64,000 bases of DNA from an uncultured Chloroflexia bacterium (GTDB taxonomy: Bacteria > Chloroflexota > Limnocylindria > Limnocylindrales > CSP1-4): contig CAVTHS010000002.1 of assembly GCA_963734535.1 (NCBI GenBank), positions 1 to 64,000 on the forward strand. Direction: 5' to 3'. Positions within the stretch are counted from its first letter, which is position 1. Each line of letters starts with the position of its first letter. The notes under the pieces are model-generated. The model did not search any database and was not told the origin of the DNA. It saw only the letters and a program-made list of their open reading frames with translations. A program made the position numbers and the translations under genes. Below, piece after piece: positions 1 to 64,000 of this stretch.

Positions 1-381
1 GGCCGGCATCAGGATCGCCGCCGCGAACTGGTTTGCTTCGATCTCCTCGGCGTCAGTCGCCGCGCTCGAGGTGGCGTCCCGGAAGTTGAGCCGCACATGG
101 TCCAGAACCAGCGGTCGACCTTTGTGGAGGACGAGGTGGGCGACCTCGTGAGCCACGGTGAACCGTTGGCGGCGGGGAGCGTGGAGGTCATTCACGCCGA
201 TCATTACCGAGTCGACGTCCCGGAGGAGTAGGCCGGATACGTCGCGGTCGAGGCGCTCGCGGATGATCTGGGCTCCGAGATACTCGGCCACGGCCTCAAC
301 ATCGATCGGCACATTGCCGGCGTGCCCCAATTCGCGGAGGACCCGCTCCGCCTCTGCCTCTGCTGCTCTACGCGTCGCCAT
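1..381 (-). CDS. ImmA/IrrE-family Zn metallopeptidase (CapP-like), 3' end runs off the window
   Basis: Not in the ORF track; read by hand from the ATG at 381: MATRRAAEAEAERVLRELG...PIDVEAVAEYLG...RQRFTVAHEVAHLVLH...EEIEANQFAAAILMPA. Has the HExxH motif and the E-x-x-A-N-x-F-A motif of Peptidase_M78. Confidence 0.9.
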   Translation of the reverse strand, partial: MATRRAAEAEAERVLRELGHAGNVPIDVEAVAEYLGAQIIRERLDRDVSGLLLRDVDSVMIGVNDLHAPRRQRFTVAHEVAHLVLHKGRPLVLDHVRLNFRDATSSAATDAEEIEANQFAAAILMPA

Positions 382-698
382 CGGATTGCTCCTTCTGGGC
401 TCGTCGCATGATTCGCAAGAAGGGTTCCTGATCGGCGGGCGACAAGCCGCGCAAGCGTCGGTCAGGCTTCACATCTGGTTCTGGGTGGGCCGGTGGAAGG
501 AGATCTGCCGGCTTGACCTCGAGGACGCGGGCGAACTCCATCAGGAGATGGAGGGACAACCGCTGGCGGCCCCGCTCGATGTTCGCGACGGACGTCCGGC
601 TGAGGCCGACCCCCGGCGCGACCTCGGCCTGGCTCATCCCCTTTCGCCTGCCGGGCAAGGCGGAGCCGGTCGCCGAACTCCCGGTAGAACGGTTCCAC
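368..698 (-). CDS. XRE-family HTH transcriptional regulator (CapH-like), one frameshift near 640
   Basis: MEPFYREFGDRLRLARQAKG (ORF 462..698) joins MSQAEVAPGVGLSRTSVANIERGRQRLSLHLLMEFARVLEVKPADLLP (ORF 368..769). Its stop overlaps the peptidase start. Confidence 0.85.
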
Positions 699-874
699 GG
701 GCGGAGTATGCCACTGACAGGTGATGTGGATGGCGTGTGGACAACTTTGTGTGTGTCACCAACTGTCACCCATCAGTCCGTTCGACTTGACAACGGCGCT
801 CGCCGAGGCGCAGATTCGACCCTGACGACGCGACCGCGCCGCGACAGCCCCGCGCTCCAGGAGACCCCATCGCC
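699..874. promoter_or_regulatory. Divergent promoter region between the HTH/peptidase pair and the CBASS operon
   Basis: Less GC-rich spacer, with a TGTCACC direct repeat at 754-760 and 764-770 and TTGACA at 787-792. Confidence 0.45.
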
Positions 875-1978
875 GTGCTTCCCCTGAACAACCATTTCGA
901 CGGCCTGCTCAAGATTCTGAACCCGCCCGAGGACCGGCAGGCCCTGGCCGGGAAACTGCCGCCCATCGTTCGCGACCACCTCGAGAAGTCCGACCTGATC
1001 GAGACCGTCGCGGAGTCACCCATCTCCCGCCTCGCCGGGTCGTACGGCCGCCGGACCGTCTCGGGCGACATCCACGACGTCGACATCATCGTCTTCGTCG
1101 CCGAGTCATACCGCCGCAAGCCGGTCGAGGAAGTCCTCGACGACCTGACCGCGGCCCTGAAGGACCTCGAGGTCGAGGGCTACGAGAAGGGCGACGTCAA
1201 GACCAACCGCAAGCAGCGCCGGTCGTGCCATGTCGAGTTCCGCCATCCAGGCAGCGACGTCCCGGCCTTCCACATCGACGTCGTGCCGGTCATCCGGCCG
1301 GGCGACGACCCCAACGTGATCCTGGACATCCCGGACCGCGAATGGACGCGATGGGTGCCGACGCAACCACTCGGCTACGGCCAGCGCCTGAGCGCCCAGA
1401 ACGCCGAATGGGACGGCGAGGTCGTGCCCGTGATCCGCGAGTTCAAGCAGATCAAGTTCCACAACATGCCCAAGGGTCGGCCGAAGTCGTACTGGTCCGA
1501 GGTCATGGTCTACCACGTCTTCGACGAGGGTCTGGTACCGAAGACGCGGTACCTGGGCGGCTCGTACAACCGGCCCGAGCGCATGCTCCAGGTGCTTCGC
1601 GCGATCCTCGCCAAGTACGGCCAGAACACCGCCGAGGGCCTGGACACGCCGTACGTGGCGGATCCCTGCCTCGGCCACAACATCGCCTTCGCCTGGCCCA
1701 AGGAGGACTACGTCCGCTGGGTCAAGATGCTGACCGACGCGATCGAGACGGTCGCCGCGGTCGAGAACTCGACGGATCGCGACGCGTCCACTAAAGCCTG
1801 GAAGAAGGTCTTAGGCGACGACGTGTTCGAGCCCGACGAAGAGGAGGTCGCCGCGAAGGCCGCCCAGGCCCGGGCCATCGCCACGGCCGCCAAGGTGGCC
1901 GGCGGGGCGATCGTCTCTGCTGCGACCGCAGCGAAGGGCATCGCCGTGCCCACACATCGGGCATACGGCGACCGGTGA
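875..1978 (+). CDS. cGAS/DncV-like nucleotidyltransferase (CD-NTase, SMODS) of CBASS
   Basis: Pol-beta NTase motif GSYGRRT...HDVDII, third Asp in HIDVVP, then PKSY and VADP motifs. Ala-rich tail ending THRAYGDR. Lies upstream of an E2-like gene and a SAVED effector. Confidence 0.9.
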   Translation: MLPLNNHFDGLLKILNPPEDRQALAGKLPPIVRDHLEKSDLIETVAESPISRLAGSYGRRTVSGDIHDVDIIVFVAESYRRKPVEEVLDDLTAALKDLEVEGYEKGDVKTNRKQRRSCHVEFRHPGSDVPAFHIDVVPVIRPGDDPNVILDIPDREWTRWVPTQPLGYGQRLSAQNAEWDGEVVPVIREFKQIKFHNMPKGRPKSYWSEVMVYHVFDEGLVPKTRYLGGSYNRPERMLQVLRAILAKYGQNTAEGLDTPYVADPCLGHNIAFAWPKEDYVRWVKMLTDAIETVAAVENSTDRDASTKAWKKVLGDDVFEPDEEEVAAKAAQARAIATAAKVAGGAIVSAATAAKGIAVPTHRAYGDR

Positions 1979-2490
1979 ACCGCTTCCAGCTGGGCGTCCA
2001 GCCACCATCGATGGTGGACCAGGAGATGGCCATGCTCCGGCACCGCGGGGTCTTCACGAAGATCCGGCGTCACCCGTGGGTCTGGCGCGGCCTGGTGAGG
2101 ACGCACGCGGGAGGACAGGTCTACGTGATCGACATCGACGCTGGTGCCCGCCCGGGTGACGCCGTGAGGATCTGGTGCCGCGAGCCGATGCTCGTGGCGC
2201 TCGGCGACACGGGTCGTGCGCCGCACACGTTCGCGGACGGCTCCCTGTGCGTGAACAAGGAGCCGCCGTCGCGCTTCTTGTTCCTGGCCGAGACGGTCGT
2301 CCCGTGGATCTACGCGTGGCTGTACTTCTACGAGAGGTGGCTCGAGACCGGCGATTGGCTTGGGCCTCAAAGCCCCGGGCACGAGGTCGACCGGGCGTCG
2401 AGCGAGCAGCCGGTCAAGGACGAGCCGCGCTCGGAGGGGCAGGATCCGATCGACTCGGCGCGAACCAGGAATCGCGGAACGGCAGCATGA
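1975..2490 (+). CDS. Stand-alone E2-like (ubiquitin-conjugating fold) CBASS ancillary protein
   Basis: APHTFADGSLCV...LAETVVPWIYAWLYFYERWLETGDWLG matches the PH..dg.LC / T++PW...WL..YE.W..TG.W.G pattern of type II-short CBASS E2 proteins. GTGA overlap with the CD-NTase stop. Confidence 0.8.
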   Translation: MNRFQLGVQPPSMVDQEMAMLRHRGVFTKIRRHPWVWRGLVRTHAGGQVYVIDIDAGARPGDAVRIWCREPMLVALGDTGRAPHTFADGSLCVNKEPPSRFLFLAETVVPWIYAWLYFYERWLETGDWLGPQSPGHEVDRASSEQPVKDEPRSEGQDPIDSARTRNRGTAA

Positions 2491-3645
2491 GCCGCCCGAT
2501 CCGTGACTTCCTCTCGCACGAGCACGGCGACCGACCGGCGCTCGTCCGGCTCGAGACCGACATGCGCCGGCGCGGCCTGTCGTCGTGGCGCGACCGCAAG
2601 GACCAGCACCGCGGCGTCGCGACCGACCCGGCCGTCCTGAAGGCGATCAGGTCCGACACCGACGGCTTCGTGATCTACGGCACCAAACGGATCCTCAACA
2701 GTGCCTACGTCTGGGAGCACGAGTGGGAGCCCGCCTACGTCCGCAACCAAGCCGAGTCGGGCGCCGACCATCCGTTCCCGTACCCGCTGATCCCGATCTT
2801 CGCGGGCGCCGGTGTCGCAGACCTCAAGGCCGCTGCCATCCGCTTCAAGCAGCCGATCCCGACGACATTCAACGGGGAGCGGCTGACGCCCGGCCCCGCC
2901 GGACGGCTGGTTATGGCGAACTACCTGCTGCGGACGGCGCTGACGCGACGGGCCGCCGTGGCGCCCCACGGGCCGCTCCGGCTGCACCTGAGCACGTTCG
3001 CGGTGGCAGACGACCTGGAGGCGGACGTGCTCGTAGACTGGTCACCGGAGTTCGCCCCGGGCTCCGTGCCGCCCTGGCCAGATCTGCTTGTGGCTCGCGA
3101 CGACCTCGCCGCCGAGTTGGCTCGCCCGGGACGTGGGCTCGAGATCTCGGTCCAGGCCCGCCTCGGGCCAGCATTCGCATTCGGGCACGGATTCCCGCAC
3201 GTGTCGAAGATCCCGATCACCGCGGGCGGCGGGTGGCAACTCGGCGACAAGGAGGACCCAGCCCTCGTCGCTGCGACCGACGTCGCGCTCGCCGGCGGCG
3301 ATCCGCGGGTCGCGGTCGTCGAGGTATCGTTCGCCCGGACGGTGACGGTCGCTGTCGATCGCGGCCTCATTGCCCTTGGGATCGCGCCGTCACAGCGGCT
3401 CTCGCTGGCCTACGGGCCGGGCGTCGACCACGTGGATGCTGCGGTCGCGGCAGGCTGCGACAGCGGCCTTCGGGCACCGGGTCAAGCGGCTGCGCGACGA
3501 GGGCGTGACCGAGACGCATGTGTTCCTGGCCGGACCCGCGCCGCTGGCCTTGCTACTCGGGGCGTCCATAAACGCCGGACCAGCGATGACCCTCTACCAC
3601 ACGGTCGACGGCGAGTACGTCCGCTCGGTGCGGTTGCCCGCCTGA
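2487..3645 (+). CDS. TIR-SAVED CBASS effector, one frameshift near 3450
   Basis: ATGA overlap at 2487. N-terminal TIR: FLSH, SWRD, SAYVWEHEW with the putative catalytic Glu. C-terminal SAVED: ARLGPAFAFG, then HVFLAGPAPLALLLG and GEYVRSVRL in ORF 3370..3645. Confidence 0.85.
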
Positions 3646-3664
3646 CCATTTCCGGCGGCACCAG

Positions 3665-3886
3665 TCATGGCGCCCGCCACTGGTGGAGGACGCTCTCGCC
3701 ACAGTCGCGGCAGACCCAGGTGCTCCGGTACGACTTCGGCTGCCCGTCGGCGAGGATCGGGATCGTCCTGTCCATCCGAACCCAGCGCTCGCCGTGGCGA
3801 TACGAGAGGGTCCGCTCTACGTCGAGTAGGTTTGGCTGGTGCTTGCGTCGGCAAATACCACTGATTTCACTGCCACAATCGATCAC
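3665..3886 (-). CDS. Small hypothetical protein, possible Zn-binding (C-x3-H...CRDC)
   Basis: 73-aa ORF from a GTG at 3886, convergent on CBASS. No recognised family. Confidence 0.3.
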   Translation of the reverse strand: MIDCGSEISGICRRKHQPNLLDVERTLSYRHGERWVRMDRTIPILADGQPKSYRSTWVCRDCGESVLHQWRAP

Positions 3887-3973
3887 CAGACGGATGGTTG
3901 TAGACGAGAGTCGGATTCGGCCTCTCGATCGCGGTTGGCGCCTGGCCTGCCGTGGATTCCTCGGTGCCAATTC

Positions 3974-4004
3974 TGACAGCAGATTTGACAGCAGATTGAC
4001 AGCA
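3974..4004. repeat. Three TGACAGCA direct repeats, candidate integrase arm-type sites of an att junction
   Basis: Copies at 3974-3981, 3986-3993 and 3997-4004, about 70 bp beyond the tRNA-His 3' end. Confidence 0.6.
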
Positions 4005-4031
4005 ACTGGGCGGTCTTCGGCGACACCGAGC

Positions 4032-4058
4032 GACCCTCCGCGTGGTCCGCGGAGGGTC
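4032..4058 (-). terminator. Hairpin downstream of tRNA-His
   Basis: Perfect 11-bp stem GACCCTCCGCG / CGCGGAGGGTC with a 5-nt loop and no clear U-tract. Confidence 0.55.
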
Positions 4059-4073
4059 ATTCGTGCCAGGAAG

Positions 4074-4150
4074 TGGGGTGGCCTACGGGGCTTGAACCCG
4101 CAACCTTCGGAGCCACAATCCGATGCTCTACCGATTGAGCTAAGGCCACC
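4074..4150 (-). tRNA. tRNA-His(GTG)
   Basis: Reverse complement GGTGGCCTTAGCTCAATCGGTAGAGCATCGGATTGTGGCTCCGAAGGTTGCGGGTTCAAGCCCCGTAGGCCACCCCA. Has the G-1:C73 pair, GTG anticodon, TTC T-loop and an encoded CCA. Confidence 0.97.
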
Positions 4151-4371
4151 GCGGTCGCAGCGCGCGGCACGGCCGGGACCGGCGCGCGGGACTGGCGGAG
4201 TATACGCGAGTGCGAGACCGGGGAGGGTGATGCCATTCGAGGGTGATGCCGGCCGTCGAGTCCGACTGGCACGTCGGGAGCTCGATGCGCGCGTTCGCGG
4301 TCTCGGGACGGCACGGCCGGTTGCTCCGCAGCGGGCCGTGAGGAGGTCTTCGCGACGCTCGCGCTCGCCGG

Positions 4372-4896
4372 TCAGCCGTGGAGGGGCCCCAGGACCTCCT
4401 CGTCGTACGCCCAGCCGTCGATGTCGGGCGGGTCATAGCCCAGGATCGTGAGGGCGTGCCGGACCTGGGTGCGGTGCTCAGATCCATGGTCGAGCGCCTG
4501 CGTGAAGAAAGTGATCGCGCGGATCACGGCCGGCTCGCCCCGATGGCGTGCCGTCACGATGGCGTCGGGTGCCATGGCCGCCGCCAGCTCGGTCAGCGCC
4601 GCCGCCGACGCCGCCGCTCGGCGGCGCAGGACCGCGACGGAAGGCGCGAGCGCCTCCGGTGGGGTGGGCCGGTCGGTTCCGCCGGCGGCATCGGGCCCGG
4701 GCGCGGTCTGGCCGCGCAGGCCGCGCACGTAGCGCTCTTCGGCCTCGACCAGGTGGCGGAGCGTCGCGCCCAACCCCCCGAAGGTGCCCTGCACGACGAA
4801 CTCGAGCTGGTCGGAGGGCAGCGCTTCGCACGAGGCGAGGAGGCGATCCGAGGCCCACGCGTGGTGGCGGAAGAGCGCGACGAAGCCGGCGTCCAC
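4372..4896 (-). CDS. DinB/YfiT-family putative metalloenzyme
   Basis: LFRHHAWASDRLL...TLRHLVEAE...ALDHGSEHRTQV with the three-His pattern. GTG start at 4896. Confidence 0.85.
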   Translation of the reverse strand: MDAGFVALFRHHAWASDRLLASCEALPSDQLEFVVQGTFGGLGATLRHLVEAEERYVRGLRGQTAPGPDAAGGTDRPTPPEALAPSVAVLRRRAAASAAALTELAAAMAPDAIVTARHRGEPAVIRAITFFTQALDHGSEHRTQVRHALTILGYDPPDIDGWAYDEEVLGPLHG

Positions 4897-5295
4897 CGGT
4901 GGATCATATCGGGCCCAGCGGACCGGGCGGGGACTCGCAAGGCACGCTCGGAGGCAGGCCGCCGCGCCGCACGCGCGGCCGGCGCCGTGCCCGGCCGACC
5001 CAGGGCCCTCCGGGCCGGCCCCGGCGCGTCCCGACTCACCTGCTGCACGGGCGGTCGGCCCGTTGCCCCTGGCCCGGCGCCGGTGCGTGCCTGGTCCGCC
5101 TGCCGCCGACGCGAGCGGCACATTGCCCCTGGCCGGGCCCCTCGCCCGGCCCGCCCGGCTCGCCTGTCGCCCGCGCAACCGGACCGCTCCACCCGCAACC
5201 GCACCAGGCGCCACACAGGACCACCGCCGGTCGGGGGGCAGGACCATCGCGCGGGGTGACCGACAAGCCGCCGCCGCCTACGGTTGTCCCACGCC

Positions 5296-6294
5296 ATGCA
5301 TACCACCATGTTCTCCCGGTCCGCCGCCCCCGCCCGCCTCGCCATGATGCTTGCCGTCGCCCTGGTCGCGACGAGCGTCGGCCTCGTGGCGTTGCCCGGT
5401 CGGGCGCTCGCGTGGAGCGACAACTCGTTCGACTCGATCGCCGAGCAGCAGCTCTTCACGCTGACGAACCAGGCCCGCGCGAGCGCAGGACTGTCCACGC
5501 TGCGCTGGGACTCGACCCTCGGGGGTGTCGCCCGCTGGCGCTCCGAGGACATGGCGACGCGCGACTACTTCAGCCACAACATCCCCCCCGGTGGCGGGTT
5601 GGTCTTCGCCGTCCTGGACCAGAAGGGGTACTGCTACAAGTCCGCGGGCGAGAACATCGGCTGGAACAACTATCCGGATGACCAGGCGACATCGGTCGTC
5701 CAGGCCAACTTCATGAACTCATCTGGTCACCGCGCGAACATCCTGGGATCGACCTGGGACGTCGCCGGGATCGGAGCCTACAAGCTCGCCGACGGGCGCA
5801 AGTTCTATACCGTCCTGTTCGCCGACAAGGCCGGATGCGGGTCGACGCCCGTGGCGACCCCCAAGCCCACGCCGAAGCCCACGCCCAAGCCGACCCCGGC
5901 CCCGACCCCGACGCCCGTCGCCACCCCGGCGCCCGACGCCGAAGCCGACCGCCAAGCCGACCGCCAAGCCGACGCCTCGACCGACGCCCCGCGTCACATC
6001 GACCCCCGCGCCCACCCCGGCGAGGAACGCCACGCCGGAGCCGGCAGCGACGTCGACGGCCACGCCGACCCCGACCCGCCGACCCCGGCGCTCGAGCCGA
6101 CCCCGACCCCGACGCCAGAGCCGACCGCAACCCCGACCGCGACGCCCGTGCCGGATGCGACAGCCGCTGCCCAGCCGGCGGACGGCCCCGCGCTGCCCGA
6201 CGGCGTGTCGCTCCGGGTCAACGGCGCGGCACCCGCGCCCGGCCTGGTCGGCGGCCTGCTTGACAGCCTGCTCGCGCTGATCTTCGGCTCCTGA
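5296..6294 (+). CDS. Secreted CAP/SCP-domain protein with Pro/Thr-rich linker
   Basis: Signal peptide, then LTNQAR, RSEDMATRDYFSH, GENIG and SSGHRANIL. Probable compensating frameshifts within the PT repeats. Confidence 0.85.
   Translation: MHTTMFSRSAAPARLAMMLAVALVATSVGLVALPGRALAWSDNSFDSIAEQQLFTLTNQARASAGLSTLRWDSTLGGVARWRSEDMATRDYFSHNIPPGGGLVFAVLDQKGYCYKSAGENIGWNNYPDDQATSVVQANFMNSSGHRANILGSTWDVAGIGAYKLADGRKFYTVLFADKAGCGSTPVATPKPTPKPTPKPTPAPTPTPVATPAPDAEADRQADRQADASTDAPRHIDPRAHPGEERHAGAGSDVDGHADPDPPTPALEPTPTPTPEPTATPTATPVPDATAAAQPADGPALPDGVSLRVNGAAPAPGLVGGLLDSLLALIFGS
5845..6150 (+). repeat. Low-complexity Pro-Thr/Lys coding repeats (TPKP, TPTP)
   Basis: Imperfect tandem 6- and 12-bp units inside the CAP gene. 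Confidence 0.7.
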
Positions 6295-6385
6295 GCCGCT
6301 CCTTTCGGCGCTCTGGAGCCCATCGTGGCTCCGCTACACTTCGGGCCATGCTGACCGACCCGGGTCGCGCTGCGGCGTCCGCCTG

Positions 6386-7138
6386 ATGCCGCCGATCCTC
6401 GAGGCGCGCGACGTGACGCGGCGATATCGCGTCGGCAGCGGCGACGTCGATGCCGTGCGCGGCGTCTCGCTGACGGTGGACGCCGGCGAGTTCGTGGCCT
6501 TCATGGGCCCGTCGGGGTCCGGCAAGAGCACGCTCCTCCACCTGCTGGGTGGGCTCGACCGGCCGACGTCCGGCGACGTCGTGCTCGACGGGGAGCTCGT
6601 CAGCCGGCTCTCGGATGACGCGGCCACCCGGCTTCGCCGCGAGAAGACGGGCTTCGTCTTCCAGTTCTTCAACCTGATTCCCCTCCTGAGCGTCTGGGAG
6701 AACGTGGCGCTCCCGTTCACGATCGCAGGGGAGGACGCGCGCCGCGGCGAGCACGCCGACGCGGTCCGGGCCGCGCTCGCCTCGGTGGACCTGGACGGGA
6801 AGGAGCGCCACCGGCCCGACCAGCTGTCTGCCGGCGAGCAGCAGCGTGTCGCGCTTGCCCGGGCGCTCGTTCGCCGCCCCGCGCTCCTCCTCGCGGACGA
6901 GCCGACCGGGAACCTGGACTTCTCGACCGGGACGGAGATCCTGGATCGACTCTGGCGCTCGTGTCACGAGGGTGGCCAGACGGTGGTCCTCGTGACCCAC
7001 GACGCAAAGGCGGCGGCCTACGCGGACCGCGTCTACGTGATGCACGACGGGTCGCTCCGCGATGAGATTCGGCTGGGCCGGCGCGAGGACCATGGGGCAG
7101 GCCAGCTGATCGCCCGGCTCGCCGACCTGGGCCTCTGA
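6386..7138 (+). CDS. ABC transporter ATP-binding protein (LolD/MacB-like)
   Basis: Walker A GPSGSGKS, signature LSAGEQQRV, LLADEPTGNLD, H-loop VTHD. Confidence 0.95.
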   Translation: MPPILEARDVTRRYRVGSGDVDAVRGVSLTVDAGEFVAFMGPSGSGKSTLLHLLGGLDRPTSGDVVLDGELVSRLSDDAATRLRREKTGFVFQFFNLIPLLSVWENVALPFTIAGEDARRGEHADAVRAALASVDLDGKERHRPDQLSAGEQQRVALARALVRRPALLLADEPTGNLDFSTGTEILDRLWRSCHEGGQTVVLVTHDAKAAAYADRVYVMHDGSLRDEIRLGRREDHGAGQLIARLADLGL

Positions 7139-7141
7139 TCC

Positions 7142-9670
7142 ATGCGCGCCCTCGACGCGCTGGCCCGCCGAACCCTGGTCGCACGACCGCTTCGCACCAT
7201 CCTCACGATCGCCGGGATCGCCCTCGGCGTCGGCGTGCTCGTGGCGGCGCTCGTCCTCAATGCCGGCCTGGATGCGACCGCCGAGCGGAGCGTCCGCGAC
7301 CAGCTCGGGCGCACCGACCTCCGAATCGCGGCGTTCGAGGAACGCGGCCTCTCCGCCGCGTCGCTCGGGGCCCTGGCGACGACGCCGGGTGTCGCCATCG
7401 TCGCGCCGGAGCTCGAACGGCGGACCTACCCGGTCGCGGTGCCGGGCTCCGGGGCGGGCCTGCCGGTTCCCGTGACTCTCGTCGGCATCGACCCTGCAGC
7501 CGACGCCGCGCTCCACGACCGGCTCCTCGCCGGCGGGTCGCCGCTGCCCCTCGCAGGCGGCGACGTGGCGCTCGTCTCGGATGCGCTCGCGCGCGCCGAC
7601 GGGCTTGCCGTCGGCGGGACGATCACGCTGAACGGGTCCGCGGCAACGGGCCCACGGGCATTCCGCATCTCGGGCATCCTGGCTGCCGTTCCCGGCGATC
7701 CCGACCCGGCCGGCCGCAGCGTCATCGTGCCGCTCGGGGCCGCGCAGTCCCTCGTCGGCACCGATTCGGTGAGCCGGGCGGACGTCGGGCTGGCACCCGG
7801 CGGCGACATCACCGCCGTCATCGCGTCGCTGGAGCGGCGGCTCACGTCGGAGCCGTACACGCTCTCGACGCCGGGCGACCTCATTGCGTCCCTGCAGGCC
7901 TCGACGGCCGACTTCCGGGCCACGATCGCGCTCGTCGCCGCGCTCGCGCTCTTCGGCGGCGCCTTCCTGATCTTCAACACGCTCGCCATGACGGTCGCCG
8001 AGCGCGCCCGCGACATCGGGCTCCTGCGCGCGGCGGGCATGACCCGCCGCCAGGTGACCGTGCTCGTGCTGATCTCGGCGGGGCACCTGGCGGTCGCGGG
8101 CGTCGTGCTCGGGTTGGCAGCCGGAATTGGCCTTGCGGCCCTCGTCACGGCGCTCTTCACGCCCGGCGGCGGCGTGCTCGGCATTCGCGAGCTCGTGATC
8201 CCGCCGGCGGGGCTCGTGCTGGGCGCGATCCTCGGCTTCGGCGTGACGATCGCGGCCGCGCTCGAGCCGGCCCTGCGCGCCGCGAGCATCTCGCCCGTCG
8301 CCGCGCTCACGGCGCGGCTCGAGCAGACCGCCGTCCTGCGCGCGCGCCTCCGCTGGCTGACGCTCGTGTTCGCCGTGGTCGGTGTCGCCGGTCTTGCGCT
8401 CTGGCCGGGTGTGGGCGAGGCGAGCGCCGGGCTCGTCAGGCCGCTCGCCGTCTACGGAATGCTCCTGGGCGTTGCGCTGGTGAGCCCGTTCCTCGTGGGA
8501 CCGCTCGGCACGCTGGTCGGGGCGCTCGCGCGGCCGTTCCTCCCGGTCGAGGAGCGCCTGACGCGCAGCACGCTGGTTCGCGACCCGAGCCGCACGGCGC
8601 TGACGGTCGGTGCGCTCTCGGTTGCCCTTGCCGTCCTCGTCGCGCTCGGCGGCGTCGCCGCGACGACCCGGCGGGCGGCCACCGCGTGGCTGACCGACGT
8701 GATCCCGGGCGAGGCGGTCCTCACCTCGATCCGCCCCGTCGCGCTCGACGAGCCGCAGCTGGCAGACCTCGCGGCCGTGCCCGGCGTGGCGCGCATCAGC
8801 CCGATCGGGCGCTTCGCCGTCTCGGTCGGTGGGCGGCGGCTGGACGCCGCCGCCGTCGTGGGCGCGGACCTGCTGGCCGACGGCCGGCTCGTGCTCTCGG
8901 CGGGGGATCGAGCGGGCGCGTTGCCCGCCCTCGACGCCGGCGGCGCGACGATCCTCCCGGCGGCCCTGGCCGACCGGCTCGGGATCCCGCTCGGCGGGTC
9001 GCTCCAGGTGCTGGCGGGGCGCGAGATCGTCGCGCTCCGCGTCGTCGGGATCGCGGCCAGGACGATCCCGGGCAGCTCCGGGGAGGCGGTCCTCGTCGGG
9101 TGGCCGGACGCCACGCAGCGCCTGGGCGTGCTCGGCGCCGACATCTTCGCGGTCCGCTACCTGCCGGGCCAGGCGGCGCCTGCGACGGCGGCCCTCGCGC
9201 CGGTCGCGCGCGCGATGGCGCTGGAGCCGGCCTCGCTCGAGGCGCTCGCGGGGACGATCGGGGCATCCGTGGATCGTCTCTTTGCGCTGTTGACCGCTCT
9301 CGCCGCCGTGGCCCTGATCGTCGCCGGCCTGGGCATCGTCAACACGCTCACCATGAACGTCCTCGAGCGCGTGCGCGAGCTGGGCTTCCTGCGGGCAGCC
9401 GGCCTGACCCGGCGCCAGGCGCGGCGGCTCGTGATGCTGGAGGCGGCGGTGCTTGGGGCGGTCGCCGCGATCATCGGGGTCGGCGCGGGCGTCCTGGCGG
9501 GCGTCATCCTCGCGGCGCTCGGGGCAGGCCCCGGCGTGACCTACGATCCCGGGTGGGGGACCGTCGTCCTGGCCCTGCTGGGCGGTGTCGGGCTCGCCGT
9601 CGTCGCGTCCGCGTGGCCGGCGACGCTGGCCGCCAGGATCGAGATCGTGCGTGCCGTACAGTACGAGTAG
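7142..9670 (+). CDS. ABC transporter permease (duplicated FtsX/MacB-type)
   Basis: Two NTL.M.V.ER.R-+G.LRA.G repeats and multiple transmembrane segments. Confidence 0.9.
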   Translation: MRALDALARRTLVARPLRTILTIAGIALGVGVLVAALVLNAGLDATAERSVRDQLGRTDLRIAAFEERGLSAASLGALATTPGVAIVAPELERRTYPVAVPGSGAGLPVPVTLVGIDPAADAALHDRLLAGGSPLPLAGGDVALVSDALARADGLAVGGTITLNGSAATGPRAFRISGILAAVPGDPDPAGRSVIVPLGAAQSLVGTDSVSRADVGLAPGGDITAVIASLERRLTSEPYTLSTPGDLIASLQASTADFRATIALVAALALFGGAFLIFNTLAMTVAERARDIGLLRAAGMTRRQVTVLVLISAGHLAVAGVVLGLAAGIGLAALVTALFTPGGGVLGIRELVIPPAGLVLGAILGFGVTIAAALEPALRAASISPVAALTARLEQTAVLRARLRWLTLVFAVVGVAGLALWPGVGEASAGLVRPLAVYGMLLGVALVSPFLVGPLGTLVGALARPFLPVEERLTRSTLVRDPSRTALTVGALSVALAVLVALGGVAATTRRAATAWLTDVIPGEAVLTSIRPVALDEPQLADLAAVPGVARISPIGRFAVSVGGRRLDAAAVVGADLLADGRLVLSAGDRAGALPALDAGGATILPAALADRLGIPLGGSLQVLAGREIVALRVVGIAARTIPGSSGEAVLVGWPDATQRLGVLGADIFAVRYLPGQAAPATAALAPVARAMALEPASLEALAGTIGASVDRLFALLTALAAVALIVAGLGIVNTLTMNVLERVRELGFLRAAGLTRRQARRLVMLEAAVLGAVAAIIGVGAGVLAGVILAALGAGPGVTYDPGWGTVVLALLGGVGLAVVASAWPATLAARIEIVRAVQYE

Positions 9671-9712
9671 AGTCGGGCCGGCCAGCCGTTCCCCCAGCCA
9701 CCGGAGGTGCAG

Positions 9713-10426
9713 ATGACGCTCGCGACACCCCGCCTCAACCGGCTCCCGGCAGGCGAGCGCGGGATCACGATCGGGGATTTCCTCGTCCCGATCGCGATCG
9801 GCGAACGGATCAGCGAGCGTGCGCGCCACGTGGCGCTCATCGCGATCGGCGCACTCCTCATCGCGCTGACCGCGAACGTGCAGGTCGTCCTCAACGGGCA
9901 GACCATCACGCTTCCCGGCGACATGCGGGTGACGCTCCCGGTCTCGCCCGTCCCGATCACCGCCCAGACGTTCGCGGTGCTCCTCGTCGGCGGCGCGCTG
10001 GGATTCCGGCGCGGCGTGATGTCGGTGGGCCTCTACCTGGCCCTGGGGCTGCTCATCCCCGTCTATGCGCAGGGGGCTTCGGGGATCGACACGTTCGTCG
10101 GTCGCGAGGCCGGCCGCTGGGTCCTGGGGACGACCGGTGGCTACCTGCTCGGGTTCCTGTTCGCGGGCGGGCTCGTGGGCCGCCTCGCCGAGCTGGGCTG
10201 GGATCGCCACGTCGGGGGAGCCGTGGTGGCGATGCTCCTCGGCAACGTCGTCATCTACCTCGTCGGCGTGCCCTGGCTCATGGCCGCCACGGGCTTCGAC
10301 CTCGCCACGGGGCTCGCCAAGGGCGTCTACCCGTTCCTCGTCGGCGACCTCATCAAGCTGGCGCTGGCGGGGATCATCTTCCCGGCGGCGTGGTGGCTGG
10401 TGGGTCGCGGCGACGGCACGCGCTGA
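9713..10426 (+). CDS. bioY: Biotin transporter BioY
   Basis: SPVPITAQTFAVLLVG, TGGYLLGF, PFLVGDLIK. GGAGG RBS precedes the ATG at 9713. Confidence 0.9.
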   Translation: MTLATPRLNRLPAGERGITIGDFLVPIAIGERISERARHVALIAIGALLIALTANVQVVLNGQTITLPGDMRVTLPVSPVPITAQTFAVLLVGGALGFRRGVMSVGLYLALGLLIPVYAQGASGIDTFVGREAGRWVLGTTGGYLLGFLFAGGLVGRLAELGWDRHVGGAVVAMLLGNVVIYLVGVPWLMAATGFDLATGLAKGVYPFLVGDLIKLALAGIIFPAAWWLVGRGDGTR

Positions 10427-11334
10427 CGGGAACGGACGCGGCGGGGCTGTACGGCCCCGGATCCGCCGCCTGGGCGCGCAATCGAGACGCCTTTCTGCTC
10501 CTCGGCGCGGGTCCTCGCGCGCTGCTCCTCCAGCTCGCGCACCCGCTGGTCGCCGAGGGCGTCGCCCAGCACTCGGACTTCCGGGCCGACCCGTGGAGCC
10601 GGCTGGCCGGCACGCTGCACAGCTACCTGCGGATCATCTACGCGAGCCGCACCGGGGCGAACGCGGAGATCTCCAGGCTCAACCGACTCCACCGCACGAT
10701 CGCGGGCGTTGTCGAGGACGCGGAGGCGCGCGCCGTGACCGGCGTCGCGTCGTACGCGGCGCGCGACCCGGAGCTCTCCCTGTGGGTCCATGCCACGCTC
10801 GTCGAATCCACGCTGGCCGTGAACGAGGCGTGGCTCGGCCCGCTGCCTCCCGGTGAGGCCGCACGCTTCTACGCGGAGACGCTGCCGATCGGGCGCGCGT
10901 TCGGGATCCCCGGCCGGATCCTGCCCGTGGACCTCGCCGCGTTCCGGGCATGGTGGAACACGATGCTCGGTCCGGGTGGGCTCATTGGCGTGACGCCGAC
11001 CGCCAGGGATCTCGCCGCGACGATCCTCGCGCCGCCGCTCGGGCCGCTGGCCGGGGAGGGCAGGGGAGGCATCCTGCCGGCCGGGTTCCGGCCGATTCTC
11101 ACGGCGATCCCACCCTCGGCGGCCGGCTGGCTCCTGTGGCCGTCGATCGCGCTCCTGCCGCCGTCCATCCGGGCGGGCTACGAGATCCCGTGGTCGCCGG
11201 GCCGGCGAGCGGTGGCCGCGTGGCTCGTGGCGGGCTGGCGCGGCTGGGCGGCGCTCCTGCCGGATTCATGGGGGACCATGCCCCAGGCGCGCGCTGCGGA
11301 CCGACGAATCACGGGGGGCGCTCGCGTCCGGTGA
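10423..11334 (+). CDS. MpaB/DUF2236 oxygenase-family protein (start uncertain)
   Basis: GLYGPGSAAW, ALLLQLAHPLVAEGVAQHSDF, LWVHATL, in the C-terminal part of ORF 8686..11334. Confidence 0.85.
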   Translation: MTGTDAAGLYGPGSAAWARNRDAFLLLGAGPRALLLQLAHPLVAEGVAQHSDFRADPWSRLAGTLHSYLRIIYASRTGANAEISRLNRLHRTIAGVVEDAEARAVTGVASYAARDPELSLWVHATLVESTLAVNEAWLGPLPPGEAARFYAETLPIGRAFGIPGRILPVDLAAFRAWWNTMLGPGGLIGVTPTARDLAATILAPPLGPLAGEGRGGILPAGFRPILTAIPPSAAGWLLWPSIALLPPSIRAGYEIPWSPGRRAVAAWLVAGWRGWAALLPDSWGTMPQARAADRRITGGARVR

Positions 11335-11404
11335 GCGATCCGGAGCATCCGCCTCCTGTGAGCGATCCGGCGCGTCCGCGCCCCGACCTCTACCATTGGC
11401 CGCC

Positions 11405-12930
11405 GTGACGACCCCGGACCCGCGCGCCGTGCTTGCCCTCGATCTCGGGACATCGGCGGCCAAGGCGGGCGTGGTCGCCCTCGACGGCCGGCTGCGCGGC
11501 GAGGCCCGGGCGACGTACCCGCTCCTTCTCGACGGCGAGGCCGGACGCGCCGAGCAGGATCCCGATGCATGGTGGGACGCGCTCCGCGAGGTTGCGGCGA
11601 GCGCCCTCCGGCGTGCCGCCCAGGACGGCCCGCTGGAGCCCATCGCGATCTGCTGCGTCGGGCAGGGGCCGACCCTCGTGCCGACGGCCGAGGACGGACG
11701 CGCCGTCGGGAACGCGGTCACGTGGCTGGACCGGCGATCGGGAGCCGAGTCCGCGTCCGTCGTCGCCGCGCTTGGCCGCCACGGCTGGAACGTCACGCTC
11801 CTCGGGTCGGCGCGGCGGCTCGCGGCCGCGGCGCCGGAGGTCGCCTCCCGGGCGTCCTGGTTCCTGTCGGCCTGGGATCACGTGGCGCTGCGTCTCTGCG
11901 GCGTCGCGGCGGCAGCGCTCCAGGACCCTGCCGACGCGGTCACCTCGGTCGAGGCCCGGCTCGCCGGGCTCGACGGGCGATCGGCACCGCCGGGAGTCCG
12001 CGCCGGAACGGTGCTCGGCGGTCTCCTGGAGGGCCCGGCCGCCGAGCTCGGTCTGCCCGCCGGGCTGCCGGTCGTCGCGGGCGTCAACGACGCGATCGCG
12101 ACGTTCCTCGGCGCGGGGCTCACGGTCGCCGGCCAGGCGATCGATACGGGCGGCACCTCGGGCGGCTTCGGGCTCTACGTGGCGTCGCCGGTCGCGATCC
12201 CGCCCCTGTGGACCGGCGCGGCGCCCCTTCCCGGCCTCTGGTACGTCGGCGGGGCGATGGCCGGCACGGGCAAGGCGCTCGACTGGTTCGTGGCCGACGC
12301 GCTCGGCGGGGCGGCGTCACTGTCCACCCTGCTCGAGGAAGCGGCATCCGTCCGCGCGGCATCGGAGGGCCTTGTCTTCCTGCCGTACCTCGCCGGCGAA
12401 CGCTGGCCGCTCCACGACCCGTCGGCGCGCGGTGCGTTCGTGGGTCTGACCCTCCACCACGGCCGTGGCCATCTCGCCCGGGCCGTCCTCGAGGCGGCCG
12501 CGTTCGCGGTCCGCCATGTCGCCGGGCCGGCTCGCGACGCCGGGCTTCCGTTCACGGAGCTGCGGGTGACCGGCGGCACGGCCGCGAGCCGCCTCTGGAA
12601 CGGGATCAAGGCGGACGTGCTGGGCGTCGAGGTGGTGGTCCCCGCGGTCACCGAGGCGTCGGTGATCGGCGCGGCGATCCTCGCCGCCGTGGGGGCCGGG
12701 GCCCACGGGGACCTACGCGCTGGGGTGGCCGCGATGACCCACGACGCGGAGCGCATCGAGCCCGATCCGGCGCCGTCGCGATCTACGATCGCGCCTTCGC
12801 GGTCTACGAGGAGCTGCACGCCCGGCTCGCACCGGCGAACGAGGCGCTCGGAGCGCTCGACGGCCGCGGGACGGTCGTCCCGGTCGATGACGGCCGCCCA
12901 CAGCCTGGGCCGGCCGTGACGCGGGTCTGA
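11405..12930 (+). CDS. FGGY-family carbohydrate kinase (xylulokinase-like), frameshift near 12775
   Basis: ALDLGTSAAK, AEQDPDAWW, FLPYLAGER, TGGTAASRLW. The C-terminus (AIYDRAFAVYEELH) is in the frame ending 12930. Confidence 0.88.
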
Positions 12931-13053
12931 CTCAGCGCTGACCCGGCCCCGACGCGAGTATCCTTCGGGCTGGCCGCCTGCGTCCGCATCGCCCGACCCC
13001 GCATCGGCCGCGGCCCTTCACGTCGAACACTCTCGCCGCCCCGGAGGAACCTC

Positions 13054-14109
13054 GTGCCCGTCCGCACTCCACGCCCTGCCCGCGCCGGCCGCCTCGCCGC
13101 GTTCGTCGCGATCGCCTCCCTTGCCGTCGCCGCCTGCGCCGGCGGGACGGCGACCGCTCCGTCGCCGACGCCAACCCTGGCGCCGACGACCGCGCCGTCG
13201 GCAAACCCGTACACCGGCGCAGCCGCCGGCAGCGGGACCGGGGTCAAGCTCGGCTACCTCTCGTACGGGGACCTGGTTCCCTACGTGAAGCAGATCAGCG
13301 ACGGCATCCGTACCCAGGCCGCCACCGCGGGCGTCGACCTCGTCACCTGCGACGCGAACGTGGATCCAGCGAAGGTCGACGACTGCATGAAGCAGCTGAC
13401 CGGCGCGGGGATCAAGGGCCTGATCCAGTTCCAGGGCTCGCTCGAGCTTCCGTCCACCGTCTGCGCGAAGGTGCCGGCGGGGCTCCCGGTCCTCGCGGTG
13501 GAGCTCCCCGAGGATCCCTGCGCCGCGTCGCTCGTGTCCGCCGACGACCTTCGGGCGGGCCAGATCGCGGGTGCCGCGGTCGGGGCATGGGTGAAGGCTC
13601 ACTGGGCGTGCGCGTACGACGCCTACGTCTCCCTCGAATCGACGTCCGTGCCGGACCGGAACCAGAAGCGGATGGAGGGCTACCGGCAGGGCTTCGCCAC
13701 CGTCTGCCCCGGTCCCATCACGAACCAGCAGGTCGGCGCGTCGGCCGATCGGCAGGACGCGGCCCGCGACGCCGTCGCCACGCTCCTCGACACGCTGCCC
13801 GGGAAGAGCAGGATCATCGTCGTCGCGATGAACGATGACGGGGCGCTCGGCGCGCTGGACGCCGCGACGGCGGCCGGCAGGACCGGGGACGTCTGGGTCA
13901 GCGGGCAGGGCGCGGAGCCCCGGGTCCGGGACCTGATCCGAACGAACGAGCACTACCTCGGAGACGCCGCGTACTTCCCGGAGCGCTTCGGGGCGACGAT
14001 CGTCCCCGCGATCCTGGACCTGGTCGCCGGCAAGCCGGTGCCGAAGCTGCTCCTCATCGAGCCGGCCTGGGTGGACGCCACGACGATCAAGACGATCTAC
14101 CCGAGCTGA
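13054..14109 (+). CDS. Sugar ABC transporter substrate-binding lipoprotein (RbsB-like)
   Basis: Lipobox VAAC, periplasmic-binding-protein motifs ADDLRAG, RMEGY, AMNDDGALGA. Confidence 0.85.
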   Translation: MPVRTPRPARAGRLAAFVAIASLAVAACAGGTATAPSPTPTLAPTTAPSANPYTGAAAGSGTGVKLGYLSYGDLVPYVKQISDGIRTQAATAGVDLVTCDANVDPAKVDDCMKQLTGAGIKGLIQFQGSLELPSTVCAKVPAGLPVLAVELPEDPCAASLVSADDLRAGQIAGAAVGAWVKAHWACAYDAYVSLESTSVPDRNQKRMEGYRQGFATVCPGPITNQQVGASADRQDAARDAVATLLDTLPGKSRIIVVAMNDDGALGALDAATAAGRTGDVWVSGQGAEPRVRDLIRTNEHYLGDAAYFPERFGATIVPAILDLVAGKPVPKLLLIEPAWVDATTIKTIYPS

Positions 14110-14687
14110 GGCTGGCCGCGCGCGGCGCGGGCGCCCCAGGCTCGCGACGGCGCGCCCGGGAGACGGGCGCTACGCCCGCGTCTCCGATTCATGGACGGCT
14201 CCGTAGCGCTGATCGCGGCGATCTCGGCGGTGATCGCCGCGACGAGCGCGGGCAGCGCCGCGGCGACGGACGCCGTCAGGGGCGTCCCCACGTCGAAACA
14301 GGCGCCGCCGATCCCGACGAAGGTCCCCGCGGGCGGGGCATCGCGGAGGGTGGCGGCGAGGTCCAGGACCTGCTCCAGCGGGAGCTCGTGGGACGAACGG
14401 AGCTCGGGCGCGCGCCCGGCTGCCTGGAGCGCCCGGGAGCGATCGACGAGCGCCGCGAGCGGCCGAACCCACACCTCGCCGGGGCGGAGGCCGGCGACGG
14501 CGTCGACCACGACGCACGGCGAATCGGCCGGCAGGTCCATCAGGAAGAGGATGTCGAGCTGGCCGACGGGCACGACCTCCACGCGATCGCGGAGGTCGGC
14601 CGGGAGCAGGTCGATGGCGGCGAACCCCGCGGCGTCGTCGCCGCGTGCCGGTTCGCCGCAGACGAAGATCGGGACGCGCGGGATCAT
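14097..14687 (-). CDS. Hydrogenase maturation endopeptidase (for the group 3b enzyme)
   Basis: CGEPARGDDAAG, VVVDAV, SSHEL. ATG at 14687. The 3' end is uncertain. Confidence 0.85.
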   Translation of the reverse strand: MIPRVPIFVCGEPARGDDAAGFAAIDLLPADLRDRVEVVPVGQLDILFLMDLPADSPCVVVDAVAGLRPGEVWVRPLAALVDRSRALQAAGRAPELRSSHELPLEQVLDLAATLRDAPPAGTFVGIGGACFDVGTPLTASVAAALPALVAAITAEIAAISATEPSMNRRRGRSARLPGAPSRAWGARAARGQPQLG

Positions 14688-14740
14688 GGGGACGCTCCGC
14701 GCTCGGTGCGGGAGTGGCTTCGCCGTCGGTGCGGCGCCGC

Positions 14741-16067
14741 TCAGGCCTCCTCGACGCGGAGGTCGAGGAAGTGGGTGGCGCAGCTGATGCAGGGGTCGTA
14801 GCTCCGGATCATCTGCTCGAGGCGGAGGGTTGCCTCCGCGTGCGGCAGGTCCAGGACCTGCCCGGCCGCGACGACGAGATCCGCCTCGATGGCGGCCTGG
14901 TTCTGGCTGGTGGGCGGCACGATCTGGGCATGCCGGATCCGCCCGGACTGGTCCACCTCGTAGCGGTGGAAGAGGAGGCCGCGCGGGGCCTCCGTCGCCC
15001 ACGCCGCGACGCCGGGGCGGCTCTGCCATGCCACCAGCGGTTCGGACGGGACCCGGTAGGCGTCGATGATGTCGATCGCCTCGGCACAGGCGTGCACGAG
15101 CTCCACCGCGCGGGCCACGATCGACGCGTAGATGTTGGTCCGGATCAGCTCGGCTCATGCCGGTGGCGGCAAGCGCCTCTTTGGCGAGCGGATGGAGCTG
15201 CTCGCCGGCCAGCACGACGCGTGCCGCGGGGCCGAGAAGGTAGACACCCTTCCCGTCGATGGACCGGGCGTGGAGCGCGTTCGAGCCCTCCACCTGGAAC
15301 TCCTCGAAGGCATCCCGCCACGCGGTGGGCGACAGGTCCACGCCGTCCGAGCTGACGATGCGCCCGTCGTTGAACGGGTACTCGCCGGCATGCCGCAGGC
15401 TGACCAGGCGTGGCTCGCGTGCGAACGCCGGCATCGGGAAGCCCGCGACGAGCTTGACCGTCTCCTGGGCGAACGCGAGGGACTCCTCGAGGGCCGCGCG
15501 GTGCTCCATGAGCTCGCTGACGCGCGGGACGTGGCTCCAGCCGCCCACCCGGACGCTGACCGGGTGGATCGGCCGGCCCCCGAGGATCTTGATGAGGTGG
15601 TTGCCGGCCTTCTTCATCTTGAGGGCCTGCTCCACGAGCGGCCGGTGATCGGCCGCCATGGTGATGCCGCTGTCGTATCCCAGGAAGTCAGGCGCGTGGA
15701 GGAAGAAGATGTGGAGCGAGTGGCTCTCGATCCACTCGCCGCAGTAGAACAGCCGCCGGAGCGCTCGCGACTGCGGGTCGATGCGGACCCCGAAGAGGTC
15801 CTCGAACCCGTGGGCCGCGCTCATCTGGTACGCGACGGGGCAGATGCCGCAGATCCGGGCGACGATGTCGATGACCTCGTCGGGGGTCCGCCCCACGACG
15901 AGCTGCTCGAAGTAGCGCGGCGTCTCGAAGATGCCGAGGCGCGCCTCGAGGACCTCGCCATCCTTCACTCGCAGCCGGAGCGAGCCTTCGCCCTCGACCC
16001 GCGTGAGCTCATGAACCTCGTACAGGCGCTCGTCCACGACCTTGTCCGTCGTCGTTCCGCGGCTCAT
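14741..16067 (-). CDS. hydA: Group 3b [NiFe] sulfhydrogenase large (alpha) subunit, frameshift near 15150
   Basis: TRVEGEG, L1 motif RICGICP, EAPRG, and L2 motif DPCISCATH followed by a cleavable tail. Confidence 0.92.
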
Positions 16068-16912
16068 GCCTTTCCTCCCCGCGGCGACGGCTCGGCCGCC
16101 GTCGTGCCGCGCCCGCTCCGGGCGCCGCCGAGCTCCGTCACCATGCTGCGGAACGGCTCCGAGTACGCGGTGAACCCGGCAAAGAGCCGCCCGATCTCCT
16201 CCCGGGGCCGGTCGCCGGCCATCTGGAGGTGACGGGTGAGCCCCGCCGCGTTTGCCTGCTCGCGCGGCCCGAAGCAGCCGTAGCAGCCACGGCCGAAGCG
16301 CGGGCAGATGGCGCCGCACCCGGTCTGGGTGACCTGGCCGAGGCAGGGGATCCCCTTGCTGACCATGACGCAGACGACGCCGCGCCGCTTGCACTCCATG
16401 CACACGGCCTCGTCCCGCAGCTGTGGGCGGCGACCGGTGGTGAGCGCGGTGAGGAGCTCGACCAGCTGGCCGGGATCGATCGGACAGCCGCGCAGCTCCG
16501 CGTCCACGATCACGTGCTCGGAGATGGGGGTCGAGCGGGCAAGCGACGCGATCCACTCGGGGTTCGTGTAGACGCCCATGCGGAACGCATCGTGGTCGCC
16601 CCAGTTGCGGAGCGCCTGGATGCCGCCCGCCGTCGCGCAGGCGCCGATGGTGACGAGGAACCGGGTCCTCCGGCGAAGCTCGACGATCCGCTCGAGGTGG
16701 GCCGGCTCCGAGACCGACCCTTCGACGAACAGGACGTCGTAGGGTCCCGAGGAGCGGGCGGACGTCGCCTCCGGGAAGTCGACGATATCGAAATGCTCGA
16801 CGACGGAGAGCAGCTCGTCCTCGAGGTCGAGGAGGGTGAGCTGGCAGCCATCGCACGACGCGAACTTGACGACGCCGACGCGGGGACGTGCCGCGACGGG
16901 GGCGTGAGCCAT
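16064..16912 (-). CDS. hydD: Group 3b hydrogenase small (delta) subunit
   Basis: FASCDGCQL, VEGS, GACATAGG, GCP, and a Cys-rich C-terminus (CMECK, CLG, CGAICP, CYGC). Confidence 0.92.
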   Translation of the reverse strand: MAHAPVAARPRVGVVKFASCDGCQLTLLDLEDELLSVVEHFDIVDFPEATSARSSGPYDVLFVEGSVSEPAHLERIVELRRRTRFLVTIGACATAGGIQALRNWGDHDAFRMGVYTNPEWIASLARSTPISEHVIVDAELRGCPIDPGQLVELLTALTTGRRPQLRDEAVCMECKRRGVVCVMVSKGIPCLGQVTQTGCGAICPRFGRGCYGCFGPREQANAAGLTRHLQMAGDRPREEIGRLFAGFTAYSEPFRSMVTELGGARSGRGTTAAEPSPRGGKA

Positions 16913-18900
16913 CAGATGCCCTCCCGGCCGAAGGTGTCACCGAGCTGCGCGATCGAGAAGACCGGGCCGTCACGGCAGACGAAGTACTTGCCCATCTGGC
17001 AGTGGCCGCACAGGCCGATCCCGCATTCCATGTGCCGCTCCAGCGTCACGTGGATGCGGGACGCGGAAACGCCCCGGCCGGCGAGCGTCGTGGACGCCGC
17101 CTGCATCATCCGCTCCGGACCGCAGACGAAGGCGATCATGTTCGAGCCATCCCAGGCCGCCTGGTCGAACAGGTGGGTCACGATGCCCACTCGTCCGGAC
17201 CACTCGGGCCCGGCGCGGTCCACGGTCAGGCTCACCTCGATGCCGTCGCGCTCGGCCCACCGCTCGAGCTCGTCGCGATAGAGCAGGTCGGCCGGCGTCC
17301 GGGCGCCGTAGAAGAGCTTCACGTCCCCGAACCTGCGACGGTCGGCGACGATCGCGTGCAGGACCGGCCGCAGCGGCGCGAGGCCGATTCCGCCGGTCAC
17401 GATGACCAGGTCGCGCCCGACCGCCCGGTCGAGCGGCCAGTTGTTGCCCAGCGGGCCGCGAAGGCCCACCTGGTCGCCCACCTGGAGGGCGCACATCGCC
17501 TTGGTGGCCGGGCCGGCGCCGCGGATCGTGAGCTCGATCCCGTCCGCGAGGAAGCGGCTGATCGAGATCGGGAGGGGTGGGAAGCCCGGCAGCGCGACCA
17601 TGGCGAACTGCCCGGTGCTGCCGTGGCTGAACGCCGGGTCGACGCCGGTGAGGGTGAGCGTCGTGGTGTCGGCCGTCTCCGACTTCGTGCTGACGACGCG
17701 AGCGGTCACGAAATCGTTCGGGGTCGCCGCGACCGGCTCGACGAGGCGTGACTCGGGGGAGAGCGGGACGGGCGGCGCGATCGCGTTCAGCTCGTCGCGC
17801 ACGTCGATCCCGACCGGGCACCACGTGATGCAGCGGCCGCAGCCGACGCAGCCGGACGTACCGAACTGGTCCCACCAGGTCGCGAACTTGTGGGTCAGCC
17901 ATTGCCGGTAGCGATCCCGCGGCCGGGCCCGGAAGCTGCCGCCGGCCACCTTCGCGAAGCCGGGGCTGAAGCAGCTGTCCCAGCTCCGGCTGGCGAGCGC
18001 CGCATCGCCGCTCATGTCCGTGGACTGCGTCAGTGTCGTGCAGAAGCAGGTTGGGCAGGCCAGCGTGCAGTTCCCGCAGGTGATGCAACGTTCCGCAACC
18101 TGGGCCCAGCGCGGATGGTCGAGCTGGGCAAGGAGCCGGTCGTGGAGGCCGTCCGCGGGGATGGGGTCCCCGATCCGGGCGCGCACCGCCGCGACCGTGG
18201 CCGCCACCCCGTACTGCTCGGCGGCCGTCGCGGGGCGCAGGGGGAGGCGCTCCAGCACGGCGCGGCCGGCCGGTGTGCCGGCGTCGACCAGGAATCCGGC
18301 GTCGAGCTCGGTCAGGGAGAGGTCGAACCCCTCGGTGACCTCGGGACCGGTTCCCATCGACGTGCAGAAGCACGTCGATGCCGACGTGGTGCACTGGACC
18401 GCGACGACGAACACGTTCGCGCGCCGCACCATGTAGTCGGGATCGATGAACTCGGTGCCGATCAGGACCCGGTCCTGGACGGCGAGCGCTGCGATCTCGC
18501 AGGCGCGGGCGCCGAGGAAGGCGAGCTTCGGGGCGACGGCCTGCTCGGGCTCGAACGAGACCTTGTGGCCGTCATGGCTGGAGCGGGTGAGCGGGATCAG
18601 GGCGGGGAAGGTCCATTTCTTCCACGCGGTGGGTCCCACCACGTAGCCGAACAGGCGCTCGTCCCCGCGCCTCCGAAGCCGATACCGGCCCGGCGCCTGC
18701 TCGTCGCCCCAGCCGCGCGGCAGCTGCTCCACCGACGAGATGTCGTCGTAGACGATGGAGCCGTCGGCCACGGTGGGTCCGATCAGGCGTCGACCGTCCT
18801 CGCGGAGGAGGTCGAAGAGGACCTGGAGATCCGCGAGCGCAAGGAAGCCCGGGCCATCGATGGCGGGACGGCCGCTCCGCGGCGGGCGTGAGACCGGCAT
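16912..18900 (-). CDS. Fused group 3b hydrogenase beta (4Fe-4S) + gamma (FAD/NAD(P)-binding) subunit
   Basis: N half is HydB/AsrA-like (CITCGNCTLACPTCFC, CVGCGRCITWCP). C half is HydG/AsrB-like (RGPLG, GGIGLAP, CGPERMM, CGIGLCGHC). TGATG overlaps at both ends. Confidence 0.9.
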   Translation of the reverse strand: MPVSRPPRSGRPAIDGPGFLALADLQVLFDLLREDGRRLIGPTVADGSIVYDDISSVEQLPRGWGDEQAPGRYRLRRRGDERLFGYVVGPTAWKKWTFPALIPLTRSSHDGHKVSFEPEQAVAPKLAFLGARACEIAALAVQDRVLIGTEFIDPDYMVRRANVFVVAVQCTTSASTCFCTSMGTGPEVTEGFDLSLTELDAGFLVDAGTPAGRAVLERLPLRPATAAEQYGVAATVAAVRARIGDPIPADGLHDRLLAQLDHPRWAQVAERCITCGNCTLACPTCFCTTLTQSTDMSGDAALASRSWDSCFSPGFAKVAGGSFRARPRDRYRQWLTHKFATWWDQFGTSGCVGCGRCITWCPVGIDVRDELNAIAPPVPLSPESRLVEPVAATPNDFVTARVVSTKSETADTTTLTLTGVDPAFSHGSTGQFAMVALPGFPPLPISISRFLADGIELTIRGAGPATKAMCALQVGDQVGLRGPLGNNWPLDRAVGRDLVIVTGGIGLAPLRPVLHAIVADRRRFGDVKLFYGARTPADLLYRDELERWAERDGIEVSLTVDRAGPEWSGRVGIVTHLFDQAAWDGSNMIAFVCGPERMMQAASTTLAGRGVSASRIHVTLERHMECGIGLCGHCQMGKYFVCRDGPVFSIAQLGDTFGREGI

Positions 18901-19382
18901 CACCATGTTCGAACCTGCTCCGCGGCAAAGAGGTCCAGGAGCTGGACGCGTGTCGCGTTCAGGCGTCGCGCGACGGCGACGAGAAGTCGCGGGTAGAGGG
19001 CCTGCGCAAGCTCCGCGTCCTCGCGCAGAGCGGCTCGCAGGGTCGCGCCCTCGAACGTGATCGCCTCGAGCTGCTCGATGGCCACCGCGGTGGACGTGGC
19101 GCGATAGGGTGGCACCAGGGCGGACCAGAGATACACGTCGCCCGGCTCGACCGTCAGGATGGTGAAATCGCCGCGCTCGGGCACGTGGGTGCGGAGGGCG
19201 ACGCGACCCTTGATCACGATGCCGAGAACCTGGGACTCATCTCCTTCCCGGAACAGCTCCTGGCCGGGCTCAGCCGTGAACGTACGGCTTAACTCGGCGA
19301 GGCGCGTCTGGATCCCCGGCGCAAAGCCCGAGGCGAACCACGTGGAGTTGAGGACAGCAACGAGCGAAGCCTGATCCTGCAT
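18900..19382 (-). CDS. Stand-alone cyclic-nucleotide-binding domain protein
   Basis: LFREGD, GRVAL, PGDVYLWSALVPPYRATSTA. No C-terminal HTH. Confidence 0.88.
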   Translation of the reverse strand: MQDQASLVAVLNSTWFASGFAPGIQTRLAELSRTFTAEPGQELFREGDESQVLGIVIKGRVALRTHVPERGDFTILTVEPGDVYLWSALVPPYRATSTAVAIEQLEAITFEGATLRAALREDAELAQALYPRLLVAVARRLNATRVQLLDLFAAEQVRTW

Positions 19383-19418
19383 GTCGCCAGTCTCGCGTCG
19401 CGAGATGCACGCGGGGCA

Positions 19419-19454
19419 GGGCCGGTGGGCACGGGGTCAGGGGCCACGTGTCCC
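19419..19454. promoter_or_regulatory. Tandem DosR/NarL-like palindromic boxes upstream of the hyd operon
   Basis: GGGCC-GGTG-GGCAC (19419-19432) and GGGCC-ACGT-GTCCC (19441-19454), 22 bp apart. Confidence 0.4.
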
Positions 19455-19747
19455 GGCAGCGGCATGGCGCCGTCCCCGGAATCGCCACCTGTCCGGCCCC
19501 TGGCCGTCACCGGCCCGCAACCGGGCCCGGGAGTGGCGGCCGCCCCGGAGTGGGGCCACCCGCGCCTGGATATCGGGCGAACCGGTCAGATTCGCCTGGT
19601 CCACGCTCGGGGATGCGGCCAACCACGCGTCTGGGCACACGTTCACGCTCGCGGTCCCGAGTTAGATCGGCCGCGCCGATATCAGCGGGCCGGGACGCCC
19701 GGCGCGAGTCCCCCGCCCGCGTCGGAAGACCGAAGCCGTCGCGCTCG

Positions 19748-22630
19748 TCAAAGCTTCGGCAGCTCCTGGCCCGGGCCGAGGGCAGCCGCGAAGAGGTCGC
19801 CCACTTCGAGGAGCCGGGGCAGGATCGTCCGGATCGTCCAGCGGTCGGGTCGCAGCGTGGGGTCGTCCAGCTCGTCCCAGGTGATCGGCGCCGAGACGGG
19901 AAGGCCGGGCGCGGGCCGGGGCGAGTACGGCGCCACGAGCGTCCGGTTCCGCCAGTTCTGGGTGTAGTCGAGGCGCGCCCGGCCGCCCCGCTGGCCCTTC
20001 GCCCACTCCCAGCTCACGAGGTCCGGCACGGCCGCGCCGATCGCCCGGGAGACCTGCTCGACCCATGCCCGGGTCTCCTCGAACGTGTAGCCGGCCCGGA
20101 TCGGGACGAAGACCTGGATGCCGCGCTTCCCGGTCACCTTCGGGAAGCCGGTCACGCCCAGGTGCTCGAAGGCCCGACGATAGAGCCGGGCCAGCTCGAG
20201 GGTCTCGTCCCAGGTCGTCCGCTCGCCGGGGTCGATGTCGACGAGCGCCCAGCGGGGCTCGGCCGGCGCGTCGATCGGTGACGTCCACGGATGGATCTCG
20301 ATCGCGGCCTGGTTGCCGAGCCACGCGAGCGTCGCAAGCCCATCCGCGATCACGTACGCGTGCGGGCGGCGGTCGGGCGGGTCGGGCTCGCGCCAGCGGG
20401 TGACCCAGTCCGGCGTTCCCTTCGCGACGTCCTTCTGCCAGAAGAATGCGCCGCCGATCCCGTCCGGGTAGCGGGCGAGGTTGAGGGCTCGACCGGCCAG
20501 GTGCGGCAGGAGGACGGGCGCGATCTGCGCGAGGTAGCGGACCAGGTCGCGCTTCGTGACGATGGTCGAATCGCCGGTGGGAGTGGCATCGCCGGCGGGA
20601 GTGCCATGGCCGGCGGGCGATGCGTCGCCCGAGGGCGTCGTCGCGCTCGCCTCGGGTGCTTCCGCACCCGGTGCGAGGACCTTGTCGAGGTTCGTGAGCG
20701 CGACCTCGCGACCGCCGACGCTCCACGTGCCGCCGCGCGAGGGCATCGCGTCGAGGGCCGCCAGCTCCTCCGCCGTGGCGGGTTCGAACGCAGCTGTCGA
20801 GACCGGCTCCGCAGCCGCGGAGACCGGCGCTGCTGCCCGGGGCGACGCGACGGCCCGAGTCGCGGTAGGGGCTCTCGGCGCACCCTCGGCCGCACGCGAA
20901 CGGCGCGTAACCCCGGCCCTGGCGAGGGCCCGCGCAGCGGCCTCGGGCCCCACGGCCTCCTGCCGTTCCACGGACGCCGGGTCGACCTCCGGGGCCTCCT
21001 GGGCGAACGACGCCTGGCGGACGATCCCGTCCCGGGACCAGCCGCCGATCTCGGCGCGGATCACGAGCGTGGGCTCGGCCCAGACGGCGCCGGGCGTCCG
21101 GGCCAGCTCGCCCGGCGGGTTCGCGAACGGCGCCGTGTCGCGCGCTTGGGCGTCGAGCGCCGCCCGGAGGCGGGATCGGGTCGCCGTGTCGAGCCCGCTC
21201 CCGACACGCCCCGCGTAGCGCAGGTGGCCGGCCTCCATCACGCCCACGACGAGCGCACCGAGGTCGCGGTGACTGCCCTGGCCGGGCACGTAGCCCGCCA
21301 CGACCAGCTCCTGCGTGGGGCGAACCTTGAGCTTGAGCCAGGCGGCAGACCGACGGCCGGCCTCGTAGCGGCTCCGTCGGTGCTTCGCCATCGCCCCCTC
21401 GAGGCCCTGGGCCGCGGCCGCCGCGAAGAACGCGATGCCGTCGCGCTCCACGTGGCCCCCGAAGCGCACCCGCGGGTGGTCGCGAAGGACGAGTCGCAGG
21501 ACCTCCTTGCGATCCACGAGCGCGACCTCGAGATACGACCGGCCGGCGCACCACAGGAGATCGAAGGCCATGAAGACGAGCGGCGCCGCACGTCCCGCCT
21601 CCCGGGCGGGCCCGCTGGCCGGAAGGTCCGCGGCGCTGAACCCGCCCCCGAGCCGCGCCTGGAGCAGGCCGAAGTCAGGTCGGCCCTCGGGGTCCAGGAC
21701 GACCACCTCGCCGTCGACGATCGCGTCCGGCGCGGCGAGCCAGGCCGGCTTTGCCAGCAGCTCGGGGAAGAAGCGTCCCGCGTCATTCCGGTTCCTGGTC
21801 CGGAGGTCCACGCGCCCGCCGGTCACGATCGCCTGGACGCGGTAGCCGTCCCACTTCGGCTCGAAGAGCCAGTCGGCGTCGTCGAACGGGGCGGTCCCCG
21901 GGGTCGCCAGCATCGGCTCGACGAAGGCGGGCTGCGGCGCGACCTTGGCGCCCGGCGGATCGAGGGACGGGAGCGGCGCCGGCGCCGGGCGATCGACGGG
22001 CGGAGCCACGCCGGACTTCACCTCCTCGTTCGTCCGGTCGGTCCGCACCGACGCCGGGTACGCCTCCGGGTCCCACCCGGCGATCGCCTCCGGGCCGGCT
22101 TTCGCGATGAGGAGCCACGCGTCGCCGGGGCTCGCCGTGCGAACGAGGGTGAAGCGGCCGGCCAGCTTCTCGCCACGCAGCCGGAACTTGAGCTCGCCGG
22201 CGCGAAGGGCGTCGCCCGGCTCCCAGGTGAGCTCGGGCTCGAATGTTCCCCAGTCCCAGCAGATGGAGTCGCCGGCCCCGTACTCGCCGGTCGGGATCAC
22301 GCCCTCGAAGTCGAGGTATTCGATCGGATGGTCCTCGGTCCGAGCGGCGAAGCGCTTCTCGTCGGGGTCGCGTGTCGGGCCCTTCGGGAGCGCCCATGAC
22401 GCCAGCACGCCGTCGACCTCGAGGCGCAGGTCGTAATGGAGCCGGCTGGCCCGGTGACGATGCACGACGAAGCGGCCGCAGCCGCCCGGGGCGCCGGGAC
22501 GCGGCGACGGCGGGCGCGCCGCGCCACCAGCGTCGGCGGATGGCACGGGCGCCGGGGGCGCGCCTTCACCCGGGGCCGGCTCGGGCGTTCGCGCGAAGTT
22601 CCGCTTCTGCCGGTAGCGATCAAGGGACAC
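19748..22630 (-). CDS. ligD: NHEJ DNA ligase D (phosphoesterase-ligase-polymerase domain order)
   Basis: PE: HRASRLHYDLRLE. LIG: EPKWDGYR, DGE, LEG, WLKLK. POL: RYPDG, VDIDPG, DYTQN...APYSPR. Confidence 0.95.
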   Translation of the reverse strand: MSLDRYRQKRNFARTPEPAPGEGAPPAPVPSADAGGAARPPSPRPGAPGGCGRFVVHRHRASRLHYDLRLEVDGVLASWALPKGPTRDPDEKRFAARTEDHPIEYLDFEGVIPTGEYGAGDSICWDWGTFEPELTWEPGDALRAGELKFRLRGEKLAGRFTLVRTASPGDAWLLIAKAGPEAIAGWDPEAYPASVRTDRTNEEVKSGVAPPVDRPAPAPLPSLDPPGAKVAPQPAFVEPMLATPGTAPFDDADWLFEPKWDGYRVQAIVTGGRVDLRTRNRNDAGRFFPELLAKPAWLAAPDAIVDGEVVVLDPEGRPDFGLLQARLGGGFSAADLPASGPAREAGRAAPLVFMAFDLLWCAGRSYLEVALVDRKEVLRLVLRDHPRVRFGGHVERDGIAFFAAAAAQGLEGAMAKHRRSRYEAGRRSAAWLKLKVRPTQELVVAGYVPGQGSHRDLGALVVGVMEAGHLRYAGRVGSGLDTATRSRLRAALDAQARDTAPFANPPGELARTPGAVWAEPTLVIRAEIGGWSRDGIVRQASFAQEAPEVDPASVERQEAVGPEAAARALARAGVTRRSRAAEGAPRAPTATRAVASPRAAAPVSAAAEPVSTAAFEPATAEELAALDAMPSRGGTWSVGGREVALTNLDKVLAPGAEAPEASATTPSGDASPAGHGTPAGDATPTGDSTIVTKRDLVRYLAQIAPVLLPHLAGRALNLARYPDGIGGAFFWQKDVAKGTPDWVTRWREPDPPDRRPHAYVIADGLATLAWLGNQAAIEIHPWTSPIDAPAEPRWALVDIDPGERTTWDETLELARLYRRAFEHLGVTGFPKVTGKRGIQVFVPIRAGYTFEETRAWVEQVSRAIGAAVPDLVSWEWAKGQRGGRARLDYTQNWRNRTLVAPYSPRPAPGLPVSAPITWDELDDPTLRPDRWTIRTILPRLLEVGDLFAAALGPGQELPKL

Positions 22631-22654
22631 GTGGGCGCTCCCGACCCGCGCCGG

Positions 22655-23398
22655 TCAGAGCGGCAGGCGTCGGAGCACCGCCAGGAACGGCGGCAGCTCG
22701 CGCGGCGCCGCGACGACCGGCACGCGGTACCAGGCGTCGCGGGCGGGGCCTGGTCGCAGGCGGGCGTCGAGCCGGCGCGCCGAGAGAGCCCGGAATCCCA
22801 GCGCCCCGAGGGCCGTCGCGACCGTGGTTCCGTCCCCGATGAACCCCCGCCCGGCGAGGCACCAGCTCGACGGCCGGAGCAATGCCGCGAGCTCGCCACG
22901 CCGCTCGCCGAACGGCCGGGTGGCGAGCGACTCCCCGTCCACGTAGAGGAGGTCGGAGGCGACGATCGCGGCCGACCCCCGAGCCCCAGCTCCCCGTCCG
23001 CGGGCCATCGGGTCGAGCCCGCCGTCCCCGCCGAGGCGAACGGCCTCGCCGCGCAGTCGCCGTTCCAGGAGCGTCCGGCTCGGACGGCCGCGCGCATCGA
23101 GGACCATGAGCGTCACGTCGAGGACCACGCCGTCCCGGCGGAGAAGTTCGGCGACACCGGCCAGCTCCGGGAACGCCGCGGTCGGGTCCCCGAGGGCCTC
23201 GGCCCGCAGGCGGACCGCACCGCCCTCGACGAGCACGAACGCCCGGATGCCGGGCCACCAGGGCTCGAAGAAGTACCCAGGGTCGTCGAACGGGCCCCCA
23301 CCATCGGTCGGGCGCATCGGCACCATCCGCTCCGGAAGGCGCGAGGCCATGGGCGCGAACTCGAGCGGGAGCATGTCGCCCATCGGTTGGCGGGTCAT
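22655..23398 (-). CDS. ATP-dependent DNA ligase adenylation-domain homologue lacking catalytic residues
   Basis: Aligns by eye with the LigD ligase core (PFDDPGYFFEPWWPGIRA, FPEL, SDLLYVDGESL...ERR), but KxDG is WWPG and there is no OB domain. Confidence 0.75.
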   Translation of the reverse strand: MTRQPMGDMLPLEFAPMASRLPERMVPMRPTDGGGPFDDPGYFFEPWWPGIRAFVLVEGGAVRLRAEALGDPTAAFPELAGVAELLRRDGVVLDVTLMVLDARGRPSRTLLERRLRGEAVRLGGDGGLDPMARGRGAGARGSAAIVASDLLYVDGESLATRPFGERRGELAALLRPSSWCLAGRGFIGDGTTVATALGALGFRALSARRLDARLRPGPARDAWYRVPVVAAPRELPPFLAVLRRLPL

Positions 23399-23576
23399 GC
23401 CGGGATTGTGGGCCGCCACGCCGCCCACTGCCAGCGCATCGGCGGCCGGGAGAGCCGCCGTGCGGTGGCCGCGCCCCGGGCGGACGTCGCGGGCCGGTGG
23501 ACGGACCTGGCGGGCCAGCCGGCGGACCAGCGGATGGACGTTGCGGGCCAGCGTGCGGACGAGGACGGCCGCTCCC

Positions 23577-24518
23577 TCAGGCCGACTTGCGGCGGACCAG
23601 CTTCCGCGCGGGAACCTCGACCGGCTCGGCGTCTTCGGCGACGGGCGCGACCTTCTTCGGGCGCCGGCTCGCGGTGGCCGTCCGGCCGGTTATGGCCTCC
23701 TCCGCGGCGGCCTCGACGTCCCGGTTGGCGCGCGCGGTTCGGGCGGCGTTGACACTCGCCTCGAGGGCGGCCATGAGGTCCACGAGCTGGCCGCCGGCGG
23801 GCGCCTCGTCCGGCTCGGCGATCTCGCGCCCCTCGACCTTCGCCTCGATCACGGCCTCCAGGGCCTGGCGATACTCGTCGCGATACTCGGTCGCGTCGAA
23901 CTCACCGGTCATGGCCGCGATGAGCTGGGCCGCCATCTTCCGCTCCGCCGGCTTGATCTCGACGTCCTCGGCGGGGAGGTCCAGGTCGTCGGTCGCGCGG
24001 ATCTCGTCGGGCCAGTGGAGCGTCTCGAGGACCATCGCGCTGGCGTGGGGGTTGAGGGCCGCGAGCACCTCGCGATCCTTGATGACGACCTTGCAGATCG
24101 CCGAGAGCCCCTGCTCGGCGAGGACCTCGCGGAGCAGCGCGTAGGCCTTCTTGCCGATCGCCTCGGGCTCGACGTAATAGGCCTGCTTGACGAATCGAAC
24201 CGGCGCATCCTCTTCTGGTCGCGTCGGGACGAATTTCTCGATCTCGATCGAGCGGACCGTCTTGAGCGGAACGCTGGCCAGGTCCTCGTCCGTGATCACG
24301 ACGTACTGGTCCTTCGCGTACTCGAAACCCTTGACCGTGTCGCCGCGCGAGATCACCTCGTCATGGAACGGACAGTACGTCTTCATCTGGATCCGGTTCA
24401 GACAGCTCTCGTGGAGCATGTTGAACGCGATCCCCTTCGAATCCGTTGCCAGGTAGAGCCGAACCGGGATGGTCACCAGGCCGAACTGGATGGCCCCCCG
24501 CCACATCGAGCGCGCCAT
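23577..24518 (-). CDS. ku: NHEJ DNA end-binding protein Ku
   Basis: MARSMWRGAIQFGLVTIPVRLY, KGFEY, YRDEY, VDLMAALEASV, and a basic C-terminal tail. Confidence 0.96.
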   Translation of the reverse strand: MARSMWRGAIQFGLVTIPVRLYLATDSKGIAFNMLHESCLNRIQMKTYCPFHDEVISRGDTVKGFEYAKDQYVVITDEDLASVPLKTVRSIEIEKFVPTRPEEDAPVRFVKQAYYVEPEAIGKKAYALLREVLAEQGLSAICKVVIKDREVLAALNPHASAMVLETLHWPDEIRATDDLDLPAEDVEIKPAERKMAAQLIAAMTGEFDATEYRDEYRQALEAVIEAKVEGREIAEPDEAPAGGQLVDLMAALEASVNAARTARANRDVEAAAEEAITGRTATASRRPKKVAPVAEDAEPVEVPARKLVRRKSA

Positions 24519-24705
24519 GGTCCTGTCACGTGCCTCGTCGGCGGCCGCTCCGTGCCCGCCATTCGCGTGGCGCGCGTTCCCGGCGGCCGGGATGGGTAGG
24601 ATACCCCGGTCGCGCAAGCGGTCGGATTTGCCTCCCCGCCCACGAGGACGAGCGCTTGGGGCGCGACCTCGCGGCCGGCCTCGTCCGCCGCGGTCGGCTG
24701 CGGTC

Positions 24706-25291
24706 TCAGCGTCCCTCGAGCACGTTGCGTGAACCCCGATGCGCCAGCACGATCTCGACGACCGCATCCACGGCGGCGGGCAGCGCTGCCGCAACCTCGG
24801 GGGAGAGCGACTCGCCCACCTCCATGTGCGCGGCGCCGACACGCACGACGAAGGCTGCCGGGGCAGCGCCGTACAGCTCGAGGGCCACGGCGAGCAGCTC
24901 GCCGGGACCGACGTGGTGGGAGACTGGCGCCCGGCCCGCCGCCGCCGGCCTGTGCCCCGGCCGTCACCGAGCGGACCACGACGGCGCCGGGAGGGTCGTC
25001 GGCGCTCGCATCGACCAGGATCACGAGCGACGCCCGGCTCATGTCGAGGGCGAGCTCGGGCGTGAGCTGGTGGCGGGCGAGGACCTCGACGTGGCCCGGA
25101 GCGCGCACGTCTCCGGGCCCGCTCGAGGCGGCGAGTCGCGCGTCGGCGGCGAGTCGCGGGTCGGCCGCGAGCAGGACCGCGGCGTGCCAGCCGACCCCGT
25201 CGTCGCAGCGGAGCGTGTTGCCGTACCCGATGACAAGGACGCCCCCGGCGGCATCGCCAGGGGCGTCGGGGCGGGGAGAGCCGAGGTTCAA
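24706..25291 (-). CDS. hoxW: Hydrogenase maturation protease HoxW, frameshift near 24920
   Basis: VLVIGYGNTLRCDDGVG, HQLTPELA, VDA. C-terminus in ORF 24706..24888. TTG start overlaps the hoxH stop. Confidence 0.85.
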
Positions 25292-26709
25292 CGCGTCAGC
25301 TCGTCCAGCACCTCTCCGTCGGGCGCAAGCAGCTGGATCTGCAGCGCCATCTGGCCCAGGGCGTGGGTCGAGCAGCTCAGGCACGGGTCGTAGCAGCGGA
25401 TGACCGCCTCCACCCGGTTGAGCATCGGCTCGGTGATCGTGTCGCCCTTGACGTGGCGCCGGGCCACCTGCAGGACGCTTCGGTTCATGGCCATGTTGTT
25501 GTGGCCCGTGGCGATGACCAGGTTCACCCACTGGACGATGCCGTCGTCGTCCACCTTGTAGTGATGCATGAGCGTGCCGCGAGGCGCCTCGGACACGCCG
25601 ATGCCCTCGTTCCGGTTGATGCCCGCGACGGACCGCACGTGCTTCGAGAGGATGTCCGGACCCCGCAGGAGCTCCTCGATCTTCTCGATCCCGTGGAGCG
25701 TATCGATCAGGCGCGCGTAGTGATAGTGGAACGACGAGCCTGCCACCCGGCCGACGCGCCAGCGGAACTTCTCGAGCTCCTCGTCGGCGCGCGGGGTTCC
25801 CATCCGGTCGGCCACGTTGAGGCGGGCCAGCGGCCCCACCCGGTAGATCCCGTCCGGGTACCCCATCGCCTTCCAGTAGGTCGACTTGAGGTACGACCAG
25901 GGCTCGACGGCCTCCCCGATGTAGTCGTTGAACAGCTTCGGGTCGACGCGGTCGGCCAGGAACTTGCCGTCGGCGTCGATCACGCGCAGCCAGCCGCCGT
26001 AGTGATCCACGTTGCCCTGGCGGTCCACCAGGCCCATGAACGCCGAGCGGAAGTTGCCGAACGTGGCGGCCTCATCCTCCCAGCGCAGCATGTCCGTCTT
26101 GTACCAGGCGATCGCGCGCTCGACGGCGGCGATCGCCTCCGGGACGCCGGCCAGGATCCGGTCGCGGACCTCGGCGGTGAGCGGCGTCGCGACGCCACCG
26201 GGGACGATCCCCTCGGGGTGGATCCGCTTGCCTCCCAGCCACTCGATGATCTGCTGGCCCCACTTGCGGAGGGCGATGCCGTCCTTCGCAAGCCCGGGGT
26301 TCTGCCGCGCGACGCCCAGGATGTTGCGCACGGCAGGGTCCGCATCGAAGCCGAACAGGAGGTCCGGCGACGAGAGGTGGAAGAAGGACAGCGCGTTGGA
26401 CTGGACGATCTGGCCAAGGTTGATGATCCGCCGCAGGTCCATGCCGGTTGGCGGTGGCTCGACGGCCAGGATGTCGTCGACCGCCTTCGAGGACGCGATC
26501 ATGTGGCTGACCGGGCAGATCCCGCAGATGCGGGCCATGAGGGCCGGCATCTCGTGGACCGGGCGCCCCTGTGTGATGCGCTCGAACCCGCGGAACTGGG
26601 TCACGTGAAAGTGGGCGTCGACGACCTCACCGCGGTCATCGAGCTGGATGGTGATCTTGGAATGGCCCTCGATCCGGGTGACCGGATCGATCGTGATGGT
26701 TCTGCTCAT
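25288..26709 (-). CDS. hoxH: Group 3d NAD-reducing [NiFe] hydrogenase large subunit
   Basis: DPVTRIEGH, L1 motif RICGICPVSH, L2 motif DPCLSCSTH. Confidence 0.95.
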   Translation of the reverse strand: MSRTITIDPVTRIEGHSKITIQLDDRGEVVDAHFHVTQFRGFERITQGRPVHEMPALMARICGICPVSHMIASSKAVDDILAVEPPPTGMDLRRIINLGQIVQSNALSFFHLSSPDLLFGFDADPAVRNILGVARQNPGLAKDGIALRKWGQQIIEWLGGKRIHPEGIVPGGVATPLTAEVRDRILAGVPEAIAAVERAIAWYKTDMLRWEDEAATFGNFRSAFMGLVDRQGNVDHYGGWLRVIDADGKFLADRVDPKLFNDYIGEAVEPWSYLKSTYWKAMGYPDGIYRVGPLARLNVADRMGTPRADEELEKFRWRVGRVAGSSFHYHYARLIDTLHGIEKIEELLRGPDILSKHVRSVAGINRNEGIGVSEAPRGTLMHHYKVDDDGIVQWVNLVIATGHNNMAMNRSVLQVARRHVKGDTITEPMLNRVEAVIRCYDPCLSCSTHALGQMALQIQLLAPDGEVLDELTR

Positions 26710-26720
26710 GGGGTCCCCCG

Positions 26721-27251
26721 TCAGCGCCCGAACCGCGAGCCGGCGACGTCGGGGACGCGGCCGGACAGCAGGTCGTCGAGCATGGTGTAGATCAGGTCGG
26801 CCGACGGCGGGCAGCCCGGCAGGAAGACGTCGACCTTGACGACCCGGTGAACGGGTGTCGAGGTCGGCAGGAGCCGCGGCACGATCTCGGACGGCAGCTG
26901 CGGGTTGAGCGTCACGTTCTCCATGTAGGCCCGGTCCAGCAGGGGCGCCACCCCGATCGGGTTGCGCATGCCCGGGACATTCGAGGTGACGGCGCAATCG
27001 CCGAAGGAGATGAGCGTCTTCGTGCGCTCGCGCACCAGCTTGATCTTGTGGAGGTCGTCCTCGGAGGAGACGGCGCCCTCCACGAGGCACACGTCGACGT
27101 CCTCGGGGTAGTCCTTGTAGTCGACGAGGGGGCTGTAGACGAGGTCGGCCCGCTCGAAGATGTCGAGGAGGCGCTCGTCGAGGTCGATGAGGGACATGTG
27201 GCAGCCGGAGCAGCCGTCGAGCCAGACCGTGGCGATGCGCGGCTTGCTCAC
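26721..27251 (-). CDS. hoxY: Hox hydrogenase small subunit
   Basis: WLDGCSGCHMS, VEGAV, GDCA, PGCPP. Confidence 0.95.
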   Translation of the reverse strand: MSKPRIATVWLDGCSGCHMSLIDLDERLLDIFERADLVYSPLVDYKDYPEDVDVCLVEGAVSSEDDLHKIKLVRERTKTLISFGDCAVTSNVPGMRNPIGVAPLLDRAYMENVTLNPQLPSEIVPRLLPTSTPVHRVVKVDVFLPGCPPSADLIYTMLDDLLSGRVPDVAGSRFGR

Positions 27252-27964
27252 AGCCCACGCTCCTCGGCCACGACCTTCATCCAGGGCAGGAACGGGCGGC
27301 GGGTCTTGCTGCCGCGTGCGACGGCCCGGCCCTTCTCGAAGAGCGCACCGGTCGGGCAGACCTGGACGCACTTCCCGCAGCTGGTGCAGGTGGTCGATTC
27401 GCCCCACGGGATTCCCATGTCCGTCTGGACCCGGGTCTCCAGGCCGCGATGCATGATGTCCCACGTGTGCGCGCCCTCGATCTCGTCGCAGACGCGCACG
27501 CAGCGAAGGCACAGGATGCAGCGGTTGTGGTCGATGGCGAACAGCCGGTGGCTGGCGTCGATGTCGACCTTCGGGCTGATCCGCGGCAGGTCGAAGTGGG
27601 TCACGCCAAGCTCGTCTGCGGTGTCCTGCAGCTCGCAGTGATTGTTCGCGACGCAGACCGCGCAGACGTGGTTGCGCTCCATGAACATCATCTCGGTCAC
27701 GGTCCGGCGGTACTCGAGCAGGAGCTCCGAGTGTGCCGTGACGTCCATGCCCTCCGAGATCTTGGTCATGCAGGCCGCGGCGAGCTTGGGGGAGCCCGCG
27801 ATCTCGACCATGCACAGGCGGCAGGCGCCCCGGTCGTGGATGCCTTCGAGGTGGCAGAGGCCCGGGATGTCGATCCCGTTCTCCTCGGCAACCTCCATCA
27901 CGGATTGCCCTTCCGAGCCGGCGACGTCCTTGCCGTCGATCCGGAACGTGAAGACGGTGGTCAT
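27248..27964 (-). CDS. hoxU: Hox diaphorase Fe-S subunit
   Basis: [39 protein letters not shown]. Confidence 0.95.
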
Positions 27965-29616
27965 GCCATCACCTCTGCCGGCTCGATCGCGCAGACGCCG
28001 GCGGGACAGACCCGGTCCACGATGTGCGCCAGGTACTCGTCCCGGAAGTAGCGGAGCGTGCTGAAGATCGGGTTGGGCGCCCCCTGGCCGAGCCCGCAGA
28101 GCGACGTCTTCTGGATGATCCCGGCCAGGCGCTCCAGCTGGGCGAGGTCGTCCATGGTTGCCTCGCCACGGGTGATCTGGTCGAGGAGCATCCAGAGCTG
28201 CGTCGTCCCGACACGGCAGGGGACGCACTTGCCGCATGACTCGTCGCGGCAGAAGTCCTGGAAGTACTTGGCGACGTCGACCATGCAGGACGTGTCGTCC
28301 ATCACGATCATGCCGCCGGACCCCATGAACGAGCCGAGCTCGATGAGCGACTCGTAGCTGACCGGCATGTCGAGGTGCTCTGCGGGGATGCAGCCGCCGG
28401 ACGGGCCGCCGGTCTGGACGGCCTTGAACGGCCGGCCGTCGATGATCCCGCCGCCGATGTCGTAGACGATCTCGCGCAGCGACATCCCCATCGGGACCTC
28501 GACGAGGCCGGTGTTGACGACGCGGCCGGCCAGCGCGAAGACCTTGGTCCCCTTGCTCTTGCCGAGGCCGATCGCCGCGTACCATTCCGGACCCTTGCGC
28601 AGGATCGTGGGCACGCTGGCGAATGTCTCGACGTTGTTGATGAGGGTCGGGCAGTCCCACAGGCCCTGGACCGCCGGGTAGGGCGGCCGGGGACGCGGCG
28701 TGCCGCGACGGCCTTCGACGGACGCGATCAGCGCGGTCTCCTCTCCGCACACGAAGGCGCCGGCGCCGAGCCGGACCTGCACGTCGAAGTTGAAGGAGGT
28801 GTCGGCGATCCCCGCGCCCAGGTACCCGGCGCGCTGGGCCAGCCGGATCGCCGTTCGGAGGCGGGCGATCGCCAGCGGGTACTCGGCACGGCAGTAGACG
28901 TAGCCCTCGGTGGCATGCACCGCGAACGCCGCGATGGCCATCCCCTCCAGGATTCGGAACGGGTCGCTCTCGAGGACGCTGCGGTCCATGAACGCGCCGG
29001 GGTCGCCCTCGTCCGCGTTGCAGATGACGTACTTCTGGGTGCCCTGTGCCTTGGCGACGGTGGTCCACTTGAGGCCGGTCGGGAACCCGGCGCCCCCACG
29101 GCCGCGCAGGCCGCTGCGGGTGATCTCCTCGCGAACCTCGGAGGAGGTCATCTCGGCGAGCACGCGCTTGAGGGCCTCGTAGCCGCCACGCTCGAGATAG
29201 TCGTCGAGGCTCTCGGGGTCGACGCGACCCATGTTCTCGGTCGCGACCCGCAGCTGCTTCTCGAAGAAGGGTCCCTGCGGCGCTCGGGTGTCGTCCGGCG
29301 TGACCTTCTCGAGGGCCGCGACGATGCCACTGACGTCGTCCGGCGTTACGTGGGAGAAGAGCTGGCCGGTCTCGGCGATCTCGACGAGCGGGCCGGCCGC
29401 GCACAGGCCCAGGCAGCCGACGCGCTTGATGGCCACGTCCGTGAGGCCCGCCTCGGCGGTCTTCTCCCCGAGGCGCAGCGTGATGTCGTGGGCCTGGGCC
29501 GACATGCAGCTGGCCGCCTCGCACACGTACGCGGACGCGCGGGTCGGGCCTTCGTGGACTTCTTCCGTGATCACGCGGCGGCGGATGGGCCGCGCCGCGG
29601 CTGGCATCTCGCTCAC
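27961..29616 (-). CDS. hoxF: Hox diaphorase FMN/NAD-binding subunit (NuoF-like)
   Basis: [45 protein letters not shown]. Confidence 0.95.
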
Positions 29617-30105
29617 ATTGCCTCCAGTTGGGCAACCAGGTCGCCCACGTTGACCTTGCCCCTGACGTCGCCGTCGACGATGACTGCGGGCGCCAGGCTG
29701 CACGCACCGAGACAGCGCGCCGTCAGCACCGAGACCTTGCCGTCGGTCGGTCGTCTCTTTCGGCTTGACGTGAAGCGCGCGGTCGATGCCGGCCAGGATG
29801 TCCTTCGCGCCATTGATGTAGCAGGCGGTCCCCGTGCACACGACGCAGGTGTGCTCGCCCTGCGGCTTGAGCGTGAAGAACGAGTAGAAGGTCGCGACGC
29901 CATACACGCGTGAGTGGGGAACCCCGAGGGTGTCGCCGACGTAGTTCAGCGCGTCGGTGTCGAGATATCCGAACGCTTCCTGCGCGGCATGCAGCGCTTC
30001 GATCAGGGCCGGTGGGCGATCCCCCAGGCGGCGCATCCGCGTCTCGACGATCTTCCAGCGCTTGTCGTCACTGGGGGCCGGTGGCTTGTGGTACTGGATG
30101 GGCAT
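29613..30105 (-). CDS. hoxE: Hox subunit E (NuoE-like 2Fe-2S), frameshift near 29750
   Basis: [28 protein letters not shown], then [10 protein letters not shown] in ORF 29613..29903. Confidence 0.92.
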
Positions 30106-30599
30106 TGGCCCCCCTCCAATCGGGTGCGGAAGGCGACGACCGGCCAGCAACGAGCCGGCCGCGTTGTTCACGAGGTTGGGAGGACCCACTGGTCAACCAC
30201 GACGAGCATAGAAAACACGGGCCGCGCCGCCGGGTGCCGCACTTCCCGGTTCTGGGGGGCCGCTTCGCCCGTGTGCGGCCCGGGCCGCTGGGGGGTCATG
30301 CGGTGGCGGCTACGCAGGCGATCGCCAAGTCCGGGAAGCCGCCCTGCCCATGAGAGGCGGCAGTTGGGGCCCGCCGCCGCCCGTGCCGGCCGCCCAAGCG
30401 GGGCCGCCGTCCCGTGACGTGCCGGCCGCCCAAGCGGGGCCGCCGTCCGACGGCGGTGCCGTGCCACGATTCCGCCGCGGGCCCGGCCCGCGCCGGCTCG
30501 CGCGGGGCGCGCCGGTGCCGCCGCCGCCCTCTCGGGGAGTCGCCCGATCGGCGATCGCCGTGGCAAACGCCCGGTAGTCGCGATACGGCGCGGGCGCGT

Positions 30600-31223
30600 C
30601 GACCATCGGCACGGGACCGACCGATGGCGCGCGGCCCGTCGCACGGATCGACCATCAGCAGAAGGCGGCCGGAGATCAGCTCGGTCGATAGCGTCGATGG
30701 CGGCGCGACCGCGGATCGGGAACGCGCCGGCCATGACCTCGCGATTCGCGAACAGGAAGGCATCGGCTCCGCAGTCGCGAGCACGAGGGCCGCGATCGCC
30801 ACCTCGGCGACCGCCAGCCTCGCCGTCGGGCCGCGTCCAGGCACAGGCGTGCATACCGGTCGACCTGGCGTTCGAGTCCGCCGGCGTCACGCAACTCGGT
30901 CTTCATCTCGACGACCAGGAGACGCCGGATGCTCGCGCCGAACGCCAGCAGATCGATCCGACCGCGCCACGGCCGTCGACGATCTCGCGCTCGGTGACGC
31001 AACCGAGCCCGGCGCGCTCGAGCACGCGCCTCGCGGCGCCGACGCACCGCGCGTGGCCGGATCACGCTGGCGTCGACCGTCGCCCGCGTAGGGAATCTGC
31101 GCCTCCAGGCGAGCTCGGCGTCGAGGGCCACGCACAGCCGCTCGAGTGTGGCGATCTCGCCGACATCGCCCGTTTCGATCACGCTGACGACGGACTGCGG
31201 CACGCCGGCGGCCGTCCGAGCAC
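30600..31223 (-). pseudogene. XRE-HTH + PD-(D/E)xK nuclease-like gene, multiply frameshifted and IS-interrupted
   Basis: AGVPQSVVSVIETG...TLERLCVALDAEL (HTH), then RIDLLAF...LLVVEMKTEL (D...ExK). Boundaries approximate. Confidence 0.65.
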
Positions 31224-32596
31224 GGCGCGGTCCACGCGGTCGATGCATCATCTCGTCGGCGCAGGCCAGGAATTGGCCACAGGAGGTGCGCGGATGGTGG
31301 GCGGCGAGGATGCGGGGTTGCGGTCCCGGCAGAAGGCGGACTCCGGCGCCGCTGGGCGGCAGGGGACCGGCCCGGAGATCGCGGCGGTCGGAACGACGGG
31401 TGCTCGGAACCCGCTCTCCGACGTCGTCTCCGAGCGGAGGGCATCGCGTCCGCGGCGTACCGGCGCCGCCGAAGCCGCGCTCCCCGCTGCGCCTGCGGCC
31501 GGCCGGCCTCCGGAGGGATCGCCGCGGCCGGGTCGGCCTGTCCATTGCCGCCGAGATCGCCGCCGGGCCACCGGTCGCCCTCGAGCGTCCCGGGGTCCCG
31601 CAACGGCGGCCGCGAGCGGTACGCGTGGCCGGCGGGCGGGCGACCGGCCCGGGACCGAGCCCGACGCCCGAAGACCGCGCGGCTGGCCCGCGACGCCGCG
31701 CCTGGCCGCCGAGGTCGAGGGCCTCCTGCTGCGGCGCTGGTCGCGCCCAGCAGAGTCGCGCAGCGCCTCCGCCTGGAGCATCCTGACGAGCGGGGCTGCG
31801 GGTGAGCCACGAGACGATCTACCAGGCACTCTTCGCTGCGATCCGAGCCGGGGCGCCCTGCGCCGGGGGCTCGACCGCCTCGCCTGCGGACGGGGCGGGC
31901 TCGTCGCCGGGCGCAGGTGCCCGCCAGTGGCCGCGGCGGCGCGCATGGCTTCGCGATCTCGCGGGCGTCGCGAGGTGCTGATCCGCGCTCCAGGACCTCG
32001 AGCCGGCCTCTCGAGGTGCGAGGACCTCCGCGCGCAGCTCGTTCCCGAGCTACTGGGGGCGACCGGAGGGCGATGCCGCCCTCGACGTGGCGCGTCGTCG
32101 GGTACGTCTGGCAGCCGCGGAGCGCCGCCTCCGTCTGGGCGTGGAGGAAGTTCCGTAGCGTCGTCCTCGACGCCCGGCCGTGTCGGGACCCGCCGGCGAC
32201 CTCCGCCGCGATGGCGCTCGGTCCGTCGGGATCGCGACCTGAGCTGGGAGCACTCGAAGCGGATCTTGACCGCGATCCGGCGGCGCTCGGTCAACTGGTT
32301 GACCCGCCACGGGCCCTGTCGCGAAGCGTACCGAAGCGGTTCCCGACGAGGATCAGGGCGCGCGTCTAGTTCGTGTGGACGCTCGTGAGCCCGCCATGGC
32401 AGCGAGGCACGAACGAGAACACCAACGGCCTCCTGCGCCAGTACCTCCCGAAGGGCATCGACCTCGCGCCCTATTGACCCAGGCGGCGCTCGACGCCATC
32501 GCCGCCGAACTCAACGGCCGCCCTCGACAGACCCTCGGCTGGATGACACCATCTGAGGCGCTCGCCGCGGTGTTGCGATGACCGGTTGAATCCGCC
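31224..32596 (+). mobile_element. Degenerate IS30-family insertion sequence
   Basis: Transposase fragments [54 protein letters not shown] and LNGRPRQTLGWMTPSE. Right end TGTTGCGATGACCGGTTGAATCCGCC; imperfect left IR at about 31224-31250. Confidence 0.8.
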
Positions 32597-32967
32597 CCGC
32601 TTTGACTGCGACTCCACGCTTGCGATGGGCCCTGGCGATCGGCTGGCACGATAATCGGTGCAGGCCGGCCGGCTGCCCGGGCCGACGGGCCGGCTGCCCC
32701 GGCGACGGGCCGGTGCGGGTCGGTCGGGCCTGGCAGCCGACCCTCACCCCCCAGCAATCCGGGAGGCTCCACCGATGCCGGGCTCCACGAAGCGAGCGAC
32801 GCCGGCCCCCGCCGATGCGCCGCCCGCTCCGGGATGTGATACGCCTGCCGCCGAGCCGGGTCGGGCCTCGCGGGGGAGCGTGGTCGGCCTCGCCGACCGG
32901 AGCCGGCCCTGGCCGGTCCGGGCCGGCGCCCGCCCGGCCGACCAGCCGAGCCGGCAGGGGCCAGCCG

Positions 32968-34308
32968 CTACCCCGCGGCGCGGAGCTCCGCCTCGGCGTC
33001 GGCGACCTTGACCAGGATGCCGGCCCGCAGCGAGTCGAGCCCCGTCCACACGCCCTTGGTGGCATTGCTGATGGACGTCAGGTTGCTCTTGAGCGTCTTG
33101 ATGGCCTCCAGCTGTTCGCGCACGCCCGCGAGGGCCCGCGCGATCGCCGCCGCGTCGACCTCGACCTCCCGTTCGTCCAGCGTGGCCATGGCCAGCAGGC
33201 GGGCCAGCCGGATTGCCGCCGCCAGGAAGGCGGGTTCCGGAGCGTCCGGGTCGACGACGCAGTAGACGTCGCCGCCGATGACCGTGAAGGGGTCGATGCC
33301 CGAGGGCGCGTGGGCCGGGGTGAACACGATGACGCCGACGGACGCGCCGCGGTTCTCCTTCGCCTCGCGCAGCTCCTCGCGGATGGCGCGGAGAGACATC
33401 GGGCGATCCTTCGCCTCGACGACCACGCGCACGTCGTGGCCGCGGGTGAGCCCGGGGTCCAGGGTGAGGACGAAGTCGCCCTTCTTCGACTTGAGGACGG
33501 AGCCCGTCTCGGCCGCCGTCCGGTCCAGCAGGTCGCCGGCGCCGCGGGCGCCCTCGGCGAGCAGGTCCTCGAGCAGGTCCTCGAAGTCGCCGCCCTTGGC
33601 GGTGCCCTTCGCGCGCTCCTGGGCGCGGGCGTTCGAGGCGGCCTCCAGCGCAGCGATGCGCTCGTTGAGCTTGTTGAAGCCCTCGGTCATCTCGCCCCGG
33701 AACTGGAAGAGCGGCGAGCCCAGGCGGGTGGGGTCGAGCAGGGTGGCGAGCTTGCTGCCGTCGCCGTCGATGTACGCCCCGAGGAGCGACTTGATGCGGC
33801 CGATGGCGCTGTCGCGTTTCGTCTCGTCGAAGAGCTCGTCCGTGAGCGAGCGGAGCTTGCCGCGGTCGCCCAGGAAGGCCTCGAGCGTGCGCGGGAGGCG
33901 CCCGTCGCCGTCGGCGAAGTTCTGGCGAAGGAGCTGGTCCAGGGCGGTGGCAGCCTTGGCGTTGGCGTCCTCCGTCTGGCGCAGGAGTGTTGCGAACTCG
34001 GCGCGGACCGCGTCGACGTTGACGGTCACGCCGGCGTCCATGAGGGCGGTCAGGCCGATCTTGAGGGCCCGCTCGACGAGGACCGCGCGCTCCTCGGCGG
34101 GGCGCTCTGCGACGAATGCGGCCAGGCTGGCGTCGACGAGGACCAGGCGGTCGACGACCATGCGGTCGCGCTCGACCGAGATGCGCGTGGCGGTGGCCGG
34201 GGCGCTCGCCGGCGTGGCGACCGGCGGCAGGTTGGTGGCCGCCGAGCCCGGAATGGGCACGCGGCCGGCGGGGGAGGGAAGCGTCACGAGGTTGGCGGGG
34301 GCGTCCAT
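32968..34308 (-). CDS. Coiled-coil protein with C-terminal PD-(D/E)xK-like domain (DUF2130/RmuC-like)
   Basis: KGGDFEDLLE...KKGDFVL...VVVEAKD motif flanked by long helical segments. Confidence 0.7.
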   Translation of the reverse strand: MDAPANLVTLPSPAGRVPIPGSAATNLPPVATPASAPATATRISVERDRMVVDRLVLVDASLAAFVAERPAEERAVLVERALKIGLTALMDAGVTVNVDAVRAEFATLLRQTEDANAKAATALDQLLRQNFADGDGRLPRTLEAFLGDRGKLRSLTDELFDETKRDSAIGRIKSLLGAYIDGDGSKLATLLDPTRLGSPLFQFRGEMTEGFNKLNERIAALEAASNARAQERAKGTAKGGDFEDLLEDLLAEGARGAGDLLDRTAAETGSVLKSKKGDFVLTLDPGLTRGHDVRVVVEAKDRPMSLRAIREELREAKENRGASVGVIVFTPAHAPSGIDPFTVIGGDVYCVVDPDAPEPAFLAAAIRLARLLAMATLDEREVEVDAAAIARALAGVREQLEAIKTLKSNLTSISNATKGVWTGLDSLRAGILVKVADAEAELRAAG

Positions 34309-34337
34309 GGCCCGACTCTGGGGGCGGGCTGTGCCAG

Positions 34338-34490
34338 CTAGGGTGTCATTGTCTCGGAGAGCAGGCGGAAACCCGCCGAGCGCAGGTACTCGTACGTCTC
34401 ATCGAGGACCGGAATCGGCGGCACGAACACGACCGTCACATCGCGCGCTCGGGTCAGGAGTATCCGATAGGCGTTCAGGCGACCGCCCGT
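34338..34490 (-). pseudogene. C-terminal remnant of a DUF2075 (Schlafen-group helicase) gene
   Basis: RLNAYRILLTRARDVTVVFVP...LDETYEYL resembles helicase motif VI of DUF2075 proteins. No P-loop upstream. Confidence 0.6.
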
Positions 34491-35019
34491 TGGTCGATCG
34501 CGGCTTCGGGCAGTCTCCAGGGTGGGCACGGGATCCATCGACCGCAGGAAGCGTGGGTTCGCCGCCAGGTCGGTCCTTCGTCCGTCTGACTCCGGGTTCG
34601 CCTGGGTACTCACCTTGCCGAGGCCTTCCCGGCGACGCCGAGCCGTCGCGACGGGCGACGCCCGAGCACGGCTCCGAGGTTCGTGAGCGCTGCGCCCGCG
34701 TGGGCGCGAGGGTCGGTGAGGAACTGATCAAATGCGTGTCACGCGAGCGTCAGGGTGGGCGGCACGGCCAGGCTGTGGCGTCGAGGTGCCCGCTGAGCGT
34801 GGCGGTGGCCAGGGGATCCTGTCATCTGACCGTCACCGTGCCGATCTGATCGGATTGGCCCGTCGCGACCCGGCATACGGTCCGCATGGCGAGCAATTGA
34901 GAGGATGGTGCGGTGGACCCTGACCTGGCGGTGGCCACTGACGCGGTCCGCGAGCGCCACAATGTCGGGGATCGGCGGGATCGGCCGCTGACAACCTCGT
35001 GATCCAGGGAGATCCCGCG

Positions 35020-36024
35020 ATGCCGTTCTCAGTGAACCTCGGTGGGCTTGGGTCGCTCATGCACCGGACGGGATCCGCGCCGTCGCCGTTCGACGCGATC
35101 AACGGGACGCGACTGGCCGGACCGCAGGGAAGCCACCCGCTCCACTCGGTCATGGCGGAGGAGCTTGTCCGCGCGAGCGACGGGCCGATCACCGGCGAGA
35201 TCAGCCTCGACCACCCGGCGCGCGTCGGGGAGGGCATCACCGGGACGATCCGCCTGGCCGCGACCGAGCAGGTGATCGCCCGAGGCGCCACCCTGCGGCT
35301 GGTCGGCCTGCGCCTGGACGAGGTGACGCGCTCGCAGGAGAGTCGCGACAGCGACGGGCACGTGACGAGCTCGGAGCACTGGGTGGAGGTCCACGGCACG
35401 CTCTTCATCGACGACGCGTTCCCCGAGCCGGCCATCCCCCCGACCATGGAGCCGGGAACCACCTGGGAGTCCCGCTTCGCCGTCCCGGCCCCGCCCCTGG
35501 GGCCGCCAACCGCGCACCTTGGCGAGTCGATCGTGGCGTGGGCGCTCGAGGCACACTGGGACATCCCGCACGGACACGACCACTTCGTGGCGGCCCACGT
35601 GCCGCTCGCCCAGCACCCGGACCTGTTGCGGGCCGGCGTCGGCAAGCAGGGGGGTCCGAGCCTCCTGGATGGCGTGTCGATCGGCGACGCCATGATCAGC
35701 GTCACCTCGCAGCTGCCCGCTTCCGCGGGTTCGGAGATGGTCGTCAGCGTGCGCTGGCCCTCGGCCCCGGGCGGCCAGAAGGGTCGCGTGGAGCTGCACC
35801 GCCGGACGAACGCGCCGAACGGCACCGAGGGAATCATCGCGTCGGTTCCCATCGACCCGGCGAAGCTGGCAGCTGGCGAAACGGAGGTGCGGCTGGTCGT
35901 CCCGCCGGGCTCCGCGCCATCGTTCGACGGGGCGGGCCTCGAGATCACCTACGTGGTCCGGGTGCTCGTCGACCGACGCTTCAGAACCGACGCGGCGATC
36001 GAGCGGCCGGTCGGGATCGTCTGA
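35020..36024 (+). CDS. Arrestin/Spo0M-like beta-sandwich protein
   Basis: GEGITGTIRL...ARGATLRLVG, FAVPAP...PPT...WALEAHWDIP, and a second similar repeat (PSFDG...ITYVVRVLVD). Confidence 0.55.
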   Translation: MPFSVNLGGLGSLMHRTGSAPSPFDAINGTRLAGPQGSHPLHSVMAEELVRASDGPITGEISLDHPARVGEGITGTIRLAATEQVIARGATLRLVGLRLDEVTRSQESRDSDGHVTSSEHWVEVHGTLFIDDAFPEPAIPPTMEPGTTWESRFAVPAPPLGPPTAHLGESIVAWALEAHWDIPHGHDHFVAAHVPLAQHPDLLRAGVGKQGGPSLLDGVSIGDAMISVTSQLPASAGSEMVVSVRWPSAPGGQKGRVELHRRTNAPNGTEGIIASVPIDPAKLAAGETEVRLVVPPGSAPSFDGAGLEITYVVRVLVDRRFRTDAAIERPVGIV

Positions 36025-36068
36025 CCTCCCGACGCGAGCGCGGGAGTTCCGGTGGAAGGAAGAAGCCG

Positions 36069-36362
36069 ATGAAGGTGCTGGCGCTCGGCCGCGACCTGGT
36101 GGCGGAAGACGACCCGCGGTTCGCGGACCTGCGGGCGGCGGAGGCCAGGGCCGTCTGGGAGCTCACCCAGGGCGACGTCCTCCGCGAGGTCTACTTCGAG
36201 GCGGATCGGCCGAACGCCGTCCTCGTCTTCGAGGTACCCGACGTCGCCGCGGCCCGGGCCGCCCTCGACAGCCTGCCGCTCGTGGCTGCCGGGCTCATCG
36301 ACTTCGATCTCGTCCCACTGCGGCCGTACCCGGGCTTCGCGCGCCTCTTCCGGGAGGCGTAA
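36069..36362 (+). CDS. Muconolactone-isomerase-like small protein
   Basis: AEARAVWEL...REVYF...AVLVFE...LDSLPL...FDLVPLRPY. Confidence 0.7.
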   Translation: MKVLALGRDLVAEDDPRFADLRAAEARAVWELTQGDVLREVYFEADRPNAVLVFEVPDVAAARAALDSLPLVAAGLIDFDLVPLRPYPGFARLFREA

Positions 36363-36408
36363 GGACGATCCTGCCCGGGCCGTGCGTGCCGCTCCGCTTG
36401 TGGGGCGC

Positions 36409-36972
36409 TCACCGCTCGATCGCCGCTCCGAGGTTGCGGATCAGGTTGAGCCCCGCGGCCACCTCCTCGCGCGGGGCGTAGGGGCCGGGCATCAGGAAGC
36501 ACGGGCGGGCGGCAAGTGCCATTCCGTCGATGCGACCCCATGGCTCCGGGATGTGCCGACCGGCGCAGGCCTCGGCCGCGCGCTTGTAGACGAAGATGAC
36601 CGCGGCAGGTCGCCAGATCGCGACCTTCTGGAAGAGCGGGCCGACCCCCGCCCGAAGCTCGGTCTCGCTGGCCGCGTCGCGCGGAGTGGGGAGCTTGAGC
36701 AGATCCGTGATCCCGTGGCCGGCTGCGACCAGGGCGTCGTCTGCGGAGGCGAGATCCGTGTCGGCAGGCAGGATCCGCGCGACGACCAACCGGCGCCAGA
36801 ACGACTGCCCGAGGCGGCCGCGATGGTAGTGGCCGGCCTGGACGCTGACCGGCGACGGGTTCAGGCCCACGAACAGCAGGCGACCCGGCTCGGGCGGCAG
36901 GTCGGCCAGCGTCTCGACGGGAAGACCGTCGATCACGAGCGTGATCCGGTGGTCGTCGGTTTCTTCGTTCAC
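36409..36972 (-). CDS. Mismatch-specific uracil/thymine DNA glycosylase (MUG/TDG family)
   Basis: LLFVGLNPS...GHY...FW, GITDL...PT, MPGP. Confidence 0.8.
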   Translation of the reverse strand: MNEETDDHRITLVIDGLPVETLADLPPEPGRLLFVGLNPSPVSVQAGHYHRGRLGQSFWRRLVVARILPADTDLASADDALVAAGHGITDLLKLPTPRDAASETELRAGVGPLFQKVAIWRPAAVIFVYKRAAEACAGRHIPEPWGRIDGMALAARPCFLMPGPYAPREEVAAGLNLIRNLGAAIER

Positions 36973-37067
36973 GGACCGAAGGGTAGGGGATGCCCAGCCT
37001 CGCGTGCGGCATCCGGGATCGTCGGGCCAGGCCGCGTCGTGCGCCGCGACCGGGCCGCGCGGACGTC

Positions 37068-37649
37068 CTACGACGCGCGTCCGATCTCGGTCGCCTCCGG
37101 CACCTCGACCAGCCGGCCCGTGTGGACGTCGTAGAGGTACCCGTACACCGGGATGCGGCCGGGCACGAGCGGGTGATCCCGGATCCGCCGGACGTCGTCG
37201 ACGACGCTGCCAGCCTGGTCGGCGATCGTGAGCCAGTCGATGTTCGCGCCCTCGGTGGATCCCGGGCCAGGCCCGACGTCGCGGAACCCATCGGGTCCGA
37301 GCGCGGCAGTCTCCAGGCTGCTGGCGAGGAGGCCCCGGATCGCCTCGTCCGTGAAGAGCTCCATGCCGCAGTCGGTGTGGTGGACGACGAACCACTCGGC
37401 GGTTCCGAGGAGCTTGTACGAGATCACGAGCGAGCGGATCGCATCGTCGCTCGCGCGGCCGCCGGCGTTGCGGATCACGTGCGCGTCGCCCTCGCGCAGG
37501 CCCGCGTACTTCGCCGGGTCGAGCCGGGCATCCATGCAGGTGAGGATCGCGATCCGCCGGGCAGGCACAGCCGGGAGCTCGGCTCGTGGACCGAACGATG
37601 CGGCGTAGGCCGCGTTGGCAGCGAGGACTTCGTCGAGGACGGCGGACAT
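37068..37649 (-). CDS. Beta-class carbonic anhydrase
   Basis: TCMDARL, RNAGG, HHTDCG. Confidence 0.95.
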
Positions 37650-37992
37650 GGGGACGCACTCCTGGGAAGCGGGCCGGCGACGGACCCATGGGACACGGCG
37701 CTCGCCGCACCGACGCGGGAAGCCAGATCAGGGTCGGCGGCCCTCCGCCGTCGCGGAGAGGAGACAGAACGGCCGCGGCTCCTCGCGGATCCGCGGCCCC
37801 GTGACCGGCGTCGACCCGGTTCGACCGGGCAGGTCGAGCAGCGTGTCAGGCGCGCGCCTCCATACGGCGGGGCCGCCGACGACAACACCGCGCCTCGAGG
37901 ATCGCCCGGGCATCTGCCCGATCAGTGCTCACCCGGCAACAGTAGCCGAGCCCCCGAGGGGGCGCAACGGTCGTATCCACCGCGCAACGGGC

Positions 37993-38808
37993 CTAACCGG
38001 TCCCGGCGGGCGCCTCCGCGTCGGCGTGCCAGGCAGACGCCGCATAGCGGTCGGCGAGGAGGCGCTCGGTGGCGACGCGCTCGGCGGGCGAGAGGGCCGT
38101 GGAAGCCGCGGCATCGACGCCGAAGGCCCGCAGCACCGCGATCTCCACGTCGGCCGCGGCCGGCGCGGCGCCGAGCTCGCGCGCGAGGGATGTGACGGCT
38201 ACGCGGCGGCTCATCGTGCGCTCCCAGCGTGGGTCGCCCGGCGCGCCCGGTCCGTTGCAGACACGAGCCAGCGCGTCGAGATCGGCGTCGACGAGGAGCG
38301 TCGCGTGGACGAGCAGGGCCCGGCCGCCGATCCATGCGGCCACGCCGGAGAGCTTTCCGCCGGGCGCCACGACGTCACGTTCGGTCAACTCCGCCGCCAC
38401 CCCCAGCGATCGGACGGCGGCCGCCAGCGGCGCCAGGACGAGCCGGTACAGCCCGGGCAGCCGCCGCAGCGACGGGTCGGCGACCAGGAGCGCGTCTTCA
38501 GGGCGGAGCACGACCGAGACGTTGAGGTTGCCCGGGTCGTGCCAGACCGTCCCGCCGCCCGTGAACCGGCGCAGGACCGGGGCGCCCAGCGCCGCCGCCG
38601 CCTCGAGGTCCACCTCCGCGGCCCCGAGCTGGAAGCGTCCCACGACCGCGCACGGCGCATTCCGCCAGAGCCGGAGGACGGGCGTCCGCGCCTCGGCATC
38701 GGCAGCCACATGACGGGCGATCGCCTCCTCGCGCGCCAGGTTGGTCCGCGGGTCGCGTTCGCCGTCGTCCGCGAGGTAGCGCCACGGAATGTCGTTGCCG
38801 GGCTCCAA
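37993..38808 (-). CDS. Lipoate-protein ligase A family protein
   Basis: NLAREEA, LRLWRN...VVGRFQ, RRFTGGGTVWHDPGNLN, KLSG, HATLL. TTG start inferred. Confidence 0.88.
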   Translation of the reverse strand: MEPGNDIPWRYLADDGERDPRTNLAREEAIARHVAADAEARTPVLRLWRNAPCAVVGRFQLGAAEVDLEAAAALGAPVLRRFTGGGTVWHDPGNLNVSVVLRPEDALLVADPSLRRLPGLYRLVLAPLAAAVRSLGVAAELTERDVVAPGGKLSGVAAWIGGRALLVHATLLVDADLDALARVCNGPGAPGDPRWERTMSRRVAVTSLARELGAAPAAADVEIAVLRAFGVDAAASTALSPAERVATERLLADRYAASAWHADAEAPAGTG

Positions 38809-38818
38809 CGTCGTCGGG

Positions 38819-39604
38819 CTACTCCTCGTCGGCCGAGCCGAGGCCCTCGAGCCCGGCGGACTCGGACGCGGCCTCGCCGCCGGAGCAGTCGAGCATGGCG
38901 GTGAACGGGTCGATCGCCGTCTGCGCCGCCTGGTGCTCCGCGATCCAGGAGCGCCACTCGGCACGAACCGCCGCCGTGAACGCGGCGGTCGTCCGGCTCG
39001 CGACGGTGACGCGCAGCGTGCTCAACCGCGACCGAAGCTCCGTCTCCCAGTCGGACGCGATCCCCTCGTGGCGCGCCTCGTGGGCCCGCAGCTCGCCCGT
39101 CATCGTCGACCAGCCGGTGGCCATGGCGGCGTTCGTCGGGGCCCACGACGGCATGTCGACGCTGACGCGCTTCGTAACGGTCGGGTTCGCGACCGTGGCC
39201 GTGATCACGCCACCGGATTCCTCGAAGGCTGGATCCCCGCCCCACGCGAAGGAGACGTTCGTCCGGGCCCAGCCGCTGTCCGCGCGGTACGGGCTGTTGG
39301 TATTCATGTAGCCGACCACGCGGTCGCAGTCGGCGGTGCCTCGCGGGAGCGTGACGGCCCAACGCTGGACGGGGAGCGCCGCGGCGGGAGCGAGAAGTCG
39401 CTGGAGCGCCGCGTTGCCGTGCCGGCGCTGGACCACGTCCGCAAGCCGCTGGCGGGTGCCCGCGTCGGCGCCCGTCATGAGCGCTCGCAGCGTGGCGGGA
39501 TTCGTCGCCACGTCGAGGGCCGGCTCGCAGCGGACGGCCGGGCGCGCGCCGTGGCGCTGCGGTCCGTGCTCGCGGGTGCCTGCATGGGCGAGGCCGGTTC
39601 CCAT
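38819..39604 (-). CDS. DUF922-like HExxH peptidase with QRxxGN..VQR N-terminal motif
   Basis: VQRRHGNAALQRLL...PVQR, then MPSW...W...LRAHEARHEGIA...Q..ID. Confidence 0.65.
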   Translation of the reverse strand: MGTGLAHAGTREHGPQRHGARPAVRCEPALDVATNPATLRALMTGADAGTRQRLADVVQRRHGNAALQRLLAPAAALPVQRWAVTLPRGTADCDRVVGYMNTNSPYRADSGWARTNVSFAWGGDPAFEESGGVITATVANPTVTKRVSVDMPSWAPTNAAMATGWSTMTGELRAHEARHEGIASDWETELRSRLSTLRVTVASRTTAAFTAAVRAEWRSWIAEHQAAQTAIDPFTAMLDCSGGEAASESAGLEGLGSADEE

Positions 39605-39883
39605 TGCGGTTACGGTACCCGGCCCGCGCAAGACGTGCCGCCAGACCCCGCCGTGACTCCGGCCCTCGGCCGACCTGCGGTCTCCTGGCGACAAGACGGG
39701 CGCGCACCGTCCGCTGAAGTGTCGCAGCGCCGACGGCTCGTCGATCACGCGGAGGCCGTGCTGGACCGCGGCGCAATGGCCGTCTCAAGCGACCTTGCAC
39801 TCGGGATGCAAGGGGACCTTCGTCACCTGCGCGCGGGCCGTTGCGCCCTCGCGTCACCCCGGCAGGTCGGGTTCCATGGGCGC

Positions 39884-40177
39884 ATGGCGTCCCCGCCCGC
39901 ATCCCCTGCCGCCGTCCCGCTCACGTCCCTGGCGATCGGCAGGTCGGCGCGAATCGTGGCGATCCCGGCGGACGCTGCCGTCGCCCTCGCGGCAGAGGGA
40001 CTGACGGCCGGAGACCTCCTCGAGATCGAGACGCGCCAGCCGTTCGGCGGGCCGGTCGTCGTGCGCGCCGGCCATGCACGCCTGGCACTCGCGGCGCGGA
40101 TCGCCCGCGGAATCGTCGTTGAGCCGCGTGGCGTCGGGGCGCCGACGCGATGCGACGTCGGGGCGCCGATGCGATGA
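39884..40177 (+). CDS. feoA: Ferrous iron transport protein A
   Basis: LAAEGLTAG...RQPFGGPVVV...LAL. ATGA overlap with feoB. Confidence 0.85.
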   Translation: MASPPASPAAVPLTSLAIGRSARIVAIPADAAVALAAEGLTAGDLLEIETRQPFGGPVVVRAGHARLALAARIARGIVVEPRGVGAPTRCDVGAPMR

Positions 40178-42171
40178 GGCACGCGAAAACGATGCCGCTC
40201 CAGGGTCCGGGGGCCGCCCATGCCACGCCCATCATCGCGCTGGTCGGCCGGCCCAACGTCGGCAAGTCGACCTTCCTCGCGCGGGCCAGCGGCCGATTCG
40301 CCGAGTCGGCCAACGTGCCCGGGACGACGGTCGGCACCGAGGCACGGCCAGTGGTCACGGCTGCCGGGCCGGCGATCCTGGTGGATCTCCCCGGCACGCT
40401 CGCGCTCGACGATCGCCCGGCGGGGGATGCGCCGTTCTGGCAGCTCCTCCTCGACGCGGCACCGGATGCCGTGCTGGTTGTCGCCGACGCAGGCAACCTG
40501 TCGCGCCATCTGCCGCTCGCCCTTGCCTGCCGGGACCTGGGCCTCCCGATCGTCCTGGCCGCGAACCTCTCCGACGAGGCGTCCGCGCGCGGCGTCGAGA
40601 TCGACGGCGGGGCACTGGCCCAGCTGCTGGTTGCTCCGGTTCATGGGACGGTGGGCCGAGACGGGACCGGGGTCTCGGCCGCACTCGAGGATGCCGTCCG
40701 GCGCGGTCGCCAGCGCGTGGCGGTCCGGGATGCTGGTGCGTCGCCGCGGGCCACCATCCCCGCAGCCGTCTACCCGCCGTCGGTCGAGGGGCGCCTGGCA
40801 TCCGAGACCGACCATCACCGGATCAGCCCATCCCTGGGAGCCGCGGCCGCGCCCGCGGCTCCGCTGGCACGCTTCGTCGCCGACGGCCGCGTCTCGCCGC
40901 GCGGGGCCGCGACGATCGCGCTGGCCGATCTCCTTGCGCCGCATCGGCGCGCCACGGCCGACGCGTGGGCCGAACGCGTGGAGCGGCGACGCGCCGTCGC
41001 GCCGGCCCTCGCGGAACGGATCGCGGCGGCGAGCGTGCGGCCGTCGACGGGGATCCCACTCCTGGTCGGTGTGCTCGCGGCGACCTTCGCCCTCGTGATG
41101 GTCGGGGGTGGGGCGGCTGCCGCCGCGCTCGGCACGGCCTGGAACGCCTGGGCGTCACCGACGATCCACGCGGTCGTGGGCACGCTTGTGCCCGTGCCCT
41201 GGCTGGCCAGCGCGCTCCTCTGGGCGCTCGACGCGGGCCTCCTTGCCATGCTCTCGGTGGGCCTCCCGTACGTCCTGGCGTTCTACGTCGTGATCGCCGC
41301 GCTCGAGGATTCGGGCTACCTCGCGAGCGTCACGGTGCTCGCGGACCGCGTCCTGGGCGCGGTCGGACTGCCGGGCAGGGCGGCGATCCCGCTCCTCGTG
41401 GCGACCGGCTGCAACGTGCCAGCGATCTACGCGACGCGAGTGCTCGCAACCCGGCGCGAACGCGTCATCGCCGCGTTCCTGGCCACGCTCACCCCGTGCT
41501 CGGCGCGATCGGCGGTCGTGATCGCGGCGCTGGTCCCGTTCGCGGGGCCCCTGGTTGCGATCGCGGCGTTCGGGCTCGTGAGCGCGCTCACCGTGGCGGC
41601 CGGAATCGGTGCGAATGCGCTGCTGCCGGGCCGGCAGTCACCCCTCGTGCTCGAGCTGCCGCCCTTCCGACGGCCGCTCCTGCGAAGCGTGACCGCCAAG
41701 GCGTGGTTCCGTTTCCGCGACTTCGTGCGCACGGCAACGCCGCTCATGCTGGTCGGGTTGTTCGTGCTGGGCCTGGCCTTCGAGACCGGCGCCGTCCACG
41801 CCTTCAGCGGGGTCGTGGCGCCGCTCGTCCACGGCTGGCTGGGGCTTCCGGCCGTGGCCGGCATCGCGCTTGCGTTCTCCTTCCTGCGCAAGGAGCTGGC
41901 GCTCCAGCTGCTCCTGGTCCTCGCCGCTGCCGAGGCCGCGGGGACCGCCGTCGCGGCCGCGGGCGCGCCGATCGCCCTCAACGCTCTGATGACGCCGTCC
42001 CAGCTCTTCGTCTACGCCATCGTCGCGTCCGTCTCGCTCCCGTGCGTGGCGACCTTCGCGGCGCTCGCCGGCGAGCTCGGCCGGCGGACCGCGGTCCTGA
42101 TGAGCGTGGCATCGATCGCCCTGGCGGTTGCCGCAGGCGGCGTGCTGGCCCGGGTGGTCGGGATCGCCTGA
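40174..42171 (+). CDS. feoB: Ferrous iron transport protein B
   Basis: GRPNVGKS, NVPGTTV, DLPG, LEDSGY, GCNVPA, PCSAR, ELPP, RKE, PCVAT. Confidence 0.93.
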   Translation: MRHAKTMPLQGPGAAHATPIIALVGRPNVGKSTFLARASGRFAESANVPGTTVGTEARPVVTAAGPAILVDLPGTLALDDRPAGDAPFWQLLLDAAPDAVLVVADAGNLSRHLPLALACRDLGLPIVLAANLSDEASARGVEIDGGALAQLLVAPVHGTVGRDGTGVSAALEDAVRRGRQRVAVRDAGASPRATIPAAVYPPSVEGRLASETDHHRISPSLGAAAAPAAPLARFVADGRVSPRGAATIALADLLAPHRRATADAWAERVERRRAVAPALAERIAAASVRPSTGIPLLVGVLAATFALVMVGGGAAAAALGTAWNAWASPTIHAVVGTLVPVPWLASALLWALDAGLLAMLSVGLPYVLAFYVVIAALEDSGYLASVTVLADRVLGAVGLPGRAAIPLLVATGCNVPAIYATRVLATRRERVIAAFLATLTPCSARSAVVIAALVPFAGPLVAIAAFGLVSALTVAAGIGANALLPGRQSPLVLELPPFRRPLLRSVTAKAWFRFRDFVRTATPLMLVGLFVLGLAFETGAVHAFSGVVAPLVHGWLGLPAVAGIALAFSFLRKELALQLLLVLAAAEAAGTAVAAAGAPIALNALMTPSQLFVYAIVASVSLPCVATFAALAGELGRRTAVLMSVASIALAVAAGGVLARVVGIA

Positions 42172-42175
42172 CCGG

Positions 42176-43513
42176 TCAGCCCTTGCGGCCGCGCTTGAGC
42201 TCGGCCACGTCGAACGCTGCGGTCGCCGACGACCAGTTCGGGGAGACCTCCACGCGCGTCGCGAGGACGAGCCGCGTCATGCCAGAGACCGTGAAGAGCA
42301 GCGCGAACGCGGGGTAGCCGAGTGGCAGGAGCGCGAGAAGGATGCCCGACGAGGTCTGCCCGATCGTCAGGCCCGCCGCGCTCATGGCCACGAACGCTCC
42401 CTGGGCGCCGATCAGGTCGACGCCGCCGGTCAGGCGGAGGAGCCGCTCGTTCGCTGCGAGCGAGCCGGCCGAGGCACCGGACGACGCCATCGCGGCCACC
42501 ACGCAGAGGACGAGCCAGGCGACGGGGTTCCCGGGGAACGCGAGCAGGCCGACGATCATCGACCCGCCGCGCAGGACGAACGACAGGCGCAGGGTTCGTG
42601 ACGCGGAGCCGCGGTTGAGCCACCCGCCGACCACGGTTGCGGCGACGAGCGAGGCTGCCGACCCGATCGCGGAGAGCAGGATCGCGAAGCCCGGCGGCAG
42701 GTGCAGGACGCTGATGCTGTAGATCGAGAGATACGGGCCCATGCCGGCGCCGAACGCGGCGATCGCCACGGCGCGGATGAACCGGTTCGTCTCGGGGCTG
42801 CGCGGCGGCGCCTCACCGCGGGGCGCAACGCGAACCCGGCCCGGGCGGCGGAGGCGCCGCACGACGGCGAGCTCCACGATCCCGAAGACCCCCGCGATCC
42901 CGAAGATGCATGCGTAGACGAGGAGGCCGATCGCGCTCAGCCCTGCCTGGACGATGAGCGCCACGGGCAGCAGCAGCATTGCGCCCAGGCCCTGGGTGAT
43001 GCCCATGACGCGCGGTGCCACGAACCGCCGCTCGCCCTCCGGGAGGATCGCTCCGTACCACGCGAGGAGGTTGGCGCCGCCGATCGCGGAGGCGGCTCCG
43101 GCGAGGCTCATCACGGCGGCGATCGCGACGATCGCCACGGGCGATCCGATGAGATGGAGCTCATGGAGGACCACGACCGCGGCGAACACGAAGCCGCGCG
43201 TCTCGCCGACGGCGAGGATGCCGAGCGTCACGAGGCGGAGGTTGCCGTCCGTGCGCCGCAGGAGCGACGGGACCAACAGCTGGGCGGCGCTCACGGCGAA
43301 GGGGAGGACGCCGATGACGGTCGCCGCCGCCGCGGGCGTTCCGAGCGCCAGCAGGAGCGGGATCGTCAGGCCGTCCCCGGCCAGCGCGAAGACCGCCGCC
43401 GCGGTACCGCCGATCCCCTGGAAGGTCCGATACCGCGGCGCGCCGAACGCCCGCCACTCGTCGACCGAGGTGCGTGCGCCCGCGGGCACGCCGAGCCGGT
43501 TGAACGCCGGCAT
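42176..43513 (-). CDS. MFS-type membrane transporter
   Basis: About 12 hydrophobic segments in two halves, with WYGAILPEGERRF at the loop. Confidence 0.7.
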   Translation of the reverse strand: MPAFNRLGVPAGARTSVDEWRAFGAPRYRTFQGIGGTAAAVFALAGDGLTIPLLLALGTPAAAATVIGVLPFAVSAAQLLVPSLLRRTDGNLRLVTLGILAVGETRGFVFAAVVVLHELHLIGSPVAIVAIAAVMSLAGAASAIGGANLLAWYGAILPEGERRFVAPRVMGITQGLGAMLLLPVALIVQAGLSAIGLLVYACIFGIAGVFGIVELAVVRRLRRPGRVRVAPRGEAPPRSPETNRFIRAVAIAAFGAGMGPYLSIYSISVLHLPPGFAILLSAIGSAASLVAATVVGGWLNRGSASRTLRLSFVLRGGSMIVGLLAFPGNPVAWLVLCVVAAMASSGASAGSLAANERLLRLTGGVDLIGAQGAFVAMSAAGLTIGQTSSGILLALLPLGYPAFALLFTVSGMTRLVLATRVEVSPNWSSATAAFDVAELKRGRKG

Positions 43514-43678
43514 CGAGCGCCGCCGGATTCGTTCGCGAAGGTGGAGGCTTCGCCGGCCGCGATGCGGCAGGTGGGCTCGCGGACGGCTGGCTCGGGGCAC
43601 GGCCCCAATGGTAGCGGGGGAGCCGGCGGGTCCCGGGCGCGGGCGAGTCCCTGGGAGTGGCTCGGGTCCGCCGAACGG

Positions 43679-44104
43679 TCAGTCGAGCGTGATCGTCAGG
43701 CCGCTGTCGTCCTCGTCCCGGATGTCGACGATGGGACCGCGGAGGCCGGTCCGGATCGCCTCGCGGACGCGATCTGCATAGCCCGTCGGGATCCCCGGGA
43801 GCGAGCCGGCGAGGCCGGCGAGAACCCCGGGCACCTGCAGGTCCACGACAACGCGCCCGTTCTCGCGGACCTGGACGCGGATCCGGTTCGGCGTGCTCGA
43901 CGTGGAAGGACCCGACGGGCCGGACGAGCCCGACCGGCTGGCCTTTCCTCCGGCCGGGTGCGCGCCGGGAGCGCCCGGCCCCGACGTCGATCCTCGCGAC
44001 GCTCGATCCGCCGTAGCGAGGGCGTCGAGGATCGGGGCCGCTTCCCCGGGTGTGAGCCGGCCGTCCGCGACGAGTCGCAGGATGTCGTCGACGGCGTCAC
44101 CCAT
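43679..44104 (-). CDS. SHOCT-like (YvlB/DUF2089-associated) protein
   Basis: ILRLVADGRLTPGEAAPILDAL...RIRVQV...VDLQVP...IVDI. Confidence 0.75.
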   Translation of the reverse strand: MGDAVDDILRLVADGRLTPGEAAPILDALATADRASRGSTSGPGAPGAHPAGGKASRSGSSGPSGPSTSSTPNRIRVQVRENGRVVVDLQVPGVLAGLAGSLPGIPTGYADRVREAIRTGLRGPIVDIRDEDDSGLTITLD

Positions 44105-45155
44105 CGCGCTTCCCGGTGCCGAGTCGGCGCTCGGCCTCGGCGACGTCGATCTCGCCGCGGGCGAGCGCCTCGAGGACGGCCAGGGTCTCGGCCGGGTCCG
44201 GCGGCGTCGGTTCCGCTTCGGCGCCCCGGAAAGCCGGGATCGGCGGCGTCGGCGGACGCGCCGGCGCCAGGGGGAATGGCGGTGTCGCGGGGCGCGGCAG
44301 CGCGTCGTGCGCGGATGCGTTCGCCGCGCCGCTCCGCCCTGGGCGGACCCTTCCGGCCCGCACCTCGACGTCGCCCGAGAGCGTCCGGACCGAGAGCCGG
44401 GCAGCACCGTCGCCGATGACCATGGGATCCCGTCGCCCGTTCCCCGCGCGCCGGTCGGGGTGCGCGCAATCCACGTCGCCCGAGACGGTGCGGACCTCGA
44501 TCGTCACGCCACCGTCCACCGCCAGGTCGATGTCGCCGGAGGTGGTGTTGACGACGTGATCCCCGGCGGGCGCGAAGCTGCTCGCGATCTCCACGTCGCC
44601 GCTCACGGTGGTGATGTTCGTCCGCTCGGTCCGCGGCGCGTCGATCTCCACGTCGCCGCTGACGGTTCGGACGGTCGCCGCGATGGGGGCGGTGGCGACG
44701 ACCTTGAGGTTTCCCGATGCGCCCTCCATGCGGAGCTCACCGCCGCCGCCGCGCAGCGAGACGTCGCCGCTGGCCGTCCGGACGGCAGCCGAGCCGGTCA
44801 CGTCGCGCACGCTCACGTCGCCCGAGCTGGCGCTGATCTCCAGGCGTGCGTCGCGCGGCACCTCCAGCTCCACGGTGCCCCCGCCCACGTCGAGCCCGAA
44901 GAGCCCGAGGCTGCCGAGGCGGAAGCCGAAGCCGCGCCCCCGGATGACCCGCCCCAGGTGGATCCCGTAGCTCCCCGGCCCGGTCGTGACCTCGATCGCG
45001 GGATGATCGGCCGCCGGGGCAACCAGGCGCACGAGCGTGCCGTCCACGCCGCGCACGCGGACGTCGTTCGAGCCCACGCCGACGACCACCAATCCGCGCG
45101 GCCCGATGTCGTGCTCGCGGACCAGCGGGCCGGCCGCGAGGTCTTCGTCGTGCAT
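44097..45155 (-). CDS. DUF4097 (toastrack/adhesin beta-repeat) protein with C-terminal SHOCT-like motif
   Basis: Repeated (T/S)xSGDV units and VLEALARGEIDVAEAERRL. Confidence 0.88.
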   Translation of the reverse strand: MHDEDLAAGPLVREHDIGPRGLVVVGVGSNDVRVRGVDGTLVRLVAPAADHPAIEVTTGPGSYGIHLGRVIRGRGFGFRLGSLGLFGLDVGGGTVELEVPRDARLEISASSGDVSVRDVTGSAAVRTASGDVSLRGGGGELRMEGASGNLKVVATAPIAATVRTVSGDVEIDAPRTERTNITTVSGDVEIASSFAPAGDHVVNTTSGDIDLAVDGGVTIEVRTVSGDVDCAHPDRRAGNGRRDPMVIGDGAARLSVRTLSGDVEVRAGRVRPGRSGAANASAHDALPRPATPPFPLAPARPPTPPIPAFRGAEAEPTPPDPAETLAVLEALARGEIDVAEAERRLGTGKRDG

Positions 45156-45158
45156 CGG

Positions 45159-45605
45159 TCAGCCTCCCAGGGCTCGCAGCTCGGCAGCGGCCGAGGCGGC
45201 GTCGATCTCGCGTCGCGCGAGCCGTTCGAGGACCTCGCGCCGGGCAGCGGCGATGTCCACGGCCGCGGAGGCTGCCTCGGAACTTCCGCCCTGTCCAGCC
45301 GCGTCGGATTCGACCGGCTCGTCATCGATCATCGTGTCATCGGCGAGCCCGAGCGCACGCAGGAGTGCCTCGACGCGCGCCCGCACGGTCGGGTAGGAGA
45401 TGCCGAGCTCGCGTTCCATCTCCTTGAGGTTGCCCTTCGAGCGGAGGAAGCTCTCCAGCAGGGCGAACTGCTCTCGTGACAGCCGCGCGAAACGTCCGAC
45501 GTTGAAGTCTCCCTCGAGCGTGGTTGCGCACGAGCGGCAGTGGAGCCGGGTCACCGCCAGCTCCCCGCCGCAGATGGGACAGGTCGCGATGGCGTCGTGG
45601 GGCAT
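45159..45605 (-). CDS. DUF2089 Zn-ribbon/HTH regulator with SHOCT-like tail
   Basis: CPICG...HCRSC.T.LEG.F, GNLKEMERELGISYPTVRAR, VLERLARREIDA. Confidence 0.92.
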   Translation of the reverse strand: MPHDAIATCPICGGELAVTRLHCRSCATTLEGDFNVGRFARLSREQFALLESFLRSKGNLKEMERELGISYPTVRARVEALLRALGLADDTMIDDEPVESDAAGQGGSSEAASAAVDIAAARREVLERLARREIDAASAAAELRALGG

Positions 45606-45748
45606 CAGGGCCGCTCCTTTCGCGGGCGCGGCTCCGGCCGGACGCAGCCGTCGATCCGCCGTCGCTCGGCGGCGGTCGATCGGTCGGCCATCTCCCGGCG
45701 GATCTCGCTCGAGCCCAGGCGGGGGAAGAGGATCCGGTATTCGTACAT
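45605..45748 (-). CDS. 47-aa leader ORF translationally coupled to DUF2089
   Basis: GGGAGA RBS, ATG at 45748, MYEYRILFPRLGSSEIRREMADR..., TGATG overlap with the next start. Confidence 0.55.
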   Translation of the reverse strand: MYEYRILFPRLGSSEIRREMADRSTAAERRRIDGCVRPEPRPRKERP

Positions 45749-45927
45749 CGTGTGTCTCCCGTTCGTCGCACACCGTGCGTTGCCTGGATATTGCTCCAGA
45801 CAATACCAGTTTGTCAAGCAAAGATTCCAATATAGAAAGGTCGCGATCAATCTGATCGATCGGCGGCTCGGTTGTCTCGCTGCGACCGCCGCATGCCGAT
45901 GAGCCTCGCGGACGCTACGATCCCGCC

Positions 45928-48009
<2,082 letters not shown>

Positions 48010-48132
48010 TTGATCGAGCCTCCGCGGGCCGGGCGTCGGGTTACTGCGGCCCGGGACGCGGCGCCTGCACCCGGCGGGCGTCGGGCCGCTGCGGAGGTCA
48101 GGCGCCCAGGACGCCTCGAGCCCGGTCCACGA

Positions 48133-48495
48133 TCATGACGTGCCCGCTTCGCGCGGCTCGCCCGTGGCCGTCGGCGTGGCCTGGTGGAAGCGCAGACGCC
48201 AGCGGCCCTCGCGATGAACCCAGAGCGAGGAGCGCCACGCGTGTCGAGGGGAGCCATCGGGGGAGCGCGAGGTGGTGCGGAAGGTGACCAGGATGACGCG
48301 CTCGTCGATCGGGATGGTCGTGAACGACCCGATCGTCACGTCCGCCGTGGGGGCGCGCTCGAGCAGGTCGAGCACGGTGGCCCGGTCCCAGCGCCGGCCG
48401 CTGGCCCCGAACTCCTCGAAGTCGTCGGCGAGCATGCCCGCAAGGCCACCCGGGATCGCCGCTCCGTCGCGCCGGGCGAGGGCGAGCTCGTACAC
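48133..48495 (-). CDS. DUF4440 (NTF2-like) protein
   Basis: LADDFEEFGASG, RSSLW...WRLRFHQAT. The start may extend to 48522. Confidence 0.85.
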   Translation of the reverse strand: MYELALARRDGAAIPGGLAGMLADDFEEFGASGRRWDRATVLDLLERAPTADVTIGSFTTIPIDERVILVTFRTTSRSPDGSPRHAWRSSLWVHREGRWRLRFHQATPTATGEPREAGTS

Positions 48496-48518
48496 GAGGA
48501 GCTGATCGGCGTGCGCGG

Positions 48519-48701
48519 TCAGGGCTTCGGCGCTCCGTCCGTGCGGTCTGCGTCCCGCCGGAGCTCGTCAGCCTCCTTGCGCGCGGCCTTCACGCCCCGT
48601 CCCAGCACTCCACCCCACTTCGGGAGCATCTTCGGGCCGCGCCACACGAGCACGACCGCGAGCACGATCAGGAGGACGACGACGGTATCGAGGCCGAACA
48701 T
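48519..48701 (-). CDS. tatA: TatA/E-family twin-arginine translocase subunit
   Basis: N-terminal TM, then GPKMLPKWGGVLGRGVK amphipathic helix. Confidence 0.75.
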   Translation of the reverse strand: MFGLDTVVVLLIVLAVVLVWRGPKMLPKWGGVLGRGVKAARKEADELRRDADRTDGAPKP

Positions 48702-48970
48702 GTTCGCATGGTAGCCGAGGCGCTCGGCGGCCGTCGATAGGCGCACCCGATGCCGCGGTGTCACGAGGCGCGTTCGCCGCCGTGGCCGTCTCTCCAGGAG
48801 TGCTCGCGTCGTGGCCGCCGCTTGGGCGGTTGGCGCCAGGGTGGCCGCTCGCGTCGCCGCGGTGTCATGCTCGGCATGGAGACCGTCTGCGCGGTGGGCG
48901 GCGGCGGATGCCCGGGCCGAGGTGCCCGCCACCCCTTCGGCCCGATCATCCGCAAACGTCCCGCAGGGTG

Positions 48971-48999
48971 TTGACAAAGTAGTTAGTAACCACTATCTT
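48971..48999 (+). promoter_or_regulatory. Sigma70-type promoter with overlapping operator, probably leaderless
   Basis: TTGACA, 17 bp, TATCTT, 6 nt before the ATG at 49006. Imperfect palindrome TAGTTAG-TA-ACCACTA at 48980-48995. Confidence 0.75.
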
Positions 49000-49005
49000 C
49001 CGCGC

Positions 49006-49590
49006 ATGACAACGACGTACCCGACGACGACCCACCGAGCGCGGGGTCCCCGCATCTCCGCGGACGAGCGGCGCGCCGAGGTCGTCGAGGCAGCGGTCGC
49101 GGCGTTCGCCGCCAACGGCTACGCCGGCACGTCGACCGAGACGATCGCGGACCTCGCGGGCGTGTCGCAGCCGTACGTCTTCCGGCTGTTCGGCAGCAAG
49201 CAGGAACTTTTCCTGGCGGCAGTCGAGCGGGCCTTCGAGCGTGTAACGCTCGCGTTCGAGGCCGCCGCGCGCACCCCGGTCGGGGAGATCCCCGGGCTGA
49301 ACCCGATCCTCGGCTCGATGGCCCTGGCGTACCACCGGCTGTTGGCCGATCGGTCGCTGCTGCGCCTCCAGCTTCACGCGTACGCGGCGTCCGGCGACCC
49401 GGTCGTGGGCGCCTTCGTCCGGCAGCGGTACGCGACCCTCGTCCATCGCGTCAGCGAACTCTCGGGCGTCCCCGCCGCCGAGCTGCGGAGCTTCTTCGCC
49501 GAGGGGATGCTGATGACCGTGGCGGCCTCGCTCGATCTCACCGACGCCGACGTCGCGTGGACCGAGATGTGCGACGGAGGGCCGGCCTAG
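49006..49590 (+). CDS. TetR/AcrR-family regulator
   Basis: FAANGYAGTSTETIADLAGVSQPYVFRLFGSKQELF. Confidence 0.95.
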   Translation: MTTTYPTTTHRARGPRISADERRAEVVEAAVAAFAANGYAGTSTETIADLAGVSQPYVFRLFGSKQELFLAAVERAFERVTLAFEAAARTPVGEIPGLNPILGSMALAYHRLLADRSLLRLQLHAYAASGDPVVGAFVRQRYATLVHRVSELSGVPAAELRSFFAEGMLMTVAASLDLTDADVAWTEMCDGGPA

Positions 49591-49628
49591 CGTCGAGCGT
49601 CCCGGCCCCCCTTTTTGGCTCCGTAAGA

Positions 49629-49644
49629 TAGTGAGTGCTCACTA
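49629..49644. promoter_or_regulatory. Second TetR operator upstream of the MFS gene
   Basis: Perfect palindrome TAGTGAG-TG-CTCACTA, similar to the one at 48980-48995. Confidence 0.7.
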
Positions 49645-49675
49645 GTCACCTGCAGACATCGGAAGGGAATCCCAA

Positions 49676-51139
49676 ATGACCGCACGCCGCACCGCGCTCT
49701 GGACGTTCGTCGTCACCGCGCTCGCGCTGTTCATGACATCGCTCGACAACCTCGTCGTGACCACCGCCCTGCCGGTGATCAAGGCCGACCTCGGCGCGTC
49801 GCTGGCGCAGCTCGAGTGGACCGTCAACGCGTACACGCTTGCCTTCGCCGTCCTCCTTCTCACCGGCGCCGCGCTCGGCGATCGCTTCGGGCGAAAGCGC
49901 ATCTTCCTGGTTGGGCTCACCATCTTCACGGCCGGGTCTGCGGCAGCCGCGCTCGCTCCCACGGGCGACCTTCTCGTGATCGCGCGGGCCATCCAGGGGA
50001 TCGGCGCTGCGATCGTGACGCCGCTCACCCTGACGCTCCTCTCGGCAGCCGTTCCGCCCGAGCGACGCGGCCTGGCGCTGGGCGCCTGGGGCGGCATCTC
50101 CGGCCTCGCGATCGCGATCGGCCCGGTGGTCGGCGGCGCGATCATCCAGGGCCTCAACTGGCACTGGATCTTCTGGCTCAACGTCCCGCTCGGGGTCGTG
50201 GTCCTGGTCCTCGCCGCCCTTCGACTCACCGAGAGCCGGGGCCCGGTGACGCGCCTCGACCTGCCCGGCCTGGTGCTCGCGTCGAGCGGCCTGTTCGCCC
50301 TCGTGTGGGCCCTCGTCCACGGGAACGTCGAGGGTTGGACGAGCGCCGGGATCCTCGCCGCGTTCGCCGCCGCCGTGGTCCTCCTCGCGGGCTTCGTCCT
50401 CCGCGAGTCCCGCACGCCGGAGCCGATGCTGCCGCTCCGCTTCTTCGAGAGTCGCCAGTTCGCGACCGTCAACGTCGTCAGCTTCGTGATGTCCTTCGGG
50501 ATCTTCGGCTCGATCTTCCTGCTCGCGCAGTTCTTCCAGATCGTCCAGGGATACACGCCGCTGGATGCGGGGATCCGGACGCTCCCGTGGACGGGGATGC
50601 CGATCATCGTGGCGCCGCTCGCAGGGCTTGCGCTCAACCGCGTCGGCGGTCGAGCGCTGCTGGCCGCTGGCATGGCGCTGATGGGCGTCGGGCTGGCGTG
50701 GATCGCCGCGGTCGCGACGCCGACCGTCGAGTACACGCGGCTCGTCCCGGCATTCATCATGGCCGGGACCGGGATGTCGCTCTTCTTCGCGCCGACAGCG
50801 AGCCTGGTGCTCGGTGCGGTCCGGCGGGCCGAGGAGGGCCAGGCGTCGGGCGCCAACAACGCGATCCGCGAGATGGGCGGGGTCTTCGGCGTGGCCATCC
50901 TTGCGTCGGTCTTCTCCGCGGCCGGTGGCTACACCTCGCCGCAGGCTTTCGTCAACGGGCTCGTGCCGGCCGTCTGGCTCGGCGCGCTGGTCCTCGGGAT
51001 CGGAACGCTCGCTGCGCTCGCGATCCCGGCAAATCGGCACGCGGAGATCGAGGTCCACGCGGGCACGTCGGGAGCCGACGCTCCCGAGTCCCACGGCGGG
51101 AGCGGTCTCACCCCGGAGCCCGTCCGCATCCGCTCCTGA
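49676..51139 (+). CDS. DHA2 (EmrB/QacA) MFS efflux transporter
   Basis: LDNLVVTTALP, WTVNAYTL, LGDRFGRKR, WIFWLNVP. Confidence 0.95.
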   Translation: MTARRTALWTFVVTALALFMTSLDNLVVTTALPVIKADLGASLAQLEWTVNAYTLAFAVLLLTGAALGDRFGRKRIFLVGLTIFTAGSAAAALAPTGDLLVIARAIQGIGAAIVTPLTLTLLSAAVPPERRGLALGAWGGISGLAIAIGPVVGGAIIQGLNWHWIFWLNVPLGVVVLVLAALRLTESRGPVTRLDLPGLVLASSGLFALVWALVHGNVEGWTSAGILAAFAAAVVLLAGFVLRESRTPEPMLPLRFFESRQFATVNVVSFVMSFGIFGSIFLLAQFFQIVQGYTPLDAGIRTLPWTGMPIIVAPLAGLALNRVGGRALLAAGMALMGVGLAWIAAVATPTVEYTRLVPAFIMAGTGMSLFFAPTASLVLGAVRRAEEGQASGANNAIREMGGVFGVAILASVFSAAGGYTSPQAFVNGLVPAVWLGALVLGIGTLAALAIPANRHAEIEVHAGTSGADAPESHGGSGLTPEPVRIRS

Positions 51140-51267
51140 CGAACGGAACCGGCCGAATCGACTCCCGCGCCGACCCCGCCGAGGCGTACCCTCGTCGCGC
51201 CGGGGTCGGCGCGGGCCGCTTGCCGCTCTTCGCGGAGCCGCGCCACTGGCAGGAGGTCGAGGTGGGC

Positions 51268-51921
51268 ATGCGCGTGCCGGACCTTGGATCGCTGATTGCG
51301 GACGTCCAGGCGCGACGCATGGCGCTCGATGCCACGGGCTCCTACTTCGTGACCGACATCGACGCTGCGCACGCGGAGGACTTCGCGAAGTCGATCCTGC
51401 TCATGAGCATCCCCCGGCGCGGCCAGCGGGACCAGCCGATCACCGTCTACATCAACTCCGGCGGCGGCTCCGTGGGCGATGGCCTGGCGATGATGGAGAT
51501 GATCAACCGGATGCGGCGCCGATTTGACGTCCGGATCGACACCGTCGTGCTGGGGTACGCGTACTCGATGGGCGCCATCGTCAGCCAGGCCGGCGACCAT
51601 CGCTCGATCGGCCGCTTCGGGACGCTCATGCTCCACTCGACGCAATGGATCCTGTCGGGCGAGGACGAGCGCATCTTCAAGGACTACCAGCAGCTCTCCG
51701 AGCACTACCAGCACACGGTGGCCGAGCTCTTCGCGCGCAGGACCGGCTATCGCGACGAGGCGTGGTGGCGACGCTTCATCTGGTCCGGCCGCGAGCGCTT
51801 CCTCGGCCCGGACGAGTGCCTTCAGCTGGGCCTGGTGGACGAGATCCTCGAGCCAGCCAACCTGCCGGTTGCGACGTCGGGGCCGCAGTCGCCGAAGCAG
51901 GAGCCGCCGACGACGGGCTGA
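51268..51921 (+). CDS. Divergent ClpP-family protease subunit (start may lie upstream)
   Basis: ITVYINSGGGSV, AYSMG (Ser), LMLH (His), RERFL...LGLVDEI. Confidence 0.85.
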   Translation: MRVPDLGSLIADVQARRMALDATGSYFVTDIDAAHAEDFAKSILLMSIPRRGQRDQPITVYINSGGGSVGDGLAMMEMINRMRRRFDVRIDTVVLGYAYSMGAIVSQAGDHRSIGRFGTLMLHSTQWILSGEDERIFKDYQQLSEHYQHTVAELFARRTGYRDEAWWRRFIWSGRERFLGPDECLQLGLVDEILEPANLPVATSGPQSPKQEPPTTG

Positions 51922-51994
51922 CCGGCGGGAGCACGAGCCGCCACGTGCCGGCGACGGCTACGGCGGGCGCCGCGAGTCCGGTAACAGGGGAGGT

Positions 51995-52174
51995 GTGCCG
52001 GATGGCATCCCCACCCGTGCCGGACGGCATGGTGCGCAGGCCACTCGACACGGTGGGATTCGTGCGCGGCAGCGACAACCGACGCGGATCGGGCCCGCGA
52101 GGGCCGTATTCGCACGTGCGCATTCGGGTGCCAGATGGCACTCGATGGCGTGCAGGATTGGTGCCGGCGGGCAC
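51995..52174. promoter_or_regulatory. Four GTGCC-N4-GGCAY palindromes upstream of doxX
   Basis: Copies at 51995-52008, 52017-52030, 52128-52141 and 52161-52174. Confidence 0.65.
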
Positions 52175-52290
52175 CCGCGCAGCGTGACCGATGGCGGAGA
52201 CGGACGAGGGTTGATGTCCCGCAGGCTGCGTGAAGCAGATAGACCGGGCCGCGACAGGGACGCGGCCGGAAGGAAGGGAGTCAACACAAC

Positions 52291-52893
52291 ATGCGGATCA
52301 CGAGTCGGCCGTTCGGCCTGGCGACCGCCATCGGGCGGATCGCCATCGGGATCATCTACCTCTGGGCAGGCCTCGAGAAGCTCTCGGTCGGAGACGGGAA
52401 GGGCGGCCCCTTCTCGGCGGTCGGCTTCCTCAAGTTCGGGACGAACGGGACTCTCGGATGGCCGTTCGTGTCCGGGACGCCGGCAGACGGCACGGTCTTC
52501 AACCCGACGCACGACTTCTGGGTGAGCCTGGCCGGCAGCGGCATCATGCCGCTCATCAACCTGCTCGTGGTCGTCGGCGAAGTGGGCATCGGCCTGGCGC
52601 TGATCCTGGGCATTGCGACGCGGTTCGCCTCGGCGATGGGCACGCTGATGATGATCTTCTTCTTCTTCGCGGCCTGGGACTACGCGTTCGGCATCGTGAA
52701 CCAGCACCTGACCTACGCGGTGGTCACGTTCGGCCTCGGCGTCATCGGGGCGGGCAACTACTACGGCCTCGACCGGGTCATCGCGCAGGAGCTTCCCGGC
52801 GGGCGTTCGGACGTGGCTTCTCTCGGGCGACCCGGAGGACTCCGCACGGGCCACCGCCTGACGGTTACCCCAGACGGCCGTCGGGACCCCTGA
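52291..52893 (+). CDS. DoxX / TQO small-subunit (DoxD)-like membrane protein
   Basis: RIAIGIIYLWAGLEK, GEVGIGLALILG..TRFAS, YGLD. Possible late frameshift, with the true stop perhaps at 52861. Confidence 0.85.
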   Translation: MRITSRPFGLATAIGRIAIGIIYLWAGLEKLSVGDGKGGPFSAVGFLKFGTNGTLGWPFVSGTPADGTVFNPTHDFWVSLAGSGIMPLINLLVVVGEVGIGLALILGIATRFASAMGTLMMIFFFFAAWDYAFGIVNQHLTYAVVTFGLGVIGAGNYYGLDRVIAQELPGGRSDVASLGRPGGLRTGHRLTVTPDGRRDP

Positions 52894-53037
52894 CCGGCAG
52901 CCGTCAACCAGCGTCCCGGGTGAAGCCCGGCAGGCCACGTGCCCGCCGGGCTTCACCTTTTCTGCTCGCCGGCGTCTCGAGTCCGGCCATTCGAACAGGT
53001 GGTCGGTTCGACGTTCCGGGCGTATACTCCCGCTCCC

Positions 53038-57764
<4,727 letters not shown>

Positions 57765-57800
57765 CCCGGCAGCTCGAGAGCCTGCCAGGGCCGGCTCCGG

Positions 57801-58772
57801 TCAGGCAGCCAGGCCGAAGAAGCCGCGCGCCGCCTCGCGCAGCCGGTGCCTCGGGCGCCCTGGACCCGGGTCGGCATGTCCGCTCGGCCGGCCGCGCCAG
57901 GCGCGGGACATCGCGACCAGCCGCGCGGCCCACGCCCGCCACGTCGCGGGCCGCAGGAACCACGCCGGGTCCGGCTTGAGCCAGAGCGATGGGACGAGGG
58001 CCCACAGGAAGACCAGGTAGTCGAGGCGCGCCGGCCGGGGGAGGCCGAACAGGACGGAGAGCTGGACCAGCGTGAGCGGGAGTGTGGCGAGCGTCAGCAG
58101 CGCGGCGACGGCAAGGAACAGGACGCCGTGCAGGCGTGCCTTCGGGGCAAGGATCGGCAGGAAGGCGATCGGGATCCATTTCATGGCAACGGCCAGGGCC
58201 CAGAGGATGCCGCCGGTCCGCGGACCCGTGAACCGGGCCCCCCACAGGACCAGGACGAGTACGAGGTTGATGTTCCCGGTGTCGAGATTGGCGAAGGCCG
58301 GGAACGCGAGCAGGAGCGCCGTCACGGCCGTCGCGAGCGGATGGCGCCGATAGGCCCACGCCACGGTCCACAGGAGCAGCACGATCGTCCCGCCGCGCCA
58401 CACGAACCAGGCCACGTCCCACGGGAGGAGCGCCCACGGCGCGAAGACAGGAAGCAGCCACGGCGCATAGACGTAGGGCATGAACGGGCTTGCGGGGTGG
58501 TACGGATCGCCGCCATTGAGCCAGATCCGGACGGCGGCCCAGTAGGCCCGTGCGTCAACGCCTGCAAGCTCGCCGCGCGCGAACATCCCGGCCAGGCCGA
58601 TCCCACCGGCCACCGCGAGCAGGAGGATCGCGACAAGCCGGCGCCGGTCGCGAAGGTGGGAGGCCTGGCGTCGAAGGGCACGTCGAAGGACGCCCCCGCG
58701 CCTGCGCGTCGGGCGGCCGACGAGCCCGCCCGGGCGCACATCCACCGGCCCCGTCCCAATCCCCGATGCCAT
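57801..58772 (-). CDS. GT87/DUF2029 membrane glycosyltransferase
   Basis: DARAYWAA...GGDPY...YVYAPW...GNIN...AMKWIP. Confidence 0.8.
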   Translation of the reverse strand: MASGIGTGPVDVRPGGLVGRPTRRRGGVLRRALRRQASHLRDRRRLVAILLLAVAGGIGLAGMFARGELAGVDARAYWAAVRIWLNGGDPYHPASPFMPYVYAPWLLPVFAPWALLPWDVAWFVWRGGTIVLLLWTVAWAYRRHPLATAVTALLLAFPAFANLDTGNINLVLVLVLWGARFTGPRTGGILWALAVAMKWIPIAFLPILAPKARLHGVLFLAVAALLTLATLPLTLVQLSVLFGLPRPARLDYLVFLWALVPSLWLKPDPAWFLRPATWRAWAARLVAMSRAWRGRPSGHADPGPGRPRHRLREAARGFFGLAA

Positions 58773-58908
58773 TTCGGGGAGTATCGCATCGCGCCGACAG
58801 CGAGGCGACCGTGCCGCGACCTGCCACAGACCGGCGGGCGTCGCGCCCGCGGCCTGCCGCTGACCGGCGGGCGTCGCGCCCGCGGCCCCGACACGGCACA
58901 CTCCGCGG

Positions 58909-60264
58909 ATGGAGAGCAGCCCGGTCGACGCGATCCGCGTCTTCGTCCTCCTCGTGACGGCGGCTTCCGTGGTGGGCGTGGTTGCTGGGCGAATCCGGCT
59001 GCCGTACGCGGTTGGCCTGGTCCTCCTCGGGCTCGCCGCGGGATACGTGCTCCCGGAGGCCGCGCGCGGGATCACCCCGGACCTCGTGCTGGCCGTGCTG
59101 CTCCCCGGGCTCATCTTCGAGGCGTCCTTCCGGACGCCGCTCGAGCCGTTTCGCTGGGCCGTCTCCCGGGTCGTGGTGCTCGCGGTTCCTGGCGTGATCC
59201 TGACCGCGCTCGTCGTCGCCGTGGTGGTCCACCTGGGCACCGGCCTCTCGCTTGGATCGGGCCTCCTCGTCGGCGCGATGGTCTGCGCCACGGATCCGGC
59301 CTCGGTGGTCTCCACCTTCCGACGGGTGGCCGCGCCCGACCGGCTGCGGACTCTCGTGGAGGGCGAGAGCCTCCTCAACGATGGGACGAGCCTGGTGATC
59401 TTCGTGGTCGCGCTGCGCATCGTGACGGGCGGCCTCGGCGCCGGGGACGCGGCGATCTTCTTCGTCACGACGCTCACCATCAGCGCCCTGATCGGCGGGG
59501 CGCTGGGGTTCGTGACGGTGCAGGTCCTGCGCACTGTCGACGATCACGTCCTCGAGGCGACGATCACGATCGCATGCGCGTACGGGGCGGCCGTCATCGC
59601 CGACGGGCTGGGCGAGTCGGGGATCATCGCGACGGCCGTCGCGGGCCTCGTCCTGGGAACCTACGGCCGTCGCGTCGCCCTGTCGGCCGAGACCGAGCAG
59701 GCCCTCGACGAGGTCTGGGAGGTGGCCGCGTTCGTGCTCGCTGCGCTCATCTTCCTGGTCGTCGGCGCGGCGATCCCGCTGCCTCGCCTTCTCGCCGACG
59801 CCGGCCCGGTCGGGGTGGGCGTCATCGCGATCCTCGTCGCGCGGCTGCTCACCGTCTACGGGCTGCTGGGCCTGGGCGAGCGCCTCATCGCGCGCGTCCG
59901 TCGTGGGCGCCCGTCCCTAGCCAGCAGCGTCCGCGCGGCCGCCCGTGAGCGCTGGTCTCTCGCGGAGCCCGAGGGTCCGAGCGTCGTCCCGCTCGCCTGG
60001 CTTCACGTGCTCTCGTTCGCGGGCCTGCGCGGCTCGGTGACGGTGGCGCTCGCGCTCGCGCTTCCCGCCGGCCTGCCGGATCGGGCCGCGGTCCAGACGC
60101 TGACCTTCGGGATCGTGGTCGTGACACTGCTCGTCTTCGGCCTGCTGGCGGGCCCGTTCGTCGGCTGGGCGCTCCGGCGCGCCCCGGCGGAAGCCGCCGA
60201 TGGGACGCCCACCACGCCAGGCGGGGAGGCACCCGCCACGTCCGGCGCCGCGGGAGACGGCTGA
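58909..60264 (+). CDS. CPA1-family Na+/H+ antiporter
   Basis: LLPGLIFEA, ATDPASV, EGESLLNDG, AGLRGSV. Confidence 0.93.
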   Translation: MESSPVDAIRVFVLLVTAASVVGVVAGRIRLPYAVGLVLLGLAAGYVLPEAARGITPDLVLAVLLPGLIFEASFRTPLEPFRWAVSRVVVLAVPGVILTALVVAVVVHLGTGLSLGSGLLVGAMVCATDPASVVSTFRRVAAPDRLRTLVEGESLLNDGTSLVIFVVALRIVTGGLGAGDAAIFFVTTLTISALIGGALGFVTVQVLRTVDDHVLEATITIACAYGAAVIADGLGESGIIATAVAGLVLGTYGRRVALSAETEQALDEVWEVAAFVLAALIFLVVGAAIPLPRLLADAGPVGVGVIAILVARLLTVYGLLGLGERLIARVRRGRPSLASSVRAAARERWSLAEPEGPSVVPLAWLHVLSFAGLRGSVTVALALALPAGLPDRAAVQTLTFGIVVVTLLVFGLLAGPFVGWALRRAPAEAADGTPTTPGGEAPATSGAAGDG

Positions 60265-60265
60265 G

Positions 60266-61496
60266 ATGGCGAGCGAATTCGCCTGCCCTCGTCACCGACC
60301 GCGAGCTTGCCGCGATTCGTGGGCGGATCGGCGCGGCCGAGCCGGACCTGCTCGCCGACCTGGCCCGCCTCGTGAACGTCGACTGTGGGAGCTACGACCG
60401 CGACGGCGTGAACGAGATCGCGACCTGGACCGCCGCCTTCCTCGCCCGGATCGGGGGCGAGGTCATCCGTCACGCGGATCCGGCCGGGAGGCTCGGTGAC
60501 ACCGTCGAAGCTGTCTTCCGGGGTGCGCCCGGCGGTCCGCGGGCGCTCGTGATCGGGCACACCGACACGGTCTTCCCGCTCGGCACGGTCGCAGTGCGGC
60601 CATTCCGGCTCGCCGACGGCATCGCGACGGGACCCGGCGTGACCGACATGAAGGCGGGCCTTCTCACCCTGCTCTACGGGCTCGAGGCGGTCCATGCGCA
60701 GGGCACGCTCCCGTTCGAGCGCCTGACGGTCATCGCGAACCCGGACGAGGAGATCGGCTCGCCGGTCTCCTCGTCCCACGTTCGGCGGGTCGCGGCGGAA
60801 AGCGACCTGGCCCTCGTCCTCGAATGCGCCCGGGCGAACGGCGATATCGTCTCGTCCCGCAAGGGGGTCGTCGACTACGTGGTGACGATCACGGGCCGCG
60901 AGGCGCACGCAGGCGTCGAGCCCGAGAAAGGGCGCAGCGCGATCCTCGAGGCGGCGCACCAGGTCGTCGCCCTCCACGGGCTCACGGGCCGGTGGCCCGG
61001 CGTGACGTGCAACGTGGGTGTCATCGAGGCCGGGACGCGCTCGAACGTCGTGGCCGGCCAGGCCGTCCTGCAGGTCGACCTGCGGGCGACGGATCGAGCC
61101 GGACTCGAGGCCGCCATCGCCGCGATCCAGGCGCTTGCCGCCGCCCCGACGGTCCCCGACGTGCTCGTGACCGTGATGGAGCGCCATCGCCACTGGCCCA
61201 TGGAGAAGCTGGCGCGCTCGACCCGGCTGGTCGAGCACGCGCAGGCCCTTGCCGCCCGGCTGGGCTTCGCGGTCAGGGACGCCGCGACCGGTGGCGCCTC
61301 GGATGCGAACACGACGGCGGGGATGGGGGTGCCGACGCTCGACGGCCTGGGCCCGGTCGGCGGCCTCGATCACTCGCCGGACGAATGGCTGGATGCGTCG
61401 AGCATCGTCCCCCGGACTGCGCTGTTCGCCGCGCTGCTCCTTGCGACCGGGCGCGACCCGGAGATCGCCGCCTGGCGGGCTGACGCCTCCCGCTGA
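60266..61496 (+). CDS. M20-family metallopeptidase (glutamate carboxypeptidase-like), probable 5' frameshift
   Basis: GHTDTV, GPGVTDMKAG, DEEIGS, GREAHAG, GGASDAN, HSPDE. The ATG at 60266 is out of frame with ORF 60372..61496. Confidence 0.9.
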
Positions 61497-61573
61497 CGGG
61501 CCGGATGGGCTCCCGCCCGTGGAGCCGGCGCGGCCGGCCGGCGACGCGACCACCGTCTCGGAGCGACCCCGGG

Positions 61574-61639
61574 TCAGCCGGCGCCGAGCGCCCGGGCGGC
61601 GGCCGCTCAGCCGGCGCCGAGCGCCCGGGCGGCGGCCGC
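61574..61639. repeat. 33-bp perfect tandem duplication of the azlD 3' end
   Basis: TCAGCCGGCGCCGAGCGCCCGGGCGGCGGCCGC at 61574-61606 and 61607-61639. Confidence 0.85.
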
Positions 61640-61939
61640 GACCACGACCGCCACGAGCAGCCCCAGGAACAGGTTCCTCCGCCACGCGACGAGGGCGGCA
61701 CAGGCCAGCACGGCGACCGCGTCGATCCCGACGTGGAACGTGGCGTGGCCACCGGCGCCGCTCGTGAGCAGCACCTGCGACGCGGCGATCGCGGCGAGAA
61801 CGGCCGGTCCGACGAGGCGGAGGTACTCGAGGGCGCCGGGCGGCAGGCGCTCGAAGGCAGGGGCGAGGAGCGGGATGGCGCGCGACGGGTACGTGACCGC
61901 GAACATGAGGAGCGCGAGGCCGACCAACCCGACGTTCAT
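61607..61939 (-). CDS. azlD: AzlD branched-chain amino acid transport protein
   Basis: AVTYPSRAIP...LEYLRLVGPAVLAAI...WRRNL. Confidence 0.85.
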   Translation of the reverse strand: MNVGLVGLALLMFAVTYPSRAIPLLAPAFERLPPGALEYLRLVGPAVLAAIAASQVLLTSGAGGHATFHVGIDAVAVLACAALVAWRRNLFLGLLVAVVVAAAARALGAG

Positions 61940-61949
61940 GCCCGGCGCC

Positions 61950-62753
61950 TCACGGGGCGAGGCCGTCGTCGGAACGGTTTGGCACGCTGAACGAAGCCGG
62001 GTCGGCGGCCAGCTCGTCGGCCTCCGGGACCGCCGGGTCGCGACGCGGGACAAGGAGGCCCGCGACCGGACCGAGGAATCCGCCCGCCAGCACGCCCGCG
62101 CGTGGGTCGACCACGATCCCGACGACGAGCGCGATCCCCACCGCGGCGACCCCGGCGACGATCTCGCGCCGCCCGGTCGCGAGGCCGACTGCGAGCCCGG
62201 CCATCGCGGCGGGAAACACGATGTCGAGCCCGACGACCCGAGGGTCGGGGATTGCCTGGCCGCCCAGGACGCCAACGACCGTCGCGACGTTCCACGGGAT
62301 GAAGACGCCACCGATCGCTGCCAGCCAGTAGCCGCGACGGTCGGCGAACCCGAGCCGCCGGAAATGGACCAGGCTGAGCGCGAACGACTCGTCCGTCAGG
62401 ACGTGCGCCATGAGCGCCCGCTCGTGGCGCGGCCGGTCCCGAAGCCACGGGCCGAGGGCGGCCGCGTAGAGGAGATGCCGGGAATTGACGAGCGCGGTCA
62501 GGACCACGACCGCGGGCCAGCCGAACCCGGCCCCGATCATCCCCGCGGCGATGAACTGCGACGCGCCCGCGAACACGATCACCGAGAACGCGACCGCCTC
62601 CACCGGGGAGAACCCGTTCGCTCGCGCCGTCAGCCCGAAGACCACCCCGAAACCCGCGGCCGATGCCACGATCCCGGCCATGTCGAACAGCAGCCGGCGA
62701 CGCGCGGCCCGGAGGGTGGGGCCGCCAGGTTCGGCACCCTGGGCCAGCGTCAT
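61950..62753 (-). CDS. azlC: AzlC branched-chain amino acid transport permease
   Basis: FAGASQF, VNSRHLLY, LTDESFA, GLDIVFPA. Confidence 0.92.
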   Translation of the reverse strand: MTLAQGAEPGGPTLRAARRRLLFDMAGIVASAAGFGVVFGLTARANGFSPVEAVAFSVIVFAGASQFIAAGMIGAGFGWPAVVVLTALVNSRHLLYAAALGPWLRDRPRHERALMAHVLTDESFALSLVHFRRLGFADRRGYWLAAIGGVFIPWNVATVVGVLGGQAIPDPRVVGLDIVFPAAMAGLAVGLATGRREIVAGVAAVGIALVVGIVVDPRAGVLAGGFLGPVAGLLVPRRDPAVPEADELAADPASFSVPNRSDDGLAP

Positions 62754-62784
62754 CGGCGTCGTCGGTCGAGTCGAGCGGGAACCC

Positions 62785-63048
62785 TCAGCGGAGCGCGGTC
62801 TTTCCGCAGCGGTCGCACACGACGTAGACCGCGTGCTGGTCGCGCGCATAGCCGGCCGCGTGGAGGATGCCACCGCAGCCTGCGTGATGGAACGTCCACC
62901 AGCGTTCGCCCGCGTCGAGGGGCGAGGACTCGCCCGCGATCGTCACGTCGAGGCCCGCGTGGGCGGCGACGGTCGCGTCCACGGCCGCGGCGCGCTCGAC
63001 CTCGGACTCGCTCGAGTACGGGTAGGACTGGGAGATGTTCGAGGTCAC
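62785..63048 (-). CDS. Small hypothetical protein with HxxC...CxxC putative Zn ribbon
   Basis: SNISQSYPYSSESE...WWTFHHAGCGGILHAAGY...VVCDRCGKTALR. GTG start inferred. Confidence 0.6.
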   Translation of the reverse strand: MTSNISQSYPYSSESEVERAAAVDATVAAHAGLDVTIAGESSPLDAGERWWTFHHAGCGGILHAAGYARDQHAVYVVCDRCGKTALR

Positions 63049-63175
63049 CGGGTCCTCCGCGGGCGGTGCGGACGTGGCGTGCGCCGCAGGTGATGGCTGG
63101 TCCGGGGGCGAGTATCGCACGCGTCCCCTGCGTGGGCGCGACGCCCCGGGGCGGTTCCCGCGTGGGCCTCCACCA

Positions 63176-63727
63176 TCAGGCGGGCGGATCTCCGAGCCCC
63201 TGGCGCCAGGCGCGCTCGAGCACATCGACGATCGGGAGGGTCAGGTGCGCCCGAAGGGTGGCCGCGCACGCCACGTTCCAGCAGGCCATGATCGCCAGGC
63301 GCGGATCCCAGGGCGCCACCGCGTCCTCGATCAGCCCGATCGCCGCGTGCTGGAGCGGCCGGGCGGCCGAGCCGGGACGCAGGAACCGGGCCAGGTCGCC
63401 GAAGACACCGGCCTGCTCCCGGCCGCTCAGCCGCCCACCGAACCGCCCGACGTCCAGCCCGGTGAGCCCCGACGCCACCGCGACGACGACCGCCTCGAAG
63501 AGCTCGTTGACCTCCCGGCCCTCCGACGTCGTCAACCGCGGGCCCTCGTACCACGCGAGCGAGAAGCCCTTGTCCACCCGGCCGCGATATGGCTTCTCCG
63601 CGCCCAGGGCGCGGACGGCCGCGTCCAGCGCGTGCATGTCGTCGATGGTGAGGCTGCCGAACCGCCGCAGGACCGCGGCGCGCGCTCCCGGGTGGAAGAG
63701 GGGATCGCGCCCCGAAGAGCCGCTCAC
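63176..63727 (-). CDS. Hypothetical protein
   Basis: Natural amino-acid composition; GTGA-coupled to the upstream ggt stop. Confidence 0.7.
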   Translation of the reverse strand: MSGSSGRDPLFHPGARAAVLRRFGSLTIDDMHALDAAVRALGAEKPYRGRVDKGFSLAWYEGPRLTTSEGREVNELFEAVVVAVASGLTGLDVGRFGGRLSGREQAGVFGDLARFLRPGSAARPLQHAAIGLIEDAVAPWDPRLAIMACWNVACAATLRAHLTLPIVDVLERAWRQGLGDPPA

Positions 63728-64000
63728 CAGGCGGCCGGGAGCCCGAGGGAACGCGGGTCGGCCGCCGCCGCCAGGGTGCCGCCGCGAGCGGGACCGCCCT
63801 CCACCAGCTCGATCGCGTGGGCATGCCCCAGCCCGCCGTCGAACGGCGCGCGGACGTCGAGGCGGTGGCCCATCGCGGCCAGCCCGGCAAGGAGCCCGTC
63901 ACGGAAGCGCGGCTCGATGACAACCGAGTCCGGGGGCGCGAAATGGCTGGGCGACGCCGCGTGCCAGCGCGGCGCGGCCACCGCCGTCGCGACGTCCACG
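63724..64000 (-). CDS. ggt: Gamma-glutamyltransferase family, C-terminal part (5' end outside window)
   Basis: AVAAPRW...IEPR...LAAMGH...GHAHAI...AAADPRSLG. Confidence 0.85.
   Translation of the reverse strand, partial: VDVATAVAAPRWHAASPSHFAPPDSVVIEPRFRDGLLAGLAAMGHRLDVRAPFDGGLGHAHAIELVEGGPARGGTLAAAADPRSLGLPAAW

Follow-up and report, generated by a model that had tools for sequence, protein, structure and literature searches.

At the start of the contig analysed here we find a locus which, going by its gene content, is an E2-only (type II-short) CBASS, a known type of anti-phage system. We consider it quite probable, as a whole, that this E2-only CBASS stands under CapH/CapP control beside a tRNA-His gene, that its signal is a cyclic trinucleotide, and that the breaks in its genes are errors of the assembly, the organism itself probably carrying an intact system. 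Within positions 1-3645 of the window (the whole stretch of DNA analysed, 64,000 nucleotides long) the gene order is capP, cut by the contig start, followed by capH, a CD-NTase, a standalone E2 and a TIR-SAVED gene, and family matches (Pfam and/or PADLOC) were obtained for all five (Table 1). These matches bear out the initial annotation, which had named the locus an E2-only CBASS with a TIR-SAVED effector and CapH/CapP-type control. Its description of three overlap-coupled genes, a CD-NTase, an E2 with an SLC cysteine and a TIR-SAVED, is equally accurate: all three are in place, and the overlaps read from the sequence are GTGA at 1975-1978 (cyclase and E2) and ATGA at 2487-2490 (E2 and TIR-SAVED).

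Table 1. Features of the CBASS locus and its right-hand border, in window coordinates
Feature	Coordinates	Strand	Supporting match or signal
capP-like M78 (IrrE/ImmA-type) metallopeptidase gene	1..381	-	Peptidase_M78 4.1e-17; PADLOC capP 1.4e-25
capH-like XRE helix-turn-helix repressor gene	368..698	-	HTH_3 5.3e-11; PADLOC capH 2.2e-11
Divergent capH/cyclase intergenic region, presumed promoter/operator	699..874	.	TTGACA and two TGTGGA repeats
CD-NTase, 367 aa, CdnD/BcCdnD-like	875..1978	+	SMODS 2.5e-10; PADLOC Cyclase PDLC00822 4.5e-43, PDLC00810 5.3e-31
Standalone E2, 171 aa	1975..2490	+	PADLOC E2 PDLC00876 1.8e-22
TIR-SAVED effector gene, in two frames	2487..3645	+	TIR_2 5.3e-6; SAVED 3.2e-9; PADLOC SAVED_TIR PDLC02012
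tRNA-His(GTG), right-hand limit of the strain-specific stretch	4074..4149	-	ARAGORN

The statement that the system lacks E1 and JAB genes holds as well. No E1 (ThiF-like) or JAB gene is found between positions 1 and 4149, the DNA to the left of capP being absent from the contig, and the flanks of close relatives yielded none either. A single Prok-JAB gene exists in the whole assembly, on contig C13, where it lies beside genes for a rhodanese-ThiF protein, a cysteine desulfurase and Rrf2; judged by these neighbours, this is a sulfur-carrier housekeeping cluster.

The window CD-NTase shows the catalytic pattern GS...DxD...D, and in an alignment of 40 sequences its residues G55, S56, D68, D70, D135 and G365 are invariant. 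By family profile the closest solved cyclase is Bacillus cereus BcCdnD (9sa4; 1.1e-49, residues 5-311); E. cloacae CdnD is matched at 3e-28, and no clade-G cyclase is matched at 1e-10. Foldseek, run with the AF2 model (pLDDT 86.5), recovers the CD-NTase fold with CdnD as the top match. BcCdnD is the cA3 synthase of the Bacillus cereus type II CBASS, it resembles both clades C and D, and its cA3 switches on SAVED-nuclease and NucC effectors (PMC13424991). By profile and fold ranking the cyclase is thus CdnD/BcCdnD-like, and the earlier proposal of a divergent clade with an uncharacterised signal finds no support. At its C-terminus the model predicts a helix (residues 322-338) and a small sheet (340-342 and 345-347), after which a disordered tail ends in '...HRAYG-DR'. 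Activation by a protease tripwire (PMC12991175) was weighed and dismissed: the model is without a disordered central loop of about 30 residues, and its pLDDT is at least 72 in each 10-residue block before residue 330.

The signal is likely a cyclic trinucleotide, probably cA3 (3'3'3'-cAAA), because related cyclases pair with TIR-SAVED, NucC or Cap4-like effectors; the partners found are a NucC (1e-44 to solved NucC), a Cap4-nuclease-SAVED protein and TIR-SAVED. The solved TIR_SAVED relative 7qqk is, we assume, activated by cA3, and 10 of the 11 nucleotide-contact residues of BcCdnD, mapped from the profile alignment, are kept or conservatively replaced in the window cyclase. It is nevertheless possible, if rather doubtful, that the system works as described with a signal other than cA3, be it a different cyclic trinucleotide or a cyclic dinucleotide, such as cAAG or a molecule with a 2'-5' linkage. 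The next-best solved relatives of the cyclase (E. cloacae CdnD) make cAAG, the Lid2 position, mapped by alignment, is occupied by Tyr168 in the window cyclase and by His155 in BcCdnD, the ligands of SAVED domains are diverse, and one preprint reports a TIR-SAVED which also senses c-di-AMP. What speaks for cA3 instead is that it is the product of the nearest characterised enzyme, BcCdnD, and that this product activates NucC (PMC13424991), the effector used in eight of the related loci.

The E2, which is not fused to an E1 and has no Pfam match, carries its 'DGSLC' cysteine at position 92. Both C92 and H84 are conserved in 45 of 45 E2s, H136 is invariant in all eight close relatives, and the C-terminal tail holds K148. 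The best Foldseek matches of the AF2 model (pLDDT 84) are the Serratia E2 structures 8yjy_B and 8hsb_B, with TM values of 0.60-0.68. As to the presumed target of the E2, the cyclase ends with [YFH]G and a further 1-6 residues in 58 of the 74 examined. Processing and conjugation of the cyclase by the E2, on which the initial annotation had relied, is indeed published for the Serratia system. Among close relatives, identity is 53-55% for the E2 and 81-89% for the cyclase; the E2 has diverged far more quickly than its partners, as it should if the E2-cyclase interface were a target of phages.

The effector gene encodes a TIR followed by a SAVED domain, and both domains as well as the Glu at the catalytic position (E79, invariant in 30 of 30 sequences) are present, with the open reading frame split at 3452-3454 in the deposit. 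The N-terminal part, which covers model positions 17-294 of PDLC02012, is read in frame 0 until about 3452, and the C-terminal part, which covers model positions 318-385, in frame +1 from about 3454. A frameshift near 3450 had been suspected before, and it is real in the deposited sequence: in comparison with five relatives, the window has one surplus base in GCGGCAGGCTGCG. Intact homologues are 385 aa long and 74-86% identical, and a match of the family profile to 7qqk, a solved TIR_SAVED protein, extends across the full length (1.3e-21). Broken TIR-SAVED genes also occur in three relatives from other assemblies (P0018, L010 and L037), each at a different site, which suggests either that a toxic effector is lost naturally or that errors are common in those assemblies too. 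Programmed frameshifting was rejected as an explanation, since relatives have a single uninterrupted 385-aa reading frame and the breaks of the other relatives lie elsewhere in the gene.

Should the effector belong to another system altogether, it could serve a type III CRISPR system as an accessory, or act on its own and merely adjoin the cyclase. The name of the best PADLOC model, SAVED5--SAVED_TIR, sets it apart from the PADLOC CBASS 'Effector' models, and CRISPR-associated SAVED proteins are presumably the source of the SAVED_TIR model set as well as of 7qqk, the solved relative. Such an origin is nonetheless highly improbable here: the ATGA overlap couples TIR-SAVED translationally to the E2, and 26 loci, from organisms of 38-69% G+C, show the same gene order, cyclase-E2-TIR-SAVED.

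Upstream of the cyclase operon and on the opposite strand, capH and capP overlap one another by 14 nt. The translation of capP shows an HEVAH motif, and its C-terminal part is missing due to the window beginning at base 1 of the contig. The capH gene starts with GTG at 698 and is broken by an extra T in the run 642-644: in the protein alignment the N-terminal 20 residues lie in one frame and the remainder in another, and in the DNA alignment the window reads GCGAAAGGGG where three of three relatives have GCG-AAGGGG. Neither this frameshift nor the truncation of capP appears in the initial annotation. The region between capH and the cyclase is the presumed promoter/operator; it contains TTGACA at 787-792, invariant in nine of nine aligned relatives, and TGTGGA repeats at 725-730 and 736-741. 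Scans for promoters, terminators and inverted repeats over 600-4200 and 680-900 returned nothing.

The frameshifts in TIR-SAVED and capH are probably assembly or sequencing artefacts, because the assembly is rich in indels, also in housekeeping genes, so that the organism probably has an intact system. A GC3/stop-aware Viterbi scan for frame switches over 2921 coding segments of the assembly yielded 311 candidates, 264 insertion-like and 43 deletion-like (an insertion bias of about 6:1). Three of the four candidates in the window could be confirmed by Pfam profile coordinates that run on in another frame, namely those in the genes of a NiFe hydrogenase large subunit, a NuoE-like ferredoxin and an Lhr helicase. 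The scan missed both CBASS breaks and therefore undercounts. Among public sequencing runs a single weak match turned up, with 12% of the sequence words, and three runs gave only short contigs, of which none crosses 643 or 3452; the case for error is accordingly an indirect one.

One may read the frameshifts as real, in a decaying CBASS in which the toxic effector and then the repressor were knocked out and the cyclase and E2 left without output. The deposit does encode a broken effector and a broken repressor, with two breaks within 3.6 kb, which exceeds the candidate density of 3-15 per 100 kb per contig; the three relatives mentioned above carry TIR-SAVED genes broken at other positions, and the CBASS island, sporadic in its occurrence, sits at the end of a contig. 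We hold such decay to be unlikely, as each CBASS break is a +1 insertion within a short run and so belongs to the same class as the hundreds of candidates biased toward single-base insertions throughout this assembly. Downstream of either break neither a further lesion nor a stop codon nor drift is seen, the sequence staying about 90% like that of intact relatives, and both the cyclase and the E2 are intact, with every key residue kept. Artefact is thus the reading preferred here, and more generally the broken genes of this genome, whose assembly is shown to carry many single-base insertions, should not be taken as pseudogenes without reads.

To place the locus among its kin, we compared it with 73 related loci. 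The E2 follows the cyclase in 54 of the 58 that could be tested, no effector is commoner than TIR-SAVED (26 of 51), a CapP is found upstream in 12 of 44, and CapP, E2 and TIR-SAVED occur together in 7 of the 24 loci with both flanks. Much the same system is present in many other genomes from the environment. Its architecture is no rarity within the family of this cyclase; in its own class the system is sporadic, with a related cyclase in 8 of 301 genomes of the class and in 0 of 9 of the genus. The combination had been called uncommon, especially in this lineage; the second half of that judgement is fair, the first finds no support, for the cyclase-E2 pair is the rule among the relatives, and type II CBASS has already been published both with CapH/CapP and with TIR-SAVED. 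Genomes of the same genus match the tRNA-His gene and the DNA to its right, but match neither 3646-4073 nor the CBASS genes, and in two of them the left side of the tRNA is non-syntenic. As far as the alignments go, the CBASS operon is located in a variable stretch beside tRNA-His.

Taking the parts from the sequence and the steps from what is known of the protein families, the following course of events may be proposed. CapH would repress the divergent promoter until DNA damage renders CapP active, whereupon CapH would be cleaved and expression raised. The Cys92/His84 pair of the E2 would then remove the two residues that follow Gly365 in the cyclase, and the new C-terminus would be taken onto Cys92 as a thioester and passed on to a lysine, leaving the cyclase primed or activated. 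The CdnD/BcCdnD-like enzyme would make a cyclic trinucleotide, most likely 3'3'3'-cAAA, whose binding by the SAVED domain would assemble TIR-SAVED into filaments. The TIR domain, by means of Glu79, would destroy NAD+, and the infected cell would stop growing or die.

To our knowledge, E2-only ubiquitin-like control is experimentally established only for a clade-G cGAMP synthase. The present locus is a well-documented case of E2-only CBASS with a trinucleotide-type cyclase and its about 50 distinct relatives, and we tentatively raise the idea, without leaning toward it, that E2-only control may also govern a separate lineage of BcCdnD-like trinucleotide cyclases, which swaps TIR-SAVED, NucC and nuclease-SAVED effectors. 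The cyclase, E2 and TIR-SAVED form a compact set for testing whether 'the E2 does everything' beyond clade G. Full-text searches of the literature returned no bench study of an E2-only CBASS with TIR-SAVED.

Among known systems, the TIR-SAVED of Microbacterium ketosireducens (7qqk) shares with the window protein the order TIR then SAVED, as well as the conserved Glu in the same column (E79 here). The Microbacterium protein is attached to what we take to be a type III CRISPR system, whereas the window TIR-SAVED is coupled to a CD-NTase and an E2 and is split by a frameshift in the deposit. CapH/CapP are reported to accompany CBASS of types I, II and III (Lau et al., preprint 10.1101/2022.04.27.489752), and as in those systems the genes for the HTH repressor and the M78 peptidase lie upstream of the operon in the opposite orientation, with the promoter region in common; unlike there, capP is here cut by the contig end and capH frameshifted in the deposit. 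With BcCdnD the window cyclase has the catalytic residues and most nucleotide-contact residues in common, differing at Lid2 (Tyr for His), and the kinds of effector activated by the cA3 of BcCdnD, SAVED-nuclease and NucC, are also found beside relatives of the window cyclase. The Bacillus cereus system, however, possesses Cap2 (an E1-E2 fusion) and Cap3 (JAB), where the window locus has an E2 only, and BcCdnD is without the extra C-terminal E2-binding module, the alignment ending at about residue 311 of 367.

The E2-CBASS of Serratia marcescens (CdnG and E2; Yan et al., 10.1101/2022.05.25.493364; Xiao et al., PMC12948482; 8hsb/8yjy) likewise has its E2 directly after the cyclase and neither E1 nor JAB. 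Its cyclase belongs to clade G, which accounts for 73.65% of E2-CBASS cyclases (PMC12948482), and makes cGAMP, in contrast to the CdnD/BcCdnD-like cyclase of the window with its predicted trinucleotide. The two E2s are 23-24% identical over the fold alignment, and H84, C92, H136 and K148 of the window E2 correspond to H87, C101, H152 and K159 of the Serratia E2, matched by position in a partial alignment; the spacing from His to Cys is 8 residues here (from H84) and 14 in Serratia. The window cyclase ends in Y-G365-D-R where that of Serratia has Y405-G406-E407, and its predicted C-terminal helix and small sheet resemble the published E2-binding motif of the Serratia enzyme.

The CBASS operon at the start of the window carries the genes that the initial annotation had described from the sequence, in the place and with the content it gave, as PADLOC and Pfam matches and the overlaps read from the sequence confirm (see table). 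The name E2-only CBASS is right; the interpretation is only partly supported, as neither the proposed rarity nor the divergent cyclase was borne out. GTGA and ATGA overlaps join the cyclase, E2 and TIR-SAVED genes. Neither the locus nor the flanks of its close relatives contain an E1 or JAB gene, just as had been stated for this operon; the single Prok-JAB gene of the assembly (3.2 Mb in 14 contigs, completeness 89.9%, contamination 7.1%; the window opens contig C2 and takes in its first 64 kb) lies on another contig, with rhodanese-ThiF, cysteine desulfurase and Rrf2. The TTGACA hexamer and the two TGTGGA repeats between capH and the cyclase gene may represent a putative promoter and CapH operator; consensus promoter scans of this region in the window gave no match. 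The small ORF between the TIR-SAVED and tRNA-His genes has no Pfam or PADLOC match and resembles sequence lying ~1.5 kb beyond capP on its upstream side in the related locus L006 (68% over 47 aa).

Features of the CBASS operon, its surroundings and the frameshifted genes of the window
Feature	Position	Strand	Match or remark
capP-like M78 peptidase gene	leftward of capH, runs off contig start	-	Peptidase_M78 4.1e-17; PADLOC capP 1.4e-25
Extra T in capH	642-644		
capH-like HTH gene	start GTG at 698	-	HTH_3 5.3e-11; PADLOC capH 2.2e-11
capH-cyclase intergenic region	699-874		
TGTGGA repeats	725-730, 736-741		
TTGACA	787-792		invariant in 9/9 relatives
CD-NTase gene, 367 aa	rightward from 875		SMODS 2.5e-10; PADLOC Cyclase down to 4.5e-43
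E2 gene, 171 aa	1975-2490		PADLOC E2 1.8e-22
TIR-SAVED gene, two frames	2487-3645		both pieces match one PADLOC model, positions 17-294 and 318-385 of 404
Extra base in TIR-SAVED gene	3452-3454		
Small ORF with CxxC-like end	3665-3830	-	
tRNA-His gene	4074-4149		
Three frameshifted housekeeping-type genes	14741-17045 (-), 29613-30192 (-), 52924-57979 (+)		NiFe hydrogenase large subunit (profile 1-80 in one frame, 385-508 in another); NuoE-like 2Fe-2S ferredoxin (profile 5-101, then 97-142); Lhr helicase (DEAD_assoc, then WH2/WH3_Lhr)

Pattern scans based on the family alignment yielded 5 loci in species-representative genomes, which are without exception Chloroflexota MAGs and include Limnocylindrales, and 68 from metagenomes (34-69% G+C); the gene content of the loci was read by six-frame searches with HMMs from our own alignments. 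Of the 58 loci that keep 450 nt or more downstream, 54 have E2 immediately behind the cyclase (among the four misses, L035 has its E2 slightly further on and the other three are truncated cyclases). The effector, visible in 51 loci, is TIR-SAVED in 26, a different SAVED fusion in 16, NucC in 8 and of unknown kind in 1. Upstream sequence of 1 kb or more is available for 44 loci, 12 of which have CapP there, and CapP, E2 and TIR-SAVED are all present in 7 of the 24 loci with both flanks. With cyclases at least 95% identical merged, the figures are 41/44 for E2, 19/39 for TIR-SAVED, 9/31 for CapP and 6/18 for the complete set. In the cyclase tree (50 full-length rows; rows below 320 codons or with stops excluded), the window falls in a well-supported nine-row clade with Chloroflexota MAGs, where TIR-SAVED and capP occur in every member whose flank is present; outside this clade, members with the three effector kinds are intermingled. 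As for published occurrence, the literature cites 616 E2-only systems among 2199 type II CBASS, CapH/CapP has been reported with CBASS types I-III (10.1101/2022.04.27.489752), and TIR-SAVED is described in a preprint as 'common' in type II CBASS. Because of the counts among related loci and the published occurrence of its components, the combination of CapP, E2 and TIR-SAVED, initially taken as uncommon, is a recurrent cassette and no oddity.

A search through the full set of 1.84 billion cluster representatives returned 267 cyclase relatives at E <=1e-3 and 37 at 1e-30. Some relatives of 440-524 aa are probably cyclase-E2 fusions: the proteins P0066, P0071, P0082, P0084 and P0098 (486-524 aa) match the window cyclase over their first ~350 residues, and positions 448-541 of PADLOC model PDLC00816 match the window E2, which fits such a fusion. 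One Chloroflexota MAG contains capP-capH-cyclase on two contigs (loci L003 and L006, 88% and 93% to the window cyclase), which means that there are two copies or that variants from different strains share the bin.

A related cyclase (E <=1e-10) was found in 8 of 301 searched genomes of the class, a tally which counts the assembly under study and two genomes marked as unpublished (G296 and G112, used for this tally alone), and in none of 9 other genomes of the genus. The tRNA-His gene and the DNA rightward of it (DinB-like gene, ABC transporter) are common to five same-genus genomes, from which positions 3646-4073 and the CBASS genes are absent. Local G+C is 0.64-0.72, compared with 0.71-0.73 for the contigs, and the neighbours of the cassette in relatives comprise type I and type II restriction-modification genes, an Abi_C gene and an integrase. 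The operon is a defence cassette that is mobile and occupies a variable site; its left end was lost at the contig break.

Intact effector homologues have 385 aa and share 74-86% identity with the window TIR-SAVED, and both protein and DNA alignments reveal one extra base in the window (GCGGCAGGCTGCG, with one base fewer in five relatives); the frameshift reported initially near 3450 is thus present in the deposit. Alignment of the promoter region revealed that capH is also broken: in relatives it starts MEPFYREFGDRLR..AKG-MSQAEV and keeps one frame throughout; in the window, residues 1-20 lie in one frame and the remainder in another because of the extra T. Each break consists of a single inserted base within a short run, past which the coding sequence is undamaged and ~90% like intact relatives. 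A frame-switch scan of the whole assembly (Viterbi over GC3 phase, in-frame stops penalised; candidates have a same-strand segment in another frame next, the first frame staying open >150 nt further) gave 2921 coding segments and 311 candidates, 264 of them insertion-like (one base) and 43 deletion-like. Four candidates fall in the window; in three the Pfam profile coordinates run on across the switch, and the fourth has no Pfam match. We consider it quite likely that the CBASS breaks are artefacts of an assembly in which erroneous insertions are systematic. Against this reading stand their density, two in 3.6 kb exceeding the detected 3-15 per 100 kb, a comparison weakened by the scan having missed both CBASS breaks, and the TIR-SAVED gene being broken in three relatives from other assemblies as well, at positions that differ among them (L010:8504-8660, L037:3546-4730 and protein P0018). 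Public sequencing runs gave no coverage at the two sites, so the case for an artefact is indirect. The L010 gene has a one-base deletion ~22 nt from the break of the window. Pseudogene calls from broken genes in this assembly should be regarded as unsafe.

The proposal of a divergent cyclase clade does not hold, the enzyme being closest to BcCdnD by profile and to CdnD proteins by fold. Among solved proteins, P. aeruginosa CdnD was the best match of a single-sequence search (1.9e-7), and a 40-sequence family profile matched B. cereus BcCdnD at 1.1e-49 over residues 5-311, E. cloacae CdnD at 3e-28, P. aeruginosa CdnD at 1e-24 and E. coli CdnC at 1e-15, with no clade-G enzyme at 1e-10; CdnD structures also led the Foldseek ranking of the cyclase model (TMt 0.70-0.73), Serratia CdnG being 16th. 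The accessible part of PMC13424991 gives the BcCdnD product as 3'3'3'-cA3, which activates Cap4 and NucC, and names contact residues that we placed on the window cyclase by our own count over the profile alignment: S56, R59, D68, D70, R116, S117, D135, T163, K191 and Y206 correspond to S53, R56, D73, D75, R111, S112, D123, T150, K178 and F194 of BcCdnD, and the sole mapped contact unlike BcCdnD is in Lid2 (Tyr168 in the window, His155 in BcCdnD). NucC is the effector in some related loci (Pfam DUF6602, 1e-44 to solved NucC), and one locus has a Cap4-nuclease-SAVED protein. Because of the likeness to BcCdnD, the conserved contacts and these effectors in relatives, the product would, with fair probability, be a cyclic trinucleotide, most likely cA3. 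A 30-sequence TIR-SAVED profile matched the solved TIR_SAVED 7qqk at 1.3e-21 over almost its full length, Cap4 SAVED domains coming next, and E79 of the window, aligned to the TIR Glu of 7qqk, is invariant in 30/30 sequences. The 7qqk protein of Hogrel et al. is reportedly a filament-forming NADase activated by cA3.

The E2-only system described in print is Serratia CdnG-E2. According to the accessible parts of its descriptions (PMC12948482; 10.1101/2022.05.25.493364), C101 and H87 of the E2 remove the residue after cyclase G406, the E2 carries the cyclase as a thioester and then hands it over to K159, H152 is a pH-sensitive helper, and an extra C-terminal helix and a three-stranded sheet of the cyclase bind the E2. 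In the window E2, H84 and C92 are conserved in 45/45 family E2s, H136 does not vary among 8 close relatives, and the tail contains a lysine, K148; the AF2 model of this E2 (pLDDT 84) is nearest in fold to the Serratia E2 (TM 0.60-0.68), with eukaryotic UBC folds far behind. The cyclase ends in ...HRAYG365-DR, G365 being invariant in 40 sequences, and in 58/74 cyclase ends [YFH]G is separated from the stop codon by 1-6 residues, the remaining 16 being cut, broken or longer-tailed; the cyclase model (pLDDT 86.5, pTM 0.81) has a helix (H322-338), strands 340-342 and 345-347, and a disordered tail. We infer that the window system uses covalent cyclase-E2 chemistry. The E2 is 53-55% identical to those of the related loci L003, L004, L008, L010, L011 and L012 and 67% to that of L013, in a comparison where the neighbouring cyclase reaches 81-89% and the effector ~85%; the differences are evenly distributed and leave the key residues intact. 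The modest interest of the system lies in E2-only control being paired here with a trinucleotide-type cyclase, for which we found no bench study in the literature on E2-CBASS. Clade G provides 73.65% of the cyclases of E2-only systems in the accessible part of PMC12948482, and the window cyclase stands outside this majority; the system matches Serratia CdnG-E2 on every point that could be checked.
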